Positions 1 through 64,000 of a stretch of 64,000 bases of DNA are shown in pieces; positions within the stretch are counted from its first letter, which is position 1; every line of letters begins with the position of its first letter. This DNA comes from Alphaproteobacteria bacterium (GTDB lineage: Bacteria; Pseudomonadota; Alphaproteobacteria; Bin95), in contig CBDBGH010000003.1 in assembly GCA_965205265.1 (NCBI GenBank), positions 4,320,001 through 4,384,000 on the forward strand, read 5' to 3'. The position numbers and the translations under genes are program-made. The notes beneath the pieces were generated by a model. It saw only the letters and a list, made by a program, of their open reading frames with translations, searched no databases and was not told the origin of the DNA.

Positions 1-164
1 TGGGCGCCGACCGCATTGAGATCGAGGGACCGGCCGACACCGACATGGACGCGCTGAAGCGCATGGGATGCACCGTCGAGATCGTCTCCTTCCGCGCGCG
101 GATATTCGCGCCCAATGCCGGTGCGATGGAGCGCATCCTCGACCGCTGGCCGCTCGCAGCCTGA
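1..164 (+). CDS. C-terminal end of probable strawberry-notch-like methylase/helicase (partial, runs off window)
   Basis: Frame 3 reads GADRIEIEGPADTDMDALKRMGCTVEIVSFRARIFAPNAGAMERILDRWPLAA*, resembling the C-terminus of strawberry-notch family proteins of alphaproteobacterial plasmids/ICEs (recalled similarity). Confidence 0.55.
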   Translation, partial: GADRIEIEGPADTDMDALKRMGCTVEIVSFRARIFAPNAGAMERILDRWPLAA

Positions 165-319
165 GCGGTCCGCGCGATACGTATGGCCGGCCCGCCGTCC
201 TCCGCACAACCGTGCGCAGGGGCATGCCGCCCGCGAATCCACCCAACGACAGGCTCGCGCCGCCGTCCGCCCGGATACATATTGCCGGCCAGGCGGCGGC
301 CGCCCGAAGGAGAGACGCC

Positions 320-589
320 ATGACCGCGCAGACCCTGCCCGACGAACCCAACTTTTGCTTCGTTCCCGCCTACGACGTCGAGACCGATGTGCAGCAGATC
401 CGCATCGTCATCGAAGGCATGGCCGGGCACGTTCCAACCGCCTTGATCGCGCTGAACCTGGACGATGCGCTGAGCATTTGCGACAAGCTGAACCGAAGGC
501 TCGGGTACGACCGCGAGGCCTGGACCGCCATGGCCGCCGCCTCCATGCAGGCCGAGGACGACGATCCGGAGGGCGGCGCCTGGCATTGA
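320..589 (+). CDS. hypothetical protein (89 aa)
   Basis: AAGGAGAG RBS upstream of ATG at 320; protein-like composition from MTAQTLPDEP onward. Confidence 0.65.
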   Translation: MTAQTLPDEPNFCFVPAYDVETDVQQIRIVIEGMAGHVPTALIALNLDDALSICDKLNRRLGYDREAWTAMAAASMQAEDDDPEGGAWH

Positions 590-603
590 CGTGCCGCCCC
601 GTC

Positions 604-632
604 TTGTCCGCTTATGGCGAATCCCCTATAGT
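604..632 (+). promoter_or_regulatory. putative sigma70 promoter of the TA operon
   Basis: TTGTCC (604-609), 17 bp spacer, TATAGT (627-632), just upstream of the toxin ATG. Confidence 0.45.
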
Positions 633-649
633 ACGGAGTCGACAAAGAC

Positions 650-1006
650 ATGTTGAAACCGGTCGAATGGGTCGGCTCCAGCAAGGCGGATCTGAAGCGC
701 TTCCCGGACCCCGTGCAGAACCGCATGGGGTTTGCGATCTACCGCGCCCAGCTCGGACGTCGGCACCGGGACGCGAAGCCCCTCAAGGGGTTCGGTTCGG
801 GCGTCGTGGAGGTGGTCGCACGCCACGACGGCGACACCTTCCGGGCCGTCTACACGGTCCGGTTCGAGACCGCCGTCTACGTCCTGCACGCCTTCCAGAA
901 GAAGGCCCGGCGGGGTATCGCGACCCCGAAGCAGGAGCTCGACCTGGTCCGGCGCCGCCTGCGCGCCGCCGAACAGCACTATCGTGACACCCACCGCGGA
1001 GACTGA
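650..1006 (+). CDS. type II toxin, RelE/ParE superfamily (HigB/Gp49-like)
   Basis: Motifs VEWVGSSKADL, AKPLKGFG, FRAVY, VYVLHAFQKK; lies upstream of an HTH antitoxin. Confidence 0.9.
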   Translation: MLKPVEWVGSSKADLKRFPDPVQNRMGFAIYRAQLGRRHRDAKPLKGFGSGVVEVVARHDGDTFRAVYTVRFETAVYVLHAFQKKARRGIATPKQELDLVRRRLRAAEQHYRDTHRGD

Positions 1007-1010
1007 CGCC

Positions 1011-1349
1011 ATGGAACCCGACGACACCGCCGTGGAGCGCGGCAGCGGCAACGTCTTCGCCGATCTCGGCTTTCCCGACGCCGACGCGCACCTCGTCAAG
1101 GCCGAACTGGTGAGCCGCATCGACGACATCGTGCGCCAACGCGGCATCACCCAGACCGAGGCCGCGCGGCTGCTTGGGCTCTCCCAGCCCGACGTCTCGC
1201 GGCTGCTCAGGGGCGACTTCCGCGAGTATTCGCTGGAGCGCCTGTTCCGCCTGCTCAACGCGCTCGGGCGCGACATCGACATCGTCGTCAGACAGCCCCG
1301 TTCCGCCGCCGGCGGCAGGTTGCGGATCGCCGTCACGGAAACAGCCTGA
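1011..1349 (+). CDS. XRE/HigA-type antitoxin (HTH_37-like)
   Basis: GSGNVFADLG motif plus HTH TQTEAARLLGLSQPDVSRLLRG; ATG at 1011. Confidence 0.9.
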   Translation: MEPDDTAVERGSGNVFADLGFPDADAHLVKAELVSRIDDIVRQRGITQTEAARLLGLSQPDVSRLLRGDFREYSLERLFRLLNALGRDIDIVVRQPRSAAGGRLRIAVTETA

Positions 1350-1601
1350 CACCCCCTTCCTGGGGTCGGATTACCGATCCCGCCCGCTTCTGCTGCGCAG
1401 CCGGCCCGCCGTTGGCCGTTCGCTGCCTCGCTCCCGACCGATCGCTGAAGGCGTCTCGCCGGTCCGCCATCCGCCGCCCGGCCTCGCCTTCGGTCGTGCC
1501 GGCCTCGACCCGCCGCGCTGGCGTCGGCGCCGGACGAAGGGACGATCCCGGCAAGTAGCGAGCGGCATCTCGCTGCGCAGCCGGCCCGGCGCCGTCTCCG
1601 G

Positions 1602-1994
1602 TCAGCCCCTCCAGGCGAGCCACCACCACGCGAGCCAGACGGGCGCGCCGAGCGCCACGGCGCAGACCGCGATCGCGAGCGGCCCGAGCAACCCGGCCGG
1701 CAGCGCCGCCACCACCGTCGCCGCTCCAAGCGCAATCCCCGCGATCCAGGCGCCGCGCCGGTAGCCGAGCCGCCACAGCCTCCGGCATCCGAGCGCGAGC
1801 GGCAGGCCGCAGGGCACGAAGGGCGCCAGCGACAGCCCCTCCATCGCCATCGCTGCCAGCCACGGCCCGAGCGTCCCCGCCGCGGCCGCGTCCGGCCCGA
1901 ACCGCACCGCCGCCTGCGCCACGATCCCGGCCGGCAGCCAGAGCAGCGCCAGCGGCCAGAACCCGTGACGCCCGATCCATCCGCGCCCGTCCAT
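1602..1994 (-). CDS. hypothetical membrane protein
   Basis: Several hydrophobic, Trp-rich segments from MDGRGWIGRHGFWPLALLW onward. Confidence 0.6.
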   Translation of the reverse strand: MDGRGWIGRHGFWPLALLWLPAGIVAQAAVRFGPDAAAAGTLGPWLAAMAMEGLSLAPFVPCGLPLALGCRRLWRLGYRRGAWIAGIALGAATVVAALPAGLLGPLAIAVCAVALGAPVWLAWWWLAWRG

Positions 1995-2131
1995 GCCGTA
2001 GCGATGCACCAGGCCGGGGCGGCGTTCAAGCGGGACCGACCGCATGTCACCGGGGAGGTGGAGGAGAGCATGCCGAGAGCGAGGCCGCTGACGGAGAGGG
2101 AGCGGCGGAATCGCAACCGGGGAGATCGGAC

Positions 2132-2668
2132 ATGGCGACATTGCGATATGCGGGGATCGGGGCGCGGGCGACACCGGCGGCCGTGCTGGGGGACATGGCG
2201 GTGATGGCGGGATGGCTGGCGCGGACCGGCTGGCATCTGTCATCTGGCGGGGCGGACGGGGCCGACAGCGCGTTTGCCGAGGGAGCGCCGACGGACCAGC
2301 GGGCGATCTGGCTGCCGTGGCGGGGCTACAACGGGCATCGCGGGCCGGACTGCCGGGTGCTGTCGGCGGCGGCGATGGCGGCGTGCATGGAGATCGCGGC
2401 GCCCCTGCATCCGGCGTGGGAGCGGTGTTCGCCGGCCGTCCGCAAGCTGCATGCCAGGAACGCGACGGTGCTTCTGGACGAGGCGCTGGACCGGCCGGTC
2501 GATGCGGTCGTGTGCTGGACTGCTGAAGGGCGCGAAGAGGGCGGCACCGGCATGGCCATCCGCATCGCCGAGGCCCGCGGCATCCCGGTGTTCAATCTGG
2601 GGACGATGACGCCGCGGGCGGTGTGCGAGCGCCTGGCCGCGATCCGCCGCGCCGTCCCTTCACCGTAG
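2132..2668 (+). CDS. SLOG/DprA-like Rossmann-fold protein
   Basis: YAGIGARATP, SSGGADGADSAF, LHARN, GGTGMAIRIA..GIPVFNL motifs; GGAGA RBS. Confidence 0.75.
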   Translation: MATLRYAGIGARATPAAVLGDMAVMAGWLARTGWHLSSGGADGADSAFAEGAPTDQRAIWLPWRGYNGHRGPDCRVLSAAAMAACMEIAAPLHPAWERCSPAVRKLHARNATVLLDEALDRPVDAVVCWTAEGREEGGTGMAIRIAEARGIPVFNLGTMTPRAVCERLAAIRRAVPSP

Positions 2669-2716
2669 AGCAGGAGGAGAGCGCCTGTCGGGCGAGTGTC
2701 CGGCAGGCCGGAGGGA

Positions 2717-4646
2717 GTGCGCCAGGCTAACTGGTGCCAGTGTAGCCGGTGAAAGTCCGGCAGGAAGGAGAAGGTGAGCCACCACTTCCACCCCGAGTCA
2801 TGGGCCGTCGCTCGCGAGGGCGGGGGTCAAGCGTTGACAGGGGCGCGTGCGGACAGGGCTATCGAGCACCGAAAGATCCTTAGTCCGGGATGCCGAGACC
2901 TTTTCCTCGGTCGAAGGCAGCATCCGACCCACCGTTATGGCGAGGGGGGTCGGAGTCCCGCGGTGTCCAAGAACCCATGCACGTACGTAAGCACTGCACC
3001 GGGACCTGGGAGGTCTCCATGCCATCCCGCTGTCGTGGCAGGATCGCAAAGGAAAGGAGTAGTCCGTAACCGATGATGAACGGCATGGAGAAGTCAGACT
3101 CGGCCATAGTAGCCGTGAAGCCGGCGAACAAAGGGGCGTCAGCCTCGGCGGAGCCGGTGGAGCCAAGGGCCGAGCCCAAGGGGAATCCGGAAGGCCAAAG
3201 CACGCGCCGGACGCAGAACCGGGAAAGCGTGTCACAGGCGGCCGACCGGATACGGCAGTTTGTACAAAGGGAACGCAAGGTGCGTCTCACGACGCTCCTT
3301 CACCATGTCACGGTCGATGCGCTTCGCTGGGCGTTCTTCGAGCTAAAGAAGAACGCGGCGGCGGGCGCGGATGGCATGACGTGGCGGATGTACGGGAAGG
3401 AACTGGAAGGCCGCTTGGCCGACCTGCACGACCGCGTGCATTCGGGAGCGTACCGGGCGACGCCATCGCGACGGGTGAACATCCCGAAGCCGGATGGCGG
3501 TACACGACCGCTCGGCGTCGCGGCCATCGAGGACAAGATCGTCCAGAAGGTCGTGGCGGAGATAATCCTGACGCCGATCTACGAGGCGGAGTTCCTGGGG
3601 TTCAGCTACGGGTTCCGGCCCGGTCGTGGGGCGCACAATGCGCTCGATGCGATCGCGGTCGGCATCGACAAGTTCAAGATCAACTGGGTGGTCGATTGCG
3701 ACATCCGCAAATTCTTCGACACGGTGTCGAGGGACTGGCTGGTCCGGTTCCTTGAACACCGCATCGCGGACAAGCGGGTCATCAGGCTGATCATCAAGTG
3801 GCTGAACGCCGGCGTCATGGAAGATGGAGAGAGGCGGGACGACCTGCGGGGGACCCCGCAGGGATCGGTGATTTCGCCGATCCTGGCGAACGTCTACCTG
3901 CATTACGTCCTCGATCTCTGGTTCCATAAGAAGTGGCGCAGCCACGAGGTCTACGGCGACGCGATCATCGTGCGGTACGCCGACGACTTCGTGGTTGGTT
4001 TCCAGCACAAGCAGGACGCGGAGCGATTTCTGGATGCCCTGAAGGAGCGGTTCGGAAGCTTCGAACTGGAACTGCATCCCGACAAGACCCGGCTCATCGA
4101 GTTCGGGCGATTTGCCCCTAGAAACCGTCGGCGACGAGGGCAGGGCAAACCGGAGACTTTCGACTTTCTGGGCTTCACGCACTACTGCACGGAGACCAGA
4201 GGCGGGCGTTTCCAGTTGGGGCGCAAGCCGGTTGCGGAGCGGATGGCCCGCACACTGAAGCGGATAAAGGAAGCGCTATGCAGCCGAATGCATGACAACG
4301 CCGAAGAAACGGCGAGGTGGCTGGGCAAGGTGCTTGACGGATGGCTGAACTACTTTGCCGTCCCGATGAGCCACCGATACCTGAGCCGCTTCGCCTCGCG
4401 CCTGAAGCGGATGTGGATCGCGATCACGCGCCGCAGATCGCAACGGGACCGCTTCGGCTGGGCACAGGTCGACAAGTTGACGACCAAGTACTGGCCCAAG
4501 GTGGAAATCCGGCACCCGTGGCCGAACCGACGACTTGCCGTCAGCGTGTATGGGAACAGCGCAACCCGAGGGAGGAGCCGGATGCCTTAGCGGGCACGTC
4601 CGGATCTGTGCGGGGGGCGCCGGGCAACCGGCGTCCCTACCGCGAT
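2717..4646 (+). mobile_element. group II intron (IIB, RmInt1/class D-like)
   Basis: 5' GTGCG at 2717; domain V/VI GAGCCGGATGCCTTAGCGGGCACGTCCGGATCTGTGCGGGGGG...CCCTACCGCGAT ending at 4646; candidate EBS1 loop TTTTCCTC at 2901-2908 closed by a GACC/GGTC stem. Confidence 0.9.
3073..4590 (+). CDS. ltrA: group II intron reverse transcriptase/maturase (no endonuclease domain)
   Basis: IPKPDGGTRPLG, SYGFRPGR, GTPQGSVISP, RYADDF, FDFLGF motifs; stop codon lies in domain V. Confidence 0.95.
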   Translation: MMNGMEKSDSAIVAVKPANKGASASAEPVEPRAEPKGNPEGQSTRRTQNRESVSQAADRIRQFVQRERKVRLTTLLHHVTVDALRWAFFELKKNAAAGADGMTWRMYGKELEGRLADLHDRVHSGAYRATPSRRVNIPKPDGGTRPLGVAAIEDKIVQKVVAEIILTPIYEAEFLGFSYGFRPGRGAHNALDAIAVGIDKFKINWVVDCDIRKFFDTVSRDWLVRFLEHRIADKRVIRLIIKWLNAGVMEDGERRDDLRGTPQGSVISPILANVYLHYVLDLWFHKKWRSHEVYGDAIIVRYADDFVVGFQHKQDAERFLDALKERFGSFELELHPDKTRLIEFGRFAPRNRRRRGQGKPETFDFLGFTHYCTETRGGRFQLGRKPVAERMARTLKRIKEALCSRMHDNAEETARWLGKVLDGWLNYFAVPMSHRYLSRFASRLKRMWIAITRRRSQRDRFGWAQVDKLTTKYWPKVEIRHPWPNRRLAVSVYGNSATRGRSRMP

Positions 4647-4647
4647 C

Positions 4648-5337
4648 TGGTTCGCCTCGCTTCGGTCGACGCCGGTCGCTGCGGACCGGTCGCTGCCGGT
4701 GTTGTCCGTCATCATGCGGGAAGCGGAGGCCATGGGCCTGCGCCCCGAGGGCTCCAATCCCTGCCGGGGCATCCGCCGCTACCGCCGCAAGGGTCGCGAG
4801 CGGTTCCTCTCCGACGAGGACATCCGCCGTCTGTCCGCGCGGCTCAGGGTGCATGAAACCCGCTGGCCGCAGCAGGCGGCGCTCGTCCGGCTTCTGCTGC
4901 TGACCGGCTGCCGCAAGAGCGAACTCCTAACCCTGCAATGGTCGGATTACCGCGAGGGCCATCTGTTCCTGCGCGACAGCAAGACGGGACCGAGGACCGT
5001 ATGGCTCTCGGAACCAGCCCGGGTCGTTCTCGACGCCCTTGCCCGAAGGAACCGCTGGGTCTTTCCGGCGGAACAGGAAGATCGGCCTCGATGCACCGAG
5101 TGGCCGTCGCGCTTCTGGAACACGGTTCGCGCGGAAGCGGAACTGAACGACCTGCGCCTTCATGACTTGCGCCACTCATATGCGAGCCTGGCGCTCAGGC
5201 GGGGCGAGAACATCCTCGCCATCGGCAGGCTGCTGGGCCACCGCAAAGCGGAGACGACGCTGAAATACACGCATGCTGCCGACGCCATGATGCACGAGGC
5301 CGTCGAGACGGTCGGCTCAGTTCTGGGAGGAAACTGA
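4648..5337 (+). pseudogene. tyrosine integrase lacking its N-terminal part
   Basis: Frame starts right after the intron (WFASLRSTPVAADRSLPVLS); LLTGCRKSE, HDLRH, LLGH, KYTH catalytic motifs; no arm-binding N-terminus present. Confidence 0.85.
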
Positions 5338-5340
5338 CCC

Positions 5341-6498
5341 ATGGCAGCCAGGGAACGCATGAAACTCACCGACGCGGCCGTCGCCCGCCTCCGTTCCCGC
5401 GAGCGAGAATACACGCTTTGGGACAGCCGCGTCCCCGGCCTCGGGGTCCGGGTCCGGCCTTCCGGGGGCAAGAGCTGGGTGCTGCTTCTCGACGCCGGCG
5501 GGCGCACGAAGCGCCTCTCTCTCGGGCCGGTTTCCGTAATGGGTGCTGCCGACGCCCGTCGCGAGGCTCTCGACCGGCTGGCCGGTCCGCCACCGCAGGA
5601 GACGGCCGGACCGGAAGACACGGTCCCGCTGTTCCGGGATTTTGTGGCGGGGCGGTGGAAGGAGGTCCACTTCGACCGCTACAAGCCATCGGGCCGCAAG
5701 ACCGCGTCCAAATATCTGAGGCGCCAGCTTCTTCCCACCTTCGGTTCGAAGCCGCTCGACCGCATTTCTCCGACTCATGTCAGGCGCTGGTTCGACCGAT
5801 ACAGCCGGACCGCGCCGGGCGGCGCCAATCGCGCCCTCAATATTCTTTGCCAGATCCTGAACTTCGCCGTCGCCTGCGGCCATGTCGAGGCCAACCCGAC
5901 CAAAGGCTTACGGAGAAACCGCCGCCCGGCGCTTACGCGGTTCCTGTCTCGCGAGGAAATCGCCCGCCTGCACGAGGTGCTGGACGCGCAGACCCGGAAA
6001 GGCAGCCGGCAGCAGGCCGACATCGTCCGCCTCCTGCTGCTCACCGGCTGCCGCAAGGGCGAGATTGTCGGCCTGCGCTGGTCCGAGGTTCACGACGGCA
6101 TGCTGGCCCTTGCCGACAGCAAGACGGGGCCGAGAAAGGTCCCGCTCAACACACAGGCTCGCGCGATTCTCAACCGGCAGCCGCGCGCGGGCAGCCCGTT
6201 CGTGTTTCCCTCACCGCGCGACCCCGCCCGGCCGCGCGGTCCCGACCTCCCGCTCTGGTATCGCGTGCGCCGCAAGGCCGGCATTGAGGACGTGCGCGTT
6301 CACGACCTGCGCCATACCATGGCCAGCCATGCGGTGATGAACGGCGTGCCCGTGCCGGTGGTCTCGCAGCTGCTCGGGCATTCCAACGTGCAAATGACGC
6401 TGCGCTACGCCCATCTCGCCGACCGTGACATCGAAGCCGCAGCCGAACGGATCGGGAAAGCCGTCGGGGTGCTGATGAACATAGGCACCGTGAAATAG
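5341..6498 (+). CDS. tyrosine integrase with arm-DNA-binding N-terminal domain
   Basis: WDSRVPGLGVRVRPSGGKSW N-terminus; LTGCRKGE, HDLRH, LLGH, RYAH motifs. Confidence 0.92.
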   Translation: MAARERMKLTDAAVARLRSREREYTLWDSRVPGLGVRVRPSGGKSWVLLLDAGGRTKRLSLGPVSVMGAADARREALDRLAGPPPQETAGPEDTVPLFRDFVAGRWKEVHFDRYKPSGRKTASKYLRRQLLPTFGSKPLDRISPTHVRRWFDRYSRTAPGGANRALNILCQILNFAVACGHVEANPTKGLRRNRRPALTRFLSREEIARLHEVLDAQTRKGSRQQADIVRLLLLTGCRKGEIVGLRWSEVHDGMLALADSKTGPRKVPLNTQARAILNRQPRAGSPFVFPSPRDPARPRGPDLPLWYRVRRKAGIEDVRVHDLRHTMASHAVMNGVPVPVVSQLLGHSNVQMTLRYAHLADRDIEAAAERIGKAVGVLMNIGTVK

Positions 6499-6546
6499 CA
6501 TCTCCACCACAGGCACTCCTGCATTCGTGGGCACGGCTGTCGCACT

Positions 6547-6574
6547 CGTTCCCGTAATCGGCATTATGCGACGG
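6547..6574. promoter_or_regulatory. dif/RIT-like tyrosine recombinase site at the junction of the integrase element and IS5
   Basis: CGTTCCCGTAA-TCGGCA-TTATGCGACGG (11-6-11 layout); IS5 similarity starts inside the right arm. Confidence 0.45.
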
Positions 6575-6744
6575 TGGGTAGTCGAACGCACCTTCGCATG
6601 GCTCGGGCGCTGTCGACGGCTCGCAAAGGACAGGGAAAAATCCATCGCCTCCAGCGAGGCATGGATCAACATCGCCCACATACGCCTCACTACGCGACGC
6701 CTCGCAAGGGCCTGGAAAACTTGATGGAGTCTCGAATCAGGCTC
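6568..6744 (+). mobile_element. IS5-family (IS1031-like) 3' remnant with right IR
   Basis: RRWVVERTFAWLGRCRRLAKD.EK, nearly identical to 46475-46621; ends GAATCAGGCTC followed by TTA. Confidence 0.88.
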
Positions 6745-8199
6745 TTAGGTAACGTGGCGGCAGTGGTGGCTGTCATCGGCATAATAAGCGCGCACGGCGT
6801 CCCGGCGCCGTCGATGGCGGCCCGATTGTTCGGCGTCCATGGCGGCCATTCGCCGGGCGCGCTTCATGAGTTCGCGCTCTGCGTCTCCCAAGTCCAGGCC
6901 GGTCAGAGCTCCGTCGCTTACCAACTCGCGCCCGGCGACCAGCAGGCTACGCACATGACGGGAAGTCGCCCGCGTCAGCACGACATCGAGTTCGTCTTCG
7001 TCCGCAATCAGGAAGTCCTCGCGCATGCCGGCATAGTCCAGCACGATAAGGTCCGCCCTCGCGCCGCGCGCAATCTCGCCGTAGTCGTCGCTGCCGTCGA
7101 TGCACCGGAAACCGTCGCGGCATGCCGCATCGAACAGGCGGCCGGGCGGAAAGGCCGGCTCGAGGCCGGTGCCGTTATGCAGACGCCAGGCGAGGCGCAG
7201 GTCTCGGAAGTAATCCTGATCGTCGTCATGCGCACAGCCGTCGAGCCCGAAGCCGAAGCGCAGCCCGTGTTGCATGAACCGCGCTACCGGCGCCATGCCG
7301 GAGCGCATTCTGAAATTGCTGGAGGTGTTGACGGCCACGGTGACGCCGCGCTCGGCCAGCAGTGCGCACTCGTCGTCGGTGAGATGCACCCCATGGGCGA
7401 GGGTCAGCCGGGGCGAGAGCAGGCCGATATCGTCAAGGAAGCAGACGATGCCCTGCGGATAGGTGGCGTCCAGCCACTCACGCTGGCGTCGCGATTCCAG
7501 CAGGTGCATGTGGACGCGGCGGTCGTTGGTCGCGGACGCCTCCGCGATGCGCTCAAGGGTAACGTCGTGGCACCATTGCGGCCCGATAGGTCCGTACTGG
7601 ACCTGGAACAGCTCGGTCTCATGCGCTTCTGCGACGGCTTCGACCTGCTCGACCAGATGAAGCGCCGGCCCACCATCCGCGATCGCAGCTTCCATGTCGG
7701 CGCGGTCGGCCGGTGGCAGGTAAGGCAGAAGCGCGCGCTGGTCGCCATACACCCATGGATTGCGGTCCCGAACGGGGCATGAGAACGCGATCCGTATGCC
7801 GACATCGGCTGCAGCGAGCGCGACCCCTGCGGCTTCCGACTCCAGGCTGTCCGCCACCAGCGAGTTGTGGCAGTGGACGGTTGCCCCGATACCGGCAAGC
7901 GCCATCCGGCCGAACGCGACAGCGGCCTCCAGGCGGGGGTCGATCGTCGCCCTGCTGAAGGACGCGATCCAGCATTCCAGCGCATCGTCGGCGCCGCCGA
8001 GCGCGGGCGGGCGTATGCCATAGCCGTGGTCATGGGCGTTGACCATTGCGGGCAGCGCGATACGTCCGTTTCGGCACGGGCCCTGGGTCTCCTCGATCCC
8101 GGAGATGCGGCCCTCTGCAAACATCAAACGAACGTCGCGAGCGGCAGGGAGATGGCCGGGGGCCGCGAGAAGACGTTCGACCTCCAGGGTCCCGGTCAT
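6745..8199 (-). CDS. metal-dependent amidohydrolase (deaminase family)
   Basis: VNAHDH, VHMHLLE, LAHGVH, FGLDG motifs; start MTGTLE overlaps the LysR stop (ATGA). Confidence 0.88.
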   Translation of the reverse strand: MTGTLEVERLLAAPGHLPAARDVRLMFAEGRISGIEETQGPCRNGRIALPAMVNAHDHGYGIRPPALGGADDALECWIASFSRATIDPRLEAAVAFGRMALAGIGATVHCHNSLVADSLESEAAGVALAAADVGIRIAFSCPVRDRNPWVYGDQRALLPYLPPADRADMEAAIADGGPALHLVEQVEAVAEAHETELFQVQYGPIGPQWCHDVTLERIAEASATNDRRVHMHLLESRRQREWLDATYPQGIVCFLDDIGLLSPRLTLAHGVHLTDDECALLAERGVTVAVNTSSNFRMRSGMAPVARFMQHGLRFGFGLDGCAHDDDQDYFRDLRLAWRLHNGTGLEPAFPPGRLFDAACRDGFRCIDGSDDYGEIARGARADLIVLDYAGMREDFLIADEDELDVVLTRATSRHVRSLLVAGRELVSDGALTGLDLGDAERELMKRARRMAAMDAEQSGRHRRRRDAVRAYYADDSHHCRHVT

Positions 8200-9119
8200 G
8201 GTTCGTCCCCTCGATCGAGGTCGGCGCCGAACGAGGCGAGCGCACTCCGGAGATGCTCGCCCATCGCCTGCCCGGCCACGGTCGGCAGACGGTCGGAGGG
8301 CGCGACCAGGCAGAGGCGCAGGTCCGACAGGCGCTCTCCTTCCAGCGGAACCGCGACCAGTTGCCTGCTGGCCAGCTCTTCGGAGAACCCCAGCCGCGTA
8401 TAGAACGAAATCCCGACACCCCGCAGCAGAAGGCGCTTGAGCACCGCCTGGGTGTTCGAGACCGCTACCGGCTTGTGCGCCCTCTTGAACGCTTCCAGCT
8501 CGTCGCCGACGAAGGGCTGCATCGTATTGGCCGGAGCCTGGTAGATCAGGCGATGGGCGCCGCACTCGTCGAGCGTGACGGAGGTGCGCGACGCCAGCTC
8601 ATGGTCCGGTTTCATGACCACGCACATCGGACAGGCGATGTCCTCGAGCACGGTGACGCCGCGCCGCCAGGCCGGCAAGAAGGTCAAGCCGAGGTCGGCG
8701 CTCCCCTGGGAGACTGAGTGCATGGCCTCGATGGGATCGCAGGCCGTGACGCGAACCTGCACCGCTGGGTGTGCCGCAACGAATTGCGCCACCGCTTCGG
8801 GCAGGAAATGCACGGCCGGGCTGTCCAGCGTGGCGATGGTCACGTCGCCGCTGACGATGCCGCGCAGACCGTCGATATCGCCGCGCAGCCGGGCGAAGTC
8901 GTGCAGCGTGTCGCGCGCATGGCGCAGCACGAGCCGGCCGGCATCGGTCAGCCGCATGCCGTCAGGACGGCGCTCGAACAGCGGCGTGCCGAGGTGGTCC
9001 TCGAGCTTCAGAATCTGCCGGTTCACGGCGGAGGCGGAGATATGAAGCCGGTCCGAAGCACGGCGGATCGAGCCCTCTTCGGCCACCGCCTCGAAGTAGC
9101 GCAGCACCGCGGCATGCAT
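8196..9119 (-). CDS. LysR family transcriptional regulator
   Basis: LRYFEAVAEEGSIRRASDRLHISASAVNRQILKLE HTH; about 300 aa. Confidence 0.95.
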   Translation of the reverse strand: MHAAVLRYFEAVAEEGSIRRASDRLHISASAVNRQILKLEDHLGTPLFERRPDGMRLTDAGRLVLRHARDTLHDFARLRGDIDGLRGIVSGDVTIATLDSPAVHFLPEAVAQFVAAHPAVQVRVTACDPIEAMHSVSQGSADLGLTFLPAWRRGVTVLEDIACPMCVVMKPDHELASRTSVTLDECGAHRLIYQAPANTMQPFVGDELEAFKRAHKPVAVSNTQAVLKRLLLRGVGISFYTRLGFSEELASRQLVAVPLEGERLSDLRLCLVAPSDRLPTVAGQAMGEHLRSALASFGADLDRGDEP

Positions 9120-9125
9120 TCCCGG

Positions 9126-9458
9126 TCAGCCTCCATTCGACTTCCACCCGGCGACGACCGGGTGGTCCTGCCCGGTGCGAAAATCCGGACCCAGACCGCC
9201 CGGCTGACCCCAGTCGGTGACTGTATCACCGAAGAACTCGGCGTTGACGGCGGTGAAGCCGGCGGAGCCCGGCGGCAGGTCGTCCTCGTACCAGATGGCG
9301 TCCACCGGGCAGACGGACACGCAGACCGCACAGTTGATGCATTCGTCGGGCTGGATATAGAACATCCGCCCGCCCTCATAGATACAGTCCACCGGACAGA
9401 CTTCGGTGCAGACTCCATCCTTTATGTCGATACAGGCCTCGGCAATGACGTAGGTCAT
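9126..9458 (-). CDS. ferredoxin (7Fe, FdxA-like)
   Basis: MTYVIAEAC...C.EVCPVDCI and ECINCAVCVSVCPVDAI cysteine motifs. Confidence 0.92.
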   Translation of the reverse strand: MTYVIAEACIDIKDGVCTEVCPVDCIYEGGRMFYIQPDECINCAVCVSVCPVDAIWYEDDLPPGSAGFTAVNAEFFGDTVTDWGQPGGLGPDFRTGQDHPVVAGWKSNGG

Positions 9459-9482
9459 GGGGGCGCTCCGTCTGCCCGGGGG

Positions 9483-10250
9483 TCAGCTGCCGGACCATAC
9501 CGGCGCGCGCTTCTCCCTGAACGCGGCGACGCCTTCGTCGGCATCGCGGCTCTGCAACGCCGCGACAAGGCTCGGCAGGCGGGCATTGCGGGCTTCCGGA
9601 ACAGTCAGATGCGCGGTGTCGTTGGCCGAACGCTTGATTGCCCTGAGGCTGAGGGGCGCGCAGACGAGGATATCACGGACCCAGGCGTCGACCGCGTCGT
9701 CCAGCTCATCGAGAGGCGCGACCTGGTTGACCAGGCCGTGCTCCAGCGCCTCCGCAGCGTCGATCCGCCGGCCGGTCAGCAACAGTCCCATGGCAAGGGC
9801 CCGGGGAAGCCGGCGCGGCAGCGTGACCATACCGTCGAGCGGCAGGCGCCCGACCCGCGGCTCCGGCAGGCCGAACGACGCCGTATCCGCGGCGACGACA
9901 AGATCGCAACCGAGCACCATCTCAAATCCGCCGCCAAGCGCAATGCCATTGACTTTGGCAATGACGGGCACGGAGGGACGGCGGCCGAGCGCGAGGCCGC
10001 CGAAACCGTGGTCGCCGGTGCGGGCCCAGTAGGCCAGCCCGCCGGGGCCGTCTTCCTTCATGTCCGCGCCCGCGCAGAAGGCGCGGCCGGCGCCGGTGAG
10101 GACCGCGCAGCGAATCGCGGGATCGAGGTCGATTGCTTCCCAGGCTTCTCCGAGCGCCGCCTCGGTCGCAGCGTCCACGGCGTTCATCCGCTCCGGCCGG
10201 TTCAGCGTGATGCGGGCGACGCCGTCGGAGATATCGAACCCGACGCTCAT
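9483..10250 (-). CDS. enoyl-CoA hydratase/crotonase family (CaiD-like)
   Basis: LNRPERMNA, RAFCAGADM, ALGGGFE, FGLPE motifs. Confidence 0.92.
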   Translation of the reverse strand: MSVGFDISDGVARITLNRPERMNAVDAATEAALGEAWEAIDLDPAIRCAVLTGAGRAFCAGADMKEDGPGGLAYWARTGDHGFGGLALGRRPSVPVIAKVNGIALGGGFEMVLGCDLVVAADTASFGLPEPRVGRLPLDGMVTLPRRLPRALAMGLLLTGRRIDAAEALEHGLVNQVAPLDELDDAVDAWVRDILVCAPLSLRAIKRSANDTAHLTVPEARNARLPSLVAALQSRDADEGVAAFREKRAPVWSGS

Positions 10251-11431
10251 GCGGCATCCTCGCCGGAGCGCGCAGGCGCGAGCACCTCGTCATTGTGCTC
10301 CCCTAGCGCCGGCGGCGCGCGGCGAACGGCGAACGGAGCCGCCGACATGTCGATGGGCGAGGCTACGAGACGCACCGGTCCCGCTGCCGTCGGCTCGATC
10401 TCCGCGATCATTTCGTTGCACGCGGTCTGCGGATCCTCGAGCGCATCCGCCAAGGTCATCACCGGGGCGCACAGGATATCGACGGCGCCGAGCCGCTCCA
10501 GCCAGTGCGCGGTGGTATCGGTCGCAAAGTGGTCCCGGAAAATCGCCTGCAGGTCGGACCGGTGCTCCTTCTGCCGGTCCAGGTCGGCGTATCTCGGGTC
10601 GGCGGTAAGGTCGTCGATGCCCAGCGCCGTGCAGATGTCGCGCAACGGGTGCTCCTTGAAGGCTCCGACCATGACCACGGCGCCGTCGAGGGTCTCGAAC
10701 ACGCCGGACAGCGGCATGGCGGCCCAGTTGAGTTCCCGCCCGCGCATCATCCACATCGCCGCCTCCTGCATCTGCATCGCCAGCATCGAATTGAAGAGCG
10801 ACACGGCGATCCGCTGCCCTTCGCCGGTTTTCTCGCGCTGAAGCAGCGCCATCAGAATGCCCTGGACGAGATGCATGCCGGCCGCGTAGTCGGCGAGCGC
10901 CGTCGGATAGACGGATAACGGGACCGAAGGGTCCGAGCGCCTGTGCATCGCGCCGCTCATCGCCTGGGCGAGAACGTCCTGGCCGCCCTTGCGCACATAG
11001 GGGCCGTCCAGGCCGAAGCCGGTGCCGACGGCGTAAACGATCCGTGGATTGATGCGGCGCAGGTCGTCATAGCCGAACCCCATGCGCTCCATGACACCGG
11101 GCCGGAAGTTGTTCACCACCACGTCAGAGGTCTCGACGAGCCGCAGCACCGCCGCCCGGTCTTCCTCCGTCTTCAGGTCGAGCGCGACGCTGCGCTTGTT
11201 GCGGTTGAGGCTCGCGAACACCGGGTTGTTGCCGCCATCTGGGTCTTCGCCGACGCTCCAGCGGGAGAGGTCGCCCCACCCGGCGCGCTCGATCTTGATG
11301 ACGTCGGCGCCGTAGTCGCCCAGCATCTGCGTGCAGCACGGGCCCATCATCACCTGCGTGAAGTCAAGCACCCGAACGCCTTCGAGCGGGAGCGGGCGGG
11401 CGGCGCCAGCGTTCGAATCCGGCGACATCAC
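10247..11431 (-). CDS. family III CoA-transferase (CaiB/BaiF)
   Basis: LEGVRVLDF, GADVIKIE, NRNKRS, NFRPG, ALADYAAG motifs. Confidence 0.93.
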   Translation of the reverse strand: MMSPDSNAGAARPLPLEGVRVLDFTQVMMGPCCTQMLGDYGADVIKIERAGWGDLSRWSVGEDPDGGNNPVFASLNRNKRSVALDLKTEEDRAAVLRLVETSDVVVNNFRPGVMERMGFGYDDLRRINPRIVYAVGTGFGLDGPYVRKGGQDVLAQAMSGAMHRRSDPSVPLSVYPTALADYAAGMHLVQGILMALLQREKTGEGQRIAVSLFNSMLAMQMQEAAMWMMRGRELNWAAMPLSGVFETLDGAVVMVGAFKEHPLRDICTALGIDDLTADPRYADLDRQKEHRSDLQAIFRDHFATDTTAHWLERLGAVDILCAPVMTLADALEDPQTACNEMIAEIEPTAAGPVRLVASPIDMSAAPFAVRRAPPALGEHNDEVLAPARSGEDAA

Positions 11432-12789
11432 GCAGCCTCCGGCACCCGGGCGTTGCCGGCCGGCACGTCGCCCGGGTCGGCGCCCTGGGCGCGCATCTGC
11501 CTCTGGACGGCGCGCACGTCCACTTCGCGGACCAGCATGCCGCCGTCGAGCGCCTGGGCGGCGGCGATGCCGGCGGCCTCGCCCATCGCCATGCAGGGCG
11601 GGATCTCGCGGCTGACCTTCTGCGCCTGCGGCGTCGCCGAGTAGTGGCGCCCGGCCACGAGGACCTGCTCCACGCCCACCGGCAGCAGGGCGCGGTAGGG
11701 GGTGTAGTAGTCACGGCCGCGGCAAACGGAGTCGTGGAAATGCACGCGCTCCATGACATCGCGCTTGGTAACCACATACTCGCCTTCGAGCAGGCGGGTC
11801 TGGCGCACGCCGGTCTGGGGAGCGAAATCCACGACATAGGCGCGCTCGAAGCCCGGAATGTGTTCGCGTGCGAATTCCAGCAATGCCTGCATGCGCCGCC
11901 GGCCCTCGAACTCCGCCGCCGTCAGGTCCGCCACCTTCATGCCGTCGAAGCCGGTCATGTGCGGGCAGTTGCACCACACCACGCCGGGGAGCGGCGTCTT
12001 CAACCACCAGTACTGCCAGGAGCCGCCGATCAGGCTCTTCGCCTGCTTGTCGAGCTCGGCGAACCGTTCAGGCTCCTCGAACTGGAAGCGTTCCGCTTCA
12101 TCGGTATCGACGCCGCCCATGCGCGAGACAGTCGTGACGATGAAGGCGCCCTCGGCGAAAGGAGCGCCGGCGCTCGCCGCGACATCCAGGTCGCCGGTGG
12201 CGTCGATGACGACTTCGGCCCGAATGGCCTGCGGCCCCTCCTTGGTTTCGACGATCACGCCTCTGGCCCGCCCGTCTTCGACGATGGCGGACTGGAACCA
12301 GCTGTGCAGGCGCAGCTCGACGCCGGCCTCCCGCACCATGTCGAGCGACGCCTGCTTGAAGCCGTCCGGATCGAAGGCTGCGGCGAAGATGACGGGGTGG
12401 GGCTTGGTGCGCGTGTGGAAGTCGAACACGCCCCAGCGGGACCACTTCCGCCAGAGCGCCTCGGTCGCCCGGATTGCGGGGTCGCGGTCCGCTTCCGGCG
12501 GATAGACGCACAGCCCTCTGGCGTGCATGCGCTCGATGACCTCCATCGCGAGGCCGCGCACCGAGATTTCCGTGTCGTTATGCATGTCGTCCAGCACCAG
12601 CACCATGCCGCCGGAGGCGAGGCCGCCGAGATAGGGATAGCGCTCGACCAGCACTGTCGGCGCGCCGTTGCGCGCGGCCGATACCGCTGCCGCGACGCCG
12701 GCCGGTCCGCCGCCCACGACCGCAACGCCGGCGGTAGCGACGACCGGCACCCGGGCCTCGGGCCGGGTCAGTGTTTCCGGAAGTGGCAT
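11428..12789 (-). CDS. FAD-dependent oxidoreductase
   Basis: VVGGGPAG, ERYPYLGG, IDATGD, PYRALLP, AMGEAAG motifs. Confidence 0.9.
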   Translation of the reverse strand: MPLPETLTRPEARVPVVATAGVAVVGGGPAGVAAAVSAARNGAPTVLVERYPYLGGLASGGMVLVLDDMHNDTEISVRGLAMEVIERMHARGLCVYPPEADRDPAIRATEALWRKWSRWGVFDFHTRTKPHPVIFAAAFDPDGFKQASLDMVREAGVELRLHSWFQSAIVEDGRARGVIVETKEGPQAIRAEVVIDATGDLDVAASAGAPFAEGAFIVTTVSRMGGVDTDEAERFQFEEPERFAELDKQAKSLIGGSWQYWWLKTPLPGVVWCNCPHMTGFDGMKVADLTAAEFEGRRRMQALLEFAREHIPGFERAYVVDFAPQTGVRQTRLLEGEYVVTKRDVMERVHFHDSVCRGRDYYTPYRALLPVGVEQVLVAGRHYSATPQAQKVSREIPPCMAMGEAAGIAAAQALDGGMLVREVDVRAVQRQMRAQGADPGDVPAGNARVPEAA

Positions 12790-12859
12790 GTGCTTGTCTC
12801 CGTCGTCTGTTCTCTATCGAGCGCCGGACGCGGGCCGGCGCGATTCCGGGTCGGTCCGC

Positions 12860-13699
12860 TCAGAAGACCGCGCCGGGCTTCCATTTCAGGATCCGCCGTT
12901 CGAGGAGGGTCGTGGTCACGAAGAACGCGACCGCCAGGCCCGCCCCCAGGATCACGGTGGCGTAGAGCAGCGGCGCGCGGAAGTTGTAGGTAGCCTCGAT
13001 GATGAGCGAGCCCAGGCCGTAGTTGGAACCGATCCACTCGCCGACGATGGCGCCGATGACGCAGGTGGTCGATGCGATCTTCAATGCCGCGAAGAGGAAC
13101 GGCAGGGAACTCTGCAGCCTGATCTTCCACAGGATTTCCCGGTCGCTGGCCGACAGCACCCGCATCAGCTCCAGCATTTGCGGGCTGACCGCCTTGAGGC
13201 CGCGCACCATGTTGACCAGGGTGGGGAAGAAGCAGATGAGCGCGGCGATGACGATCTTCGGCGCATAGCCGTTGCCGAGAATCAGCACCAGGATCGGCGC
13301 AATGGCGATGATCGGGATGGTGTTTATGAAGACCGCGATCGGGTAGAAGGCGCGCTCCGCCAGCCGGCTATGGACGAACCACACCGCCAGCACCACCGCA
13401 ATGGAGTTGCCGAGCGCGAACCCGGCAACCGCTTCGAGCAGGGTCGGCCAGAAGTTGATCCACAGGATTTCGCCCTGTTCGAAGAACACCCGGAGGACCT
13501 GGACCAGGCTCGGCGCGATGTAGCTCGGCACGCCGAACCCGGTGACGACGAGTTGCCAGAGCGCCAGCATCCCCGCCGCTGCGATGAGCGGCGGCGCATG
13601 GCGGAAGCGACGGCCGGCCGGGCGTTCGATGCGGATGGCCCGGCGGCTGCCGGCAGTCGCCGCACGGGCGCCTTTGCCTTCGATGCCCGCCATGGTCAT
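12860..13699 (-). CDS. ABC transporter permease (NitT/TauT type)
   Basis: Multiple TM segments; FFPTLVN, GAIVGEW motifs. Confidence 0.9.
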
Positions 13700-14508
13700 C
13701 GCGCGTCCTCCAGCAGGCTGCGCAGATGAGCGGTGACTTGCACGAATTCCAGCGTGTCGCGCATGGCCAGGGCCCTCGGCTCGGCGAAGTCGATGCTCAC
13801 GAATTCGCGCACGCGGCCGGGCTGGGCCGACAGCACCAGGCACTTCTGGCCGAGGAACGCCGCCTCGGGCACCGAGTGGGTGACGAACATGATGGTGGTG
13901 CCGGTCTCCCGCCAGATGCGCAGCAGCTCCTCGTTGAGCTTGTCGCGGGTGATCTCGTCCAGCGCGCCGAAGGGCTCGTCCATCAGCAGCACGCGCGGCC
14001 GGTAAACCAGTGCCCGGGCGATGGACACCCGCTGGCGCATGCCGCCCGACAGCTCGTGCGGCAGAGCATTCTCCCGCCCTTCCAGGCCAACCAACGCCAG
14101 CAGCGCTTCGGGCTCCGCATGCTGCTCCATGGCGCCGCTTTGCCGTCCGACTTCCAGCGGCAGGCGGACATTGTCGATGGCGCTGCGCCAGGGCAAAAGC
14201 GTCGCGTCCTGGAAGACGAAGGCGAAGTCGCGCGCGCGGCGCGCCTGCTCCGGCGTGCGATCGAAGACGCGTATGGCGCCGTCCGCGATCGGAACCAGGT
14301 CCGCGATGGCGCGCAGCAAGGTTGACTTGCCGCAGCCCGACGGCCCCAGCATGGTAACGAAGCCGCCTTCCGGAACCTCGAAGCCGACCCTGTCCAACGC
14401 GGTGATGCTGCCGGCATCTGAGTCGAAGCGAACCGCCAGCTCCCGCACCGAGATTGCCGCGGCGGCGGAGGTCTCAGCCTCCGCCGCCGCGGCAGTGGCA
14501 GCAATCAT
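13696..14508 (-). CDS. ABC transporter ATP-binding protein (NitT/TauT type)
   Basis: [28 protein letters not shown] motifs. Confidence 0.95.
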
Positions 14509-15551
14509 CCAATCTGCTTCCTCAGCGATTCCGTCGCCGCCAGGATATCGGTGGTCATGACGTCGTCCACAGTCGGCGTTGCGCCCATGAACTGCTTCAG
14601 CTTGGCATAGGTGTCGATCTGCGCCTGCCAGTTGGCCGGATTCATCGCCGCCCAGCCGTCCTTTGCCGTCGTATCGTTGAACGAGAAGCCGAGCACGGGG
14701 CCGACCGCATCAAGTTCGCTCTCACGGCTCAGGTTCTTGTACTCCGCCACCAGGTGGTCGACACCGGCCTCCGGATTCTTGCGGGCCGCCCCCCACCCTC
14801 GGGCGGACCCGGTGAGGAAGCGGGCTAGCACGTCGGCGTGGTTCGCCAGCATGTCGTCGGTGGTGTAGTACACGTTGGCGTAGAGTTGGATGCCGGCGTC
14901 CCACAGCATCATGTCGACGCGGCCGTCGCCGAGCACCTTGAGCGCGTTGGTGTTGGTCATCCAGCCCGTGACGGCGGCCGCCTGGCCGGTCATGAGCTGG
15001 TTCATGTCGCTGCCCATCTTGACCACTTCGACCCGGTCTTCGGCGATGCCGTTCTTGGCGAGCAGCGCCCGGAGCAGGATGACCGCCGTCGGCTGGGTGG
15101 CGATGGTCTTGCCGACCATGTCCTGCGGGGTGCGGATGGGGTTGTCCTCGAGTGAGAAGTAGGTGAACGGATGCTTCTGGTAGCCTGCGGCGAACGCCTT
15201 GATCGGGATGCCGGCGGAGCGGGCCAGCATCAGGGACGGGCTGGAGGAGAGCTGGCCGGTCTGCGCCCGCCCGGCTGCCACCGAGGCGACGCCGTCCACG
15301 CCGGGACCGCCAGGCGTGACCTCAAGCTCGATGCCTTCCTCTTCGTAGAAGCCCATGCGCTTGGCCACGACCTCGCCCATGATGCCGTTGCTGGCGAGCC
15401 AGCCGAGCTGCATGTTGACCTTCGCCTTGCCGGCGGCCAGCGCCTCCACTGTGACGAACGAGGACGCAGCCGCGGCTCCACCCAGGGCAGCGCCGTATTT
15501 CAGGAACCGGCGACGGCGGGGTGAAGCGGGGACATGATTGTGCGTTGCCAT
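14505..15551 (-). CDS. ABC substrate-binding protein, NMT1/THI5-like, Tat-exported
   Basis: RRRRFLK twin-arginine signal; [16 protein letters not shown] motifs. Confidence 0.88.
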
Positions 15552-15629
15552 TGGTGACCTCCCTGGTGACCGCCAGACGACGATAGCCCTGCGAAGCGTT
15601 CGCGAGGATTACAATTTTTCGTTCTATGC

Positions 15630-15646
15630 GTTGCCGAATTGGCAAC
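15630..15646. promoter_or_regulatory. putative LysR box
   Basis: Dyad GTTGCC-GAATT-GGCAAC containing T-N11-A, about 80-95 bp upstream of the operon start. Confidence 0.55.
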
Positions 15647-15750
15647 AGCTCGCGATGGTTATGCTCGGTCGAAATGGCCGCGCTCTGCGCGGAGATGTTC
15701 GCCAATTTGCGGATCGACGCCGAGTTCATTGCGGCCCTGAAACCCAGGCG

Positions 15751-16353
15751 TTACCCCGGATCGTCGTCCGAGGTCGAAATCCTTCGCGATCCTGTTACCC
15801 ACTCGTCGAGCTCGGCCCTCACATAGCGCACGCGGTTGCCCAAGCGGTAGTAAGGCGGGCCATCGCCCGTGACGCGATAGCGGTTCATCGTGCGCACCGA
15901 GAGACCGAGATATTCGGCCGCCTCGCGGTTGTTCAGGTATTTGGCTCGAGTAGTCGGTGCCGTTTCCTCCGAAGAGCCCCGTTCCGAATCTCCGCCATCC
16001 CCGGCACCCCCGGGGCAAGGCCATGACACGCGCTGCGACGCGCTCGTAGAGGGGATCGGCGCCGCCGGCGGTCTGGCCGAGGATGATACGCGCAAGCCGC
16101 CTCGCCTGGTCGGCGTGGTCTTGTCGTACCGGCCGATCACGACCCGTTTGTTGTGCGCCTTCCGGCCGCGGTCGCCGGTGCGGTAGTTGACGATGAAGGA
16201 CTTGGTGCCACCAGGACGGATGCACACGCCGAAGCCGGTCAGCTTGTCGTCCCAGGCGATCCAGGACTTGTCGGTCGGCTGGAGCGTATCGATGATCCGC
16301 TTGGTGAGCGTGGTGCGCGGCTTGGCCGTCCGTTTTCCGGGAGTCGGTGGCAT
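15751..16353 (-). pseudogene. integrase arm-binding domain remnant read through into an excisionase-like HTH (HTH_17)
   Basis: WDDKLTGFGVCIRPGGTKSFIVNYR arm domain; the natural continuation DQARRLAR is in another frame; C-terminal YLNNREAAEYLGLSVRTMNRYRVTGDGPPY HTH. Confidence 0.7.
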
Positions 16354-16614
16354 GGAATTCGTTCGGTTGTCGGTTAGCGAAGCCACCCCCAATACTCACC
16401 CCGTCTACCCGGCTAACACACCGAGACCAGGAACTAAAATGCCTGGCATGACCGAATCCATGCGTGCACAGCATGACCTCGGCGGTCGAGGGCGATCCGG
16501 GGATCGAGAACCATGTGGACGCCGCGCTAGGACGCCTTTCGTGTGGAGGGTTGGCAAGGCTCGGGAGCGGTCCCGGTGGGGAGCGCGGACCGGGTTCAGG
16601 CCTGCACTTTACCG

Positions 16615-19600
16615 TCAGCTCGCTTTCGAGATCACGCCCGTGTTGACTTCTTCGAGCTTGTCGAAGATCCCCTCGATGACGTTCGATTTGTCGCTGAACA
16701 GTTCCTCCGGCCCGCCCCCGTGAATGCCGCTGAACGGCGCTTCGTAGAGGGCGGACGCCTCCATGATCCCCCTGGCGGTCAACTGGTCGATGACCATTTC
16801 GACGAAGCGGATCTGCGGCGGGTTCAGGCTGTGATCGTTCAGGAACTCCGAGAAGGCGGCCTGCGCGGCCGCGCGGTCGAGGCCCATCAGGGCGCGGACG
16901 AAGTGCGCCAGCGACGGCGCCTCGCTTCGGGCCAGCAGCCCCGTAAGCAGCGTCTTCCCATCCTCTTCGCCGACCTCGACGAGAGCCACCTCCAGCGCCG
17001 CCAGGTCGGCCTCGGTCAGGGGCTGGTTGGTCCGCAATTTGTGGATCACCAGGTGGTCCTTGTGGCTGTCCAGGTAGGTCCTCACCTTCCTCTCGTATTG
17101 GGCGCTGGTCATCTTCGGCATGGGGATCGGCTCGTCGTCCCTCACCCTCAGTATCTCGTCCTCGAAATCGGTGTAGACGATGGTCCGCTTCTTCCTGTCC
17201 AGCAACGGCACCAGCCCGCGCAGGCGCACCCGCAAGTCCTCAAGGCGGGCGAGGTTCATTCCCTCCCAGAACTCGAACTCCTGCATGGCGGCCAGATAAT
17301 CGAGTTGGGCCTTCACGGCCGGGATGGCGCTCTTCTCCTCCAGGAGCGATGCGATCTCGACCATCCGCTGCCGGCGCGTTTCGTAGGCGCCCTGATCTCC
17401 TTCCGCGAATGCGAGCTGCATGGTCAACGCCGTGAGATCGAACAATAGAGACTCGATTTCGTCCGTTTCGGTCCCGCTGGGCAGACCGGCGACGTTGCGC
17501 TGGAGGCGCTCGATGTCGTCCTCGCCGAGCCGGTTCCAGGCGCCGCGCTCCCGGTAGCGGTCCACATCCTCCAGATGCATTCGGACGATGAAGTTGTCGC
17601 GGTTCATTGCCGCGACCTCGCCGTGGAGCTCATCGGTCAGCGAGCTTGCAAGCCCGCCGCCCTCGTCCAGGTCCGGCGTTCTCTGCACACGGGCCAGCAA
17701 CTGAACGCGGGACCGGAACAGCCGCGTTCCCAGCGGAACGGCTTCTCCGCTCTCGATGCCATCCGGGTTTTCCCGGAAGAAGTCGAAGTTGAAACAGAAA
17801 TCGAAGATCCGGAAGTCCTGCTTGTCTTTGTCCGGCCCGAACAGTTCGGGACACAGCCGGGTGCCCCGGCCGATCATTTGCCAGAACTTGATCTTGGAAT
17901 AGACCGGCTTGAAGAAGACCAGGTTAGCGACTTCGGGAATGTCGATGCCCGTATCCAGCATATCCACCGAGATGGCGATGTGCGGCGCCTTGTCCTTTTG
18001 CGAGAAGTCGTCGATCAGGCTTTGGGGATACTTGGCGTAATGGTCGATGACGCGCGCGAAGTGCCCCCTGCAGTGAGGGTAGTGGTGATTGAACCGCTCC
18101 TCGATGAACTTTGCGTGCTCGTGGTTGCGGGCGAATATGATCGTCTTGGCGAGACGGTCGCCGCCGGCGACCGTATGTCCGTTCACCATCAGGTGTTGCA
18201 GCACCTTGTCGACGGTATCCTCGTTGAACAGCCAACTGTTGATTGCGGCGGCATTGACGCGGTCCGGTAACTCTCCTGGCTCCGCATCGTCCCCCCAATC
18301 GAGGCTTTCCCACTGCTCCTTTTCTTCGTCGCTGAGGGAATTGTAATCGATTCCTTCGCGAGGGAATTTCAGATCGACCTGTTGACCCCGAGGAGGGACC
18401 AGGAATCCGTCGGCCACCGCCGTTTCAAGTTCGTAGGCGTCCGTCGGCACGCCCGGCTCCAGGTCGAAGAGCTGGTAGGTATTCCGGTCCACCTGGTCGC
18501 GCGGCGTCGCGGTCAGCCCGACCAGCAGGGAATCGAAGTAGCGGAAGATCGTGCCGTACCTCCGGTAGACCGACCGGTGGGCCTCGTCGATGATCACCAG
18601 ATCGAAATGGCCGACGCCGAAACGCGCCTCGCCGCCTTTGGTCTCGTCGATCAACCCCATCATGGTCGGATAGGTGCTGACATAGACCCGGCCCTCGGTC
18701 TCCTTCTCGGTCACCAGGTTGACCGGGCTCGACTCCGGCAGGTGGGTCTTGAAGGCGTTGACGGCCTGATTGACCAGGGACACCCGGTCGGCCAGGAACA
18801 ATGCCCGCTTGATCCAGCCTGCCCGCTGAAGGAGGTCCACCAGCGCGATGGCCGTCCGCGTCTTGCCGGTGCCGGTGGCCATCACCAGCAGCGCCTTGCG
18901 CCGCGACTTGGCGAACTGGTCTCCGATGCTGGCGATGGCCCGCTTCTGGTAGTAGCGCTCGACGATGGCATCCTTCACCTGGGCGACATCGAGCGGCTGT
19001 CGCTGTTCGCGGCGGTGGATGAGGGTTGTGAGTTCGTCCTTCTTGTAGAAGCCGGCGGCGGCCCGGGGCGGGTAGGCAAGGTCGTCCCACAGAAACGTCT
19101 TGTAGCCGTTGGTGTAGAAGATGACCGGCCGTTGGCCGTGCATGGCTTCCAGGCAGTCGGCGTAGAGCTTCGCCTGCTGCTGGCCCGCCTCCGGTGCGAT
19201 TGTGGTCCTTTTCGCTTCCACCACGGCCAGCGGCTTGCCGTCGTCGCCCCAGAGAACATAGTCCGCATAGCCGACGCCTTTCTCGTTCGGCATGCCGGTG
19301 ACTTCGTACTCCCGGTCTTGGGGCCGGTCCAAGGCCCACCCGGCCCGCTGCAAGTCGAGGTCGATAAGCCGCTCGCGGGTCTCGGCCTCGTTCCAGTCGT
19401 GGGTCTCGGGGACCGTGTCGTTTTCGGCCTTGATCGCGGCGAGCTTCTCGCGGAGCGCTTCCAGCTCGCCCTCGGCTTCCTTCCTGTCTTCCTCCGCCGC
19501 GTCCCGCTCGGCCTCCAGCGCTTCGATGGCCGCGGGCTTGGCCACGGGCTCCCCCTTGGGAACCAGCGACTCGTCGTATGTCCTGCCCTGGAGTTCCTCC

Positions 19601-19992
19601 GCCCCCTTGCGCAGGTACGTGCGGCCCGCCCAGTAGGCGACGTGGAACAGCTCGCGCAGGACGGCGAGGGCGGTCTCGGGCGTCGGCGTCTTGTTGCCGT
19701 GCACGGCCACGTTGCCCGCACGCCGGATATACTCGGCCTTTTGCCATACGGCCTCGGGCGCCAGCGCTTGGAACGCCGGCTCATGAAGGTAGGCGTCCAG
19801 GTTGGTGGTCTGCGGCGGGCTCAGGGCCTTGTCGACTTTGTAGATGCGTTTCAGCAGCCGCTCCAACGCAAGCCGGGCGTGGAAGCAGGACGCCCGCGGA
19901 TCGCCATGGACGTGACGCTCCGCGTAGCTTGCGCTCTCCGCCACATGCACGAATTCCTGCTCCAGGAACGCGAAGTTGGCGGAGGTCTCCAT
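16615..19992 (-). CDS. hsdR: type I restriction enzyme R subunit (EcoAI/EcoEI-like)
   Basis: ADYVL..AVVEAK nuclease motif; MATGTGKT, DEAHR, LTATP, LDTGID, QMIGRGTR helicase motifs. Confidence 0.95.
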   Translation of the reverse strand: METSANFAFLEQEFVHVAESASYAERHVHGDPRASCFHARLALERLLKRIYKVDKALSPPQTTNLDAYLHEPAFQALAPEAVWQKAEYIRRAGNVAVHGNKTPTPETALAVLRELFHVAYWAGRTYLRKGAEELQGRTYDESLVPKGEPVAKPAAIEALEAERDAAEEDRKEAEGELEALREKLAAIKAENDTVPETHDWNEAETRERLIDLDLQRAGWALDRPQDREYEVTGMPNEKGVGYADYVLWGDDGKPLAVVEAKRTTIAPEAGQQQAKLYADCLEAMHGQRPVIFYTNGYKTFLWDDLAYPPRAAAGFYKKDELTTLIHRREQRQPLDVAQVKDAIVERYYQKRAIASIGDQFAKSRRKALLVMATGTGKTRTAIALVDLLQRAGWIKRALFLADRVSLVNQAVNAFKTHLPESSPVNLVTEKETEGRVYVSTYPTMMGLIDETKGGEARFGVGHFDLVIIDEAHRSVYRRYGTIFRYFDSLLVGLTATPRDQVDRNTYQLFDLEPGVPTDAYELETAVADGFLVPPRGQQVDLKFPREGIDYNSLSDEEKEQWESLDWGDDAEPGELPDRVNAAAINSWLFNEDTVDKVLQHLMVNGHTVAGGDRLAKTIIFARNHEHAKFIEERFNHHYPHCRGHFARVIDHYAKYPQSLIDDFSQKDKAPHIAISVDMLDTGIDIPEVANLVFFKPVYSKIKFWQMIGRGTRLCPELFGPDKDKQDFRIFDFCFNFDFFRENPDGIESGEAVPLGTRLFRSRVQLLARVQRTPDLDEGGGLASSLTDELHGEVAAMNRDNFIVRMHLEDVDRYRERGAWNRLGEDDIERLQRNVAGLPSGTETDEIESLLFDLTALTMQLAFAEGDQGAYETRRQRMVEIASLLEEKSAIPAVKAQLDYLAAMQEFEFWEGMNLARLEDLRVRLRGLVPLLDRKKRTIVYTDFEDEILRVRDDEPIPMPKMTSAQYERKVRTYLDSHKDHLVIHKLRTNQPLTEADLAALEVALVEVGEEDGKTLLTGLLARSEAPSLAHFVRALMGLDRAAAQAAFSEFLNDHSLNPPQIRFVEMVIDQLTARGIMEASALYEAPFSGIHGGGPEELFSDKSNVIEGIFDKLEEVNTGVISKAS

Positions 19993-19993
19993 T
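19466..19993 (+). repeat. 528-bp target duplication of IS1634 copy 1, left copy
   Basis: TCGCCCTCGG...CTCCATT matches 21910-22437. Confidence 0.92.
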
Positions 19994-21909
19994 CCTGACT
20001 TCGACGGTTGGGCTGACTTCTGACCGATCTCGCGTCTGGAGTTTTCAGTAAAGCCAATGAGTTGGCAGTTGCGGTGCGGTCAAGCTGCGTTGTAGTGCCT
20101 AGTAAATCTTTGAGACTGTCAATGCCTCCGCCACGCGCTACACTCCCCCCATGTTCGTGCGCATCAAGACCTCCCCCAACAGCCCGCGACGCTCGGTCCA
20201 GATCGTCGAGGCCGTGCGCGACGGCGGCAAGGTCCGACAGCGCATCGTCCGCCATGTCGGCGTGGCCATGGACGAGGACGAGCTCGAGCGCCTGAGGCAG
20301 CTCGGCGAGTACGTCAAGGCGAAGCTGGAGGACGAGCGTCAGCCGGCATTGTTTGCGCCCGAGAAGATCGCTGAGCAGGCGATCCGTGTCGGCCGCCGGG
20401 GGGACGGCAAGGAGGAACTCCCGGTCGACCTCAAGCAGCTTGAAGAGGAGCAGCGCCTGATCACAGGCATCCACGAGGTCTATGGCGAGATCTACCGGCT
20501 GCTGGGCCTCGACGCGCTGCTGCCGCGCTCGCGCTACCGGGCCTCCCATGACGCGCTGTTCCATGTGGTGATGGCGCGGGTAGCCAACCCCGACAGCAAG
20601 CGGGGCAGCGTGCGCCGGCTCGAGGAGGACTTCGGCGTGAGTCTTCCGCTCGAGAAGGTCTACCGGATGATGGATCAGCTCGACGCGACGGTGATCGAGC
20701 GACTGCGCACGCGCGTCGGCGAGGCGAGCCGGTCGCTGCTGCCGGAGCCGGTCGCGATCCTCTTCTTCGATTGCACCACGCTCTACTTCGAGACGGCCGC
20801 CGAGGACGAGCTTCGCCAGCACGGCTTCAGCAAGGACGGCAAACACAAGGACTCGCAGGTTCTGCTGGCGCTGATGGTGACGCGCGAAGGGCTGCCGATC
20901 AGCTACGAGGTCTTCCCCGGCGCCACCTACGAGGGACACAGCATGGTCCCGGTCCTGCAGGACATGCAGCGCCGCCACCAGGTGGAGCGCACGGTATGCG
21001 TGGCCGACCGGGGCATGCTGAGCGCCGACAACCTCGACGCCATGGACGCCATCGGCGGCGAGTATGTCGTCGGCGCGCGGCTGCGCAAGCTGCCGCTCGC
21101 GCTGCTGGGGCAGGTTCTCGACCCCGGGACCTATGCCCCGCTGGAGGGCTCACAGGACCGCCGGGTCGGCGAGTGGGAGTACAAGGGCCGTCGCCTGATC
21201 GTCGTCTTCTGCCCCCAGCGCGCACGCAAGGACGCGCACGAGCGCCGCCATCAGGTGGAACGCCTGCTCGACAGGCTGGCCCGCAGCGACAATCCCAGGG
21301 AACTGCTCTCCAATCACGGGGCGAAGCGCTTCATCGCCGTCGAGGGCGACGCACGGCTCACGGTGAACCCGGAGAAGATCGCCGAGGCCGCACGATGGGA
21401 CGGGCTCACCGGCGTCATCACCAATCTGCGCGACGCGCGCGTCACCGAAGTGATGGCTCACTACCAGGGGCTCTGGCAGGTCGAGGAGAGCTTCCGGATC
21501 ACCAAACACGACCTGAAGATACGTCCCATCTGGCACTGGAACCCGGACCGGATCCGCGCTCACATCGCCATCGCCTTCCTGGCCTTCGCCTGCGTTCGAC
21601 ACCTTGCGTACCGCGTCGCCATCCAGAAGCGGCGGATGTCCCCGGAGGTCATCCGCTCCGCCCTCGTCCACCGCCAGTGCTCCCTGCTGCGCTGTCGGCA
21701 ATCGGGCAACCGCTACGTCATCCCCTCGAAGCCGACACCGGCGGCGGAGCAGATTTACGCAACCATGGGGCTGCCCCTGACGATCACCCCGTATCAACTC
21801 GCCTGACCGTCGACGAAGCACGGCTCGAAGAAATGCCGGATGTAGTGCCTAGCCGAAATGAGAACCAGGCAATATCAACTACTTATGCGAATCAACCGTC
21901 GAAGTCAGG
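19994..21909 (+). mobile_element. IS1634-family element, copy 1 (1916 bp)
   Basis: 17-bp terminal IRs CCTGACTTCGACGGTTG/CAACCGTCGAAGTCAGG; same ends as copy 2. Confidence 0.93.
20151..21806 (+). CDS. IS1634 family transposase
   Basis: FFDCTTLYF, GFSKDGK, VADRGM, Y..LWQVEESFR..K.DL.IRP, RIRAH motifs. Confidence 0.93.
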   Translation: MFVRIKTSPNSPRRSVQIVEAVRDGGKVRQRIVRHVGVAMDEDELERLRQLGEYVKAKLEDERQPALFAPEKIAEQAIRVGRRGDGKEELPVDLKQLEEEQRLITGIHEVYGEIYRLLGLDALLPRSRYRASHDALFHVVMARVANPDSKRGSVRRLEEDFGVSLPLEKVYRMMDQLDATVIERLRTRVGEASRSLLPEPVAILFFDCTTLYFETAAEDELRQHGFSKDGKHKDSQVLLALMVTREGLPISYEVFPGATYEGHSMVPVLQDMQRRHQVERTVCVADRGMLSADNLDAMDAIGGEYVVGARLRKLPLALLGQVLDPGTYAPLEGSQDRRVGEWEYKGRRLIVVFCPQRARKDAHERRHQVERLLDRLARSDNPRELLSNHGAKRFIAVEGDARLTVNPEKIAEAARWDGLTGVITNLRDARVTEVMAHYQGLWQVEESFRITKHDLKIRPIWHWNPDRIRAHIAIAFLAFACVRHLAYRVAIQKRRMSPEVIRSALVHRQCSLLRCRQSGNRYVIPSKPTPAAEQIYATMGLPLTITPYQLA

Positions 21910-22437
21910 TCGCCCTCGGCTTCCTTCCTGTCTTCCTCCGCCGCGTCCCGCTCGGCCTCCAGCGCTTCGATGGCCGCGGGCTTGGCCACGGGCTCCCCCT
22001 TGGGAACCAGCGACTCGTCGTATGTCCTGCCCTGGAGTTCCTCCGCCCCCTTGCGCAGGTACGTGCGGCCCGCCCAGTAGGCGACGTGGAACAGCTCGCG
22101 CAGGACGGCGAGGGCGGTCTCGGGCGTCGGCGTCTTGTTGCCGTGCACGGCCACGTTGCCCGCACGCCGGATATACTCGGCCTTTTGCCATACGGCCTCG
22201 GGCGCCAGCGCTTGGAACGCCGGCTCATGAAGGTAGGCGTCCAGGTTGGTGGTCTGCGGCGGGCTCAGGGCCTTGTCGACTTTGTAGATGCGTTTCAGCA
22301 GCCGCTCCAACGCAAGCCGGGCGTGGAAGCAGGACGCCCGCGGATCGCCATGGACGTGACGCTCCGCGTAGCTTGCGCTCTCCGCCACATGCACGAATTC
22401 CTGCTCCAGGAACGCGAAGTTGGCGGAGGTCTCCATT
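21910..22437 (-). pseudogene. hsdR: duplicated 5' end of hsdR (right copy of the target duplication), truncated by the IS
   Basis: METSANFAFL...RKEAEG matches the HsdR N-terminus, then reads into the IS and stops at 21879. Confidence 0.92.
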
Positions 22438-22440
22438 TAG

Positions 22441-23616
22441 CTAGAGTTCCCCTTTGAAGGCGCGTGATTGCAGGGAGGCGAAGAGGGTATCGAGTTCATC
22501 CAAGTGTGCGCGCTGCTTGGCTTTTTGCCGTTCAACGGATTCGACGATGGTGGCGAAGCGGCGTTGGAGATCGATGGGTGGCTTCAGAACGAAAATTTTC
22601 TGCATCGCCTTCGCATCAAATCTGCGCGTACCATGAGCGGCGCTTGAAACCTCAGATAGTATTTGTCTCTTAAGCTGGCCTACGCACTCCAGTAAGAAAT
22701 CGACTCGATAGGCATCTGATGGATAAATTGCCTTCATGTCCTGGTTAACGGCAACCGGAACCCGGTTAATTGCCGCTGGGAACGAATGTGCGAGGATCAT
22801 CCCCCGCACCACGATCAATAGGTGGCCAGATGGCAAGAGCTTGAGATTTGTCTCCTCAAACACCGAATCGCTCACATAGTCTTGAGAGCCATAGATCTGA
22901 GAAACCTTCATGTCCTTAGGGCTAACCCAAGGAGTGGTGCCAACCCAATAATCTTCTCGCGCCTTGCTGGGAGTGGCGCCGCTTATAAACTCGCCAATGT
23001 CCACGAATTTTACAGTATCCCACCCCATTGAATTTTTGACGGGATCACCGAACATGTCGAGGAATGTCGATTGGAGGAGGGTGTCGAGTTGCGCGAGGGA
23101 CTCGCGGCGTTTAGCCCGCAGGTCGTCTGCCGCGTCCAGGATCGCCGCAATCCGCTTTTGCTCCTCAAGCGGCGGGAGGGGTAATTGGAGTTTCCTAAAA
23201 CTTGAAATATTGAAACTCGATTGGTTCACTGAATGCTTCGTAATTCGGGGTAACTGCCTCCGAAAACTAGGTGATGACAACATTCTGTATGCGTACCGGG
23301 AATCCACCTCAGCCTGATCAGCCCTAAGCACCAGGAGATTCATCCCGTGAACAAGATCCGTCGGCTCTCCCTCATAGATAGCGCACTTTCCCAAGTGTTT
23401 TGTGCTGTTGATATGGCTGATGAGGATGTCTCCAGGCTGGAGGAGCCAGTCACTGCAATCCGTCTTCGCCAAGCCCGCAAACCCAACTTTGTCAGGGTCG
23501 ATGGTGCCGTCTGCGATTGTCTCGATGCGAGTAATCGGTAGACCGCCAGCACCAGAAGATTGCCGAACTGACTTTCCGTTCCGAAGTAGAACTGCGATTT
23601 CAGAGACAGAGTTCAT
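22441..23616 (-). CDS. hsdS: type I R-M specificity subunit
   Basis: LPPLEEQKRIAAIL and PPIDLQRRFA conserved repeats flanking two TRDs; ends AFKGEL; visibly lower GC. Confidence 0.93.
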   Translation of the reverse strand: MNSVSEIAVLLRNGKSVRQSSGAGGLPITRIETIADGTIDPDKVGFAGLAKTDCSDWLLQPGDILISHINSTKHLGKCAIYEGEPTDLVHGMNLLVLRADQAEVDSRYAYRMLSSPSFRRQLPRITKHSVNQSSFNISSFRKLQLPLPPLEEQKRIAAILDAADDLRAKRRESLAQLDTLLQSTFLDMFGDPVKNSMGWDTVKFVDIGEFISGATPSKAREDYWVGTTPWVSPKDMKVSQIYGSQDYVSDSVFEETNLKLLPSGHLLIVVRGMILAHSFPAAINRVPVAVNQDMKAIYPSDAYRVDFLLECVGQLKRQILSEVSSAAHGTRRFDAKAMQKIFVLKPPIDLQRRFATIVESVERQKAKQRAHLDELDTLFASLQSRAFKGEL

Positions 23617-24852
23617 GTTGTCAACATCTCCTCCAACTCCGCACGTCCCTTTGTGATTTCGTCCTCTAGCTCCGCTAGACGACCCAAGATTTCCTCCGGC
23701 GGGTCATACTCCACTGCTTCATACTCGATCTCCTTGTATCGGTTGATCGAGAGGTCGTAGTCGTTGTCAGCGATTTCATCTTTGGGCACGAGAAAACTCT
23801 GATCGGTCCGCTTGCGTTCAGCCTCGTTATTGCGGCCCCGCCAACGGGTGAGGATGTCGGCTAGATCGCTCTTGTCGGGCTCAGGCGTGCGCTTGTCGTC
23901 GAGCGAATATCCATCCGCCTGCATGTCGTAGAACCAGACGTTGTCCGTCCCCCCGGAGTTGGTCTTGGTGAACAGCAGGATGGCCGTGGAGACGCCCGCG
24001 TAGGGTTTGAACACGCCCGACGGCATGGAGATCACCGCATCGAGTTTCTGGTCCTCGACCAGAATCCTGCACAGGGCCTTGTGCGCCTTGCTCGATCCGA
24101 ACAGCACCCCGTCCGGCACGATGACGGCGGCGCGCCCGCCGGTCTGGAGCAACCGCAGGAAAAGAGCGAGGAACAGCAGTTCGGTCTTCTTGGTCTTGAC
24201 GGCCCGTTGCAAATCCTTGGCGGTCGACTCGTAGTCGAGACTGCCGGCGAAGGGCGGATTGGCGAGAACCAGGGAATACTTCTCCGCGTCGTCGTCATCT
24301 GCCTCGGCCAGCGAGTCCCGGTAGCGGATATCCGGGTTTTCCACCCCGTGCAGCAGCATGTTCATGCTGCCGATGCGCAGCATGGTGCTGTCGAAGTCGT
24401 AGCCGTGGAACGTATGATCGTTAAAGCGCCTGCGGGCACCCTCGTCCTTGTAAATGGTGTCGCTGTGGTTTTCGACGAGGTGCTCCGAGGCGGCGATCAG
24501 GAAGCCTGCCGTGCCGCAGGCCGGATCGCAGATCACGTCCTTGGGCGTGGGCGCGGTCATGTCGACCATCAGCTTGATGATGTGGCGCGGGGTTCGAAAT
24601 TGCCCGTTCTGTCCCGCCGTGGCGATCTTGCCCAGCATGTATTCGTAGAGATCGCCCTTGGTGTCCCTGTCGGCCATGTCGATGCCGTCCAACTGATCGA
24701 CTGCGCGTTTCAGTAAGTCCCGGCCGGTGATTACGGAAAGTCCCGGCCGGCGATTCCGGAAAGTCCCGGCCGGCATGACCGGGGCGATTTGAGTTCGGCT
24801 TTCGGGTGCGCCGACTCGGCGTCTACCCCCTGGCATTTTGCCGGGGGGTGGC

Positions 24853-26406
24853 ATGCCGGGACGGAAGCAGACGAGACGAACGACAGTGAAGGACGTCAGG
24901 GCGATCCTGCGGCTGAGCCATGGGCAGGGTCTGTCGGAGCGCGAGGTCGCGGGGCGGCTGAAGCTCTCCAGGGCGACGGTGTCGACCTATCTTCTTCGGG
25001 CCCGGGAGGCGGGCCTGTCGAGCTGGCCGCTGCCGGCGGTCTACGAGGACGACGCGGTGCTGGAACAGTTGCTGTTCCGGCGCATGGGCCGCCCGCCGCG
25101 GGATACGCGCCAGCCGCACTGGCCGACGGTGGCGGCCGAGCTGAAGCGCAAGGGCGTGACGCTGAGCCTGCTGTGGCAGGAATACCGGGCCGCGCATCCG
25201 GACGGCTACGGCTATACCTGGTTCTGCGACGCCTTCAGGGCCTTCGAGCGCCGCACGCATGCGAGCTGGCGCAACCGGCACGAGGCCGGCGCGGTGATGC
25301 AGACCGACTATGCCGGCCAGACGGTCGAGATCGTCGATCCCGAGACCGGCGAGATCCACGAGGCGCAGATCTTCGTCGCGGTGCTCGGCGCCTCGTCCTA
25401 CACCTTCGCGACCGCGAGCCTGACGCAGCGCCTGCCGGACTGGATCGCTGGGCAATGCGAAGCGCTGGCCTTCTTTGGGGGCGTGCCGAAAAGCATTGTC
25501 TGCGACAACCTGAAGGCGGGGGTGGCGAAGCCGCTCTGGTTCGAGCCGACGCTGAACGCGACCTTCGCGGCGCTGGCGGAGCACTACGACACCACCGTCC
25601 TGCCGACGCGGCCCCGAAAACCCCGGGACAAGGCGAAGGTCGAGGTTGGCGTGCAAGTGGTCGAGCGCTGGATCCTGGCCCGCCTCAGGAACCGGCGCTT
25701 CTTCTCCCTCGGGCAGCTCAACGCGGCGATCCGCGTCCTCCTGGACGAACTCAACGACCGGCCCATGCGCCATCTCGGCCAGAGCCGGCGCCAGATGTTC
25801 GAGGCCATCGAGCGCGCCGCGCTGGCGCCGCTGCCGAAGACCCCCTTCGAATACGCCGAGTGGAAGACCGCGAAGGTCCACCCCGACTACCATGTCGATG
25901 TCGAGCGCACCTTCTACTCGGTCCCTCACAGCCTGATCGGGCGCACGGTTCGGATCCGCCTCACCCGGCGCACGGTCGAGGTCTTCCATAGCCACAGGCG
26001 CGTCGCCGCCCATGCACGCCGGTCTCCCTATGGCGGGCATGTCACCGTTGCCGCTCATATGCCCAGCGCGCATCGCCGCTATGCCGATCGCACCCCGGCA
26101 AGCCTGATCGGCAGGGCAAGACGCATCGGCCCCAACACGGCCGTGCTGGTCGAGCGCATGATGCGCGACAGGCCGCATCCCGAGCAGGGCTATCGAAGCG
26201 CCATGGGCGTCATATCGCTCTCCCGGCGATACGAGGCCGAAAGGGTCGAGGCCGCCTGCGAGCGCGCGCTCACCATCAATGCGCTCAGCTACTCCTCGCT
26301 CACCGCCATCCTCCGGTCCGGCCTCGACCGCGCCGCGCCCGAGCGTGAGCCCCTCCTGCCCCTGCCGGCGCACGACAACATCCGCGGCCCCGCCTACTAC
26401 CGATGA
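24853..26406 (+). CDS. istA: IS21 transposase
   Basis: [19 protein letters not shown] motifs. Confidence 0.93.
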
Positions 26407-26420
26407 ACGAAGGACTTCCC

Positions 26421-27197
26421 ATGCTGACACATCCGACCCTCGACCAGATGCACGCCCTTGGCCTCAAGGGTATGGCCGAAGCCTGGCGCGACATGGCCGA
26501 AAAGGGCCAGGCATCCGAACTCGACCGCGAGGAATGGCTCGCCCTCATGCTCGACCGCGAAGCCGCAACACGCGCCGACAGGCGGCTCACCAACCGCCTC
26601 CGGCTGGCCAGGCTGCGCTTCCCCGAGGCCTGCATCGAGGATATCGACTTCGATCCCGCCCGCGGCCTCGATCGCCGCAATATCCTCTCCCTCGCCCAGG
26701 GCGAATGGCTCAAGACCCACGACAATCTGATCCTGGTCGGCCAGACCGGTACCGGAAAGACCTGGCTCGCATGCGCCTTCGGACATCAGGCCGCAAGGCT
26801 CGACCGCTCTGTCCTCTATGTCCGCATGCCCCGTCTCTTCGAGGACCTCGCCATGGCCCGCCTCGACGGAAGGCTCCCCAGGCTCATCGACAAGCTCGCA
26901 AGGGTCCAGCTCCTCATCCTCGACGACTGGGGTACACACGGCCTCGCCGACCGCCAGAGGCTCGATCTCCTCGAAATCTGCGAAGAACGATACCGTCGGC
27001 GGTCCACCCTCATCACCGCACAGCTCCCCGTCGCCAAATGGCACGACCTCATCGGCGAAGCCACCGTCGCTGACGCCATCCTCGACCGGATCGTCCACAA
27101 CGCCCACCGCATCGACCTGAAAGGCGAAAGCATGCGAAGGAAAAACGCCAGGCCCGACTTGACCCCGGCCGCCGCCGCGGAAGACAATCCCGGCTGA
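26421..27197 (+). CDS. istB: IS21 helper ATPase
   Basis: [22 protein letters not shown] motifs. Confidence 0.93.
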
Positions 27198-27844
27198 CCA
27201 AAACCAGGCGCCCGGAGCCACGCTCAAGGCCGGCCGCGACTTAATGAAATCCGCGGCCGGGACTTAGTGAAATACCCGGCCGGAATCACTGAAATCCGCA
27301 GATCGACCACGTTGGCGAGTACCCGGGCCGTGGGCATCATGAACAGCGCGTCCTTCATGTGATGGGTGTAGGTCGAGCCGCCCTCGCCGCCCGCTTCCCC
27401 ATTGCCGCCGAGGGACTTGATGAACGGGAACACCCCGTCCCGGACCGTCTCGAACATTCGCTCCGGCGCGGTCTCCTTGAAGCGGGACCAGCGGAGATGT
27501 TCCTGACCGGGCGAAAAGATGGGCTCCTCGATGGGCGTCTTCGTCCGGTTTGCCTTGGCCTCTTTCAGGGTATGCAGTTCGTCCAGGCGCTTGATGAACA
27601 ACAGGTAGGTAAGCTGCTCGATGACCGAGAGCGGATTGGAGATGCCGCCCGACCACATGGTGTCCCATATGCGGTCGACCTTCGACCTGAGTTCCCCGGT
27701 GATCATCGTTCGTTACCTTCCTTAGTTTCTTTGATTCAAGATACCTCAAATCCGGCGAAGCGTACCGCGCCGCCTGCCGCCTTCAGCGCCCTCTGCGGGC
27801 ACCCTTAGCCGATCGAAGGAGATCTCTCTCGGAAATGTCGTGCA

Positions 27845-28003
27845 GATAGATCGCCTGCAGCCCCATCAGGCGCATCAGCAGCGCGCCCCATCGGCAGCCG
27901 ACTCGCACGAGCTGGCGGCGCAGATGAAGCGGCATGCTGCGGGTGCCGTAAAACGGATACTTCACGCAAGAGCTCGTCGATCCGGCGAATCGGCGTCAGC
28001 GTC
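27845..28003 (-). pseudogene. degenerate IS3-family orfB fragment
   Basis: RRIDEL / KYPFYGTRSM...LMRLMGLQAIY with a frameshift; matches the IS3 orfB N-terminal pattern. Confidence 0.7.
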
Positions 28004-28005
28004 GG

Positions 28006-28296
28006 TCATGGCGGCTCTTTCTTGGCGGCATTCATGATCGCGTCGATATCGACGGGCGATATGTCCTCTCTCGACGAAGGCCGGCGATCGCCGGGGTCTA
28101 TCGTCAACGGGAGGTCCAAGGCTGCAAGGGTACGGAGAACCAGACCGAGCTCGGCACGGCACTTGCCGTGCTCAATGGCCACGACCCATTGCCGCCCGAC
28201 CCCCGCTTTGCGGGCGAACTCGGTCTGGCTCAGCTTGAGCTTGCGGCGCCTGTCGCGGATGGCCAGACCGAGGTCCAGGGGAGTTCGGATCTGCAT
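28006..28296 (-). CDS. HipB-like XRE antitoxin (orphan)
   Basis: IRTPLDLGLAIRDRRRKLKLSQ...VGRQWVVAIEHGK..AELGLVL; stop overlaps an ATG (ATGA) of a gene that is cut off. Confidence 0.8.
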   Translation of the reverse strand: MQIRTPLDLGLAIRDRRRKLKLSQTEFARKAGVGRQWVVAIEHGKCRAELGLVLRTLAALDLPLTIDPGDRRPSSREDISPVDIDAIMNAAKKEPP

Positions 28297-28809
28297 GATG
28301 GTCCGATGTCGTTGGCCGGCTGTTGCCCGGCTCAGTGCTTGAACGCCGATCAGCGCCATAAGCGATTGATCGCATTCGATCGTGAAGGGTCAGAGCCCGG
28401 TGCTTAACGACACTCGCCGCCCTGCGCCGTCTGCTGGACTGGACGGCCGGCGCCGCCGAAACGCCGCCCGAGCGCTTCGGCGGCTCGATGCACTGAGCCG
28501 GGGAGCGTTCGTCACCCCGGCGAACACGTTCGCCTGCGCCAGCCGGGCCGCTGCCGCAGGGAGGAACGGCGTGCGGACTTGAGCGCGGTCAGCGCCGGCT
28601 GGTGGCAGCCAGTCGGAGGTATCCGGATTTCCGGGCCGCTTCGGTCGGGGTTGAAGGCTTCTCTATCGAACACCGATGCGTTGCCGACAAATCCACGCCT
28701 GCCGGCTGTCCGGCGTCGTTGACGGCGGTCGGAGCCAACCATAGTCTCGCCGGCCTGATCGGCGATGCCGGCCCGACCGGATATCGACACGGGGAACAGG
28801 TGTCTGGAC

Positions 28810-29148
28810 ATGAACGACCGGACCGGCTTCGGCCCGGTGATTTCCCGGCTCCGCAAGGCGAAGGGGCTGAGCCAGAAGGACCTCGCCGCGCGCATCAGGC
28901 GCGAGGACGGCGCTGCGATCTCGCCGCAATACCTGAACGATATCGAACGCGGGCGCCGCAACGCGCCTCCCGATCATCTCGTCCGTCAGTTCGCCGAGGT
29001 TCTGGAAATCGACGCGGACTACCTCTTCTCGCTTGCAAACCGGCTGCCGGAGGACCTGCGGGACGACATCCAGGCGGGACGCCTGTCGGAGGACGACATA
29101 TCCGAAGTGATGATGGCGTTCCGCCGCCGGCGTGACACCCAGGACTGA
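28810..29148 (+). CDS. XRE HTH repressor, CapH-like
   Basis: RKAKGLSQKDLAARIRREDGAAISPQYLNDIERGRRN; directly upstream of a metallopeptidase. Confidence 0.82.
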   Translation: MNDRTGFGPVISRLRKAKGLSQKDLAARIRREDGAAISPQYLNDIERGRRNAPPDHLVRQFAEVLEIDADYLFSLANRLPEDLRDDIQAGRLSEDDISEVMMAFRRRRDTQD

Positions 29149-29167
29149 CCGGGGCCGGAAATCCGGA

Positions 29168-29851
29168 ATGATCCGATTGCGTCCGAGACGAATGGTCGAG
29201 GATGCCACCGGGCGTTTCCCGGCGCGGCCGGTCTTCGGGATAACGGACATGGATCACGACTGCGAGCGGATCGTCATGGACTTCCTGATGGCTCGCCACG
29301 GACAGGTTCGTTATCCGTTGGCGACCGACGACCTTACGGCGCTGATCGAGCGGGATACGGAGGACCTCGATCTCTACGCCGATCTCCGTCGGTATGGCGA
29401 CCATGTCGAGGGCGTGACGATCTTCAACCCGGGCGGCAAGCCGAGCGTGAAGATCAGCCGGGGTCTGACGGTCAGCCGGCGCCAGGTCAACCGGTACCGC
29501 AGCACGCTCGCCCACGAATACGCCCATGTCCTGCTGCACGCCCCTCTCTTCGACGATTCTGCCGGGCGACCGGTGTCGGAGCGAACGTCCCGTGGCGTGG
29601 ACTGGATGGAATGGCAGGCCAACTATGCCGCCTTTGCACTGCTGATGCCGAAGACCGGGCTGGCACTCGCGGTCGAGGAGCATGCCGACGAGTGGGTGAG
29701 ATATGCCCCGCCGCAAGCGGCCAGCGCCGAAGGCGTGAGCATGATCCGCGCGGTGAGCCGGCGCTTCGCCGTTTCCGGCGCCGCCGCTCGTATCCGGCTT
29801 GAGCAGCACTTCTATCTCCAGATTGAACGCCGGCACCCGGAAACAGTCTGA
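29168..29851 (+). CDS. ImmA/IrrE-family Zn metallopeptidase, CapP-like
   Basis: TLAHEYAH HExxH motif, EWQAN; N-terminal TGRFPARP and TDDLT.LIE...DLDLYADL...VEGVT.F pattern (recalled as CapP-like). Confidence 0.82.
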   Translation: MIRLRPRRMVEDATGRFPARPVFGITDMDHDCERIVMDFLMARHGQVRYPLATDDLTALIERDTEDLDLYADLRRYGDHVEGVTIFNPGGKPSVKISRGLTVSRRQVNRYRSTLAHEYAHVLLHAPLFDDSAGRPVSERTSRGVDWMEWQANYAAFALLMPKTGLALAVEEHADEWVRYAPPQAASAEGVSMIRAVSRRFAVSGAAARIRLEQHFYLQIERRHPETV

Positions 29852-29974
29852 AAAAAAGCGCGGCAAGGGGCTTGTGGTGCCTTGCGCAGGGATGCTACGC
29901 AATTACGCGGATATGCGGATACGCCGAAATCGGTAATGATTACTGCCATTGCCGGATGCAACGGAAGGAACGCC

Positions 29975-30610
29975 ATGACGCTTTCGCTCGCAGGCTTCGA
30001 CTACTTCTTCCATGCCCAAGAGACCACGGGCGGACTGGTCCGGACCGAGTGGTCGATCGCGCCCTCCGGGGAAATGGACGAAGACCAGGCGAAGCAGGAA
30101 ATGTGGGCGCTCGCCCACGCCCACGCCGATCTGCTCGACCGGACGTTCCAAGGCCTGGTCGAGGGACACCGCTCGCCAACCCTGGCGGCCGCACCGCAAT
30201 CGACCATGTTCACCTGGACTATCCGCTACACGCTCACCGAGATCGGGCGGCGACAAATCCGCTCGCGGCTCGCGGACATGTTCGGCCTCGACCGCATCGA
30301 CGGGCGCGGCGAGTTCGAGCGGGCGCAGACATTCGAAGCGGGGATCATCCTGCATGTGATGCGTGCCATCGTCGCCGGCCACCGCGACGATGCCAAGTTG
30401 TCCCTGAAGGTCGAGCACAAGCTGGGCCATGCCGTAAACGTCTGCCTGCTGAGGCATCTGCGAGAGACCGGCGGACTGGAGATCGATGCGGCAACCGCCG
30501 CTCAGATGGACCGGCTGGAAACCCTTCTGGCTGTCGTCGACGACCGCTGGACGCCCGAGTTCCCCGTCCCGTTTGCAAACCCGGACGCCCCTGCCGCTCC
30601 GGAATCCTGA
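29975..30610 (+). CDS. hypothetical protein (211 aa)
   Basis: AAGGAA RBS; protein-like composition; 24 bp upstream of the SPFH gene. Confidence 0.75.
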   Translation: MTLSLAGFDYFFHAQETTGGLVRTEWSIAPSGEMDEDQAKQEMWALAHAHADLLDRTFQGLVEGHRSPTLAAAPQSTMFTWTIRYTLTEIGRRQIRSRLADMFGLDRIDGRGEFERAQTFEAGIILHVMRAIVAGHRDDAKLSLKVEHKLGHAVNVCLLRHLRETGGLEIDAATAAQMDRLETLLAVVDDRWTPEFPVPFANPDAPAAPES

Positions 30611-31012
30611 AGCCCGAAGAGGAACCTGCCTGCCATGGCCGACGACAAGAAATCCCGCCCGGGCCTGATGACCCGGCTCAGGAACATCTCCCCCCGCACC
30701 AGCCTGAAATGGGCAGCCGGTATTGCCTTGCTGCTTCTCGCCAACGCCTCGTTCTCCATCATCGAGGAAGGGCATGTCGGCGTCGTCAAGCGATGGGGCA
30801 AGGCCGTCGTCCAGCTCGACCCGGGCTTCCACTTCAAGCTGCCGGTCGCCGAGACGGTCGAGCATATCGAGGTCCGTCAGCGTACCAATATCGAGTTCCT
30901 GAGCGCCGCCACGCAGGACCAGCTTCCGATCACCGCCACCGTCAGCGTCAACTGGACCGTCAATCGCGAATCGGCCATGGCGCTGTTCATTGCCTATAGC
31001 GGGCTCGATCAG

Positions 31013-31146
31013 TTCGAGGCCCGTATCCTCGACCCGAAACAGCGTTCGGCGGCCAAGGCGGCGCTGTCGATGTTCCCGGCCGACCGGATGATCCGCAATC
31101 GCCAGAAGGCCGTCGCCGCGATCATGACCGGCATGACAGCCGAATT
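31013..31146 (+). repeat. 134-bp target duplication of IS1634 copy 2, left copy
   Basis: TTCGAGGCCC...GCCGAATT matches 33063-33196. Confidence 0.92.
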
Positions 31147-33062
31147 CCTGACTTCGACGGTTGGGCTGACTTCTGACCGATCTCGCGTCTGGAGTTTTCA
31201 GTAAAGCCAATGAGTTGGCAGTTGCGGTGCGGTCAAGCTGCGTTGTAGTGCCTAGTAAATCTTTGAGACTGTCAATGCCTCCGCCACGCGCTACACTCCC
31301 CCCATGTTCGTGCGCATCAAGACCTCCCCCAACAGCCCGCGACGCTCGGTCCAGATCGTCGAGGCCGTGCGCGACGGCGGCAAGGTCCGACAGCGCATCG
31401 TCCGCCATGTCGGCGTGGCCATGGACGAGGACGAGCTCGAGCGCCTGAGGCAGCTCGGCGAGTACGTCAAGGCGAAGCTGGAGGACGAGCGTCAGCCGGC
31501 ATTGTTTGCGCCCGAGAAGATCGCTGAGCAGGCGATCCGTGTCGGCCGCCGGGGGGACGGCAAGGAGGAACTCCCGGTCGACCTCAAGCAGCTTGAAGAG
31601 GAGCAGCGCCTGATCACAGGCATCCACGAGGTCTATGGCGAGATCTACCGGCTGCTGGGCCTCGACGCGCTGCTGCCGCGCTCGCGCTACCGGGCCTCCC
31701 ATGACGCGCTGTTCCATGTGGTGATGGCGCGGGTAGCCAACCCCGACAGCAAGCGGGGCAGCGTGCGCCGGCTCGAGGAGGACTTCGGCGTGAGTCTTCC
31801 GCTCGAGAAGGTCTACCGGATGATGGATCAGCTCGACGCGACGGTGATCGAGCGACTGCGCACGCGCGTCGGCGAGGCGAGCCGGTCGCTGCTGCCGGAG
31901 CCGGTCGCGATCCTCTTCTTCGATTGCACCACGCTCTACTTCGAGACGGCCGCCGAGGACGAGCTTCGCCAGCACGGCTTCAGCAAGGACGGCAAACACA
32001 AGGACTCGCAGGTTCTGCTGGCGCTGATGGTGACGCGCGAAGGGCTGCCGATCAGCTACGAGGTCTTCCCCGGCGCCACCTACGAGGGACACAGCATGGT
32101 CCCGGTCCTGCAGGACATGCAGCGCCGCCACCAGGTGGAGCGCACGGTATGCGTGGCCGACCGGGGCATGCTGAGCGCCGACAACCTCGACGCCATGGAC
32201 GCCATCGGCGGCGAGTATGTCGTCGGCGCGCGGCTGCGCAAGCTGCCGCTCGCGCTGCTGGGGCAGGTTCTCGACCCCGGGACCTATGCCCCGCTGGAGG
32301 GCTCACAGGACCGCCGGGTCGGCGAGTGGGAGTACAAGGGCCGTCGCCTGATCGTCGTCTTCTGCCCCCAGCGCGCACGCAAGGACGCGCACGAGCGCCG
32401 CCATCAGGTGGAACGCCTGCTCGACAGGCTGGCCCGCAGCGACAATCCCAGGGAACTGCTCTCCAATCACGGGGCGAAGCGCTTCATCGCCGTCGAGGGC
32501 GACGCACGGCTCACGGTGAACCCGGAGAAGATCGCCGAGGCCGCACGATGGGACGGGCTCACCGGCGTCATCACCAATCTGCGCGACGCGCGCGTCACCG
32601 AAGTGATGGCTCACTACCAGGGGCTCTGGCAGGTCGAGGAGAGCTTCCGGATCACCAAACACGACCTGAAGATACGTCCCATCTGGCACTGGAACCCGGA
32701 CCGGATCCGCGCTCACATCGCCATCGCCTTCCTGGCCTTCGCCTGCGTTCGACACCTTGCGTACCGCGTCGCCATCCAGAAGCGGCGGATGTCCCCGGAG
32801 GTCATCCGCTCCGCCCTCGTCCACCGCCAGTGCTCCCTGCTGCGCTGTCGGCAATCGGGCAACCGCTACGTCATCCCCTCGAAGCCGACACCGGCGGCGG
32901 AGCAGATTTACGCAACCATGGGGCTGCCCCTGACGATCACCCCGTATCAACTCGCCTGACCGTCGACGAAGCACGGCTCGAAGAAATGCCGGATGTAGTG
33001 CCTAGCCGAAATGAGAACCAGGCAATATCAACTACTTATGCGAATCAACCGTCGAAGTCAGG
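31147..33062 (+). mobile_element. IS1634-family element, copy 2
   Basis: Same IRs, length and transposase as 19994-21909. Confidence 0.93.
31304..32959 (+). CDS. IS1634 family transposase
   Basis: 551-aa translation appears identical to 20151-21806. Confidence 0.93.
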   Translation: MFVRIKTSPNSPRRSVQIVEAVRDGGKVRQRIVRHVGVAMDEDELERLRQLGEYVKAKLEDERQPALFAPEKIAEQAIRVGRRGDGKEELPVDLKQLEEEQRLITGIHEVYGEIYRLLGLDALLPRSRYRASHDALFHVVMARVANPDSKRGSVRRLEEDFGVSLPLEKVYRMMDQLDATVIERLRTRVGEASRSLLPEPVAILFFDCTTLYFETAAEDELRQHGFSKDGKHKDSQVLLALMVTREGLPISYEVFPGATYEGHSMVPVLQDMQRRHQVERTVCVADRGMLSADNLDAMDAIGGEYVVGARLRKLPLALLGQVLDPGTYAPLEGSQDRRVGEWEYKGRRLIVVFCPQRARKDAHERRHQVERLLDRLARSDNPRELLSNHGAKRFIAVEGDARLTVNPEKIAEAARWDGLTGVITNLRDARVTEVMAHYQGLWQVEESFRITKHDLKIRPIWHWNPDRIRAHIAIAFLAFACVRHLAYRVAIQKRRMSPEVIRSALVHRQCSLLRCRQSGNRYVIPSKPTPAAEQIYATMGLPLTITPYQLA

Positions 33063-33196
33063 TTCGAGGCCCGTATCCTCGACCCGAAACAGCGTTCGGC
33101 GGCCAAGGCGGCGCTGTCGATGTTCCCGGCCGACCGGATGATCCGCAATCGCCAGAAGGCCGTCGCCGCGATCATGACCGGCATGACAGCCGAATT
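33063..33196 (+). repeat. 134-bp target duplication of IS1634 copy 2, right copy
   Basis: Matches 31013-31146. Confidence 0.92.
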
Positions 33197-33832
33197 GGAT
33201 GGCTTTCCGATCACCATCAACTCGCCGCAGATCGAGAATATCAGGCTACCGAAGGAATATGCCGAGGCGGTGCTGGAGAAGGAGCGTTCGCGCGAGAACG
33301 CCGAACGCGAAAAGCATGCGCTGGAGCGCCAGCGGCTAACTGCGCTGCAGGCGGTCAACACCGCCGAGGCTGACGCCCGGGCCAAGCGCATCGAGGCTGA
33401 GGCCGAAGCGTTCCGCGTAACGAGGGAGGCAGAAGCCGAGGCGGAGGCGATCCGGCTGGTGAACGAGCAGCTCGCCCGCTCGCCCCGCTATATCGAACTC
33501 ACCCGGGCCAAGCGCTGGAACGGCGTCCTGCCGACCACCGTGCTGAACGAGGGCGCGACGCCCCTGCTGTCGCTCAAATAACGCCCCAATCACGTGAGGC
33601 CAAGTCCCGGCGTCCGTACATGATTGTGGGCGCGTCCGGGACGTCTTCGCTTGTCGCCAGGCAGATGGCCCCGACCTGTCAGAATCCGGCTGGATCGATA
33701 TCCGGGCGGGCCGGTCGCTATCGAGCAACATTCTGAACCCGGTAGCCGCAGCCTGTCGCGGTAGATGAATTTCCCCCCGGCCTCGTCCATGCTGTCCGGT
33801 GCTTTGCGGCCAGGGCGAAAGGAGCGGCGGCA

Positions 33833-34960
33833 ATGACCTCGAAGGACAACGGAGGCAACGACCCGTCCCCGCCGGACCGAGCCGGCAACGTTATGGACCT
33901 GCTGATCGGCTGGCGCGCGGGCGGGACAGAGGCGGCGGGTGAACCGGCGGCCGAACGCAATGCCGAGGAAGCCGCCGAACCCGGCGCCGAGGCCGTGTCC
34001 GTTCCAGCTCCCGATCCTGCTGTCGCGACGACGGCGGAACTCGCCGCCGGCCAGCAGCGTATCCTGGGCCTTCTGGAGCAGCTCGCGCCAAAGCAGGCCG
34101 AAGCGACGACCGGCGAGGCCGGAACCGACCTGCAGGAGGCTGCGGCTGCGATCCAGGCGGCGACGGAGTGGGTGAGCGACATCCGCGCGGCGATCGAGAC
34201 CGTGCTGGCCGCGACGGGCAAGTCGATCCAGAACCTGAATGCGGCCGAACAGGGCCTCGGCGAGGAAGCGGCAGCGCTGAAGACCCGCGCCGGGGAGATC
34301 GACGGCCAGGTCGAGGCGCTCAGGTCGGGCGCGCGGGTACTCGGCACTCGGCTCAGGCAGCTGGACGAGGCGCGGCAGAATCTGGATGCGCGCTCTGCCG
34401 AACTCCAGGCGGTGAAGCAGGAGATCGCGAAATACTACGGCGAGTGGACTGCAGCGGCGTTGACCTACCGGCGGGAGATGGCGGGGCTGACGAAGCGCCT
34501 GGACGAGGGCGAGACGCTGGCGGCGCGCGTGGAGCAGTCGATCGACCCCTGGACCGAACGAATCGAGAAGAGCCTCGACGAGAGCGCGAAGGCGCAGAAG
34601 CGGGCTGCGGCGGAGACGTCGGGCAATGTGGAGCGGTTGACCCAGGGCGGCGACGCTTTCCTCGACAAGTTCGGTACAGCGTACAGTGAGGCGCTGGAAG
34701 GATTCCGGGCGGAGTGGCGGCGCACGCGGCGCTGGACCGTACCGGTTCTGGCGTCTGCGCTGATTCTGGCCTTGCCCGGTTTCACTGCGGTGGGAGCGTT
34801 CGGGCAAAGCCAGTTCGGCATTTTCAAGCCCTACGACGACACGGACGGCTGGAAACAGGCCGTGTGGGACTATCAGGGAGAAGACGTAAAGCGGTGCCTG
34901 ATGAGAGCCTCGAAGTCCCCGACGCCGGTCATGTGCAACTTTGAGGTCGACTGGCCATGA
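33833..34960 (+). CDS. coiled-coil protein with C-terminal TM segment (relaxase-associated, function unknown)
   Basis: AAGGAG RBS; long Ala/Glu heptad region; hydrophobic VPVLASALILALPGF near the C-terminus. Confidence 0.75.
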   Translation: MTSKDNGGNDPSPPDRAGNVMDLLIGWRAGGTEAAGEPAAERNAEEAAEPGAEAVSVPAPDPAVATTAELAAGQQRILGLLEQLAPKQAEATTGEAGTDLQEAAAAIQAATEWVSDIRAAIETVLAATGKSIQNLNAAEQGLGEEAAALKTRAGEIDGQVEALRSGARVLGTRLRQLDEARQNLDARSAELQAVKQEIAKYYGEWTAAALTYRREMAGLTKRLDEGETLAARVEQSIDPWTERIEKSLDESAKAQKRAAAETSGNVERLTQGGDAFLDKFGTAYSEALEGFRAEWRRTRRWTVPVLASALILALPGFTAVGAFGQSQFGIFKPYDDTDGWKQAVWDYQGEDVKRCLMRASKSPTPVMCNFEVDWP

Positions 34961-35013
34961 GCGTTGTTGCCCCGCACGGCAAGTTTGCGGTTCTGTCAGG
35001 CTGATCGAGGCGC

Positions 35014-38000
35014 ATGGTTGCGAACCTGAACGACCTCAGTTCGACCACGATGACGGTCGAGTATTTCGCGGAGGAGGGCTACTACGCGAAGAACGACCCG
35101 CGGCAGCGCCGGGCGAGCTTCTGGCACGGGGGCGCGGCCCGCGCGCTCGGCCTGCCGAAGCATGTCTCGCCGCGCCGTTTCGAGCGCATTCTGCTGGGCT
35201 ACGTGCCGGGCACGGATATCCGGCTCGGTCGGGCGCGTGACGGGGAGCACCAGCACAGGCCGGGCTTCGATCTCACGCTGTCGGCGCCGAAGACGGTCTC
35301 GCTGGAGGCGCTTCTGTATGGCGACCGGCGGGTTCTGGGCGCGCACGATGCGGCGGTGAAGACGACGCTCGACTGGCTGGAAGGGACCCTGCTGCAGACA
35401 CGGTCGTACGATCCCGTGACCCGCCAGCGTCCGCGCGTGGCGGCGAACGGCCTGGTGGCGGCCGGGTTCCGGCACTTGACGAGCCGGGACGAGGACCCTC
35501 AGCTGCACACGCACTGCATCATCGCCAACATGACGCGCAACCGTTCGGGCGAATGGCGAAGCGTCGAGCCGACGGAGATGCGGCGCAATGTGCGGTTGAT
35601 CGGGGCGGTCTACCGCCAGGAGCTGGCGCGGCGCCTGCTGGCGCTCGGGTTCCGGATCGAGTCGACGATGATCGGCGGCGTGCCGGGGTTCGAGATCGCG
35701 GGCTACGGGCGGGAGTTCGTGGACGCGTTCTCGTCCAGGCGGCGCGAGATCCTGGCGTGGCTGGACGAGCACGGGCTGCCCTGGAGCGCGGCGCTGACGC
35801 AGCAGGCGGCGCTCATCACCCGCAAGAAGAAGACGGACAAGGACATCGACGATCTGAGGGCGGAGTGGAAGGCGCGGGTCGAACGGCTCGGGCTTGTCCG
35901 GGACCGCAGCGTCGCGAAGCCGGGCCTTGGTCGCAGGGCGCAGGCAACGCAGAAGGCGGCGCGCAAGGCCGGGCGTCCCTATGTGCGCACGGCGGAGGAG
36001 CTCAGGCCCGAGCCGCCGGGGCTGAGTGCGCGGGAAGTGGTCTGGCGCGCGGTGGAACATCTTGCCGAGCGCGCCTCGGTCATCCGGGAAACCGACATAA
36101 GGGCGCTCGCGCTCGGTCACGCGCCCGGCCGGCACGAACTCGGAGATATAGACGCAGCGGTGACGGGGCTGGTTGCCGACGGCCACCTGGTGGAGGCGCA
36201 GGTCCTGGGCGGCCGGTCCTTCGCGACCCGGGAGGCGCTCGGCCTGGAGCGCGCGATCATGGCCCACAGGCGCCGGGCGCTCGGCGCCTCGGAACCGGTG
36301 GCGGAGGAAGGGCTCGTCTCGGGCCGGCTTGCCGAAACGATGCTCACCGAAGGGCAGAAGGAGGCGGTGCGCACGATCCTGTTGTCGCATGACCGCATCG
36401 TCGCGGTGCAGGGCGCGGCAGGCACCGGCAAGACGACCATGCTGAAGGAGGCGCTGGGACTGCTGGGCGAGCGCAAGGCGGTCCTGCTGGCGCCGTCGGC
36501 CGCCGCCGCGCGGGTCCTGCGGGAGGAGACCGGGTCCCGGGCGCGGACGCTGCAATGGTTCCTCACCCGCCATGGCGACCTCGGCAACGCCGCGCGTGTG
36601 GCGCGGGACCGGCAGGAACACGAGGGCTCGGTGCTGGTGCTGGACGAGGCGTCGATGGTCTCGACGGCGGAGATGGAGCTGCTGTTGCGGGTCGCGGAGC
36701 GGCTGCGGGTTGCGCGGCTGGTGCTGGTTGGCGACCGGCGCCAGCTTCGCGCCGTGTCCGCCGGCGAGCCGTTCCGGGCGCTGCAGGAGGCGGGCGTGGC
36801 GACGGCGGAGATGGAGGAGGTCCTGCGCCAGCGCGACCCGGCGCTGAAGGCCGCGGTCGAGCATCTGAAGGAGGGCCGCGCGCGCGAGGCGCTGCAAGGG
36901 CTCGAACATGTGCATGAGGCGCCGCAGCAGGAGCTGGGCGCGGAGGCGGCCCGCATCTGGCTTGCGCTCGATCCCGGCGAGAGGGAGCGGACGGCGATCC
37001 TGGCGCCGACGCATTTCATCCGGGCGGAGATCCACCGGGTCGTGCGGGACGGGCTTGCGCGCGAGGGTGTGCTGCACGGGCGCGAGCTGGAGATCGAGCG
37101 CTATGTGAACCGGCACCTGACAGCGGCGCAGCGGGCGGACCTGCGCAACCACGAGCCGGGCGACATCGTGCTGTTCCATTCGCGCGTGGCGCCGCTGCGG
37201 GTCGAGAAGGGCGACGCCTGCCGGGTGATGCGCACGGAGGGGGAGCTCGTCTTCCTGGAGCACCCGACGGGGCGCACCTTGCACATCCGGCCGGGCGACA
37301 ACTGGGTGCGCTACCGGTTCGGGCTCTACGAGACGGCGCGCATCCGCATCCGGGCGGGCGACCGCATCCGCTGGACGATGAACGATGAGCCGCGCGGACT
37401 CGTGAACGGCGGCGAGGCGGTCGTGCGGGAGATCGGCCCGCGCCGGGTGAAGTTCGATCTCGGCGACGGCAAGACGCTGTCGCTCGCCCGCACCGACCCG
37501 CAGCTTCGCCATATCGACCATGCCTGGAGCACGACCGTGCATGCGGCGCAGGGCATGACCCGCGATCGCGCGATCGGCGTGCTCGACACGGGACACGGGG
37601 CATTGACCGGCCAGGCGGGCCTCTATGTGGAGGTGAGCCGGGCCAGGGACCAGTTCGTGCTGGTGACCAACGACCGCGAGCGGCTGGAAGAGGTTCTGGA
37701 AGCGAATGACGGCGCGCGCATGACGGCGCTGGAGGCGGTGGGCGAGGGGGAGGACCCGCCGCCGGGCGCGCCTGCCGCAGCGCTTGCGATGCTGCGCGGG
37801 CTGGAGGCGGACTGGCGCCGGCTCGTCGTCCAAGCGGAAACACAAGGTCGGGAACTCACCCGCATGGAAGACTATGCCCGCATCGTCACCGGCGCGGCGA
37901 TGCTGGCGGAGGACATGGCGCTTCCCGCGGACCTGCGGGCGTTCGTGGAGGAGGTCCGGCGCCGGGACGCGCAGGCGATTGCGGAGCGCAAGCGCGGGTT

Positions 38001-40251
38001 CGCGTTCCTGCGCAGGGCCGAGATGCACTGCCGAGGCTGGCCGCTGCTGAAATGGGCGGCAGCAAAGCGCGGGCATTCGCTCGCCGCGCTACCGGAGCAT
38101 GCGGCCTGGCTGGCCGACGGCGAGGCGCTTGCCGGGACGGGAGAGCGGCTTCGGGCGGCGAGCGGCAGGAGCGTCGCCGGAAGGATTGCATCCGCGCTCC
38201 GGCGCCTGGAGCGCAGCCGCGAGGTGGACGAGGCGGAGCGGTTCCGGGAGGCCGCGGCGCGGCACGAGGCTGGCGCGCGGGCGGCGGGCCTCGATCCCCG
38301 CGAGGCGGCCGGTGCCAGGGCGCTGGCGCAATGGGCGGGACGGCTCCGGGGCCGGGAGATACCGGAGGCCGTGCGTCCGACCGTCGAGGCTTGGTGTGAG
38401 GCGGCCAGGGAACCCGTGCCTGCTTCCGAAACGCGCCGCCGGGAAACCTCTCCGACGCCCGACGACAGGAAGGCCGCGCTGCAGATCGAGCTGTTCCTGG
38501 CGGATTGCGACGGTCTCCTGTTCGAGGCCAGCCCTGGAGCCGCGGAACTGCCAGCCGGCGCCGGACAACCGGTCCCCTGGAACGATCGGGCGGAGATGCT
38601 TCGCCGGCAGGGGCTCCGCATGCTGGGCGAGGGACCGGGCGCCTGGCTCGACGATCCGCTGCGTATCCGCCTTGCGCGTGTCGAGGCAGACCGCGTGCGG
38701 GTCCGCGAAGCCGTTGACAGGATCGCAGAGGCAGCGCTGCAGCGCCGCTCGGAGGAGTTCATGGCGCTTGGACGCCTCGTCCGGCGGCGCTACCGGGAGG
38801 CGAAGTCCGATCCGGTCGACGTCGAGGAATGGGCCGCGCTCCGGGACCGGGCGGAGGCGCTGCGCGGCGAGCCCGGCCTGTCGCCGTCGGTGGAACGCGC
38901 CGTGCGCTGGGTGCGGGAGCGGGACGCCCGCGCCAGGGCCGAGACCCGGCCGGTCGCGGCGTTCCTGGAAACCGGCGGCGCGCATCTGCGGCGGCGAGAG
39001 GCAATCGAGGAGACGGCCCGGTCGCGGGGCGTCGCGCCCGTAACGCTGGAGGAAACGGCGGCCTGGCGGGACGGCTGCGCCGGTATCCGCGGCGCCGGGC
39101 GGCGCCTGCTTGGCGAGACCAGCGGCGATGAGGCGGAGACCCGGGCCGCCCGCCGTCTTGCCGACATGCCCCGTTTGAGAGGCCGGGTACGGGAGGTCCT
39201 GGACCGGCTGGATGCGGCTGAGATGCAGGACCGGAGAGACCGGTTCCATGCGCTTGCGGACGAGGTCGAGGCGCAGGCCGTCGAACGGGACGCGCTGGCG
39301 CTTCATGCCGATGGCTATGCGGGCGCAATGGCGCTCGCGGAGGAACTGCAGAGCTCGGAGGCGCTACCGGAAACGCTCCGGCAGAGGGTCGAGGGCTGGC
39401 TCTCCCGCGACCGCCAGTGGCAGGAGGAGCTGGCGTCGGTCGCCCGGCTTGCGGGCGCGACCGCGAAATCGGCCAATCCGGCCGCGCGCCGCGAGGCTGC
39501 TGGCCGGCCTGCGGTGGCGGAGGCCATACGCCGCGAGACCGCCCGGCTCGCGCGTCTGCCGGAACCCGGGCGCACGATTCGCTGGACCGGGGAGGAGCCG
39601 CTCGTTCCGGGCGACCGGGTCCGCATCGCCGAGGGCGCGCACATGGTCGAGGCCGTCGTAATCTCCGCAGGAGCGGCAGGCGGCATACGCCCCGACGATG
39701 CGATACGGCTGCTGATCCTGTGGCCCGGGGCTGCGGGAGCGCCGCCCCGGGCCGGAGTCGTCATTCCCTATGATGCCGGGTATCTCGCCAAGTCCGGTTG
39801 CGTCCGCGCCGCCTGGGCCGATGAGGGACTACGGGAGCTGGAGCTGGCCCGGCATGTGTCCGTGCCATCGGCCTTCTGCCGCCTGCCCTGCGACGAACCG
39901 GTCCGCGGCGACCGCATCGCCTGGACCGAGACCGCCGGGGAGGATGGCCAGGTCCGCACCATCGAGGCCAGGGTGACGGCGCGGGCCAACGACATCCTCT
40001 ACGGCAGCGCCAGGCTGGAACTTGAAGCTCTCGAAGCCGCCGGTCCCGACGCACCCGAGCCGGGCAGTGGTATCGAGAGGACGGCCGCCGCCGTCGCCGC
40101 CCGTGGCTGCTTCCGCGCCGAGTGGGGCGACGAAGCGCGCCGCGAGCGCATACTCAACCCGCCAAAGCCCGTCCAGGCGCCGCGGCAGGCGCAGCAACAG
40201 GAGCAGACACAGCGCATCGACCGCTCTGAAGGTGGCGGTTTGCGCATGTGA
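35014..40251 (+). CDS. MobF (TrwC/TraI-like) relaxase-helicase with long C-terminal extension
   Basis: EGYYA, FDLTLSAPK.VS, H..SR..DPQLHTH, FSSRR motifs; helicase GAAGTGKT, LDEASM, GD..QL, TVHAAQG. Confidence 0.93.
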   Translation: MVANLNDLSSTTMTVEYFAEEGYYAKNDPRQRRASFWHGGAARALGLPKHVSPRRFERILLGYVPGTDIRLGRARDGEHQHRPGFDLTLSAPKTVSLEALLYGDRRVLGAHDAAVKTTLDWLEGTLLQTRSYDPVTRQRPRVAANGLVAAGFRHLTSRDEDPQLHTHCIIANMTRNRSGEWRSVEPTEMRRNVRLIGAVYRQELARRLLALGFRIESTMIGGVPGFEIAGYGREFVDAFSSRRREILAWLDEHGLPWSAALTQQAALITRKKKTDKDIDDLRAEWKARVERLGLVRDRSVAKPGLGRRAQATQKAARKAGRPYVRTAEELRPEPPGLSAREVVWRAVEHLAERASVIRETDIRALALGHAPGRHELGDIDAAVTGLVADGHLVEAQVLGGRSFATREALGLERAIMAHRRRALGASEPVAEEGLVSGRLAETMLTEGQKEAVRTILLSHDRIVAVQGAAGTGKTTMLKEALGLLGERKAVLLAPSAAAARVLREETGSRARTLQWFLTRHGDLGNAARVARDRQEHEGSVLVLDEASMVSTAEMELLLRVAERLRVARLVLVGDRRQLRAVSAGEPFRALQEAGVATAEMEEVLRQRDPALKAAVEHLKEGRAREALQGLEHVHEAPQQELGAEAARIWLALDPGERERTAILAPTHFIRAEIHRVVRDGLAREGVLHGRELEIERYVNRHLTAAQRADLRNHEPGDIVLFHSRVAPLRVEKGDACRVMRTEGELVFLEHPTGRTLHIRPGDNWVRYRFGLYETARIRIRAGDRIRWTMNDEPRGLVNGGEAVVREIGPRRVKFDLGDGKTLSLARTDPQLRHIDHAWSTTVHAAQGMTRDRAIGVLDTGHGALTGQAGLYVEVSRARDQFVLVTNDRERLEEVLEANDGARMTALEAVGEGEDPPPGAPAAALAMLRGLEADWRRLVVQAETQGRELTRMEDYARIVTGAAMLAEDMALPADLRAFVEEVRRRDAQAIAERKRGFAFLRRAEMHCRGWPLLKWAAAKRGHSLAALPEHAAWLADGEALAGTGERLRAASGRSVAGRIASALRRLERSREVDEAERFREAAARHEAGARAAGLDPREAAGARALAQWAGRLRGREIPEAVRPTVEAWCEAAREPVPASETRRRETSPTPDDRKAALQIELFLADCDGLLFEASPGAAELPAGAGQPVPWNDRAEMLRRQGLRMLGEGPGAWLDDPLRIRLARVEADRVRVREAVDRIAEAALQRRSEEFMALGRLVRRRYREAKSDPVDVEEWAALRDRAEALRGEPGLSPSVERAVRWVRERDARARAETRPVAAFLETGGAHLRRREAIEETARSRGVAPVTLEETAAWRDGCAGIRGAGRRLLGETSGDEAETRAARRLADMPRLRGRVREVLDRLDAAEMQDRRDRFHALADEVEAQAVERDALALHADGYAGAMALAEELQSSEALPETLRQRVEGWLSRDRQWQEELASVARLAGATAKSANPAARREAAGRPAVAEAIRRETARLARLPEPGRTIRWTGEEPLVPGDRVRIAEGAHMVEAVVISAGAAGGIRPDDAIRLLILWPGAAGAPPRAGVVIPYDAGYLAKSGCVRAAWADEGLRELELARHVSVPSAFCRLPCDEPVRGDRIAWTETAGEDGQVRTIEARVTARANDILYGSARLELEALEAAGPDAPEPGSGIERTAAAVAARGCFRAEWGDEARRERILNPPKPVQAPRQAQQQEQTQRIDRSEGGGLRM

Positions 40252-40572
40252 AGGCGCGTATTTAAGAGGATTATGTCGGGTAGTGCCCAAATGGGCTGAA
40301 ATTCAACCCGGAGGCTGGCTTGGTTTCCGGGCTTCTTTCTCCGGCACCCATTTGCCGTCTTGCCAGTATTCCAGTTCACCGGGTCGGGCACCATGACGCA
40401 CTCTTACAGCGGGCGCGTTCAAATCAGGCTCTCCGGGCGGGGTCCTCGGCTTGTCCTTGTTCTCGCCTATTTTCATCGAGATGGTAGTCTCCTTAGAGCC
40501 TGACCCGAAAAGAGTTGAGCGGTTTCAAGGGTTTGTGATTCAGTTCGTTTGGAAGCCGAACGGAGATCACGG

Positions 40573-41003
40573 ATGCCCTGGACCGAAACCGCTCGCCGAG
40601 AGTATCGGCGGGATTGCCCGCGCTATGCAAGCGATGTGACTGATGGTGAATGGGCTTTGATCGAGCCCTTCATGCCGTCGCCCTGCGGTATCGGCCGCCC
40701 GCGCAAGACCGATCTGCGCGAGGTCGTGAACGCGGTGCTGTATATGGCCTCGACGGGATGCCAGTGGCGCCAGTTGCCGAAGGACTTCCCGCCGGTCTCG
40801 ACGGTGCAGCGCTATTTCTACCAGTGGCGTGACAGCAGGCTGTGGCAGACGATCCGGTTCCATCTGGCCGTGCAGGCACGCGAGCGCGAGGGGCGCGAGG
40901 CCCAGCCGAGTGCGGGCGTGATCGACAGCCAGACGGTGAAAACCACCGAGGCGGGCGGGGTCAGCGGCTATGACGGTGGAAAGAAGATCAAGGGCCGCAA
41001 GCG
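40573..41003 (+). pseudogene. IS5 transposase, N-terminal part
   Basis: YASDVTD.EW, GRPR, TGCQWR.LP, IDSQ.VK, GYDGGKKIKGRKR; cut by IS66. Confidence 0.9.
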
Positions 41004-41093
41004 GTAAGCATCCGACAAGGGCCGCAGGGTATGTCGGTTTGAGTTTGTCGGCGGCGCGCGGCTGATCGGGACGGATCAGGTGAGCTTGTCTGG

Positions 41094-41316
41094 CTATGCG
41101 GCGTGATTGTGCCGCTGGCTGTCCTGCCAGTTCCAGGGGAGGAGTTCGCCGAGCCGGCTCTGCGGCGTCTCTGCGATCCGGCGCAGGACATCGGCGAGCC
41201 AGGCCTGGGGGATCGACGTTGTTGAGCTTGGCGGTGCCGATGAGGGTATACATGGCTGCGGCGCGCCTGCCGCCGCGGTCGGAGCCGGCGAACAGCCACG
41301 CTTTGCGGCCGAGTGC
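41094..41316 (-). pseudogene. tnpC: IS66 TnpC C-terminal part
   Basis: LGRKAWLFAGSDRGG..AAMYTLIGTAKLN.VDP / QAWLADVL...LLPWNW; +1 frameshift in a G5 run near 41207-41211. Confidence 0.88.
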
Positions 41317-41801
41317 GATCGTGCATTCATTCTGCCCATGTCGGGCAGGACTGCGTCATCCATTACCCGTGGCATGCCCATTTCGGCCGCCGTGTCCGCC
41401 TTGAAGTTATCGAACAGCGTGCCGACGGCCTCATGGCCTCTGTCGAGGTAGAGCCCGGGCTGGTCATCAAGATTCCCGCCTGGTCGCTCGATCCTGCGTC
41501 ATGCGCCGGCATGGAGATCGGCGCGCCGCGTGTATCCCTGGCCGCTCTTGCCGCGCTTCACGAGGTTCTCGTCGGCCAGGGTTTTAGACGAAGCTCCTCC
41601 GCTGACGGGACGGTTAGTGAGGAGGAGCTCAATGAAGTCTTTGGCTGTACCGGCGAGGCCGCCGGGCGAGTTCCGACAGCTCAGCATGCTGTTGGACACA
41701 CCGGCGCTGCGTGGCCTGAACCGGGAGGAACGCGACGCGGTCGTGGGCGCGCTGGCCGGGCTGCTTCTGGAAGCGGCGGATTTCGCGGTGAAGGAGGATG
41801 A
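41317..41801 (+). CDS. accessory ORF1 of the LSR element (IHYPWH motif, Y4bD/Y4pK-like); its start lies at the other end of the element
   Basis: Frame is open from the att core; motifs IHYPWHAHFG and IPAWSLD; no RBS/ATG upstream of the motif in the integrated state. Confidence 0.65.
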
Positions 41802-41817
41802 CGATGAGCACCTCTGA
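41632..41817 (+). CDS. accessory ORF2 of the LSR element (61 aa)
   Basis: GAGGAGGAG RBS; MKSLAVPARPPGEFRQLSMLL...ERDAVVGALAGLLLEAA; overlaps the LSR start. Confidence 0.7.
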   Translation: MKSLAVPARPPGEFRQLSMLLDTPALRGLNREERDAVVGALAGLLLEAADFAVKEDDDEHL

Positions 41818-43876
41818 TGCGTTGCCGCGATCGGTGTTGACGCGCAAGGCCGTGGTTTATGTCCGTCAGTCCACGCCCCAGCAGATGCGGAACAATCTCG
41901 AGAGCCAGCGCCGCCAATACGATCTCGTCAACGTGGCGCGCGGGCACGGTTTCGCCCGGGTTGAGGTCATCGACGAAGATCTGGGCCTGTCGGCGAGTGG
42001 CGCCATCGCACGGCCGGGTTTCGAGCGTCTCGTCGCCTGGCTGTGTGCCGGGGACGTCGGAGCGGTACTTTGCTTCGAGGCGTCTCGCATCTCCCGCAAC
42101 GGCCGGGACTGGCACCATCTGCTCGAGCTCTGCGGTCTCGTGGAGGCCCGCGTCATCGACCTGGATGGCATCTATGATCCTCGCCACCCAAACGACCGCT
42201 TGCTGCTCGGACTTAAGGGCCAGATCAGTGAGTTCGAACTCGGCGTTCTCCGCGCACGGATGCTCGACGCCGCCCGATCCAAGGCAGCGCGCGGCGAGCT
42301 TCGCATCAGCGTCCCGATCGGTTACGTGTGGCATCCCCAAGGCGGGCTGGGGCTGGATCCTGACATTCGGGTTCAGGAAGCGATCCGTCAGATATTCGCC
42401 CGATTTCGCGAGCTGGGCAGCGCGCGGCAGGTCCTGTTGACGCTGGTCGAGCAGCAGCATTGCTTCCCGCGCCCGTCAGATGGCAGGACAACGGTTAGCT
42501 TCGACTGGACGCCGATCCGCTATCGCAATGTGATTTCGGTATTGAAGAACCCCTTCTACGCTGGTGTCTATGCCTACGGCAAAAGCGAACAACGAACCGA
42601 GATCGTCGACGGGCGGGTGCACAAAAGCTATGGCCACCGGAGACCGATGGCGGAATGGGAGGTCATGCTGAAGGACCATCACGAGGGCTACATCGATTGG
42701 GCGGAGTTCGAGCGCAACCAGGCGCAACTCGCCGCCAACGCCTTCGGCTGGTCCGGCGGCGCGAAGTCCGGGCGCGGCGGACGGGCGCTGCTGAGCGGAC
42801 TTCTCAGCTGTGGGCGCTGCGGCCGCTCAATGTCAGTCGCCTATGCTGGGCAATCACCGGGCAATCCTGTTTATTTCTGCAACCGGCAACACCTCCAGCT
42901 CGGGCTCGATCGCTGTCTGAGGTTCGGCGGCGCGCGTGTGGATGCCGCCATTGCCGATGAGATCATCGGGGTCGTCGAGCCCTTGGCCGTGGAAGCCTCC
43001 TTGAAGGCCGAGCGGGTGAAGGTGGAGGGCCTGAGCGAACAACAGCGAGTGGCCGAGCTGGACCTGCAGCAAGCCCGCTACGAAGCATCACTCGCCGAGC
43101 GGCGCTATGCCGCCTGCGATCCGGACAACCGGTTGATTGCCGCCGAGCTGGAGAAGAGTTGGGAGGCGGCGCTTCGCCGCGTCCAGGTGTGCGAAGCGCG
43201 GCTGGAGGCAATGCGGTCGCCGTCACCGCAGCCCTCGGGACCGGATCTGGCCGGGCTTGCCGATGACCTGAAGGCAGCCTGGAACGCGCCGGGGGTGAGC
43301 ATGCGTGCCCGCCAGCGGCTCGTACGCACCCTGATCGCCGGCATCGTCGCCGATGTCGACGAGGAAGCGCGCGAAGTCCTGCTGACGATCCACTGGGTCG
43401 GTGGCCGCCATTCCCGATTGCGGGTTCGAAAGCCCAGAACCGGTGAACATGGCTGCCGAACGCCCGAGGAAGCGCTGGCGGTGATACGCAGCATGGCCGG
43501 GCGGTGGTCGGACGAACATATCGCTGCGTCTCTCAACCGGATGGGCATGCGGACCGGCCAGCACAAGAGCTGGACCGGCAAGCGGGTCGGATCGATCCGT
43601 CGCGTGAACGGGATCGACGGCTATCTCTCAGCGGACAAGCAGGGCGATTGGTACACCATGACCGAGGCGGCGAACGAGTTGGGCACCACCAGCCATACGC
43701 TCAGGCGCCTCATCGAGGATGGAACGCTACCCGCCACGCAGCTCGTTCCCCGAGCGCCTTGGCAGATCAGAGCCGCGGACCTCCATTCAGAGAGCGTTGC
43801 TCACGCCCTGGCACAAAGGAAAGGCCCGCGTCGCACTTCATGCCGGGATCAGATGTCAATGTTTTCAGATAGTTGA
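41804..43876 (+). CDS. large serine recombinase with zinc ribbon and C-terminal HTH
   Basis: YVRQST catalytic Ser, RPGF, SRISRN, LKNPFYAG, CGRCG; terminal HTH MTEAANELG...LRRLI; AGGAGG RBS. Confidence 0.93.
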   Translation: MSTSDALPRSVLTRKAVVYVRQSTPQQMRNNLESQRRQYDLVNVARGHGFARVEVIDEDLGLSASGAIARPGFERLVAWLCAGDVGAVLCFEASRISRNGRDWHHLLELCGLVEARVIDLDGIYDPRHPNDRLLLGLKGQISEFELGVLRARMLDAARSKAARGELRISVPIGYVWHPQGGLGLDPDIRVQEAIRQIFARFRELGSARQVLLTLVEQQHCFPRPSDGRTTVSFDWTPIRYRNVISVLKNPFYAGVYAYGKSEQRTEIVDGRVHKSYGHRRPMAEWEVMLKDHHEGYIDWAEFERNQAQLAANAFGWSGGAKSGRGGRALLSGLLSCGRCGRSMSVAYAGQSPGNPVYFCNRQHLQLGLDRCLRFGGARVDAAIADEIIGVVEPLAVEASLKAERVKVEGLSEQQRVAELDLQQARYEASLAERRYAACDPDNRLIAAELEKSWEAALRRVQVCEARLEAMRSPSPQPSGPDLAGLADDLKAAWNAPGVSMRARQRLVRTLIAGIVADVDEEAREVLLTIHWVGGRHSRLRVRKPRTGEHGCRTPEEALAVIRSMAGRWSDEHIAASLNRMGMRTGQHKSWTGKRVGSIRRVNGIDGYLSADKQGDWYTMTEAANELGTTSHTLRRLIEDGTLPATQLVPRAPWQIRAADLHSESVAHALAQRKGPRRTSCRDQMSMFSDS

Positions 43877-43906
43877 AGAGGGGGTGCAGAATGACTCCAT
43901 CGTCGC

Positions 43907-45286
43907 AATACCGCGCAGACAGCGCTCGGCGGCATTGTTCGAGAGGCAGATGCGCCCGTCGTCGAGGAAGCGGGCGAAGCGGTCCCATCGTCTGAGCATG
44001 TAGTCCATGGCCTTGGCGACGGGGGCATGGCGGGAGAGCCTGGCGCGTTCGGTCTTCATCCAGGTCTTGAGATCGGCGACGAGCGGCGCGCTCAGCTCCT
44101 GGCGGACGGCATGGCGCCGCGCGACGGTCTTGCCGTTGATGTCGCGCTTGATGTCGAACAGCAGGTCGATCCGCTTCACGGCTTCCATCGCCAGCGGCGA
44201 GATCGGCGGCGCGTTCCTGCGCCCCTTGCCGGCGGCAATGTCGGCGCGTTCGAAGAATTTGCGTCGACCATGCGCCCAACAGGGAACTTCGGTGACAGGC
44301 CCGGGCAGCCGCGTGGCCGCGTAGAGGCGGTTGTAGCCGGCGAAACTGTCGGCCTGGAGGATGCCGGCGAAGCTCTCCAGGTGCTCGACCGGATGATCGC
44401 CGGACCGGTTCCGCGAGTAGCGGAACAGGGCCGCCGGCGGGTCCGGACCGCCGAACGGCCGGTCGTCGCGGACATAGACCCAGGCCCGGCCCTTGTCGGT
44501 CTTGCCCCTGGCCAGCACCGGCACCGGCGTGTCGTCGCCATGCAGGCGTTCGGCCGCCATGACATGCGATGCGATCAGGTCGTGCAGCGGCCTCAGCGCC
44601 ACCGTGCAGGCGCCGACCTGGTCGGCCAGGGTCGACAGGCTGAGGTCGACGCCTTCGCGCGCGAAGCGGTCGCGCTGGCGGTTCAGCGGCTGGTGCTGCC
44701 CATACTTCTCGAAGACGATCGTCGCGAGCAGGTTGGGGCCCGCCCAGCCGCGCGGCGTCGGGTGGAACGGCGCCGGCGGCTGGCTGATCTTCTCGCAATC
44801 GCGGCATGTGAACTTCTCGCGCACCGTCTGGATCACCTTCCACTGGCGCGGAATGACCTCCAGCGTCTCGGTGACGTCCTCGCCGATCTTGGAGAGCTTC
44901 TGCGAGCCGCAGCATGCGCAGGCGTCCGGCGGCGTCACCACCACGCGCTCGCGCGGCAGATGCGCGGGGAACGGCTTGCGCCCGAACCGGCGGCGGCGGG
45001 TGAAGCCCTTGACCCGGGTCGCGCCGGCCGCCGCCTGTTCGGCCGCCAACTCGTCCTCGGTCGCGCTCGCCTCGAGCTCGTCTAGCTGGAGTTCCATCTG
45101 GTCGAGAAGCCGCTGCTTGCGCTCCGAACGCTGGCCGAAAAGCGCGCGGCGCAGCTTCTCGATCATCAGCTTCAGGGCGGCGATCTGCGCTTCGGCGTCG
45201 GATACCTGCGCCTCGGCGTTCGCGGCCCGGCTCTCGGCCGCCGCCAGCGCGGCCTTCAGCGCGTCGATCTCCGATCCGTCCGGCAT
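43907..45286 (-). pseudogene. tnpC: IS66 TnpC N-terminal part
   Basis: LFGQRSE, HLPRE, CxxCG, LHGDDTP, CWAHGRR, NNAAERCLRGI; interrupted here. Confidence 0.9.
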
Positions 45287-45357
45287 GAACGGAAGCGAAT
45301 CACAACAGCCGCTACGCCGCCATGCCGATCCTGTGCGATGAGTCCTTTTGCCGCCCG

Positions 45358-45705
45358 TCAGCCGGCCCGCGACGGACGCCAGGTCCGCACCGGGTTGCGC
45401 CAGTCGATCCCTTCAAGCAGGTAGCCCAGCTGCGCCGCGCTGATCGACACCGCCTCGCCCGAAGCCGAAGGCCAGGGGAACCGGCCGCGCTCCAGGCGCT
45501 TGGCGTAGAGCGACGTGCCGATCCCGTCGGTCCAGAGAATCTTCACGAGGTCGCCCTTGCGTCCGCGGAATATGAAGAGATCGCCCGCATGCGGGTCCCG
45601 CCCGAGACCCTGCTGGACCTGCAGCGCCAGCGTGTTCATCCCGCGCCGCATGTCCGTCACGCCGGTCGCAAGCCACACCCGCGCCCCGCTCGGAACCGGG
45701 ATCAT
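45358..45705 (-). CDS. tnpB: IS66 accessory protein
   Basis: TDMRRG, FIFRGR, KRLERGRF.W motifs. Confidence 0.92.
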   Translation of the reverse strand: MIPVPSGARVWLATGVTDMRRGMNTLALQVQQGLGRDPHAGDLFIFRGRKGDLVKILWTDGIGTSLYAKRLERGRFPWPSASGEAVSISAAQLGYLLEGIDWRNPVRTWRPSRAG

Positions 45706-46115
45706 CGCCGTTCCAGAACCCCGAGAACCCGCGACAGCGCCGCCGCGTCCACATCCCGGTCCACCGTCACCCGCGAGCCGTCCGCAGCCAGCGCAATCTC
45801 GATCCGTCCGGAGGCAGACGGCTCGATATCCGGCGCCGGCAGCAGCTTCGCAGGCTCCGCCCCTTCCGTCGAAGTGACGACCACCGGGACGAAGCCGCCC
45901 ACCACGCGCGCCAGCTCCCGATACTGGCGGCGCCAGCTGAAGACCATGTTCGCGTTCACGTCATGCCGCCGCGCTACCACCGAAACCGAAACCCCGGGCT
46001 GGTAGCTCTCCGTCACGATCCGGCGCTTCTGCGCCTCGCTCCAGCGACGGCGGCGGCGGCGAAGCCGAACCTCGCCCCCGGCGCCCGAATGCTCCGCGTC
46101 GTCCGACATCCGCAT
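45702..46115 (-). CDS. tnpA: IS66 accessory HTH protein
   Basis: RRRWS.AQK.RIV.ES, VARRHDVNAN.VFSWRR. Confidence 0.88.
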   Translation of the reverse strand: MRMSDDAEHSGAGGEVRLRRRRRRWSEAQKRRIVTESYQPGVSVSVVARRHDVNANMVFSWRRQYRELARVVGGFVPVVVTSTEGAEPAKLLPAPDIEPSASGRIEIALAADGSRVTVDRDVDAAALSRVLGVLERR

Positions 46116-46227
46116 AGTGCCCACTTATCCTTGATGGACACTTACGCGCGCCCATCCCTGAGCGCGAACCCTCGCCGATCCACGACAAAGCCGACAGGCG
46201 GTCTACGACGGATGCTTACCGCAAGCG

Positions 46228-46621
46228 CCACGCTGTCGTCGATACTACCGGCATGCTCTTCGGGCTCGTCGTTCATGCCGCCGATGTTCAGGATCGCGAC
46301 GGAGCGCCGGCCGTGCTGAAATCCATACGCCATGCCTGCCCCTGGCTGCGCTATCTGTTCGCCGACGGCGGCTATGCCGGACCGAAGCTGCGCGCCGCCC
46401 TCAACAGGATCGGCAAGTGGACGCTCGAAATCGTCAAGCGCTCCGACACCGCCAGCGGCTTCGAAGTCCTCCCCCGGCGGTGGGTCGTCGAACGCACTTT
46501 CGCATGGCTCGGGCGCTGCCGACGGCTCGCAAAAGACTGGGAAAAATCCATCGCCTCCAGCGAGGCTTGGATCAACATCGCCCACATACGCCTCACGACA
46601 CGACGCCTCGCAAGGGCCTGA
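46228..46621 (+). pseudogene. IS5 transposase, C-terminal part
   Basis: HAVVDTTG, QDRDGA, ADGGY, RWVVERTFAW; joins in frame with 40573-41003. Confidence 0.9.
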
Positions 46622-46740
46622 AAAAGTTAGGGGAGTTTCGAGTCAGGCTCTTAGGTTGTATGCGGTGCGAGCGCCCCACCTTCATACAGGCCTGGTGATG
46701 TGGGAGTTAGGGTTCGGAATGAGACGAAGGGAATTTCTCA

Positions 46741-47139
46741 TTGGAGCCCTCAGCAGAGCTTCTCACCAACGCCAGGGTTGAAGTGTTGCCGGCGCGTGGC
46801 GGCTTTCGCCGTCGCTGGCCGGCTTCGGTGAAAGCGCGGATTGTTGCCGAGACACTGGAGGAAGGCGCGACGGTCGCCGGGGTAGCGCGTCGCTACGAGA
46901 TCAACTCGAACCAGCTGTCGGAATGGCGCCGCCAGGCACGGAAGGGCCTTCTGGTGTTGCCTGCGGAGGGCGAGATGGGTTTTGCTCCGGTGGTCTTGCG
47001 TCAGGATGAGCGCCGGGTTCCCGCTGCGGGCAGCGACCGCCTGGAAGTGATCCAGGACCGGGTGACGCTCCGTCTGGACGCCGCGACACCGGCTTGCCGG
47101 ATCGCCGAGATCGTGTCGGCGTTGAACGCATCGGTATGA
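46741..47139 (+). CDS. tnpA: IS66 accessory HTH protein
   Basis: RRRWPASVKARIVAET, VARRYEINSNQLSEWRR; start position uncertain. Confidence 0.85.
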   Translation: MEPSAELLTNARVEVLPARGGFRRRWPASVKARIVAETLEEGATVAGVARRYEINSNQLSEWRRQARKGLLVLPAEGEMGFAPVVLRQDERRVPAAGSDRLEVIQDRVTLRLDAATPACRIAEIVSALNASV

Positions 47140-47489
47140 TCTTCCCATCGAACCGGGTCCGGATCGTGGTTGCGACGAAGCCCGTGGACTTCAGGAAGCA
47201 GCACGACGGCCTTGTTGCGCATGTGAAGAGCGTATTGCGCAAGGACCCGTTCACGGGAACGGTCTTCGCGTTCCGTACGAAACGAGCTGACAGGCTGAAG
47301 CTGATCTACTGGGACGGGACCGGCCTGGTGATGGTCTACAAGCGTCTGGAGGACCAGGGCTTTGTCTGGCCGGCGATCCGCGACGGGGTGATGTCGCTGA
47401 GCCATGCGCAGTTCGAGGCGCTGTTCTCCGGGCTGGACTGGCGCCGTGTGCGAGCGCTGTCGGCACGGCGCCCGGCTGAGGCCGAATGA
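47136..47489 (+). CDS. tnpB: IS66 accessory protein
   Basis: PVDFRK.HDGL, WDGTG, KRLE..F.WP motifs. Confidence 0.9.
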   Translation: MIFPSNRVRIVVATKPVDFRKQHDGLVAHVKSVLRKDPFTGTVFAFRTKRADRLKLIYWDGTGLVMVYKRLEDQGFVWPAIRDGVMSLSHAQFEALFSGLDWRRVRALSARRPAEAE

Positions 47490-47544
47490 CTCACTGGGCG
47501 GATCGGGGCGTGCCGCGTCCCGACACTGTGCTACCAGACTGGCC

Positions 47545-49188
47545 ATGCCGGCCCTTGCGGAGATCGACCTCGGAACGCTGACGCCCGAACAGCGGGAAGC
47601 GGCGGTGCAGGCAATCGCGGCGCTGGAGGTGCTTCGCGCCGAGAACGAGACGCTGGCGGAAGAGAAGGCCTGTCTCGCGGGCGAGAACGAAGTTCTGACG
47701 GACCGCAACGGGGCTCAGGCGGAGCGCATCCGCCGTCTCGAACATCTGAACCTCGAACTGATCCGCCTTCTGTATGGCAAGAGGTCGGAGAAGCTGTCGG
47801 CGGACGAGCGCCAGCTGGCGTTCGAGGACCTTGAGGGCGCGGCGGCGGAGATCGAAGCAGCGGCCGCGCCGGAAGATCCGACGCCGGCCCAATCGCCGAA
47901 GCGTCCTCGCCCGGCGCGCAATATCGGCCACTTGCCGGAGCATCTGGAGCGGATCGAGCAGGTGGTCGAGCCGGAGAGCACGCTCTGCCCCTGCGGCTGC
48001 GGGGAGATGGTGAAGATTGGCGAGGATCGCACGGAGCGCCTGGACATCGTGCCGGCGCAGCTTCGGGTGATCGTCACGGTGCGGCCGAAATACGCCTGCC
48101 GGGCCTGCGAACAGGGCGTCACCCAGGCGCCGGCGCCGGCCCGGCTGATCGAGGGCGGGTTGCCGACCGAAGGCGCGATCGCCCATGTGCTCGTCTCCAA
48201 ATACCTGGACCATTGCCCGTTGCACCGGCAGGCGCAGGTCTATGCCCGTTCCGGCCTCGATCTGGACCGCTCGACGCTGGCCGGCTGGGTCGGCAGGGCG
48301 TCATTCCATCTGAAACCGGTGGCCGACCGGCTGGCGGAGCATCTCAAGCGCTCTTCGAAGCTGTTCATGGACGAGACGCGGGCGCCGGTGCTCGATCCGG
48401 GCCGCGGCAGGACCAAGACCGGCTGGCTGTGGGCGCTGGCCCGCGACGACCGTGCCTGGAGCGGACCCGACCCGCCGGGCGTTGTGTACTTCTATGCGCC
48501 CGGGCGCGGCGGTGAATATGCCGAGCGCTTCCTCGACGGCTTCGATGGTATCCTCCAGGTGGATGGCTATGCCGGCTACAACCGGCTGACTGGACCGAGC
48601 CGCAAGGGCGGCGCGCCGATACGGCTGGCTTACTGCTGGTCCCACGCGAGGCGCCGGCTCCGCGAGATCTACGACAGCAGCGGCTCCGAGATCGCGGCAG
48701 AGGGCCTGCGCCGGATCGCCGAGCTCTACGCCATCGAGGCCGACATCCGCGGCAGCCCGCCCGAGCAACGTCTCGCAGAACGACACGCGCGCTCCGCGCC
48801 CCTGGTCGAGGCCTTCGGCGACTGGCTGAAGCAGCAGCGCGCCCGCATCTCGCCCAAGTCCCGCCTCGGCGAGAAGCTCGCCTATATCGCCCGTCACTGG
48901 GACGGCCTCCGGCTGTTCCTCGCCGACGGCCGCGTCGAGATGGACAGCAATGCCGTCGAGAACCTCGCCCGGCCGATTGCCCTTACAAGGAAAAACGCGC
49001 TCTTCGCGGGTCACGACGAAGGCGCGGTCGCCTGGGGCCGGATCGCTTCACTCACCCAGACCGCCAGGTTGAACGGGGTCGAGCCCTACGCCTGGCTCAA
49101 GGCCACCCTCGAAGCCATCGCGGTCGGCCATCCCAACGACCGCATCGACGACCTGCTCCCGTGGAACTTCAAGCCGTCGTCAAGCTGA
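47545..49188 (+). CDS. tnpC: IS66 transposase
   Basis: YGKRSE, CPCGC, MDET, QVDGYAGY, CWSHARR, DSNAVE, LLPWN motifs. Confidence 0.92.
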   Translation: MPALAEIDLGTLTPEQREAAVQAIAALEVLRAENETLAEEKACLAGENEVLTDRNGAQAERIRRLEHLNLELIRLLYGKRSEKLSADERQLAFEDLEGAAAEIEAAAAPEDPTPAQSPKRPRPARNIGHLPEHLERIEQVVEPESTLCPCGCGEMVKIGEDRTERLDIVPAQLRVIVTVRPKYACRACEQGVTQAPAPARLIEGGLPTEGAIAHVLVSKYLDHCPLHRQAQVYARSGLDLDRSTLAGWVGRASFHLKPVADRLAEHLKRSSKLFMDETRAPVLDPGRGRTKTGWLWALARDDRAWSGPDPPGVVYFYAPGRGGEYAERFLDGFDGILQVDGYAGYNRLTGPSRKGGAPIRLAYCWSHARRRLREIYDSSGSEIAAEGLRRIAELYAIEADIRGSPPEQRLAERHARSAPLVEAFGDWLKQQRARISPKSRLGEKLAYIARHWDGLRLFLADGRVEMDSNAVENLARPIALTRKNALFAGHDEGAVAWGRIASLTQTARLNGVEPYAWLKATLEAIAVGHPNDRIDDLLPWNFKPSSS

Positions 49189-49576
49189 AATCCGGGTGAC
49201 CCGCCCGCATCGCTTACGGAACTGCCGCTCGATCACCAGCACATTATCAGCTGCCGGGGCCGACACCTGCTTGCCGTCGATATCCGGGCCCGACGCGCGC
49301 CAGAGCACCGCATACCGCGTATCTGGCGGCTCGCTGAGGAGCGCCTCCTGTTGCATGAGCGGAGCCGACATTTTGTCACGACCATAAGCGACCCATAACC
49401 ACGCGGCCGGGCTGAGACACCGGAGGGAATGACATCAACGCGGAGGGCAAGCGCCGTGTTTGTCATCGCCACAGACGCATGCAACCACATAGCGGCCACG
49501 CGAGGCGCCCGACTTGCTTCCGATGGCAGACATACCCGCATGATCGTCGACCCGGAGATATGCCTGCCGGACCCGG

Positions 49577-52500
49577 TCAATGCCTCAATCGTCGTTCTAT
49601 CTGGACTTCCTCATCTTCCCGCCGCGCCCATCGGTCATAGTCGGAAGCGATATGTTCCAGAATGCTCCCGACGAAGGGAAAATCCGGGGCTCTCCGGCTC
49701 GCCCATTCCAGGTATTGCTGCGCAAGATTTCGTTCCTGTACTCCGCCCTCCCCGACAGCGCGTGTCGTGACCCCGCGGCCGTTGAAGACACCGACCGCGA
49801 ATCCCAAGCGGACGTCCTCCGATCCGATCTCCTCCAGCACTGCGCTTACGGCCGGGGAAGGCACTATGCCGTCTTCGCCGCCCGGCGCTCCAGACAGCAG
49901 CCGACCGATAAAGTCGTCGCCGAGTTTGGCGCGCCCGTATTTCGTACAGAGTTGCCGCGTCTCCGCGACCCACCGTCGCAACGCTTCCGCATCGACAGCG
50001 CCATCTTTTCCGATCCCGGGAATAGACTCGGTTCGTTGAAGGAGGCCATAAGCGCGTTTGGCGAACTCGCCTCGCATTTCTGGATTCCCGATCTGCCAGT
50101 CGGGCGGATCCTGGCCGTCATCATCCCGCTTGAACACGATGGCCAGGAGTTGAACGAAGTCGATGGGAGACTCCGCGATCCTGCGCTCCAGGTTGGGAAG
50201 GCCATGCCGGCTGTGTTCGAGTACCGGGAGGTACATGAATTCCAGCCCCACCATCTCGTCCCGATCGATATCGCTGCGGCGATCCAGCTCCTCGAAGGCA
50301 TTCGAGATATCGTGCGCCGCCGGGACATGACGATGGTCGGATTCGGCGTTGACGGTGCCGATTTCGTACAGAAGGCGCTTCAGCTGCGTCGTCCCAATCT
50401 TGGACCAGTCCAGATGCGCCGCAAAAAACGCGGGACGGGGCCGCTGCACATCCAGCAGCCGGTCGACCAATTCGGTCAACTCCGCATCGGTGCGGTGATG
50501 CCACTCAGGTTGGACTTGCCGCCAATAGTGCTCCCCGACGTCTTCGCCATATTCGTTCAGCAAACGCCATGTATGGCTGCGGACCGGGGCCATGCTGTAG
50601 AGCCGGGCGACCCTGTCCGGGTCGCTTCCCTCGGCAGTCGACGCAAGCAACGCGCCGCGGGCATCGTCGTCGACAGAACCCAGAAAGCCGCGAACGCACC
50701 ACTCGACCGTCTCCTGCAAAGGACCCGTGACGGACAGGCAGCCACCGAGAAAATCGACCTGGGCCCCGGCGTTCGCAATGTGGGGTTCTAGATATCCCCC
50801 GATGATCGAAGGCGCGCCGCAATCGGCAAGAAGCGCCATCACACCCTCGAACCCGCGTTCCTGCCATATCTCCTTCATGGCCTCATCGCGAAGCCGCCCT
50901 ATTCGCTGGTGATATGCTTCGTAATCGAGGTTTTCGTCGTTCTCGTCGGCCGAAGGTTCGATCCAGGAACCGGAAAACAGCCAACGGTGCCGGACAACCG
51001 GATCACGGGGCTCCAGCAGTTCATACGCGGCGCGCGCCCGGTCCAGTGCCTCTTCGCTCACGCCGCTCCGGCGGCTGCGGCGGGTCAGGGCGTGTTGGCG
51101 GATCCGTTCCCGGACAGCAGCCCTGGCCTTGTCGTCCGTTTCGCAAACCGCCCACTCTTCGATCAGGGTCCAGACCCGGTCGCGTTCTTCGTCGCCGAAG
51201 TCATGAAACAGTTCGACAAGCTCTCCGAGCGTCCCCTGATCGTGGTTCGGCCATGACAGCACCAAGCCGAGCGCTTCGCGTCTGAAACGGTCGAACTCGC
51301 CCCTCGTCACGCCGTGGCCCGCGCCCGAGGCGTCGCCGCGCCAGTAGGGGCGGTAGCTGGGAGATGCGAATTGAGGACCCGTCTTCAATTGCGCAACGCA
51401 CACCCGCCAGCCGACATTCGGACAGCAATTTACCAGCATCTGCAGAGATCGCATCCGTTCGTCGAGCGGAGCCGAGGTCTGCGGCAACCAGGAACGATAA
51501 AGCGCTTCGAGGCTGGCAATCGGCCTGTTTACCCAGTTGTCATCGATGGGAAACTCCGCCAGTCGCGCGAGTATCTTGCTCACACGCCCGAGATGCTGCC
51601 AGCCGAGGCACTCCAGCGCCCATAGCAGCCCGGATCGCTGCTGTCCGGGACCGAAGGGGCCGCCCTCGATGGGTTTCAGCAATCCGAAAACGGCCGGCTC
51701 GCTTTGCCGCAGGTCGGTCTCAATGAGCTGCAGAAAGGTATCCGGCGCGGCCTCCGCATAGGCCGGCAGATCGTCCAGATGCAACAGCAGCCGGTCAGTC
51801 GTCAAAGGTGTCAGCAGCTCCCGGATGAGAGACGAAACCCGGTCCGCTATATTCATGTCCGGCCGGTCACGAAACAGGTTGCCTCCATGAAGGGAAAGCA
51901 GCGTCAGCGCTTCGCAAATGCCCTTTCTGAGGGCCGACGAGTGGTTGCGCGTCTTCCCGTGCAGGGCGGCGGTCCATCTTTCGCCTTCCGGCAGATCGAG
52001 GGCGGGGTCGGGTTCGGACAGCACGCGCTGGGCTGCCGAAAAGAAATTGTCGAGGTCCGGGCCGGTGACGAATCCGGCGATGCCAAAGAGCGCGTCGATC
52101 TGCGATACCACGCCCCGATGGGAGCCTGTCGACCAAAGGGGCGAATCCGGCAAGTTCAATAATTCCGCGACATGGATTTCGACCTCGCCGTCATCGTCCG
52201 TTCGCGCCAGGGCACGGACAACTTCGCAGTCGGCGGCAGAATCGCGGCGCCAGGCTCCGAGTAGTGCGGCCGGCAACAACTTTCCGGCGATCGACGGGTC
52301 CTTCGCCCAGTCTGGGGCCCTGACGCCCGGGATCTCGGAGAGACGCCGTCGCAGAACGGCGGGCGAGCGGCCCGACTCCCGGGCAAGCCTGTCAATGTCG
52401 TCCCGGGACAGCCCCATCGCGTCCAACGCCTCGGAAAACTCTTGCCAGCCCGGAAGACCGAGCCGGATGTCGGGTTGGCGGTCCACGTCATTGCCCGGCC

Positions 52501-53653
52501 GCACGACGATGCAATGACAGCGCCGATACAGGCCCCCGAGCTCCGCTTCGACTTGGTCACGGTGAACGATGGCTATGCGCGGCGCCGCATCGGATCGTCG
52601 AAACCGGCGGACGGCTTCGGCCGTGTCGAATACGAGCCCGCGGGCAGCCGGCTCCTCCGTCCCGGAAGTCGCCTCCCGGACAAGATGACAGGCAAAGGCA
52701 AGTGCGTCGCCAGGAGAGTCTGCCGCGACGACGAAAGGCCTCTCCGGTGGCGAAGCCAGCCAGCGTCGAAAGTCCTCGATCGAGCCATGGGCCACCGAAA
52801 ACAGCCCCGACGTCAGTGCCGGCTTACAGGCGTCGGCCCAGTCCGACCAACCCATGTCGGGCGAACGATAATCGCTCATCGGGTTGCCGAGCCGCTCGGC
52901 GAACCAGATCTGCGTCTCCGCCGATTGCTCAAGCCACTGTTCGAGATCGCTCGCGTCATAGGCGCGAACATCTCCCCATTCCTTCAGGGTCGCTTTTTCG
53001 GTCGCCCATTTCTCCTTTCCCCGCCAATCGTGTGGTGTGACGAAAACGAAGGTCGTGTCGCGCCGCTCGTCGGAGGGTACGGTCCTGACGCGTTGCGCGT
53101 AGTCGCTATTCGCCTTGGACACCGGCCTTGCGTCGCAGCCGAACTCCCAGAGAGATCGACCTGCAGGTATCCAGGCGCTCGGTATCGTCGTTTCGACCTG
53201 TCCGTCCGGACCGGGTCTCTGGGCATTGTCAAAGGCGGGAAAATCGGCACGGGTAAGCCCGACCCCGGTCGCCCGGACAAGCCGTCGCAACAGTGCCGGC
53301 AACTCTTCGCGGGCTCGCGTTCCATCGGCCCACTCGCTGATTTGACTTGCCTTGATTTCAACCAGGGTCGGCGCATTCCGCTCGGCAACGACGAGCGCGC
53401 GTAGCGCCTCCTGCCGGCGGTCGTGCTGAGCCTGAAGATTCAGCAGGTGTTCCCTGTCTGCCTCGAAGACCTGCTCCAGCCTTCGCGCCATGTCCTGCGA
53501 CAGGGACGCCTTGCCGCTCAGGAAGGTGGACAATGCCGGTCGCCCGATCCCGAGCAAGGCGGCGGCCTTCGTGACGGTCATGTCCTTCAATACATGCTGC
53601 CTGACATATGGACCGGGATGCAGTGGCTCGCCCGGTTGATTGCTCTTGGCCAT
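49577..53653 (-). CDS. 1358-aa protein: HigA-type HTH, restriction-endonuclease-like domain and long helical region (putative defence protein)
   Basis: AGGAGG RBS; LHPG..VRQHVL...VTKAAALLGIGRPALSTFLSGK HigA HTH; GPDG...WEFG...FVFVTP...VRAYDASDLEQWL nuclease-like pattern. Confidence 0.75.
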   Translation of the reverse strand: MAKSNQPGEPLHPGPYVRQHVLKDMTVTKAAALLGIGRPALSTFLSGKASLSQDMARRLEQVFEADREHLLNLQAQHDRRQEALRALVVAERNAPTLVEIKASQISEWADGTRAREELPALLRRLVRATGVGLTRADFPAFDNAQRPGPDGQVETTIPSAWIPAGRSLWEFGCDARPVSKANSDYAQRVRTVPSDERRDTTFVFVTPHDWRGKEKWATEKATLKEWGDVRAYDASDLEQWLEQSAETQIWFAERLGNPMSDYRSPDMGWSDWADACKPALTSGLFSVAHGSIEDFRRWLASPPERPFVVAADSPGDALAFACHLVREATSGTEEPAARGLVFDTAEAVRRFRRSDAAPRIAIVHRDQVEAELGGLYRRCHCIVVRPGNDVDRQPDIRLGLPGWQEFSEALDAMGLSRDDIDRLARESGRSPAVLRRRLSEIPGVRAPDWAKDPSIAGKLLPAALLGAWRRDSAADCEVVRALARTDDDGEVEIHVAELLNLPDSPLWSTGSHRGVVSQIDALFGIAGFVTGPDLDNFFSAAQRVLSEPDPALDLPEGERWTAALHGKTRNHSSALRKGICEALTLLSLHGGNLFRDRPDMNIADRVSSLIRELLTPLTTDRLLLHLDDLPAYAEAAPDTFLQLIETDLRQSEPAVFGLLKPIEGGPFGPGQQRSGLLWALECLGWQHLGRVSKILARLAEFPIDDNWVNRPIASLEALYRSWLPQTSAPLDERMRSLQMLVNCCPNVGWRVCVAQLKTGPQFASPSYRPYWRGDASGAGHGVTRGEFDRFRREALGLVLSWPNHDQGTLGELVELFHDFGDEERDRVWTLIEEWAVCETDDKARAAVRERIRQHALTRRSRRSGVSEEALDRARAAYELLEPRDPVVRHRWLFSGSWIEPSADENDENLDYEAYHQRIGRLRDEAMKEIWQERGFEGVMALLADCGAPSIIGGYLEPHIANAGAQVDFLGGCLSVTGPLQETVEWCVRGFLGSVDDDARGALLASTAEGSDPDRVARLYSMAPVRSHTWRLLNEYGEDVGEHYWRQVQPEWHHRTDAELTELVDRLLDVQRPRPAFFAAHLDWSKIGTTQLKRLLYEIGTVNAESDHRHVPAAHDISNAFEELDRRSDIDRDEMVGLEFMYLPVLEHSRHGLPNLERRIAESPIDFVQLLAIVFKRDDDGQDPPDWQIGNPEMRGEFAKRAYGLLQRTESIPGIGKDGAVDAEALRRWVAETRQLCTKYGRAKLGDDFIGRLLSGAPGGEDGIVPSPAVSAVLEEIGSEDVRLGFAVGVFNGRGVTTRAVGEGGVQERNLAQQYLEWASRRAPDFPFVGSILEHIASDYDRWARREDEEVQIERRLRH

Positions 53654-53902
53654 GGTTCGGCCTCCTGCGTCTTGTTTCGTCCAACATAGCGTTGCCTGTC
53701 GCGCAATACAAGACAAAAACACAATCTGCTGTTGTATGGTTCATCAAGGCCAGGAGCGTGGCGCTACCTTCGGCGACTAAGCTGCATGTGCCGGGACTGG
53801 AAAGAGTGCGTGACGCCGTCCGTAGAATGGTGGAAACAAAGCAAAGCCGGGGGGCCACCGCGCTTGAGCGTACGACCAAGGGGAAGACGGCGACGCCCGC
53901 GA

Positions 53903-54352
53903 TCAGCCGAGCAGCTGCGGCGCGTTCTCCATCCACCTGCGGAACTGCCGTTCGATCACCGGCGCATGGTCGGCGCCGAATGCCTCCGCCAGCAGCGGCC
54001 CGAGCTCGTCCTGCCGGCCCTGCCGGACCATGTCGCGCAGCACCGTCATGAGCAGCAGCTCCACCGATTGCCGGAGCCGTTCGATGGAATTCCCGCGCGG
54101 ACCGGCCGCCGCCAGCGCGTTTTCCGCCATGCGGGCAACCCGGTCGAACAGAAGCCGCTGCTCCGCCTCGGAAAGAACAAGAGCTGGCCCGGACAACGCC
54201 TTCGGGTCGAGTTCGACGGTCAGCCCCGCCGAAATCATGTGTTCGTTGATCGAGACGCCGCGCCGCTCCGCAATCTCCCGGCTTCGCTCCCAGTCCAGGT
54301 CGGAGCATGAGATGGTCAGCCGTACCCGCTCCCCCGAACCGCGCGCCCTCAT
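53903..54352 (-). CDS. ribbon-helix-helix (MobC-like) protein 3
   Basis: RVRLTISCSDLDWERSREIAERRGVSINEHM; ATGA overlap with the upstream gene. Confidence 0.65.
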   Translation of the reverse strand: MRARGSGERVRLTISCSDLDWERSREIAERRGVSINEHMISAGLTVELDPKALSGPALVLSEAEQRLLFDRVARMAENALAAAGPRGNSIERLRQSVELLLMTVLRDMVRQGRQDELGPLLAEAFGADHAPVIERQFRRWMENAPQLLG

Positions 54353-54678
54353 CGGTCCGTCCCGTCCGAACGGCGCTCCCAAAGCTCGCGCTGGATAAAC
54401 GCGATCGCGCCGAACAGCGAAAGGTCCGTGCCGGGAAGTGCCTCGTGCAAGGCACGATGGACGGCGTCCATCCGCGCTACCCGGTCATGCAATACCCGCT
54501 GTTCCTCCTCCGAGAGCACGAGCCGGGCTTTCTCGCGAGGCGGGGTGTCCGCATCCTCGTGCAGCGCGCAGGCTATCAGGAAGTGGGAAACCGGCATGCC
54601 CGCCTCCTCGGCCCTCTCCCTGATCGCAGCCTTCTCGACCGGTGTGCAGCGCAGGGTGCGGCGAACCAGCCTTGCCAT
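54349..54678 (-). CDS. ribbon-helix-helix (MobC-like) protein 2
   Basis: RTLRCTPVEKAAIRERAEEAGMPVSHFLIACAL; GAGG RBS. Confidence 0.75.
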   Translation of the reverse strand: MARLVRRTLRCTPVEKAAIRERAEEAGMPVSHFLIACALHEDADTPPREKARLVLSEEEQRVLHDRVARMDAVHRALHEALPGTDLSLFGAIAFIQRELWERRSDGTDR

Positions 54679-54685
54679 GGCCGCC

Positions 54686-55069
54686 TCAGGGCTGCGGCGC
54701 GGGGCCGCCCTCCGGATCGGCGCTGCCGGAAACCGCCTGCCAGCGCGCCGCTGCGCCGGGATCGGTCAGGCGGTCAAGGTCCCCCTCCCGGGTAAGCCAG
54801 GCATCGACGGCATCGCCGATAGCGGCCCAGCGGTCCCCCAGGTCGAGATCCTCCATGCGCTCCTGCTCTATCTTCGCCAGCACAAGCAGTTCGCGCACAG
54901 CGCGCCGCATGACGACGGCCGGCACGACCTCCGCCATGGTGGCCCGGTGAACGATGTAGCGCGAGATTTCCATGCCCGCCTCGTCGGCAAGCTCCCTGAT
55001 GCGCGCCCACTCGTTCGCCGTCGCCATCACCGCATGCTGGGTACGGCGGCCCCCCGGAGACCGGCTCAC
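54686..55069 (-). CDS. ribbon-helix-helix (MobC-like) protein 1
   Basis: GGAGG RBS and GTG start; HAVMATANEWARIRELADEAGMEISRYIVHRA. Confidence 0.65.
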   Translation of the reverse strand: MSRSPGGRRTQHAVMATANEWARIRELADEAGMEISRYIVHRATMAEVVPAVVMRRAVRELLVLAKIEQERMEDLDLGDRWAAIGDAVDAWLTREGDLDRLTDPGAAARWQAVSGSADPEGGPAPQP

Positions 55070-55439
55070 GACGACGCCTCCGCAACCGCCGTAGCCGTCG
55101 CCATTCCGATTTCTGCCGGCAAGTACCCTTGTATTTCTCCTGTATTGATTATCATATCTTCTCTCTCCCAAGTTGATTCGGTGCATCATCGCGATGGCCC
55201 TGACTACCTTCGAATCAGAGCAGCAATCATGCATCAAATTACCCTCTTTGCCTCCCCACGACAACGCATTATCGCTATTTCAGTTCCCCAAGTGCAATTG
55301 CCGCCTCCAAGACCTTCCATGTAGGTCATCATGATTGTGTGCCATTGCCTCTTGCCAATCCTGAAAATATGTTGTATTCAAGCTTCCTTCATGGGAGGAA
55401 TGAGACTCTCTGTCAGATAGTGCCCTACAGGCATAAATC

Positions 55440-56483
55440 TCATTTGAGATTTACACCGGCCTCGCCGATCACCCGGCCGCGGCGGTCGATCACGCGGACA
55501 TCGACGTCGGTGCCGCCGGCGAGCGCGGCGAGCGCGGTTTCGCGCGCCTGTTCGGCGATGCGCCGGGCGAGCGGCAGGTCTCCGGCGAGCGCCAGCACCG
55601 CGCCGGCGCTGTGGGCGCCGCTCGCGTCCGGGCCTCCGAGCGCCTCAAGTTCGGCGGCCAGGCGGGCAATGTCCACGGGCGCGCGGTCGGAATGCAGGTC
55701 CAGATGCCCCGCGGCGAGCTTGGAGAGCTTGCCGAAGCCGCCTGCGAGGCTGAGCCGCGCCACCGGCCGCCGGCGGAGATATTTGAGCAGCGCACCCGCG
55801 AAGTCGCCCATGTCGATCATGCCGTGGTCCGGCAGGCCGATCAGCGCCTGCAAGGCCGCTTCCGAGCCCCGCCCGGTCGCCGCACCGACATGGTCGAGAC
55901 CGGCGGCGCGCGCCACGTCCACGCCGCGATGCACCGCATGGATCCAGGCCGCGCAGGAATAGGGGATGACGACTCCCGTCGTGCCGAGCACGGAGAGCCC
56001 GCCGGCAATGCCGAGCCGGGCATTGGCTGTCTTGTGCGCCAGCGCCTCGCCGTCCTCTATGCCGATTTCGGCCTCGAAGTCCGCCCCGAGCCCGTATTCG
56101 TCCGCGACGGCGCGGAGATTGGCGGCGATGATGGCGCGCGGCCCCGGGTTGATCGCGGGCTCGCCGACCGCGAGCGGCAGGCCCGGCAGGGTGACGGTGC
56201 CGACGCCGGGTCCCGCGCGGAAATGCACGCCCGAGCCGGGCGAGGCGGGATGCAGGCGGGCGCGCACGATGGCGCCGTGGGTCGCATCCGGGTCGTCGCC
56301 GGCATCCTTCCTCACACCGACCCAATCCCCGGTTTCGGCAAGCGGGAAGGAGGCTTTCAGGCCGCGCGGCAGGTCTATCGCGACCGGGTCCGGCAGCCGC
56401 CCCGTGAGCAGGCGTTCGCAAGCGGCCCGCGCCGCCGCCGCCGCGCAGGCGCCTGTCGTCCAGCCCCGCCGAAGCTCCGCCAT
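55440..56483 (-). CDS. cbiD: cobalt-precorrin-5B C1-methyltransferase
   Basis: LRRGWTTGACAAAA, KDAGDDPDATHG, GVGTVTLPGL, N.RLGI.GGLSVLGTTG motifs. Confidence 0.95.
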   Translation of the reverse strand: MAELRRGWTTGACAAAAARAACERLLTGRLPDPVAIDLPRGLKASFPLAETGDWVGVRKDAGDDPDATHGAIVRARLHPASPGSGVHFRAGPGVGTVTLPGLPLAVGEPAINPGPRAIIAANLRAVADEYGLGADFEAEIGIEDGEALAHKTANARLGIAGGLSVLGTTGVVIPYSCAAWIHAVHRGVDVARAAGLDHVGAATGRGSEAALQALIGLPDHGMIDMGDFAGALLKYLRRRPVARLSLAGGFGKLSKLAAGHLDLHSDRAPVDIARLAAELEALGGPDASGAHSAGAVLALAGDLPLARRIAEQARETALAALAGGTDVDVRVIDRRGRVIGEAGVNLK

Positions 56484-56516
56484 GGCGGGAGTTTAACCCG
56501 GATTTCGCCGTTTATC

Positions 56517-56636
56517 TGCCCGGCTCGTTGTCCCGGCGAAGAGCGCCGTATCCCGGCCTCAGGATCGGCTTCCGATCCGTCTCCTCACCGGGATTGACCG
56601 ACGGCCGGGCCGCCTCCGAGCGGCCCGCTTTCTTTT
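56517..56636 (+). ncRNA. structured small RNA with intrinsic terminator (possibly BjrC1505-like)
   Basis: Ends pair (CCCGGC...TCCCGG with CCGGGA...GCCGGG); internal hairpins GCCG-TATCC-CGGC and GGATCGG-CTT-CCGATCC; GGGCCGC/GCGGCCC stem followed by a T-tract. Family name is from memory only. Confidence 0.55.
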
Positions 56637-56780
56637 GTGCGCCCATTACGCCGAGAGGGCCCTTGCGCGCGGAGGCGGTGGCATGCCAGAACCGGCTGCG
56701 ACCCTCTGGCCTGCCGGCTGCGTCTCGACCGGCGCGGCGGCACGGCCTATGTCTGGCGGCCCGCTGTCCGGAAAGGCCGC

Positions 56781-57335
56781 ATGCTCGCCCGTTTCCAGGC
56801 CCTGCCGCCCATCGCCCGGGGCATGTCCCCGATGGTCGCCACCACGATCTGCTTCACGGCGATGCACAACATGGCGCGCATGATGGGCGAGGCGCTGCCG
56901 CCCTTCGAGGTTGCCTTCTTCCGCAACCTGTTCGGTCTGCTGGCGCTCGTGCCCGTCTTCCTGTGCCACGGGGGCTGGATCCTGCTGATCGTCGCCGCCT
57001 CGGTCGCCCGGGGCCTGACGATTACCCTCGCGCCGGCGCTGTTCGTGTGGGAGTGGCCGGAGCCTGCGCACTATCCCTGGCTTGCAGCCATCGGCATCTT
57101 CGGCACCCTCGGCCACATCGCCTTCGCGCAGGCCGTCAAGCTCGCCGATTCGACGGCGGTGCTGCCGCTCGACTTCCTGCGGCTCATCTGGGCAAGCCCC
57201 GCCGGTTTCTTCCTGTTCGCGGAGGCGCCCGACGCGCTCGCCTGGCTCGGCGGCGCGGTTATTTTCGGCTCCGCCACCTATATCGCGATCCGCGAAAGCC
57301 GGCTGGTCCGGACCGCTTCCACCGACACGCGGTGA
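56781..57335 (+). pseudogene. internally deleted paralog of the adjacent DMT transporter
   Basis: N- and C-termini closely match 57342-58250; the central region is missing in frame. Confidence 0.75.
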
Positions 57336-57341
57336 AACCCG

Positions 57342-58250
57342 ATGCTCGCGCGCTTCCAGGCCTTGCCGCCCACCGTCCAGGGCATGTCGCTGATGGTCGC
57401 CACGACGCTCTGCTTCACGGCGATGCAGACAATGGTGCGGATGATGGGCGAGGTGCTCCCGCCCTTCGAGGTCGCCTTCTTCCGCAACCTGTTCGGCCTG
57501 CTGGCGCTCGCGCCGATCTTCCTTCGCCACGGCGCCGCGCCGCTGCGCACGGGGAAGCTGCACCTCCATGCGCTCAGAGGCGCGGTGCAGGCGGGCGGGA
57601 TGCTGGCCTTCTTCACCGGGGTCACGATGATCCCGCTCGCCGAGGTCACGGCGCTGTCCTTCTCCGCGCCGCTGTTCGGCAGCCTGCTGGCGGTGGTCCT
57701 GCTGGGCGAGGTCATCCGGGCGCGCCGCATCACGGCGCTGATCGCAGGCTTCGCCGGCGTGCTGCTGGTGCTGCGGCCGGGCTTTGCGGAGATCAGCACG
57801 GGCGCGCTGCTGATCGTTACCTCCTCGCTCACCTGGGGCATGGCGATCACCCTCATCAAGGTGCTGGCAAAGACCGAATCGAGCGTGACCCAGACCGTCT
57901 ATATGGGCCTCTTCCTCACCCCGATCACCTTCGTGCCGGCGCTGTTCGTGTGGGAGTGGCCGGCGCCGGAGCACTATCTCTGGTTCGCGGCCATCGGCAT
58001 TGTCGGCACGGTCGGCCACATCGCCTTCGCGCAGGCCGTCAAGCTCGCCGATTCGACGGCGGTGCTGCCGCTCGACTTCCTGCGGCTCATCTGGGCGAGC
58101 CTGGTCGGATTCTTCCTGTTCGCGGAGGTGCCGGACGCCCGGTCGTGGCTTGGCGGCGCGGTCATTTTCGGCTCCGCCACCTATATCGCCTTCCGCGAAA
58201 GCCGGCTGGCCCGGTCCAGGGCGGTTCGCGACGCTTCCACCGACACTTGA
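57342..58250 (+). CDS. DMT/EamA family transporter
   Basis: About 10 TM segments; AFFRNLFG, LLGE, LRPG, PLDFLRLIW motifs. Confidence 0.92.
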   Translation: MLARFQALPPTVQGMSLMVATTLCFTAMQTMVRMMGEVLPPFEVAFFRNLFGLLALAPIFLRHGAAPLRTGKLHLHALRGAVQAGGMLAFFTGVTMIPLAEVTALSFSAPLFGSLLAVVLLGEVIRARRITALIAGFAGVLLVLRPGFAEISTGALLIVTSSLTWGMAITLIKVLAKTESSVTQTVYMGLFLTPITFVPALFVWEWPAPEHYLWFAAIGIVGTVGHIAFAQAVKLADSTAVLPLDFLRLIWASLVGFFLFAEVPDARSWLGGAVIFGSATYIAFRESRLARSRAVRDASTDT

Positions 58251-58306
58251 ACAAGCCGCCAAACAACCCTATAATAACAACAAATTAGCACTTCGGAGTC
58301 ATTCCG

Positions 58307-60679
58307 ATGACCAGCGCAATCATGCGTTCCGAGCGGCCGATTCTGTTTCCGCCCCGGCTGCGCCGCGGCCTTCGGCGGCTGGGCCTGAGGGCGCTCGGAA
58401 GCGTGCAATTGGCGGCGGGACTGGCGCTGGCGCTGGCGCTGATCACTTACGACGCCTCCGATCCGTCGGCCAATGTCGCCTCGGGCGGCTCGACCTCAAA
58501 CGTGCTCGGCGGCGGCGGCGCCTGGATTGCGGACTGGCTGCTGCGCGGCTTCGGCGCCGCGGCCGCGGCCGCGGCCATCGCCCCGATCGCCTGGGGATGC
58601 CGGGGCCTCAAGCTGAAGCGGAACCGCCGCACCGCGCTCCGCCTGGGCGCGCTGGTCCTCGTGCTGTCCTGCCTTGCCATGGGCCTGGCGACGCTTCAGG
58701 GCATTGCGGACTGGCCGCTTCGCGAAGGCCCCGGGGGCGTCGTCGGAACCGTGCTGCTCCAGCATGCGGACCTGCTGGCCGGCGGTTCGGCATGGATCGC
58801 CAGCGCCGCGGCCCTGGCTCTGGGCATAGTGCTGGCGGCCTGGGCCTTCGGCTTCGACCTTGAGGACTGGGCCTGGGTCGGCGCCGGAGTGGTTGCCGCG
58901 GGGCGCGGGTTTCGCCGGCTGGCCCGCGCGGTGCCGGTGCCGTCGGTCAGTCTTCCCGGCCATGCGCGGCAGACGGAAGCACCGCAGCGCACCCGCCGCC
59001 GGGCCGCGCCGGTCCTGCGCCAGGCCGAAGTCGAGGAGGACGACCCGGTTCCTCCTCCGGAGGCGGAGGAGGTGCCGCCCGTGCCGCCGCCGCCCGCGCC
59101 TGAGCAGCCGGCGCCGCGGCGCCGGAAACGCGGGCCGGCGATCCAGCAGCGCAGCCTGCCGCTCGACGACGGCTACATGCCGCCGCCCGTCGAACTGCTG
59201 CAATTGCCGCCGCCCGACGCCGAGCGCGGCATGCCGGACGAAGAAACGCTGGAGCGCAACGCCGCCCTGCTGATGTCGGTGCTGGAGGATTTCGGCATAG
59301 GCGGCGAGGTCGTGGCGACGCGGCCCGGCCCGGTGGTGACGCTCTACGAGTTCGAGCCCCAGGCCGGAATCAAGTCTTCCCGCATCATCGGCCTTGCGGA
59401 CGATATCGCGCGCTACATGTCCGCGGTTTCGGTGCGCGTCGCGCTGGTTCCCGGCCGCACGGTGATCGGCATCGAGATGCCGAACCGCATCCGCCAGACG
59501 GTCTTCATGCGCGAGCTCATCGAGACCGACGCCTACGAACTCGCCAATGCCGACCTGCCGCTGATCCTCGGCAAGGATATCGGCGGGGCCCCGAGGATCG
59601 CCCAGCTGGAGCGGATGCCGCATCTGCTGATCGCCGGCACGACGGGTTCCGGCAAGTCGGTGGCGATCAACACCATGATCCTGTCCCTGCTCTACGGGCT
59701 GGCGCCGGAACGCTGCCGGCTCATCATGGTCGATCCGAAAATGCTGGAACTCTCCGTCTATGAGGGGATCCCGCACCTTTTGACCCCTGTCGTGACCGAT
59801 CCCAGGAAGGCCGTCACCGCGCTCAAATGGACCGTGCGCGAGATGGAGAACCGCTACCGGGCGATGTCCGCGCTCGGGGTGCGCAATATCGGCGGTTACA
59901 ATGCGCGCATCGCCGAGGCGCTCAGGCAGGGCGAGACCCTGACCCGCCGGATGCAGACCGGCTACGACCCGGAGACGGGCGCGCCGGAATTCGAAGACCA
60001 GCCGCTCGACATGCGCCCGCTGCCTTTCATCGTGGTGGTGATCGACGAACTCGCCGACCTGATGCTGGTCGCGCGCAACGACATCGAGACCGCGATCCAG
60101 CGCCTGGCCCAGATGGCGCGGGCCGCCGGCATCCATCTGCTGATGGCGACCCAGCGACCCTCCGTCGATGTCATCACCGGCACGATAAAGGCGAACTTCC
60201 CGACCCGGATCAGCTTCCAGGTCACCTCCAAGATCGACAGCCGCACCATTCTGGGCGAGGGCGGTGCGGAGCAGCTTCTCGGCCAGGGCGACATGCTGTT
60301 CATGGCCGGCGGCGGGCGCATCGCCCGCATCCACGGCCCCTTCGTCTCGGACGAGGAAGTCGAGGAGGTCGTCGCCCATCTGAAGGCGCAGGGCGCGCCG
60401 GACTATCTCGACGCGATTACCGAGGACGAGGATGTCGCCTCCGGGATTCCCGGTTTCGAGAAGGCCGAAGGCGAAACGGGCGAGGACGACCTGTACGACC
60501 GCGCCGTGGCCTTCGTGGCCCGGGAGCGCAAGGTTTCCGTCAGCCTCATCCAGCGCCATTTGCGCATCGGCTATAACCGGGCTGCGCGGATCGTGGAGGA
60601 GATGGAGGCCCAGGGCGTGGTCAGCGGACCCAACCACCAGAACAAGCGCGAGGTGCTGGTGGGCAGCCATGGCGACTGA
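58307..60679 (+). CDS. ftsK: DNA translocase FtsK
   Basis: N-terminal TMs; [48 protein letters not shown] gamma domain. Confidence 0.96.
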
Positions 60680-61322
60680 CCGTCCCGGCCGCGCCGCCGC
60701 GGCGGCCCTGCTGTCTCTTGCGCTCGCCTGGCCGGCCGCAGCCGATAATGCCGCGCTCGACGACGGCGACCGCGCCGCCATCGCCCGCGCCGAGGCCTAT
60801 CTCAACAGCGTGACCACCCTGCAGGCGCGCTTCGTGCAGCTCGATGCGTCGGGCGACGCTGCCACCGGCAGGCTCCAGGTCAAGCGTCCGGGGCGGATGC
60901 GCTTCGAATACGACCCGCCGACGCCGATTCTGCTGGTGTCGCACGGTACGGAGCTGGTCTATTATGATCGCGACCTGAAGACGGCGACCCGCCTCGACTG
61001 GGAGGACACGCCCGCCTGGTTCCTGCTGGCGGACAGGGTGTCGCTGGCGCCGGGCGGCCCCTACCGGGTCGTGGATGTCCATCGCGCGCCCGGCCAGCTC
61101 GTCTTCACGGCCGTCGACGCCGATGCGCCGGAGGACGGACGGATCGCCGTCAGCTTCGCCGACCGGGACGGAGGGTTGAAACTGGCGGGGTGGGTCGCAG
61201 TGGACGCGCTCGGCCAGCCGACGCGGGTCACGCTCTTCAACCTGGCGGCGAACCTGCCGGTGGACGACAAGGCCTTCGAGTTCGATGAACCGGTCGGCGC
61301 CCTGGAGCGGCAGGACCCCTAG
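60669..61322 (+). CDS. lolA: outer membrane lipoprotein carrier protein
   Basis: Signal peptide; [27 protein letters not shown]; follows ftsK. Confidence 0.88.
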
Positions 61323-61387
61323 CGGTGGCGTATCCGGCGCCGGCCGCGCTATAGTGACCCGCTGACAGCCGGAAGGAACGGATCGGC

Positions 61388-61582
61388 ATGGCGTTGTCCG
61401 AGTCACTCGATCACACCGACGCTTGGCGCGAGCGAATCAAGGCGGATCTGGCCGCGCAGATCGAGGCAGGCGCGACGCTTTACGGGCGCCGCGCCGATGG
61501 CTGCTTCGTCGCCCGCAGCAAAAGCGGGGACGTGGTGCTGGCCCGGAAGGGTGAGCCGGTGCCGCCGCCCGAAGACGACTGA
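61388..61582 (+). CDS. small protein, putative antitoxin partner of the zeta-like ATPase
   Basis: 64 aa; stop overlaps the downstream P-loop frame. Confidence 0.55.
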   Translation: MALSESLDHTDAWRERIKADLAAQIEAGATLYGRRADGCFVARSKSGDVVLARKGEPVPPPEDD

Positions 61583-61599
61583 AGCCGGGGACCGGAACC

Positions 61600-62175
61600 C
61601 TGCCGACCCTGTTCGTCGTCGCCGGTCCCAACGGCGCCGGCAAATCCACGCTGACGAAATCCGCCCGCTTCCGGCATGCGCGGATTCTGGACCCGGACGC
61701 GGTTGCCCGCGAACTCTCGCCGAACGATCCCGCTTCGGCCGCGGTGGCGGCTGGACGGCTGACAGCGCAGAAACGCCGCGCAGCCATCGCCGCCGGCGAA
61801 ACCCTCGTGCAGGAAACCACCCTCTCCGGCAGGGATACGCTGCGGCTGATGCGAAGCGCCCGGGAAGCGGGCTACCGCGTCGAGTTGCACTATGTCCGCC
61901 TTCAATCCGCGGAAGCCAGTCTGCGCCGCATTCGTTGCCGCGTCCGGGCTGGCGGCCATGACGTGCCGGAGGCGGATGTGCGCCGGCGTTTCGCGCGCTC
62001 GCTGGCGAACCTGCCCGACGCCATGGCATTGGCGGACGAAACCCGCTTCTACAGCAACGACGACATTGCGAACCCGTGCCGCGAAGTCGCCGTCTTTCCG
62101 GATGGGCCGCCGCCGCGCTGGGTGGCCGAGGCCTGCCTGGCCGTCCTGCTCCCGCCGGAAGCGGAAGACGGTTGA
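61600..62175 (+). CDS. zeta-toxin-like P-loop ATPase (COG4185 type); CTG start inferred
   Basis: LFVVAGPNGAGKST, ETTLSGR, RVRAGGHDVPEADVRRRF motifs. Confidence 0.8.
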   Translation: MPTLFVVAGPNGAGKSTLTKSARFRHARILDPDAVARELSPNDPASAAVAAGRLTAQKRRAAIAAGETLVQETTLSGRDTLRLMRSAREAGYRVELHYVRLQSAEASLRRIRCRVRAGGHDVPEADVRRRFARSLANLPDAMALADETRFYSNDDIANPCREVAVFPDGPPPRWVAEACLAVLLPPEAEDG

Positions 62176-62233
62176 AACCGCGCAGCGCGCGGCGAATAAT
62201 CGGGCGAGTCCGGCCGCGACGGAGCCAATTGAA

Positions 62234-63097
62234 ATGCAGACGCTGACCCCCGAACAACGCCGCAACTGGGACATCGACGGTTATCTGCTGGTGGAGGGCG
62301 CGCTCCCGCCCGACCGGATCGCCTTCTTCTCGGACAAGATCGACGAAATCCGCAAGCGTCCCGGCTACGAGCCGCTGTCCGGCATGCTGCCGCGCGGCCA
62401 TTACGGCTGGGTCGAGCAATGCGCCGACCAGAACCCGGAAGCCTTCATGGACCGGCGCGACCTGCTCTCCTACGACCAGGCCTTCATCGACCTCATCGAC
62501 CATGCGCCCGTGTTCGACCTGATCGTGGACATCATGGGGCCCAACCTCGCCTTCAGCATGTCGCAGGCGATCGTGCGCGCTTCCGGCGACGGGTTTGAGG
62601 GCTTCACCCACACCGATGGCGGCGAGGGCCAGCGCGAGGTGCGGGTGACCGAAACGAGCCGGCCCATCGCGGTCAAGGCGCTCTACCTGCTCACCGACGT
62701 GGAAGGCCGCGACGCCGGCAATTTCACGGTGTATCCCGGCAGCCACATGCGCCCCTTCCCCTGGGACCGCCAGCCGCCATTGTCCCCGCAATCGCCGGGC
62801 GCGGTGCATCTGGAGGGCAAGGCGGGCGACTGCTTCATCTTCTCCCACGCCCTCTGGCACGGACCGGCGCCGAACCGCTCGGGCCGGGCGCGCAAGACCC
62901 TGCTCTACAACTATTCGCAGATGTTCATGCGCGCCTATGACTATAACGGCGCGCACGCGCTCACCCAGCGGGCGACGCCGCGCCAGCGCCGCCTGATGGG
63001 CGATCTCGGCTACGACTTCCGGCCCGGCTCCTATTTCTACGTGCCGGACGACCAGACGGAGGTCATCATGGGGGGAGCCGGGGCCGCCGCCGAATAA
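62234..63097 (+). CDS. phytanoyl-CoA dioxygenase (PhyH) family 2OG-Fe(II) oxygenase
   Basis: DGYLLV, HTD, PGSH, AGD..IF..ALWH, N.S..ARK motifs. Confidence 0.88.
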   Translation: MQTLTPEQRRNWDIDGYLLVEGALPPDRIAFFSDKIDEIRKRPGYEPLSGMLPRGHYGWVEQCADQNPEAFMDRRDLLSYDQAFIDLIDHAPVFDLIVDIMGPNLAFSMSQAIVRASGDGFEGFTHTDGGEGQREVRVTETSRPIAVKALYLLTDVEGRDAGNFTVYPGSHMRPFPWDRQPPLSPQSPGAVHLEGKAGDCFIFSHALWHGPAPNRSGRARKTLLYNYSQMFMRAYDYNGAHALTQRATPRQRRLMGDLGYDFRPGSYFYVPDDQTEVIMGGAGAAAE

Positions 63098-63118
63098 GGC
63101 AAGGGCGGCCGGAAAGGC

Positions 63119-64000
63119 TCAGAAGGCGGTGAAATACTCCGCCTGCTCCCATTCCGAGACGGTTGCGAGGTAGCGGTCCCATTCGGCGCGCTTGAGCCGC
63201 GCCAGATAGGACACGAAACTCTCCCCGAGCGCGGCGCGATACATCCCGGACGCCTCGAAATGCTCGATGGCGGCCAGCAGGCTTGCGGGCAGGCGCTCGG
63301 CGTCCTCGTCGTCATAGGGCCGGGAAAGCGGCGGCGGCGCGGCGCGGCGGTTCTCCAGCCCGTCCAGTCCGGAGAGAATCTGGAAGGCGAGCGCGAAATA
63401 CGGGTTGGCAGTGCTGTCGGGCACGCGGTTTTCCACCCGGCTTGCCGGGTCTCCCGGAGCGAGGAGCGTACGCAGCATGGCGCCGCGATTGTCCTCCGCC
63501 CAGCCGATGCGGTCGGGCGCGAGCAGATAGGCCGTGTAGCGCTTGTAGCCGTTCACCGTCGGCGTCGTCGCGATGCAGGAGGCCGCGGCATGGCGCAGCA
63601 GCCCTGCGATCCAGCCGTCCGCTTCGGGCGTCAGCGCGCCGTCCGCGCCGGGCGTGAAGAGGTTCCGCCCGTTCGCATCCGCGAGCGACTGGTGGATGTG
63701 CCAACCGTTGCTCGCCGCGTTCGCCAGCCTCGGTCGCGCCATGAACGAGGCCAGCAGCCCCTCGCGGTGGCAGACCTCCTTGGCCATCGTGCGGAAATTG
63801 ACTGCCATGTCGGCAATCGTCATCGGGTCGGCAGCGGCGAAGGTGAACTCGAATTGGCTCGGCCCCATTTCGATCTCGACGCTGCGCACAGGCATGCCCA
63901 TCGCCTGCGCAGCACGGCGGAGTTTGTCCAGAATCGCTTCGTTCTCGCCGTAACGGGTCTCCGTCAGATACTGGTAGCCTTGGTTGAGCGCGCGCGTTGC
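63119..64000 (-). CDS. glutamine synthetase family protein (partial, runs off window)
   Basis: EMGPSQFE, SFMARP, GWHIHQSL, NGYKR, DNRGAMLR, RVENR motifs. Confidence 0.9.
   Translation of the reverse strand, partial: ATRALNQGYQYLTETRYGENEAILDKLRRAAQAMGMPVRSVEIEMGPSQFEFTFAAADPMTIADMAVNFRTMAKEVCHREGLLASFMARPRLANAASNGWHIHQSLADANGRNLFTPGADGALTPEADGWIAGLLRHAAASCIATTPTVNGYKRYTAYLLAPDRIGWAEDNRGAMLRTLLAPGDPASRVENRVPDSTANPYFALAFQILSGLDGLENRRAAPPPLSRPYDDEDAERLPASLLAAIEHFEASGMYRAALGESFVSYLARLKRAEWDRYLATVSEWEQAEYFTAF

Follow-up and report, generated by a model that had tools for sequence, protein, structure and literature searches.

The window (the whole 64,000-nt stretch of alphaproteobacterial DNA analysed here, whose numbering is used throughout) contains what is likely a minimal, insertion sequence-like integrative element moved by a large serine recombinase (LSR), in which the attachment site attP divides the translation signals of one gene, ORF1, from its body, leaving ORF1 silent in the integrated state and complete in the circle. 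The element occupies positions 41317-43904, measures 2590 bp as a circle with the core counted once, and interrupts an IS66-family tnpC (Table 1). Five identical copies are present within the source genome with flanks that differ between copies, which fixes the element ends to the exact base; these copies, together with recurrence of the layout in 48 of 48 complete relatives, place the layout beyond chance. A GC core is common to both ends, and joining the flanks restores the tnpC codons. The arms are imperfect inverted repeats, so that attP reads arm, 10 nt, 2-bp core, 10 nt, arm, an organization of conservative exchange at the 2-bp core without target duplication. Both ends carried an identical dinucleotide in 40 of the 46 assessable relatives, and an empty-site contig was found in the Logan contigs of run X6. 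The GC core, symmetric arms and 10-nt spacers reported in a preliminary description of this DNA were all confirmed, as was its succession of LSR stop, GAGGGGG and ATG; joining the ends at the core likewise reproduced the in-frame 166-codon ORF1 and the 2590-bp circle that it had computed.

Table 1. Coordinates of the element, its attachment sites and the interrupted target gene in the window
Feature	Position	Strand	Details
Interrupted IS66-family tnpC, N-terminal 460 codons	43907..45286	-	DDE_Tnp_IS66, LZ_Tnp_IS66, zf-IS66
Interrupted IS66 tnpC, C-terminal remnant	41094..41314	-	One extra base near 41207 shifts the frame
attL	41295..41335	+	Target half-site (antisense of IS66 tnpC codons LGRK...), core, spacer and element arm; based on 5 copies
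attL core GC	41315-16	+	Left end
attL spacer, 10 nt	41317-26	+	Left end
attL element arm TCATTCTGC	41327-35	+	Left end
ORF1 body, 161 codons and stop, without a start codon of its own	41316..41801	+	Stop TGA 41799-41801
ORF2, about 60-61 aa, with its own SD GAGGAGG	41632..41817	+	+1 frame, nested in the last third of ORF1
Large serine recombinase, 692 aa	41798..43876	+	Stop TGA 43874-76
ORF1 SD GAGGGGG and ATG	43878..43893	+	SD 43878-84, ATG 43891-93; 14 nt past the LSR stop
attR	43886..43925	+	Arm, spacer, core and target half-site (antisense of tnpC ...RGIA)
attR element arm GCAGAATGA	43886-94	+	Right end
attR spacer, 10 nt	43895-904	+	Right end; codes for ORF1 residues 2-5
attR core GC	43905-06	+	Right end

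The two parts of ORF1 lie at opposite ends of the element, with the right-end ATG 16 nt inside the element end and the body beginning at the first base of the left end. When the ends are joined, the ATG, 13 further nucleotides and the core C are in frame with codon 41316-18 and the frame stays open to 41799-41801, yielding 5 + 161 = 166 codons. The Shine-Dalgarno sequence (SD), ATG and codons 1-5 therefore occupy 43878-43905 and the body runs from 41316, placing attP inside an element ORF. Our comparative set comprised 48 complete relatives from Alpha-, Beta- and Gammaproteobacteria, with 42 distinct joints in 8 single-linkage clusters at 70% identity. The right-end ATG was found at the same place in every one of the 48, no loci with the right-end context but without the ATG were found, and the frame across the joint was open throughout the set (left core used). 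SD duplex energies averaged -9.1 kcal/mol and were never weaker than -6.7 across the 48, compared with a mean of -3.1 over 1920 control windows, 13% of which reached -6. Between the LSR stop and the ATG lay 14 nt in 37 elements, whilst 8 showed an ATGA overlap and 3 another spacing; the 14-nt gap and the ATGA overlap are two classic operon arrangements, sensible only if ORF1 follows the LSR. The preliminary description had proposed circularizing homologs in silico and asking whether the ribosome-binding site, ATG and frame across attP are kept, and all three were, without exception. Its claim that attP lies within ORF1 and that integration severs the signals from the body gains comparative support from these signals, from the lack of a conserved internal start and from joined ends in nature. 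ORF1 is probably whole only in the excised circle. The RefSeq annotation of Polaromonas naphthalenivorans pPNAP04 lacks ORF1; a conserved gene can escape annotation in this way because its start codon stands at the opposite end of the element.

No conserved internal start was detected in ORF1, the first in-frame internal start ranging from codon 2 to codon 57. Among 64 distinct integrated left junctions, 28 were without any in-frame start and only 3 had one with an SD of -6.7 kcal/mol or better, the value of the weakest right-end SD. The target-derived GTG at 41313, which had been raised as a possible start, does exist, but in the window copy alone, the other four genome copies reading GGG. 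ORFs reading outward from the right-end ATG of integrated copies had a median length of 28 aa (n = 39).

Joined ends were recovered from public data. One metagenome contig (L124) carries the LSR 3' end, SD, ATG, an intact attP and ORF1, this copy being disrupted by an IS3-family insertion. Scanning metagenomes with the attP arm motif gave 30 matches, one with joined ends; the other 29 were unrelated genes that encode HSAH. Joint-type N-termini were also present in database proteins (P0010, P0031, P0050 and P0064) on contigs of 660-2712 nt, and such N-termini fell into four or five separate protein clusters from differing sources. Viral contigs gave 15 matches, none belonging to the element family, and joined ends occurred in none of the 99 genome loci examined. 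For the source genome, no circle junction was present in the Logan contigs of X1, X3, X5 and X6 over 41000-44200; in X1 the element formed a single 2593-nt unitig, and no contig led from the right end back into the left. Logan contigs lose rare variants, so a missing junction there is no evidence against circles.

The target TnpC belongs to the IS66 family, matching PF03050 (1.1e-80), PF13005 and PF13007, and the insertion point is the GC core within the conserved IA/LGRK codons of tnpC (slash at the insertion). Antisense IS66 TnpC, ending at residues 458-460, made up 35 of the 39 right flanks, with identities of 28-100%, in support of the earlier suggestion that the element is an IS66 parasite.

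ORF1 is a real gene, as seen in its codon entropy, its homologs and its AF2 model. Codons 15-45 had entropies of 0.67, 0.61 and 1.40 at positions 1, 2 and 3 (coding periodicity), with no constraint at protein level over codons 2-9, and relatives were found in 2076 representative clusters at E ≤ 1e-3. The frame was open up to the LSR start in 40 of 40 elements (about 0.29 per element expected under ORF2-only constraint), and the ORF1 stop, a TGA overlapping the LSR ATG at 41798 in the window, overlapped an ATG, GTG, CTG or TTG of the LSR start in 42 of 43 distinct elements. The AF2 model exceeded a pLDDT of 90 over residues 11-60; residues 5-95 form a conserved SH3-like barrel with helices, followed by a tail that is unconserved yet always open. 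Pfam, NCBIfam and PHROGs returned no family for ORF1, the fold search yielded generic SH3/KOW/Tudor-like barrels only (nothing in Foldseek at E ≤ 0.001), and VIA-align Z scores of at most 6.0 were within the chance range. Raffinose_syn matched 30 of the 49 ORF1 relatives, with 4.3e-05 as the best E, a result taken as a short-motif artefact.

ORF2 carries the motif RQLS..FDS..LRGMS..ER..LA.LL.EAAG and an acidic end, conserved in 40 of 40 elements analysed, and belongs to no family in Pfam, NCBIfam or PHROG. The co-directional order of ORF1, ORF2, LSR and 14-nt gap given previously holds, except that ORF2 does not stand alone ahead of the LSR but is nested in the ORF1 tail. No Rfam families were found within 40500-45500, and a consensus scan detected no sigma-70-like promoter in 41100-44100 or in the 400 nt around the computed joint.

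The assignment of ORF1 to DUF5372 (PF17342) was considered and rejected, as HMMER matched 0 of 49 relatives at E ≤ 1, the window protein also had no match, and hhalign gave a probability of 15.7% over 21 columns. Language-model features of ORF1 nevertheless point to DUF5372 clusters (0.93), both proteins carry an HP.xGR motif, and the G226 cassette has the same order as here, namely DUF5372, a small HTH gene and an LSR with a C-terminal HTH_17. The G226 gene differs in lying about 290 nt inside the repeated unit, possibly with a GTG start of its own. That cassette is present in three copies, each in a larger repeated context.

By its domain order, coiled coil and 2-bp core, the recombinase is classed as a large serine recombinase, its catalysis being predicted. 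It contains Resolvase (PF00239, 8.1e-22), Recombinase (PF07508, 4.5e-17) and Zn_ribbon_recom (PF13408, 2.8e-07) domains and ends in an HTH_17/excisionase-like domain. The AF2 model places a coiled-coil hairpin (helices 379-439 and 445-473) between the zinc-ribbon strands and later strands, with pLDDT 77-94 over this stretch. Modelled as a complex, ORF1 and the LSR reached an ipSAE of 0.66 (runs 0.68, 0.66 and 0.66), the best control reaching 0.00; the runs shared at least 80% of contacts, with a partner pLDDT of at least 71. Among solved complexes 58 of 80 attained the ipSAE mark, as did 2 of 110 mismatched pairs; these counts apply only roughly to this model, which used our own alignments. 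On the LSR, the modelled interface comprises residues 338-344, 388-405, 481-512 and 530-540, flanking the hairpin. ORF1 is thereby predicted to dock at the zinc-domain/coiled-coil junction, where, according to the available text of PMC12286644, all known recombination directionality factors (RDFs) are predicted to bind. The location of this predicted interface lends support to the idea, put forward in the preliminary description, of ORF1 as a state sensor acting on recombination.

Under the account that we consider likely, ribosomes at the right-end SD and ATG of an integrated element would read four further codons and pass out into a short junk peptide, whilst the startless ORF1 body at the left end would be silent. 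We infer that circles form in the host when the LSR joins the ends, giving the order ORF1 (with nested ORF2), LSR, ORF1 and so on, and that a transcript running through the LSR and across the joint would then allow full-length ORF1 to be translated from the right-end ATG. ORF1 would bind the LSR where directionality factors act, at the junction of its zinc domain and coiled coil. As ORF1 translation terminates on the LSR start codon, the circle would yield a recombinase-bound regulator and more recombinase; re-integration would split ORF1 anew and turn it off. The effect that we prefer is that ORF1 may bias the LSR to re-integration, or against re-excision, with ORF2 as the putative factor on hand in the integrated state and ORF1 translation across the ORF2 start possibly damping ORF2. 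Several points count against this best explanation. A canonical RDF promotes excision and blocks integration, and an ORF1 of that kind made from the circle only would be counter-productive. On the same side stand the fixing of ATG and frame by attP geometry, the unconstrained codons 2-9, the lack of a circle junction among the source-genome contigs, the single and disrupted joined-end contig, the in-frame starts supplied by some targets, the negative promoter scan and the modelled nature of the ORF1-LSR complex.

We consider it unlikely that the split is a by-product of site symmetry, whereby the ATG and frame would stem from the inverted repeat of the LSR site, the purine tract would belong to the site or to the LSR 3' region, and integrated ORF1 would be translated from an internal, non-canonical or target-supplied start or by ribosomes from flanking transcripts. 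The right-end ATG does belong to the arm inverted repeat (ATGA mirrors TCAT), so its 27-nt in-frame distance to the left-arm CAT is set by attP geometry, and the ATG and frame alone prove little. ORF1 codons 10-14 do not vary at any of their three positions, pointing to a DNA-level constraint, 7 of the 64 targets provide an in-frame ATG six codons upstream, and some targets give an xTG at the core. The SD, its spacing to the LSR stop and the lack of another start, however, are not consequences of this geometry: the SD has no mirror in the left arm yet is strong in every relative, the 14-nt gap or ATGA overlap is conserved, and many integrated copies have no start to use. The left-arm CAT also varies (TAT, AAT), its T being replaced by C in 7, whereas the right-end ATG never does.

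It is rather improbable that ORF1 is an ordinary excision-promoting RDF whose joined form matters only through the time spent as a circle or tandem copy, with enough ORF1 supplied by leaky initiation in integrated copies or in trans by circles of sister copies. The predicted interface at the RDF site (PMC12286644, available text) would suit this role, and with five copies in the genome one circle could act on others, but a 2.6-kb circle that does not replicate would be hindered from re-integrating by an RDF produced chiefly after excision, most integrated copies are without an available start, and ORF2, with its own SD, is available while integrated. Very improbable, in our assessment, is that the public joined ends are tandem copies or assembly artefacts of an immobile element whose copies in the source genome multiplied as passengers of IS66. 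The closest IS66 type has three copies in that genome and each does bear the element, and joined ends are rare among assemblies; against this, one genome copy (L002) lies in a non-IS66 gene and another (L004) has a different right flank, whilst across the family the same codon is occupied in IS66 transposases of 28-100% identity. Moreover, 34 distinct elements have an intact LSR, with 65-89% conservation, and the joint-type N-termini come from separate clusters and sources.

More tentatively, and with some doubt, the arrangement may be read as a topological directionality switch, in which attP cuts the gene of an LSR-binding factor and the state of the DNA decides whether that factor exists. 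In the circle, ribosomes from the right-end ATG would make ORF1, silence ORF2 and reach the LSR start, thereby setting the enzyme to integrate, whilst in the integrated element ORF1 would be beheaded and ORF2 available for the next excision. On this reading the family would be a two-state recombination circuit complete in itself, and also a widespread hyperparasite of genes for IS66 transposase, overlooked by annotation pipelines.

The ORF1 split appears to follow a logic similar to that of archaeal split integrases, the BPs repressor and circle-junction promoters. In archaeal SSV-type ('suicidal') integrases, the recombination site lies in an element gene that is whole only in the circle (PMC7253208, available text). 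Integration there splits the gene that carries the site, as for ORF1, but the split gene is a tyrosine integrase cut mid-gene, whereas here the serine recombinase stays intact and an accessory protein loses only its SD, ATG and five codons. Mycobacteriophage BPs has attP in a regulatory gene, and the differing integrated and excised products set a genetic switch (PMC4557955, available text). In that phage the 3' end changes, a degradation tag is removed and the integrated form is active; in this 2.6-kb element the 5' end is lost with all initiation signals, so the integrated form should not be made.

Tn4451, whose type of circle promoter was reportedly described by Lyras and Rood in 2000, also encodes a large serine recombinase, and joining of its ends turns on a recombination gene only upon excision. 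Circle-specific promoters are described as switching recombination genes in Tn4451/Tn4453 (tnpX), ICEclc (Pcir) and ICEKp1 (P3'end) in the available text of PMC13023037; IS circle-junction promoters, reportedly including those of IS110/IS1111, belong to the same group. These systems act on transcription, through a promoter at the joint or upstream, whereas here an ORF and its ribosome-binding site would be assembled and the consensus scan gave no promoter-like site at the joint. The RDFs of LSRs (phiC31 gp3, SPbeta SprB, Bxb1 gp47 and others) resemble ORF1 as small, unconserved accessory proteins encoded with an LSR and in their predicted site on the LSR, where its zinc domain meets the coiled coil (PMC12286644 and PMC5814800, available text of both). 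Known RDFs differ in being whole genes, transcriptionally controlled and excision-promoting, whereas ORF1 is split by attP and its canonical signals would be usable only after excision. The arrangement had been thought undescribed, and our literature search turned up no paper about this family of elements, about LSRs inserted in IS66 tnpC or about DUF5372, although the LSR catalogue 10.1101/2021.11.05.467528 may list these recombinases; the novelty is narrower at the level of logic, which is known from tyrosine recombinase genes and from Tn4451/ICE circle promoters.

The arrangement suggests that the direction of an LSR could be controlled by DNA topology rather than transcription, which bears on the choice that transposon-like serine recombinases make between excision and insertion, and it could provide compact recombinase-plus-factor pairs for genome engineering. 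By striking a single conserved codon of widely divergent IS66 transposases, the family may also limit the spread of IS66. Intact copies were found in bacteria amenable to laboratory work, among them Sinorhizobium meliloti (SM11 and RU11/001), Paracoccus denitrificans, Azospirillum brasilense and Polaromonas (P. naphthalenivorans CJ2).

The observation of a split gene is confirmed: the ATG and Shine-Dalgarno sequence (SD) at the right end of the element come into frame with the ORF1 body at the left end upon end joining at the core, and the coordinates and arithmetic of the preliminary description all hold on re-examination of the sequence. Five copies of the 2588-base stretch between the cores are present in the window genome, 100% identical and with differing flanks, which defines the element ends to the base, and joining the flanks restores IS66-family tnpC codons (...RGIA/LGRK..., minus strand reading). 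The TGA of ORF1 overlaps the ATG of the large serine recombinase (LSR), for which AF2 modelled a coiled-coil hairpin at residues 379-473.

Features of the element and its surroundings (window positions)
Feature	Position	Description
Element bounds	41315-43906	GC dinucleotide each side
Left end	41327-35	after left GC, 10 nt, then TCATTCTGC
ORF1 body	41316 to TGA 41799-41801	from first element base after core G; open frame upstream of LSR
ORF2	41632-41817	own SD, nested in +1 frame
LSR, 692 aa	41798-43876	Resolvase, Recombinase and Zn_ribbon_recom domains, C-terminal HTH_17
ORF1 initiation signals	43878-84; 43891-93	GAGGGGG; ATG, 14 nt past LSR stop
Right end	43886-94	GCAGAATGA, then 10 nt, then right GC
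Upstream ORF, 1745 aa	35014-40251 (+)	presumably a conjugative relaxase
Two small ORFs beyond tnpC	45358-46124 (-)	presumably IS66 tnpB and tnpA

No family match to ORF1 was found in Pfam, NCBIfam or PHROG, and its profile recovered 2076 representative clusters at E<=1e-3 (843 at E<=1e-10), with tblastn matches in 201 plasmid records, chiefly Rhizobium, Sinorhizobium and Bradyrhizobium. A one-genome-per-species scan confirmed 135 relatives, the best 80 of which (L020-L099) were compared with the window copy. Complete elements were present in 48 of these 81 loci (42 distinct joints, ORF1 identity to the window down to 35%); the contig ended before the right end in 19, and in 14 the LSR was decayed or interrupted and the right end not recognisable. 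Several contigs consisted of the element alone (about 2.6 kb), with ORF1 beginning at base 2-5. A weak Pfam Raffinose_syn match in 30 of 49 ORF1 relatives (best E 4.3e-05) probably reflects a short common motif.

An ATG occupied the same right-arm position in all 48 complete elements, and no locus with right-end context but lacking the ATG was found among the 81. It was preceded 5-8 nt upstream by a purine-rich SD in 48/48, with duplex energies of -6.7 to -13.0 kcal/mol (mean -9.1), against a mean of -3.1 in random windows of the same elements, 13% of which reached -6. The joint frame was open in every case when the left core was used, so that circularising homologous elements in silico, the check proposed in the preliminary description, retained SD, ATG and frame throughout; in L048, which has unequal cores, the right core would give a stop. 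This comparative evidence (48/48) supports the proposal that attP lies inside ORF1 and splits its start from its body, the gene being predicted to be complete only in the joined form. The LSR stop lay 14 nt ahead of the ATG in 37 of 48 elements and overlapped it as ATGA in eight (L040, L044, L049, L052, L069, L074, L088 and L093); of the remaining three, two had gaps of 13 and 38 nt and the third read through. Such a gap and such an overlap are the two usual linkages of consecutive operon genes, and ORF1, as the downstream operon partner of the LSR, is present only across the joint; with the ATGA overlap, the genes of a circle would all be linked stop to start in a closed loop. Among the variants, L043 was larger at about 2.97 kb overall, with an LSR frame open over 764 codons and a TA core at both ends, and loss of the LSR stop in L045 let its frame continue across the right end into flanking sequence.

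Entropy in codons 15-45 of ORF1 was 0.67 at position 1, 0.61 at position 2 and 1.40 at position 3, and AF2 confidently modelled an SH3/KOW-like barrel of four strands together with two helices (pLDDT >90 at residues 11-60, tail disordered from residue 96), a fold whose matches were generic (Z <=6.0). Codon pattern and model thus point to a real gene, and one apparently without a start of its own. As to translation from an internal start, which the preliminary description had set against its own reading, the first in-frame ATG, GTG or TTG inside the element falls anywhere between codons 2 and 57, and no SD accompanies it consistently. The target-derived GTG at 41313, the other start considered there, belongs to the window copy only, the remaining four genome copies having GGG. 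Across 64 distinct integrated left junctions, 28 had no in-frame start ahead of a stop, seven had a target ATG six codons upstream, derived from the tnpC K-S-W codons, and only three had a start whose SD was at least as strong as -6.7. Database gene calls mirror the missing start: the N-termini of 91 ORF1 proteins with the HSAH motif were highly heterogeneous, and ORF1 was not called on pPNAP04 in RefSeq. In integrated copies, the frame from the right-end ATG runs out into junk peptides (median 28 aa, n = 39).

The ATG and its frame could instead stem from site symmetry, since the right-arm ATGA mirrors the left-arm TCAT and the ATG-to-CAT distance is fixed at 27 nt; codons 10-14 (HSAHV) are also invariant at all three codon positions, which indicates DNA-level constraint. 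Symmetry leaves three things unexplained: the SD, for which the left arm holds no mirror image; its and the ATG's fixed link with the LSR stop; and the asymmetric variation, in that two elements have TAT or AAT for the left CAT and seven have C for its T, and the right ATG is invariant, with one change in the A after it.

Joined ends were found in a single contig, the 2389-nt metagenome contig L124, in which the LSR 3' end, an SD and an ATG stand together with an intact attP (core AC) and the ORF1 domain. Its ORF1 tail is interrupted by an insertion (217-1745) that we take, from its gene layout, to be an IS3-family element (orfA and orfB). Four database protein clusters (P0010, P0031, P0050 and P0064, from contigs of 660-2712 nt) begin with M and eight residues before HSAH, the first five resembling those encoded at the right end, a pattern that cannot come from a target; a fifth, P0117, is doubtful. 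No joint was found in the assembled contigs of the window genome's sequencing runs, such contigs being uninformative on rare circles.

The overlap between ORF1 stop and LSR start was ATGA in 28, GTGA in six, CTGA in six (an ATG following 2 nt on), TTGA in two and other in one of 43 distinct elements. The unconserved ORF1 tail was open to the LSR start in 40/40 elements, the chance of this being about 0.29 per element were ORF2 alone under constraint, and selection seems to act on ribosome passage rather than on the tail peptide. In the predicted complex, helix 66-91 of ORF1, together with parts of its barrel, lies on LSR residues 338-344, 388-405, 481-512 and 530-540, which belong to the zinc domain and the coiled-coil foot (ipSAE 0.66; runs 0.68, 0.66 and 0.66; best control 0.00), with contacts agreeing by at least 80% and partner pLDDT of at least 71. 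Of 80 solved complexes, 58 attained the ipSAE mark, as did 2 of 110 mismatched pairs, a calibration that is rough here because our own alignments were used. Known recombination directionality factors (RDFs), unrelated in fold, are all predicted to bind at this junction (PMC12286644; PMC5814800). Consensus scans of the element region and computed joint found no promoter, and we therefore assume a transcript reading through the LSR, round the circle and across the joint. We infer a mechanism in which the circle, and it alone, would yield an LSR-bound regulator, ORF1, plus more LSR, and integration would behead the ORF1 gene. We prefer the reading that ORF1 would favour integration over one in which it favours excision; ORF2 is a candidate factor for the integrated state.

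The preliminary description knew of no earlier account of this arrangement, and our literature search found no paper on the family; attP-cut genes and circle-specific expression are, however, known elsewhere. Tn4451 reportedly expresses its recombinase circle-specifically. Published sources describe genes cut by attP for SSV-type archaeal integrases (PMC7253208) and the BPs repressor (PMC4557955), and circle-specific recombinase expression for ICEclc and ICEKp1 (PMC13023037). Unlike these, the present element combines three differences: it is a serine-recombinase element, only initiation signals are separated, from an accessory, RDF-like gene, and the translational loop is tight. Language-model features (0.93) and the same cassette order with a DUF5372 gene in genome G226 hint at a distant link between ORF1 and DUF5372; by HMMER, 0 of 49 relatives matched, and hhalign gave weak support. 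In the G226 cassette (L153 4353-9981, also L154 and L155; thrice within 130 kb), a true DUF5372 gene is joined by an HTH_32/HTH_23 gene and by an LSR of 859 aa whose C-terminal domains are MerR/HTH_17.

Of 39 right flanks, 35 consisted of IS66 TnpC in antisense, with its end at residues 458-460 (28-100% identity to the window TnpC). The usual GC core is palindromic and attB (GGCCGA..GC..TCGGCC) nearly so, and insertion polarity may thus be loose. Four loci lay in opposite orientation relative to tnpC, with the right end unrecognisable in L020, L062 and L085 and the contig ending first in L077; these may be aberrant recombination products. Within the window genome, each of the three copies of the closest IS66 type carries the element, as do one copy of another type and one non-IS66 gene, and about twenty other tnpC copies (~40% identity; open frames 581-595 aa) appear uninterrupted. 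The non-IS66 copy (L002, G000:C3 3807738-3810325) has a left flank, ...YVPFYFTPYSPMQLNILSGRG, that appears similar to DUF4433/DarT-like proteins, and its site (GGCCGAG-GC) is shorter by one base than that in IS66, which suggests a secondary attB. Two copies (L004 and L005, G000:C3 2326519-2332098) are in head-to-head orientation, separated by about 400 bp, and the left flank of L004 resembles IS66 copies and the right does not, suggesting rearrangement between copies. In the tnpC remnant left of the window element, a homopolymer (41201-41208) is longer by one G/C than in other copies and in contigs of sequencing runs X1 and X5, which shifts the frame of the C-terminal remnant.
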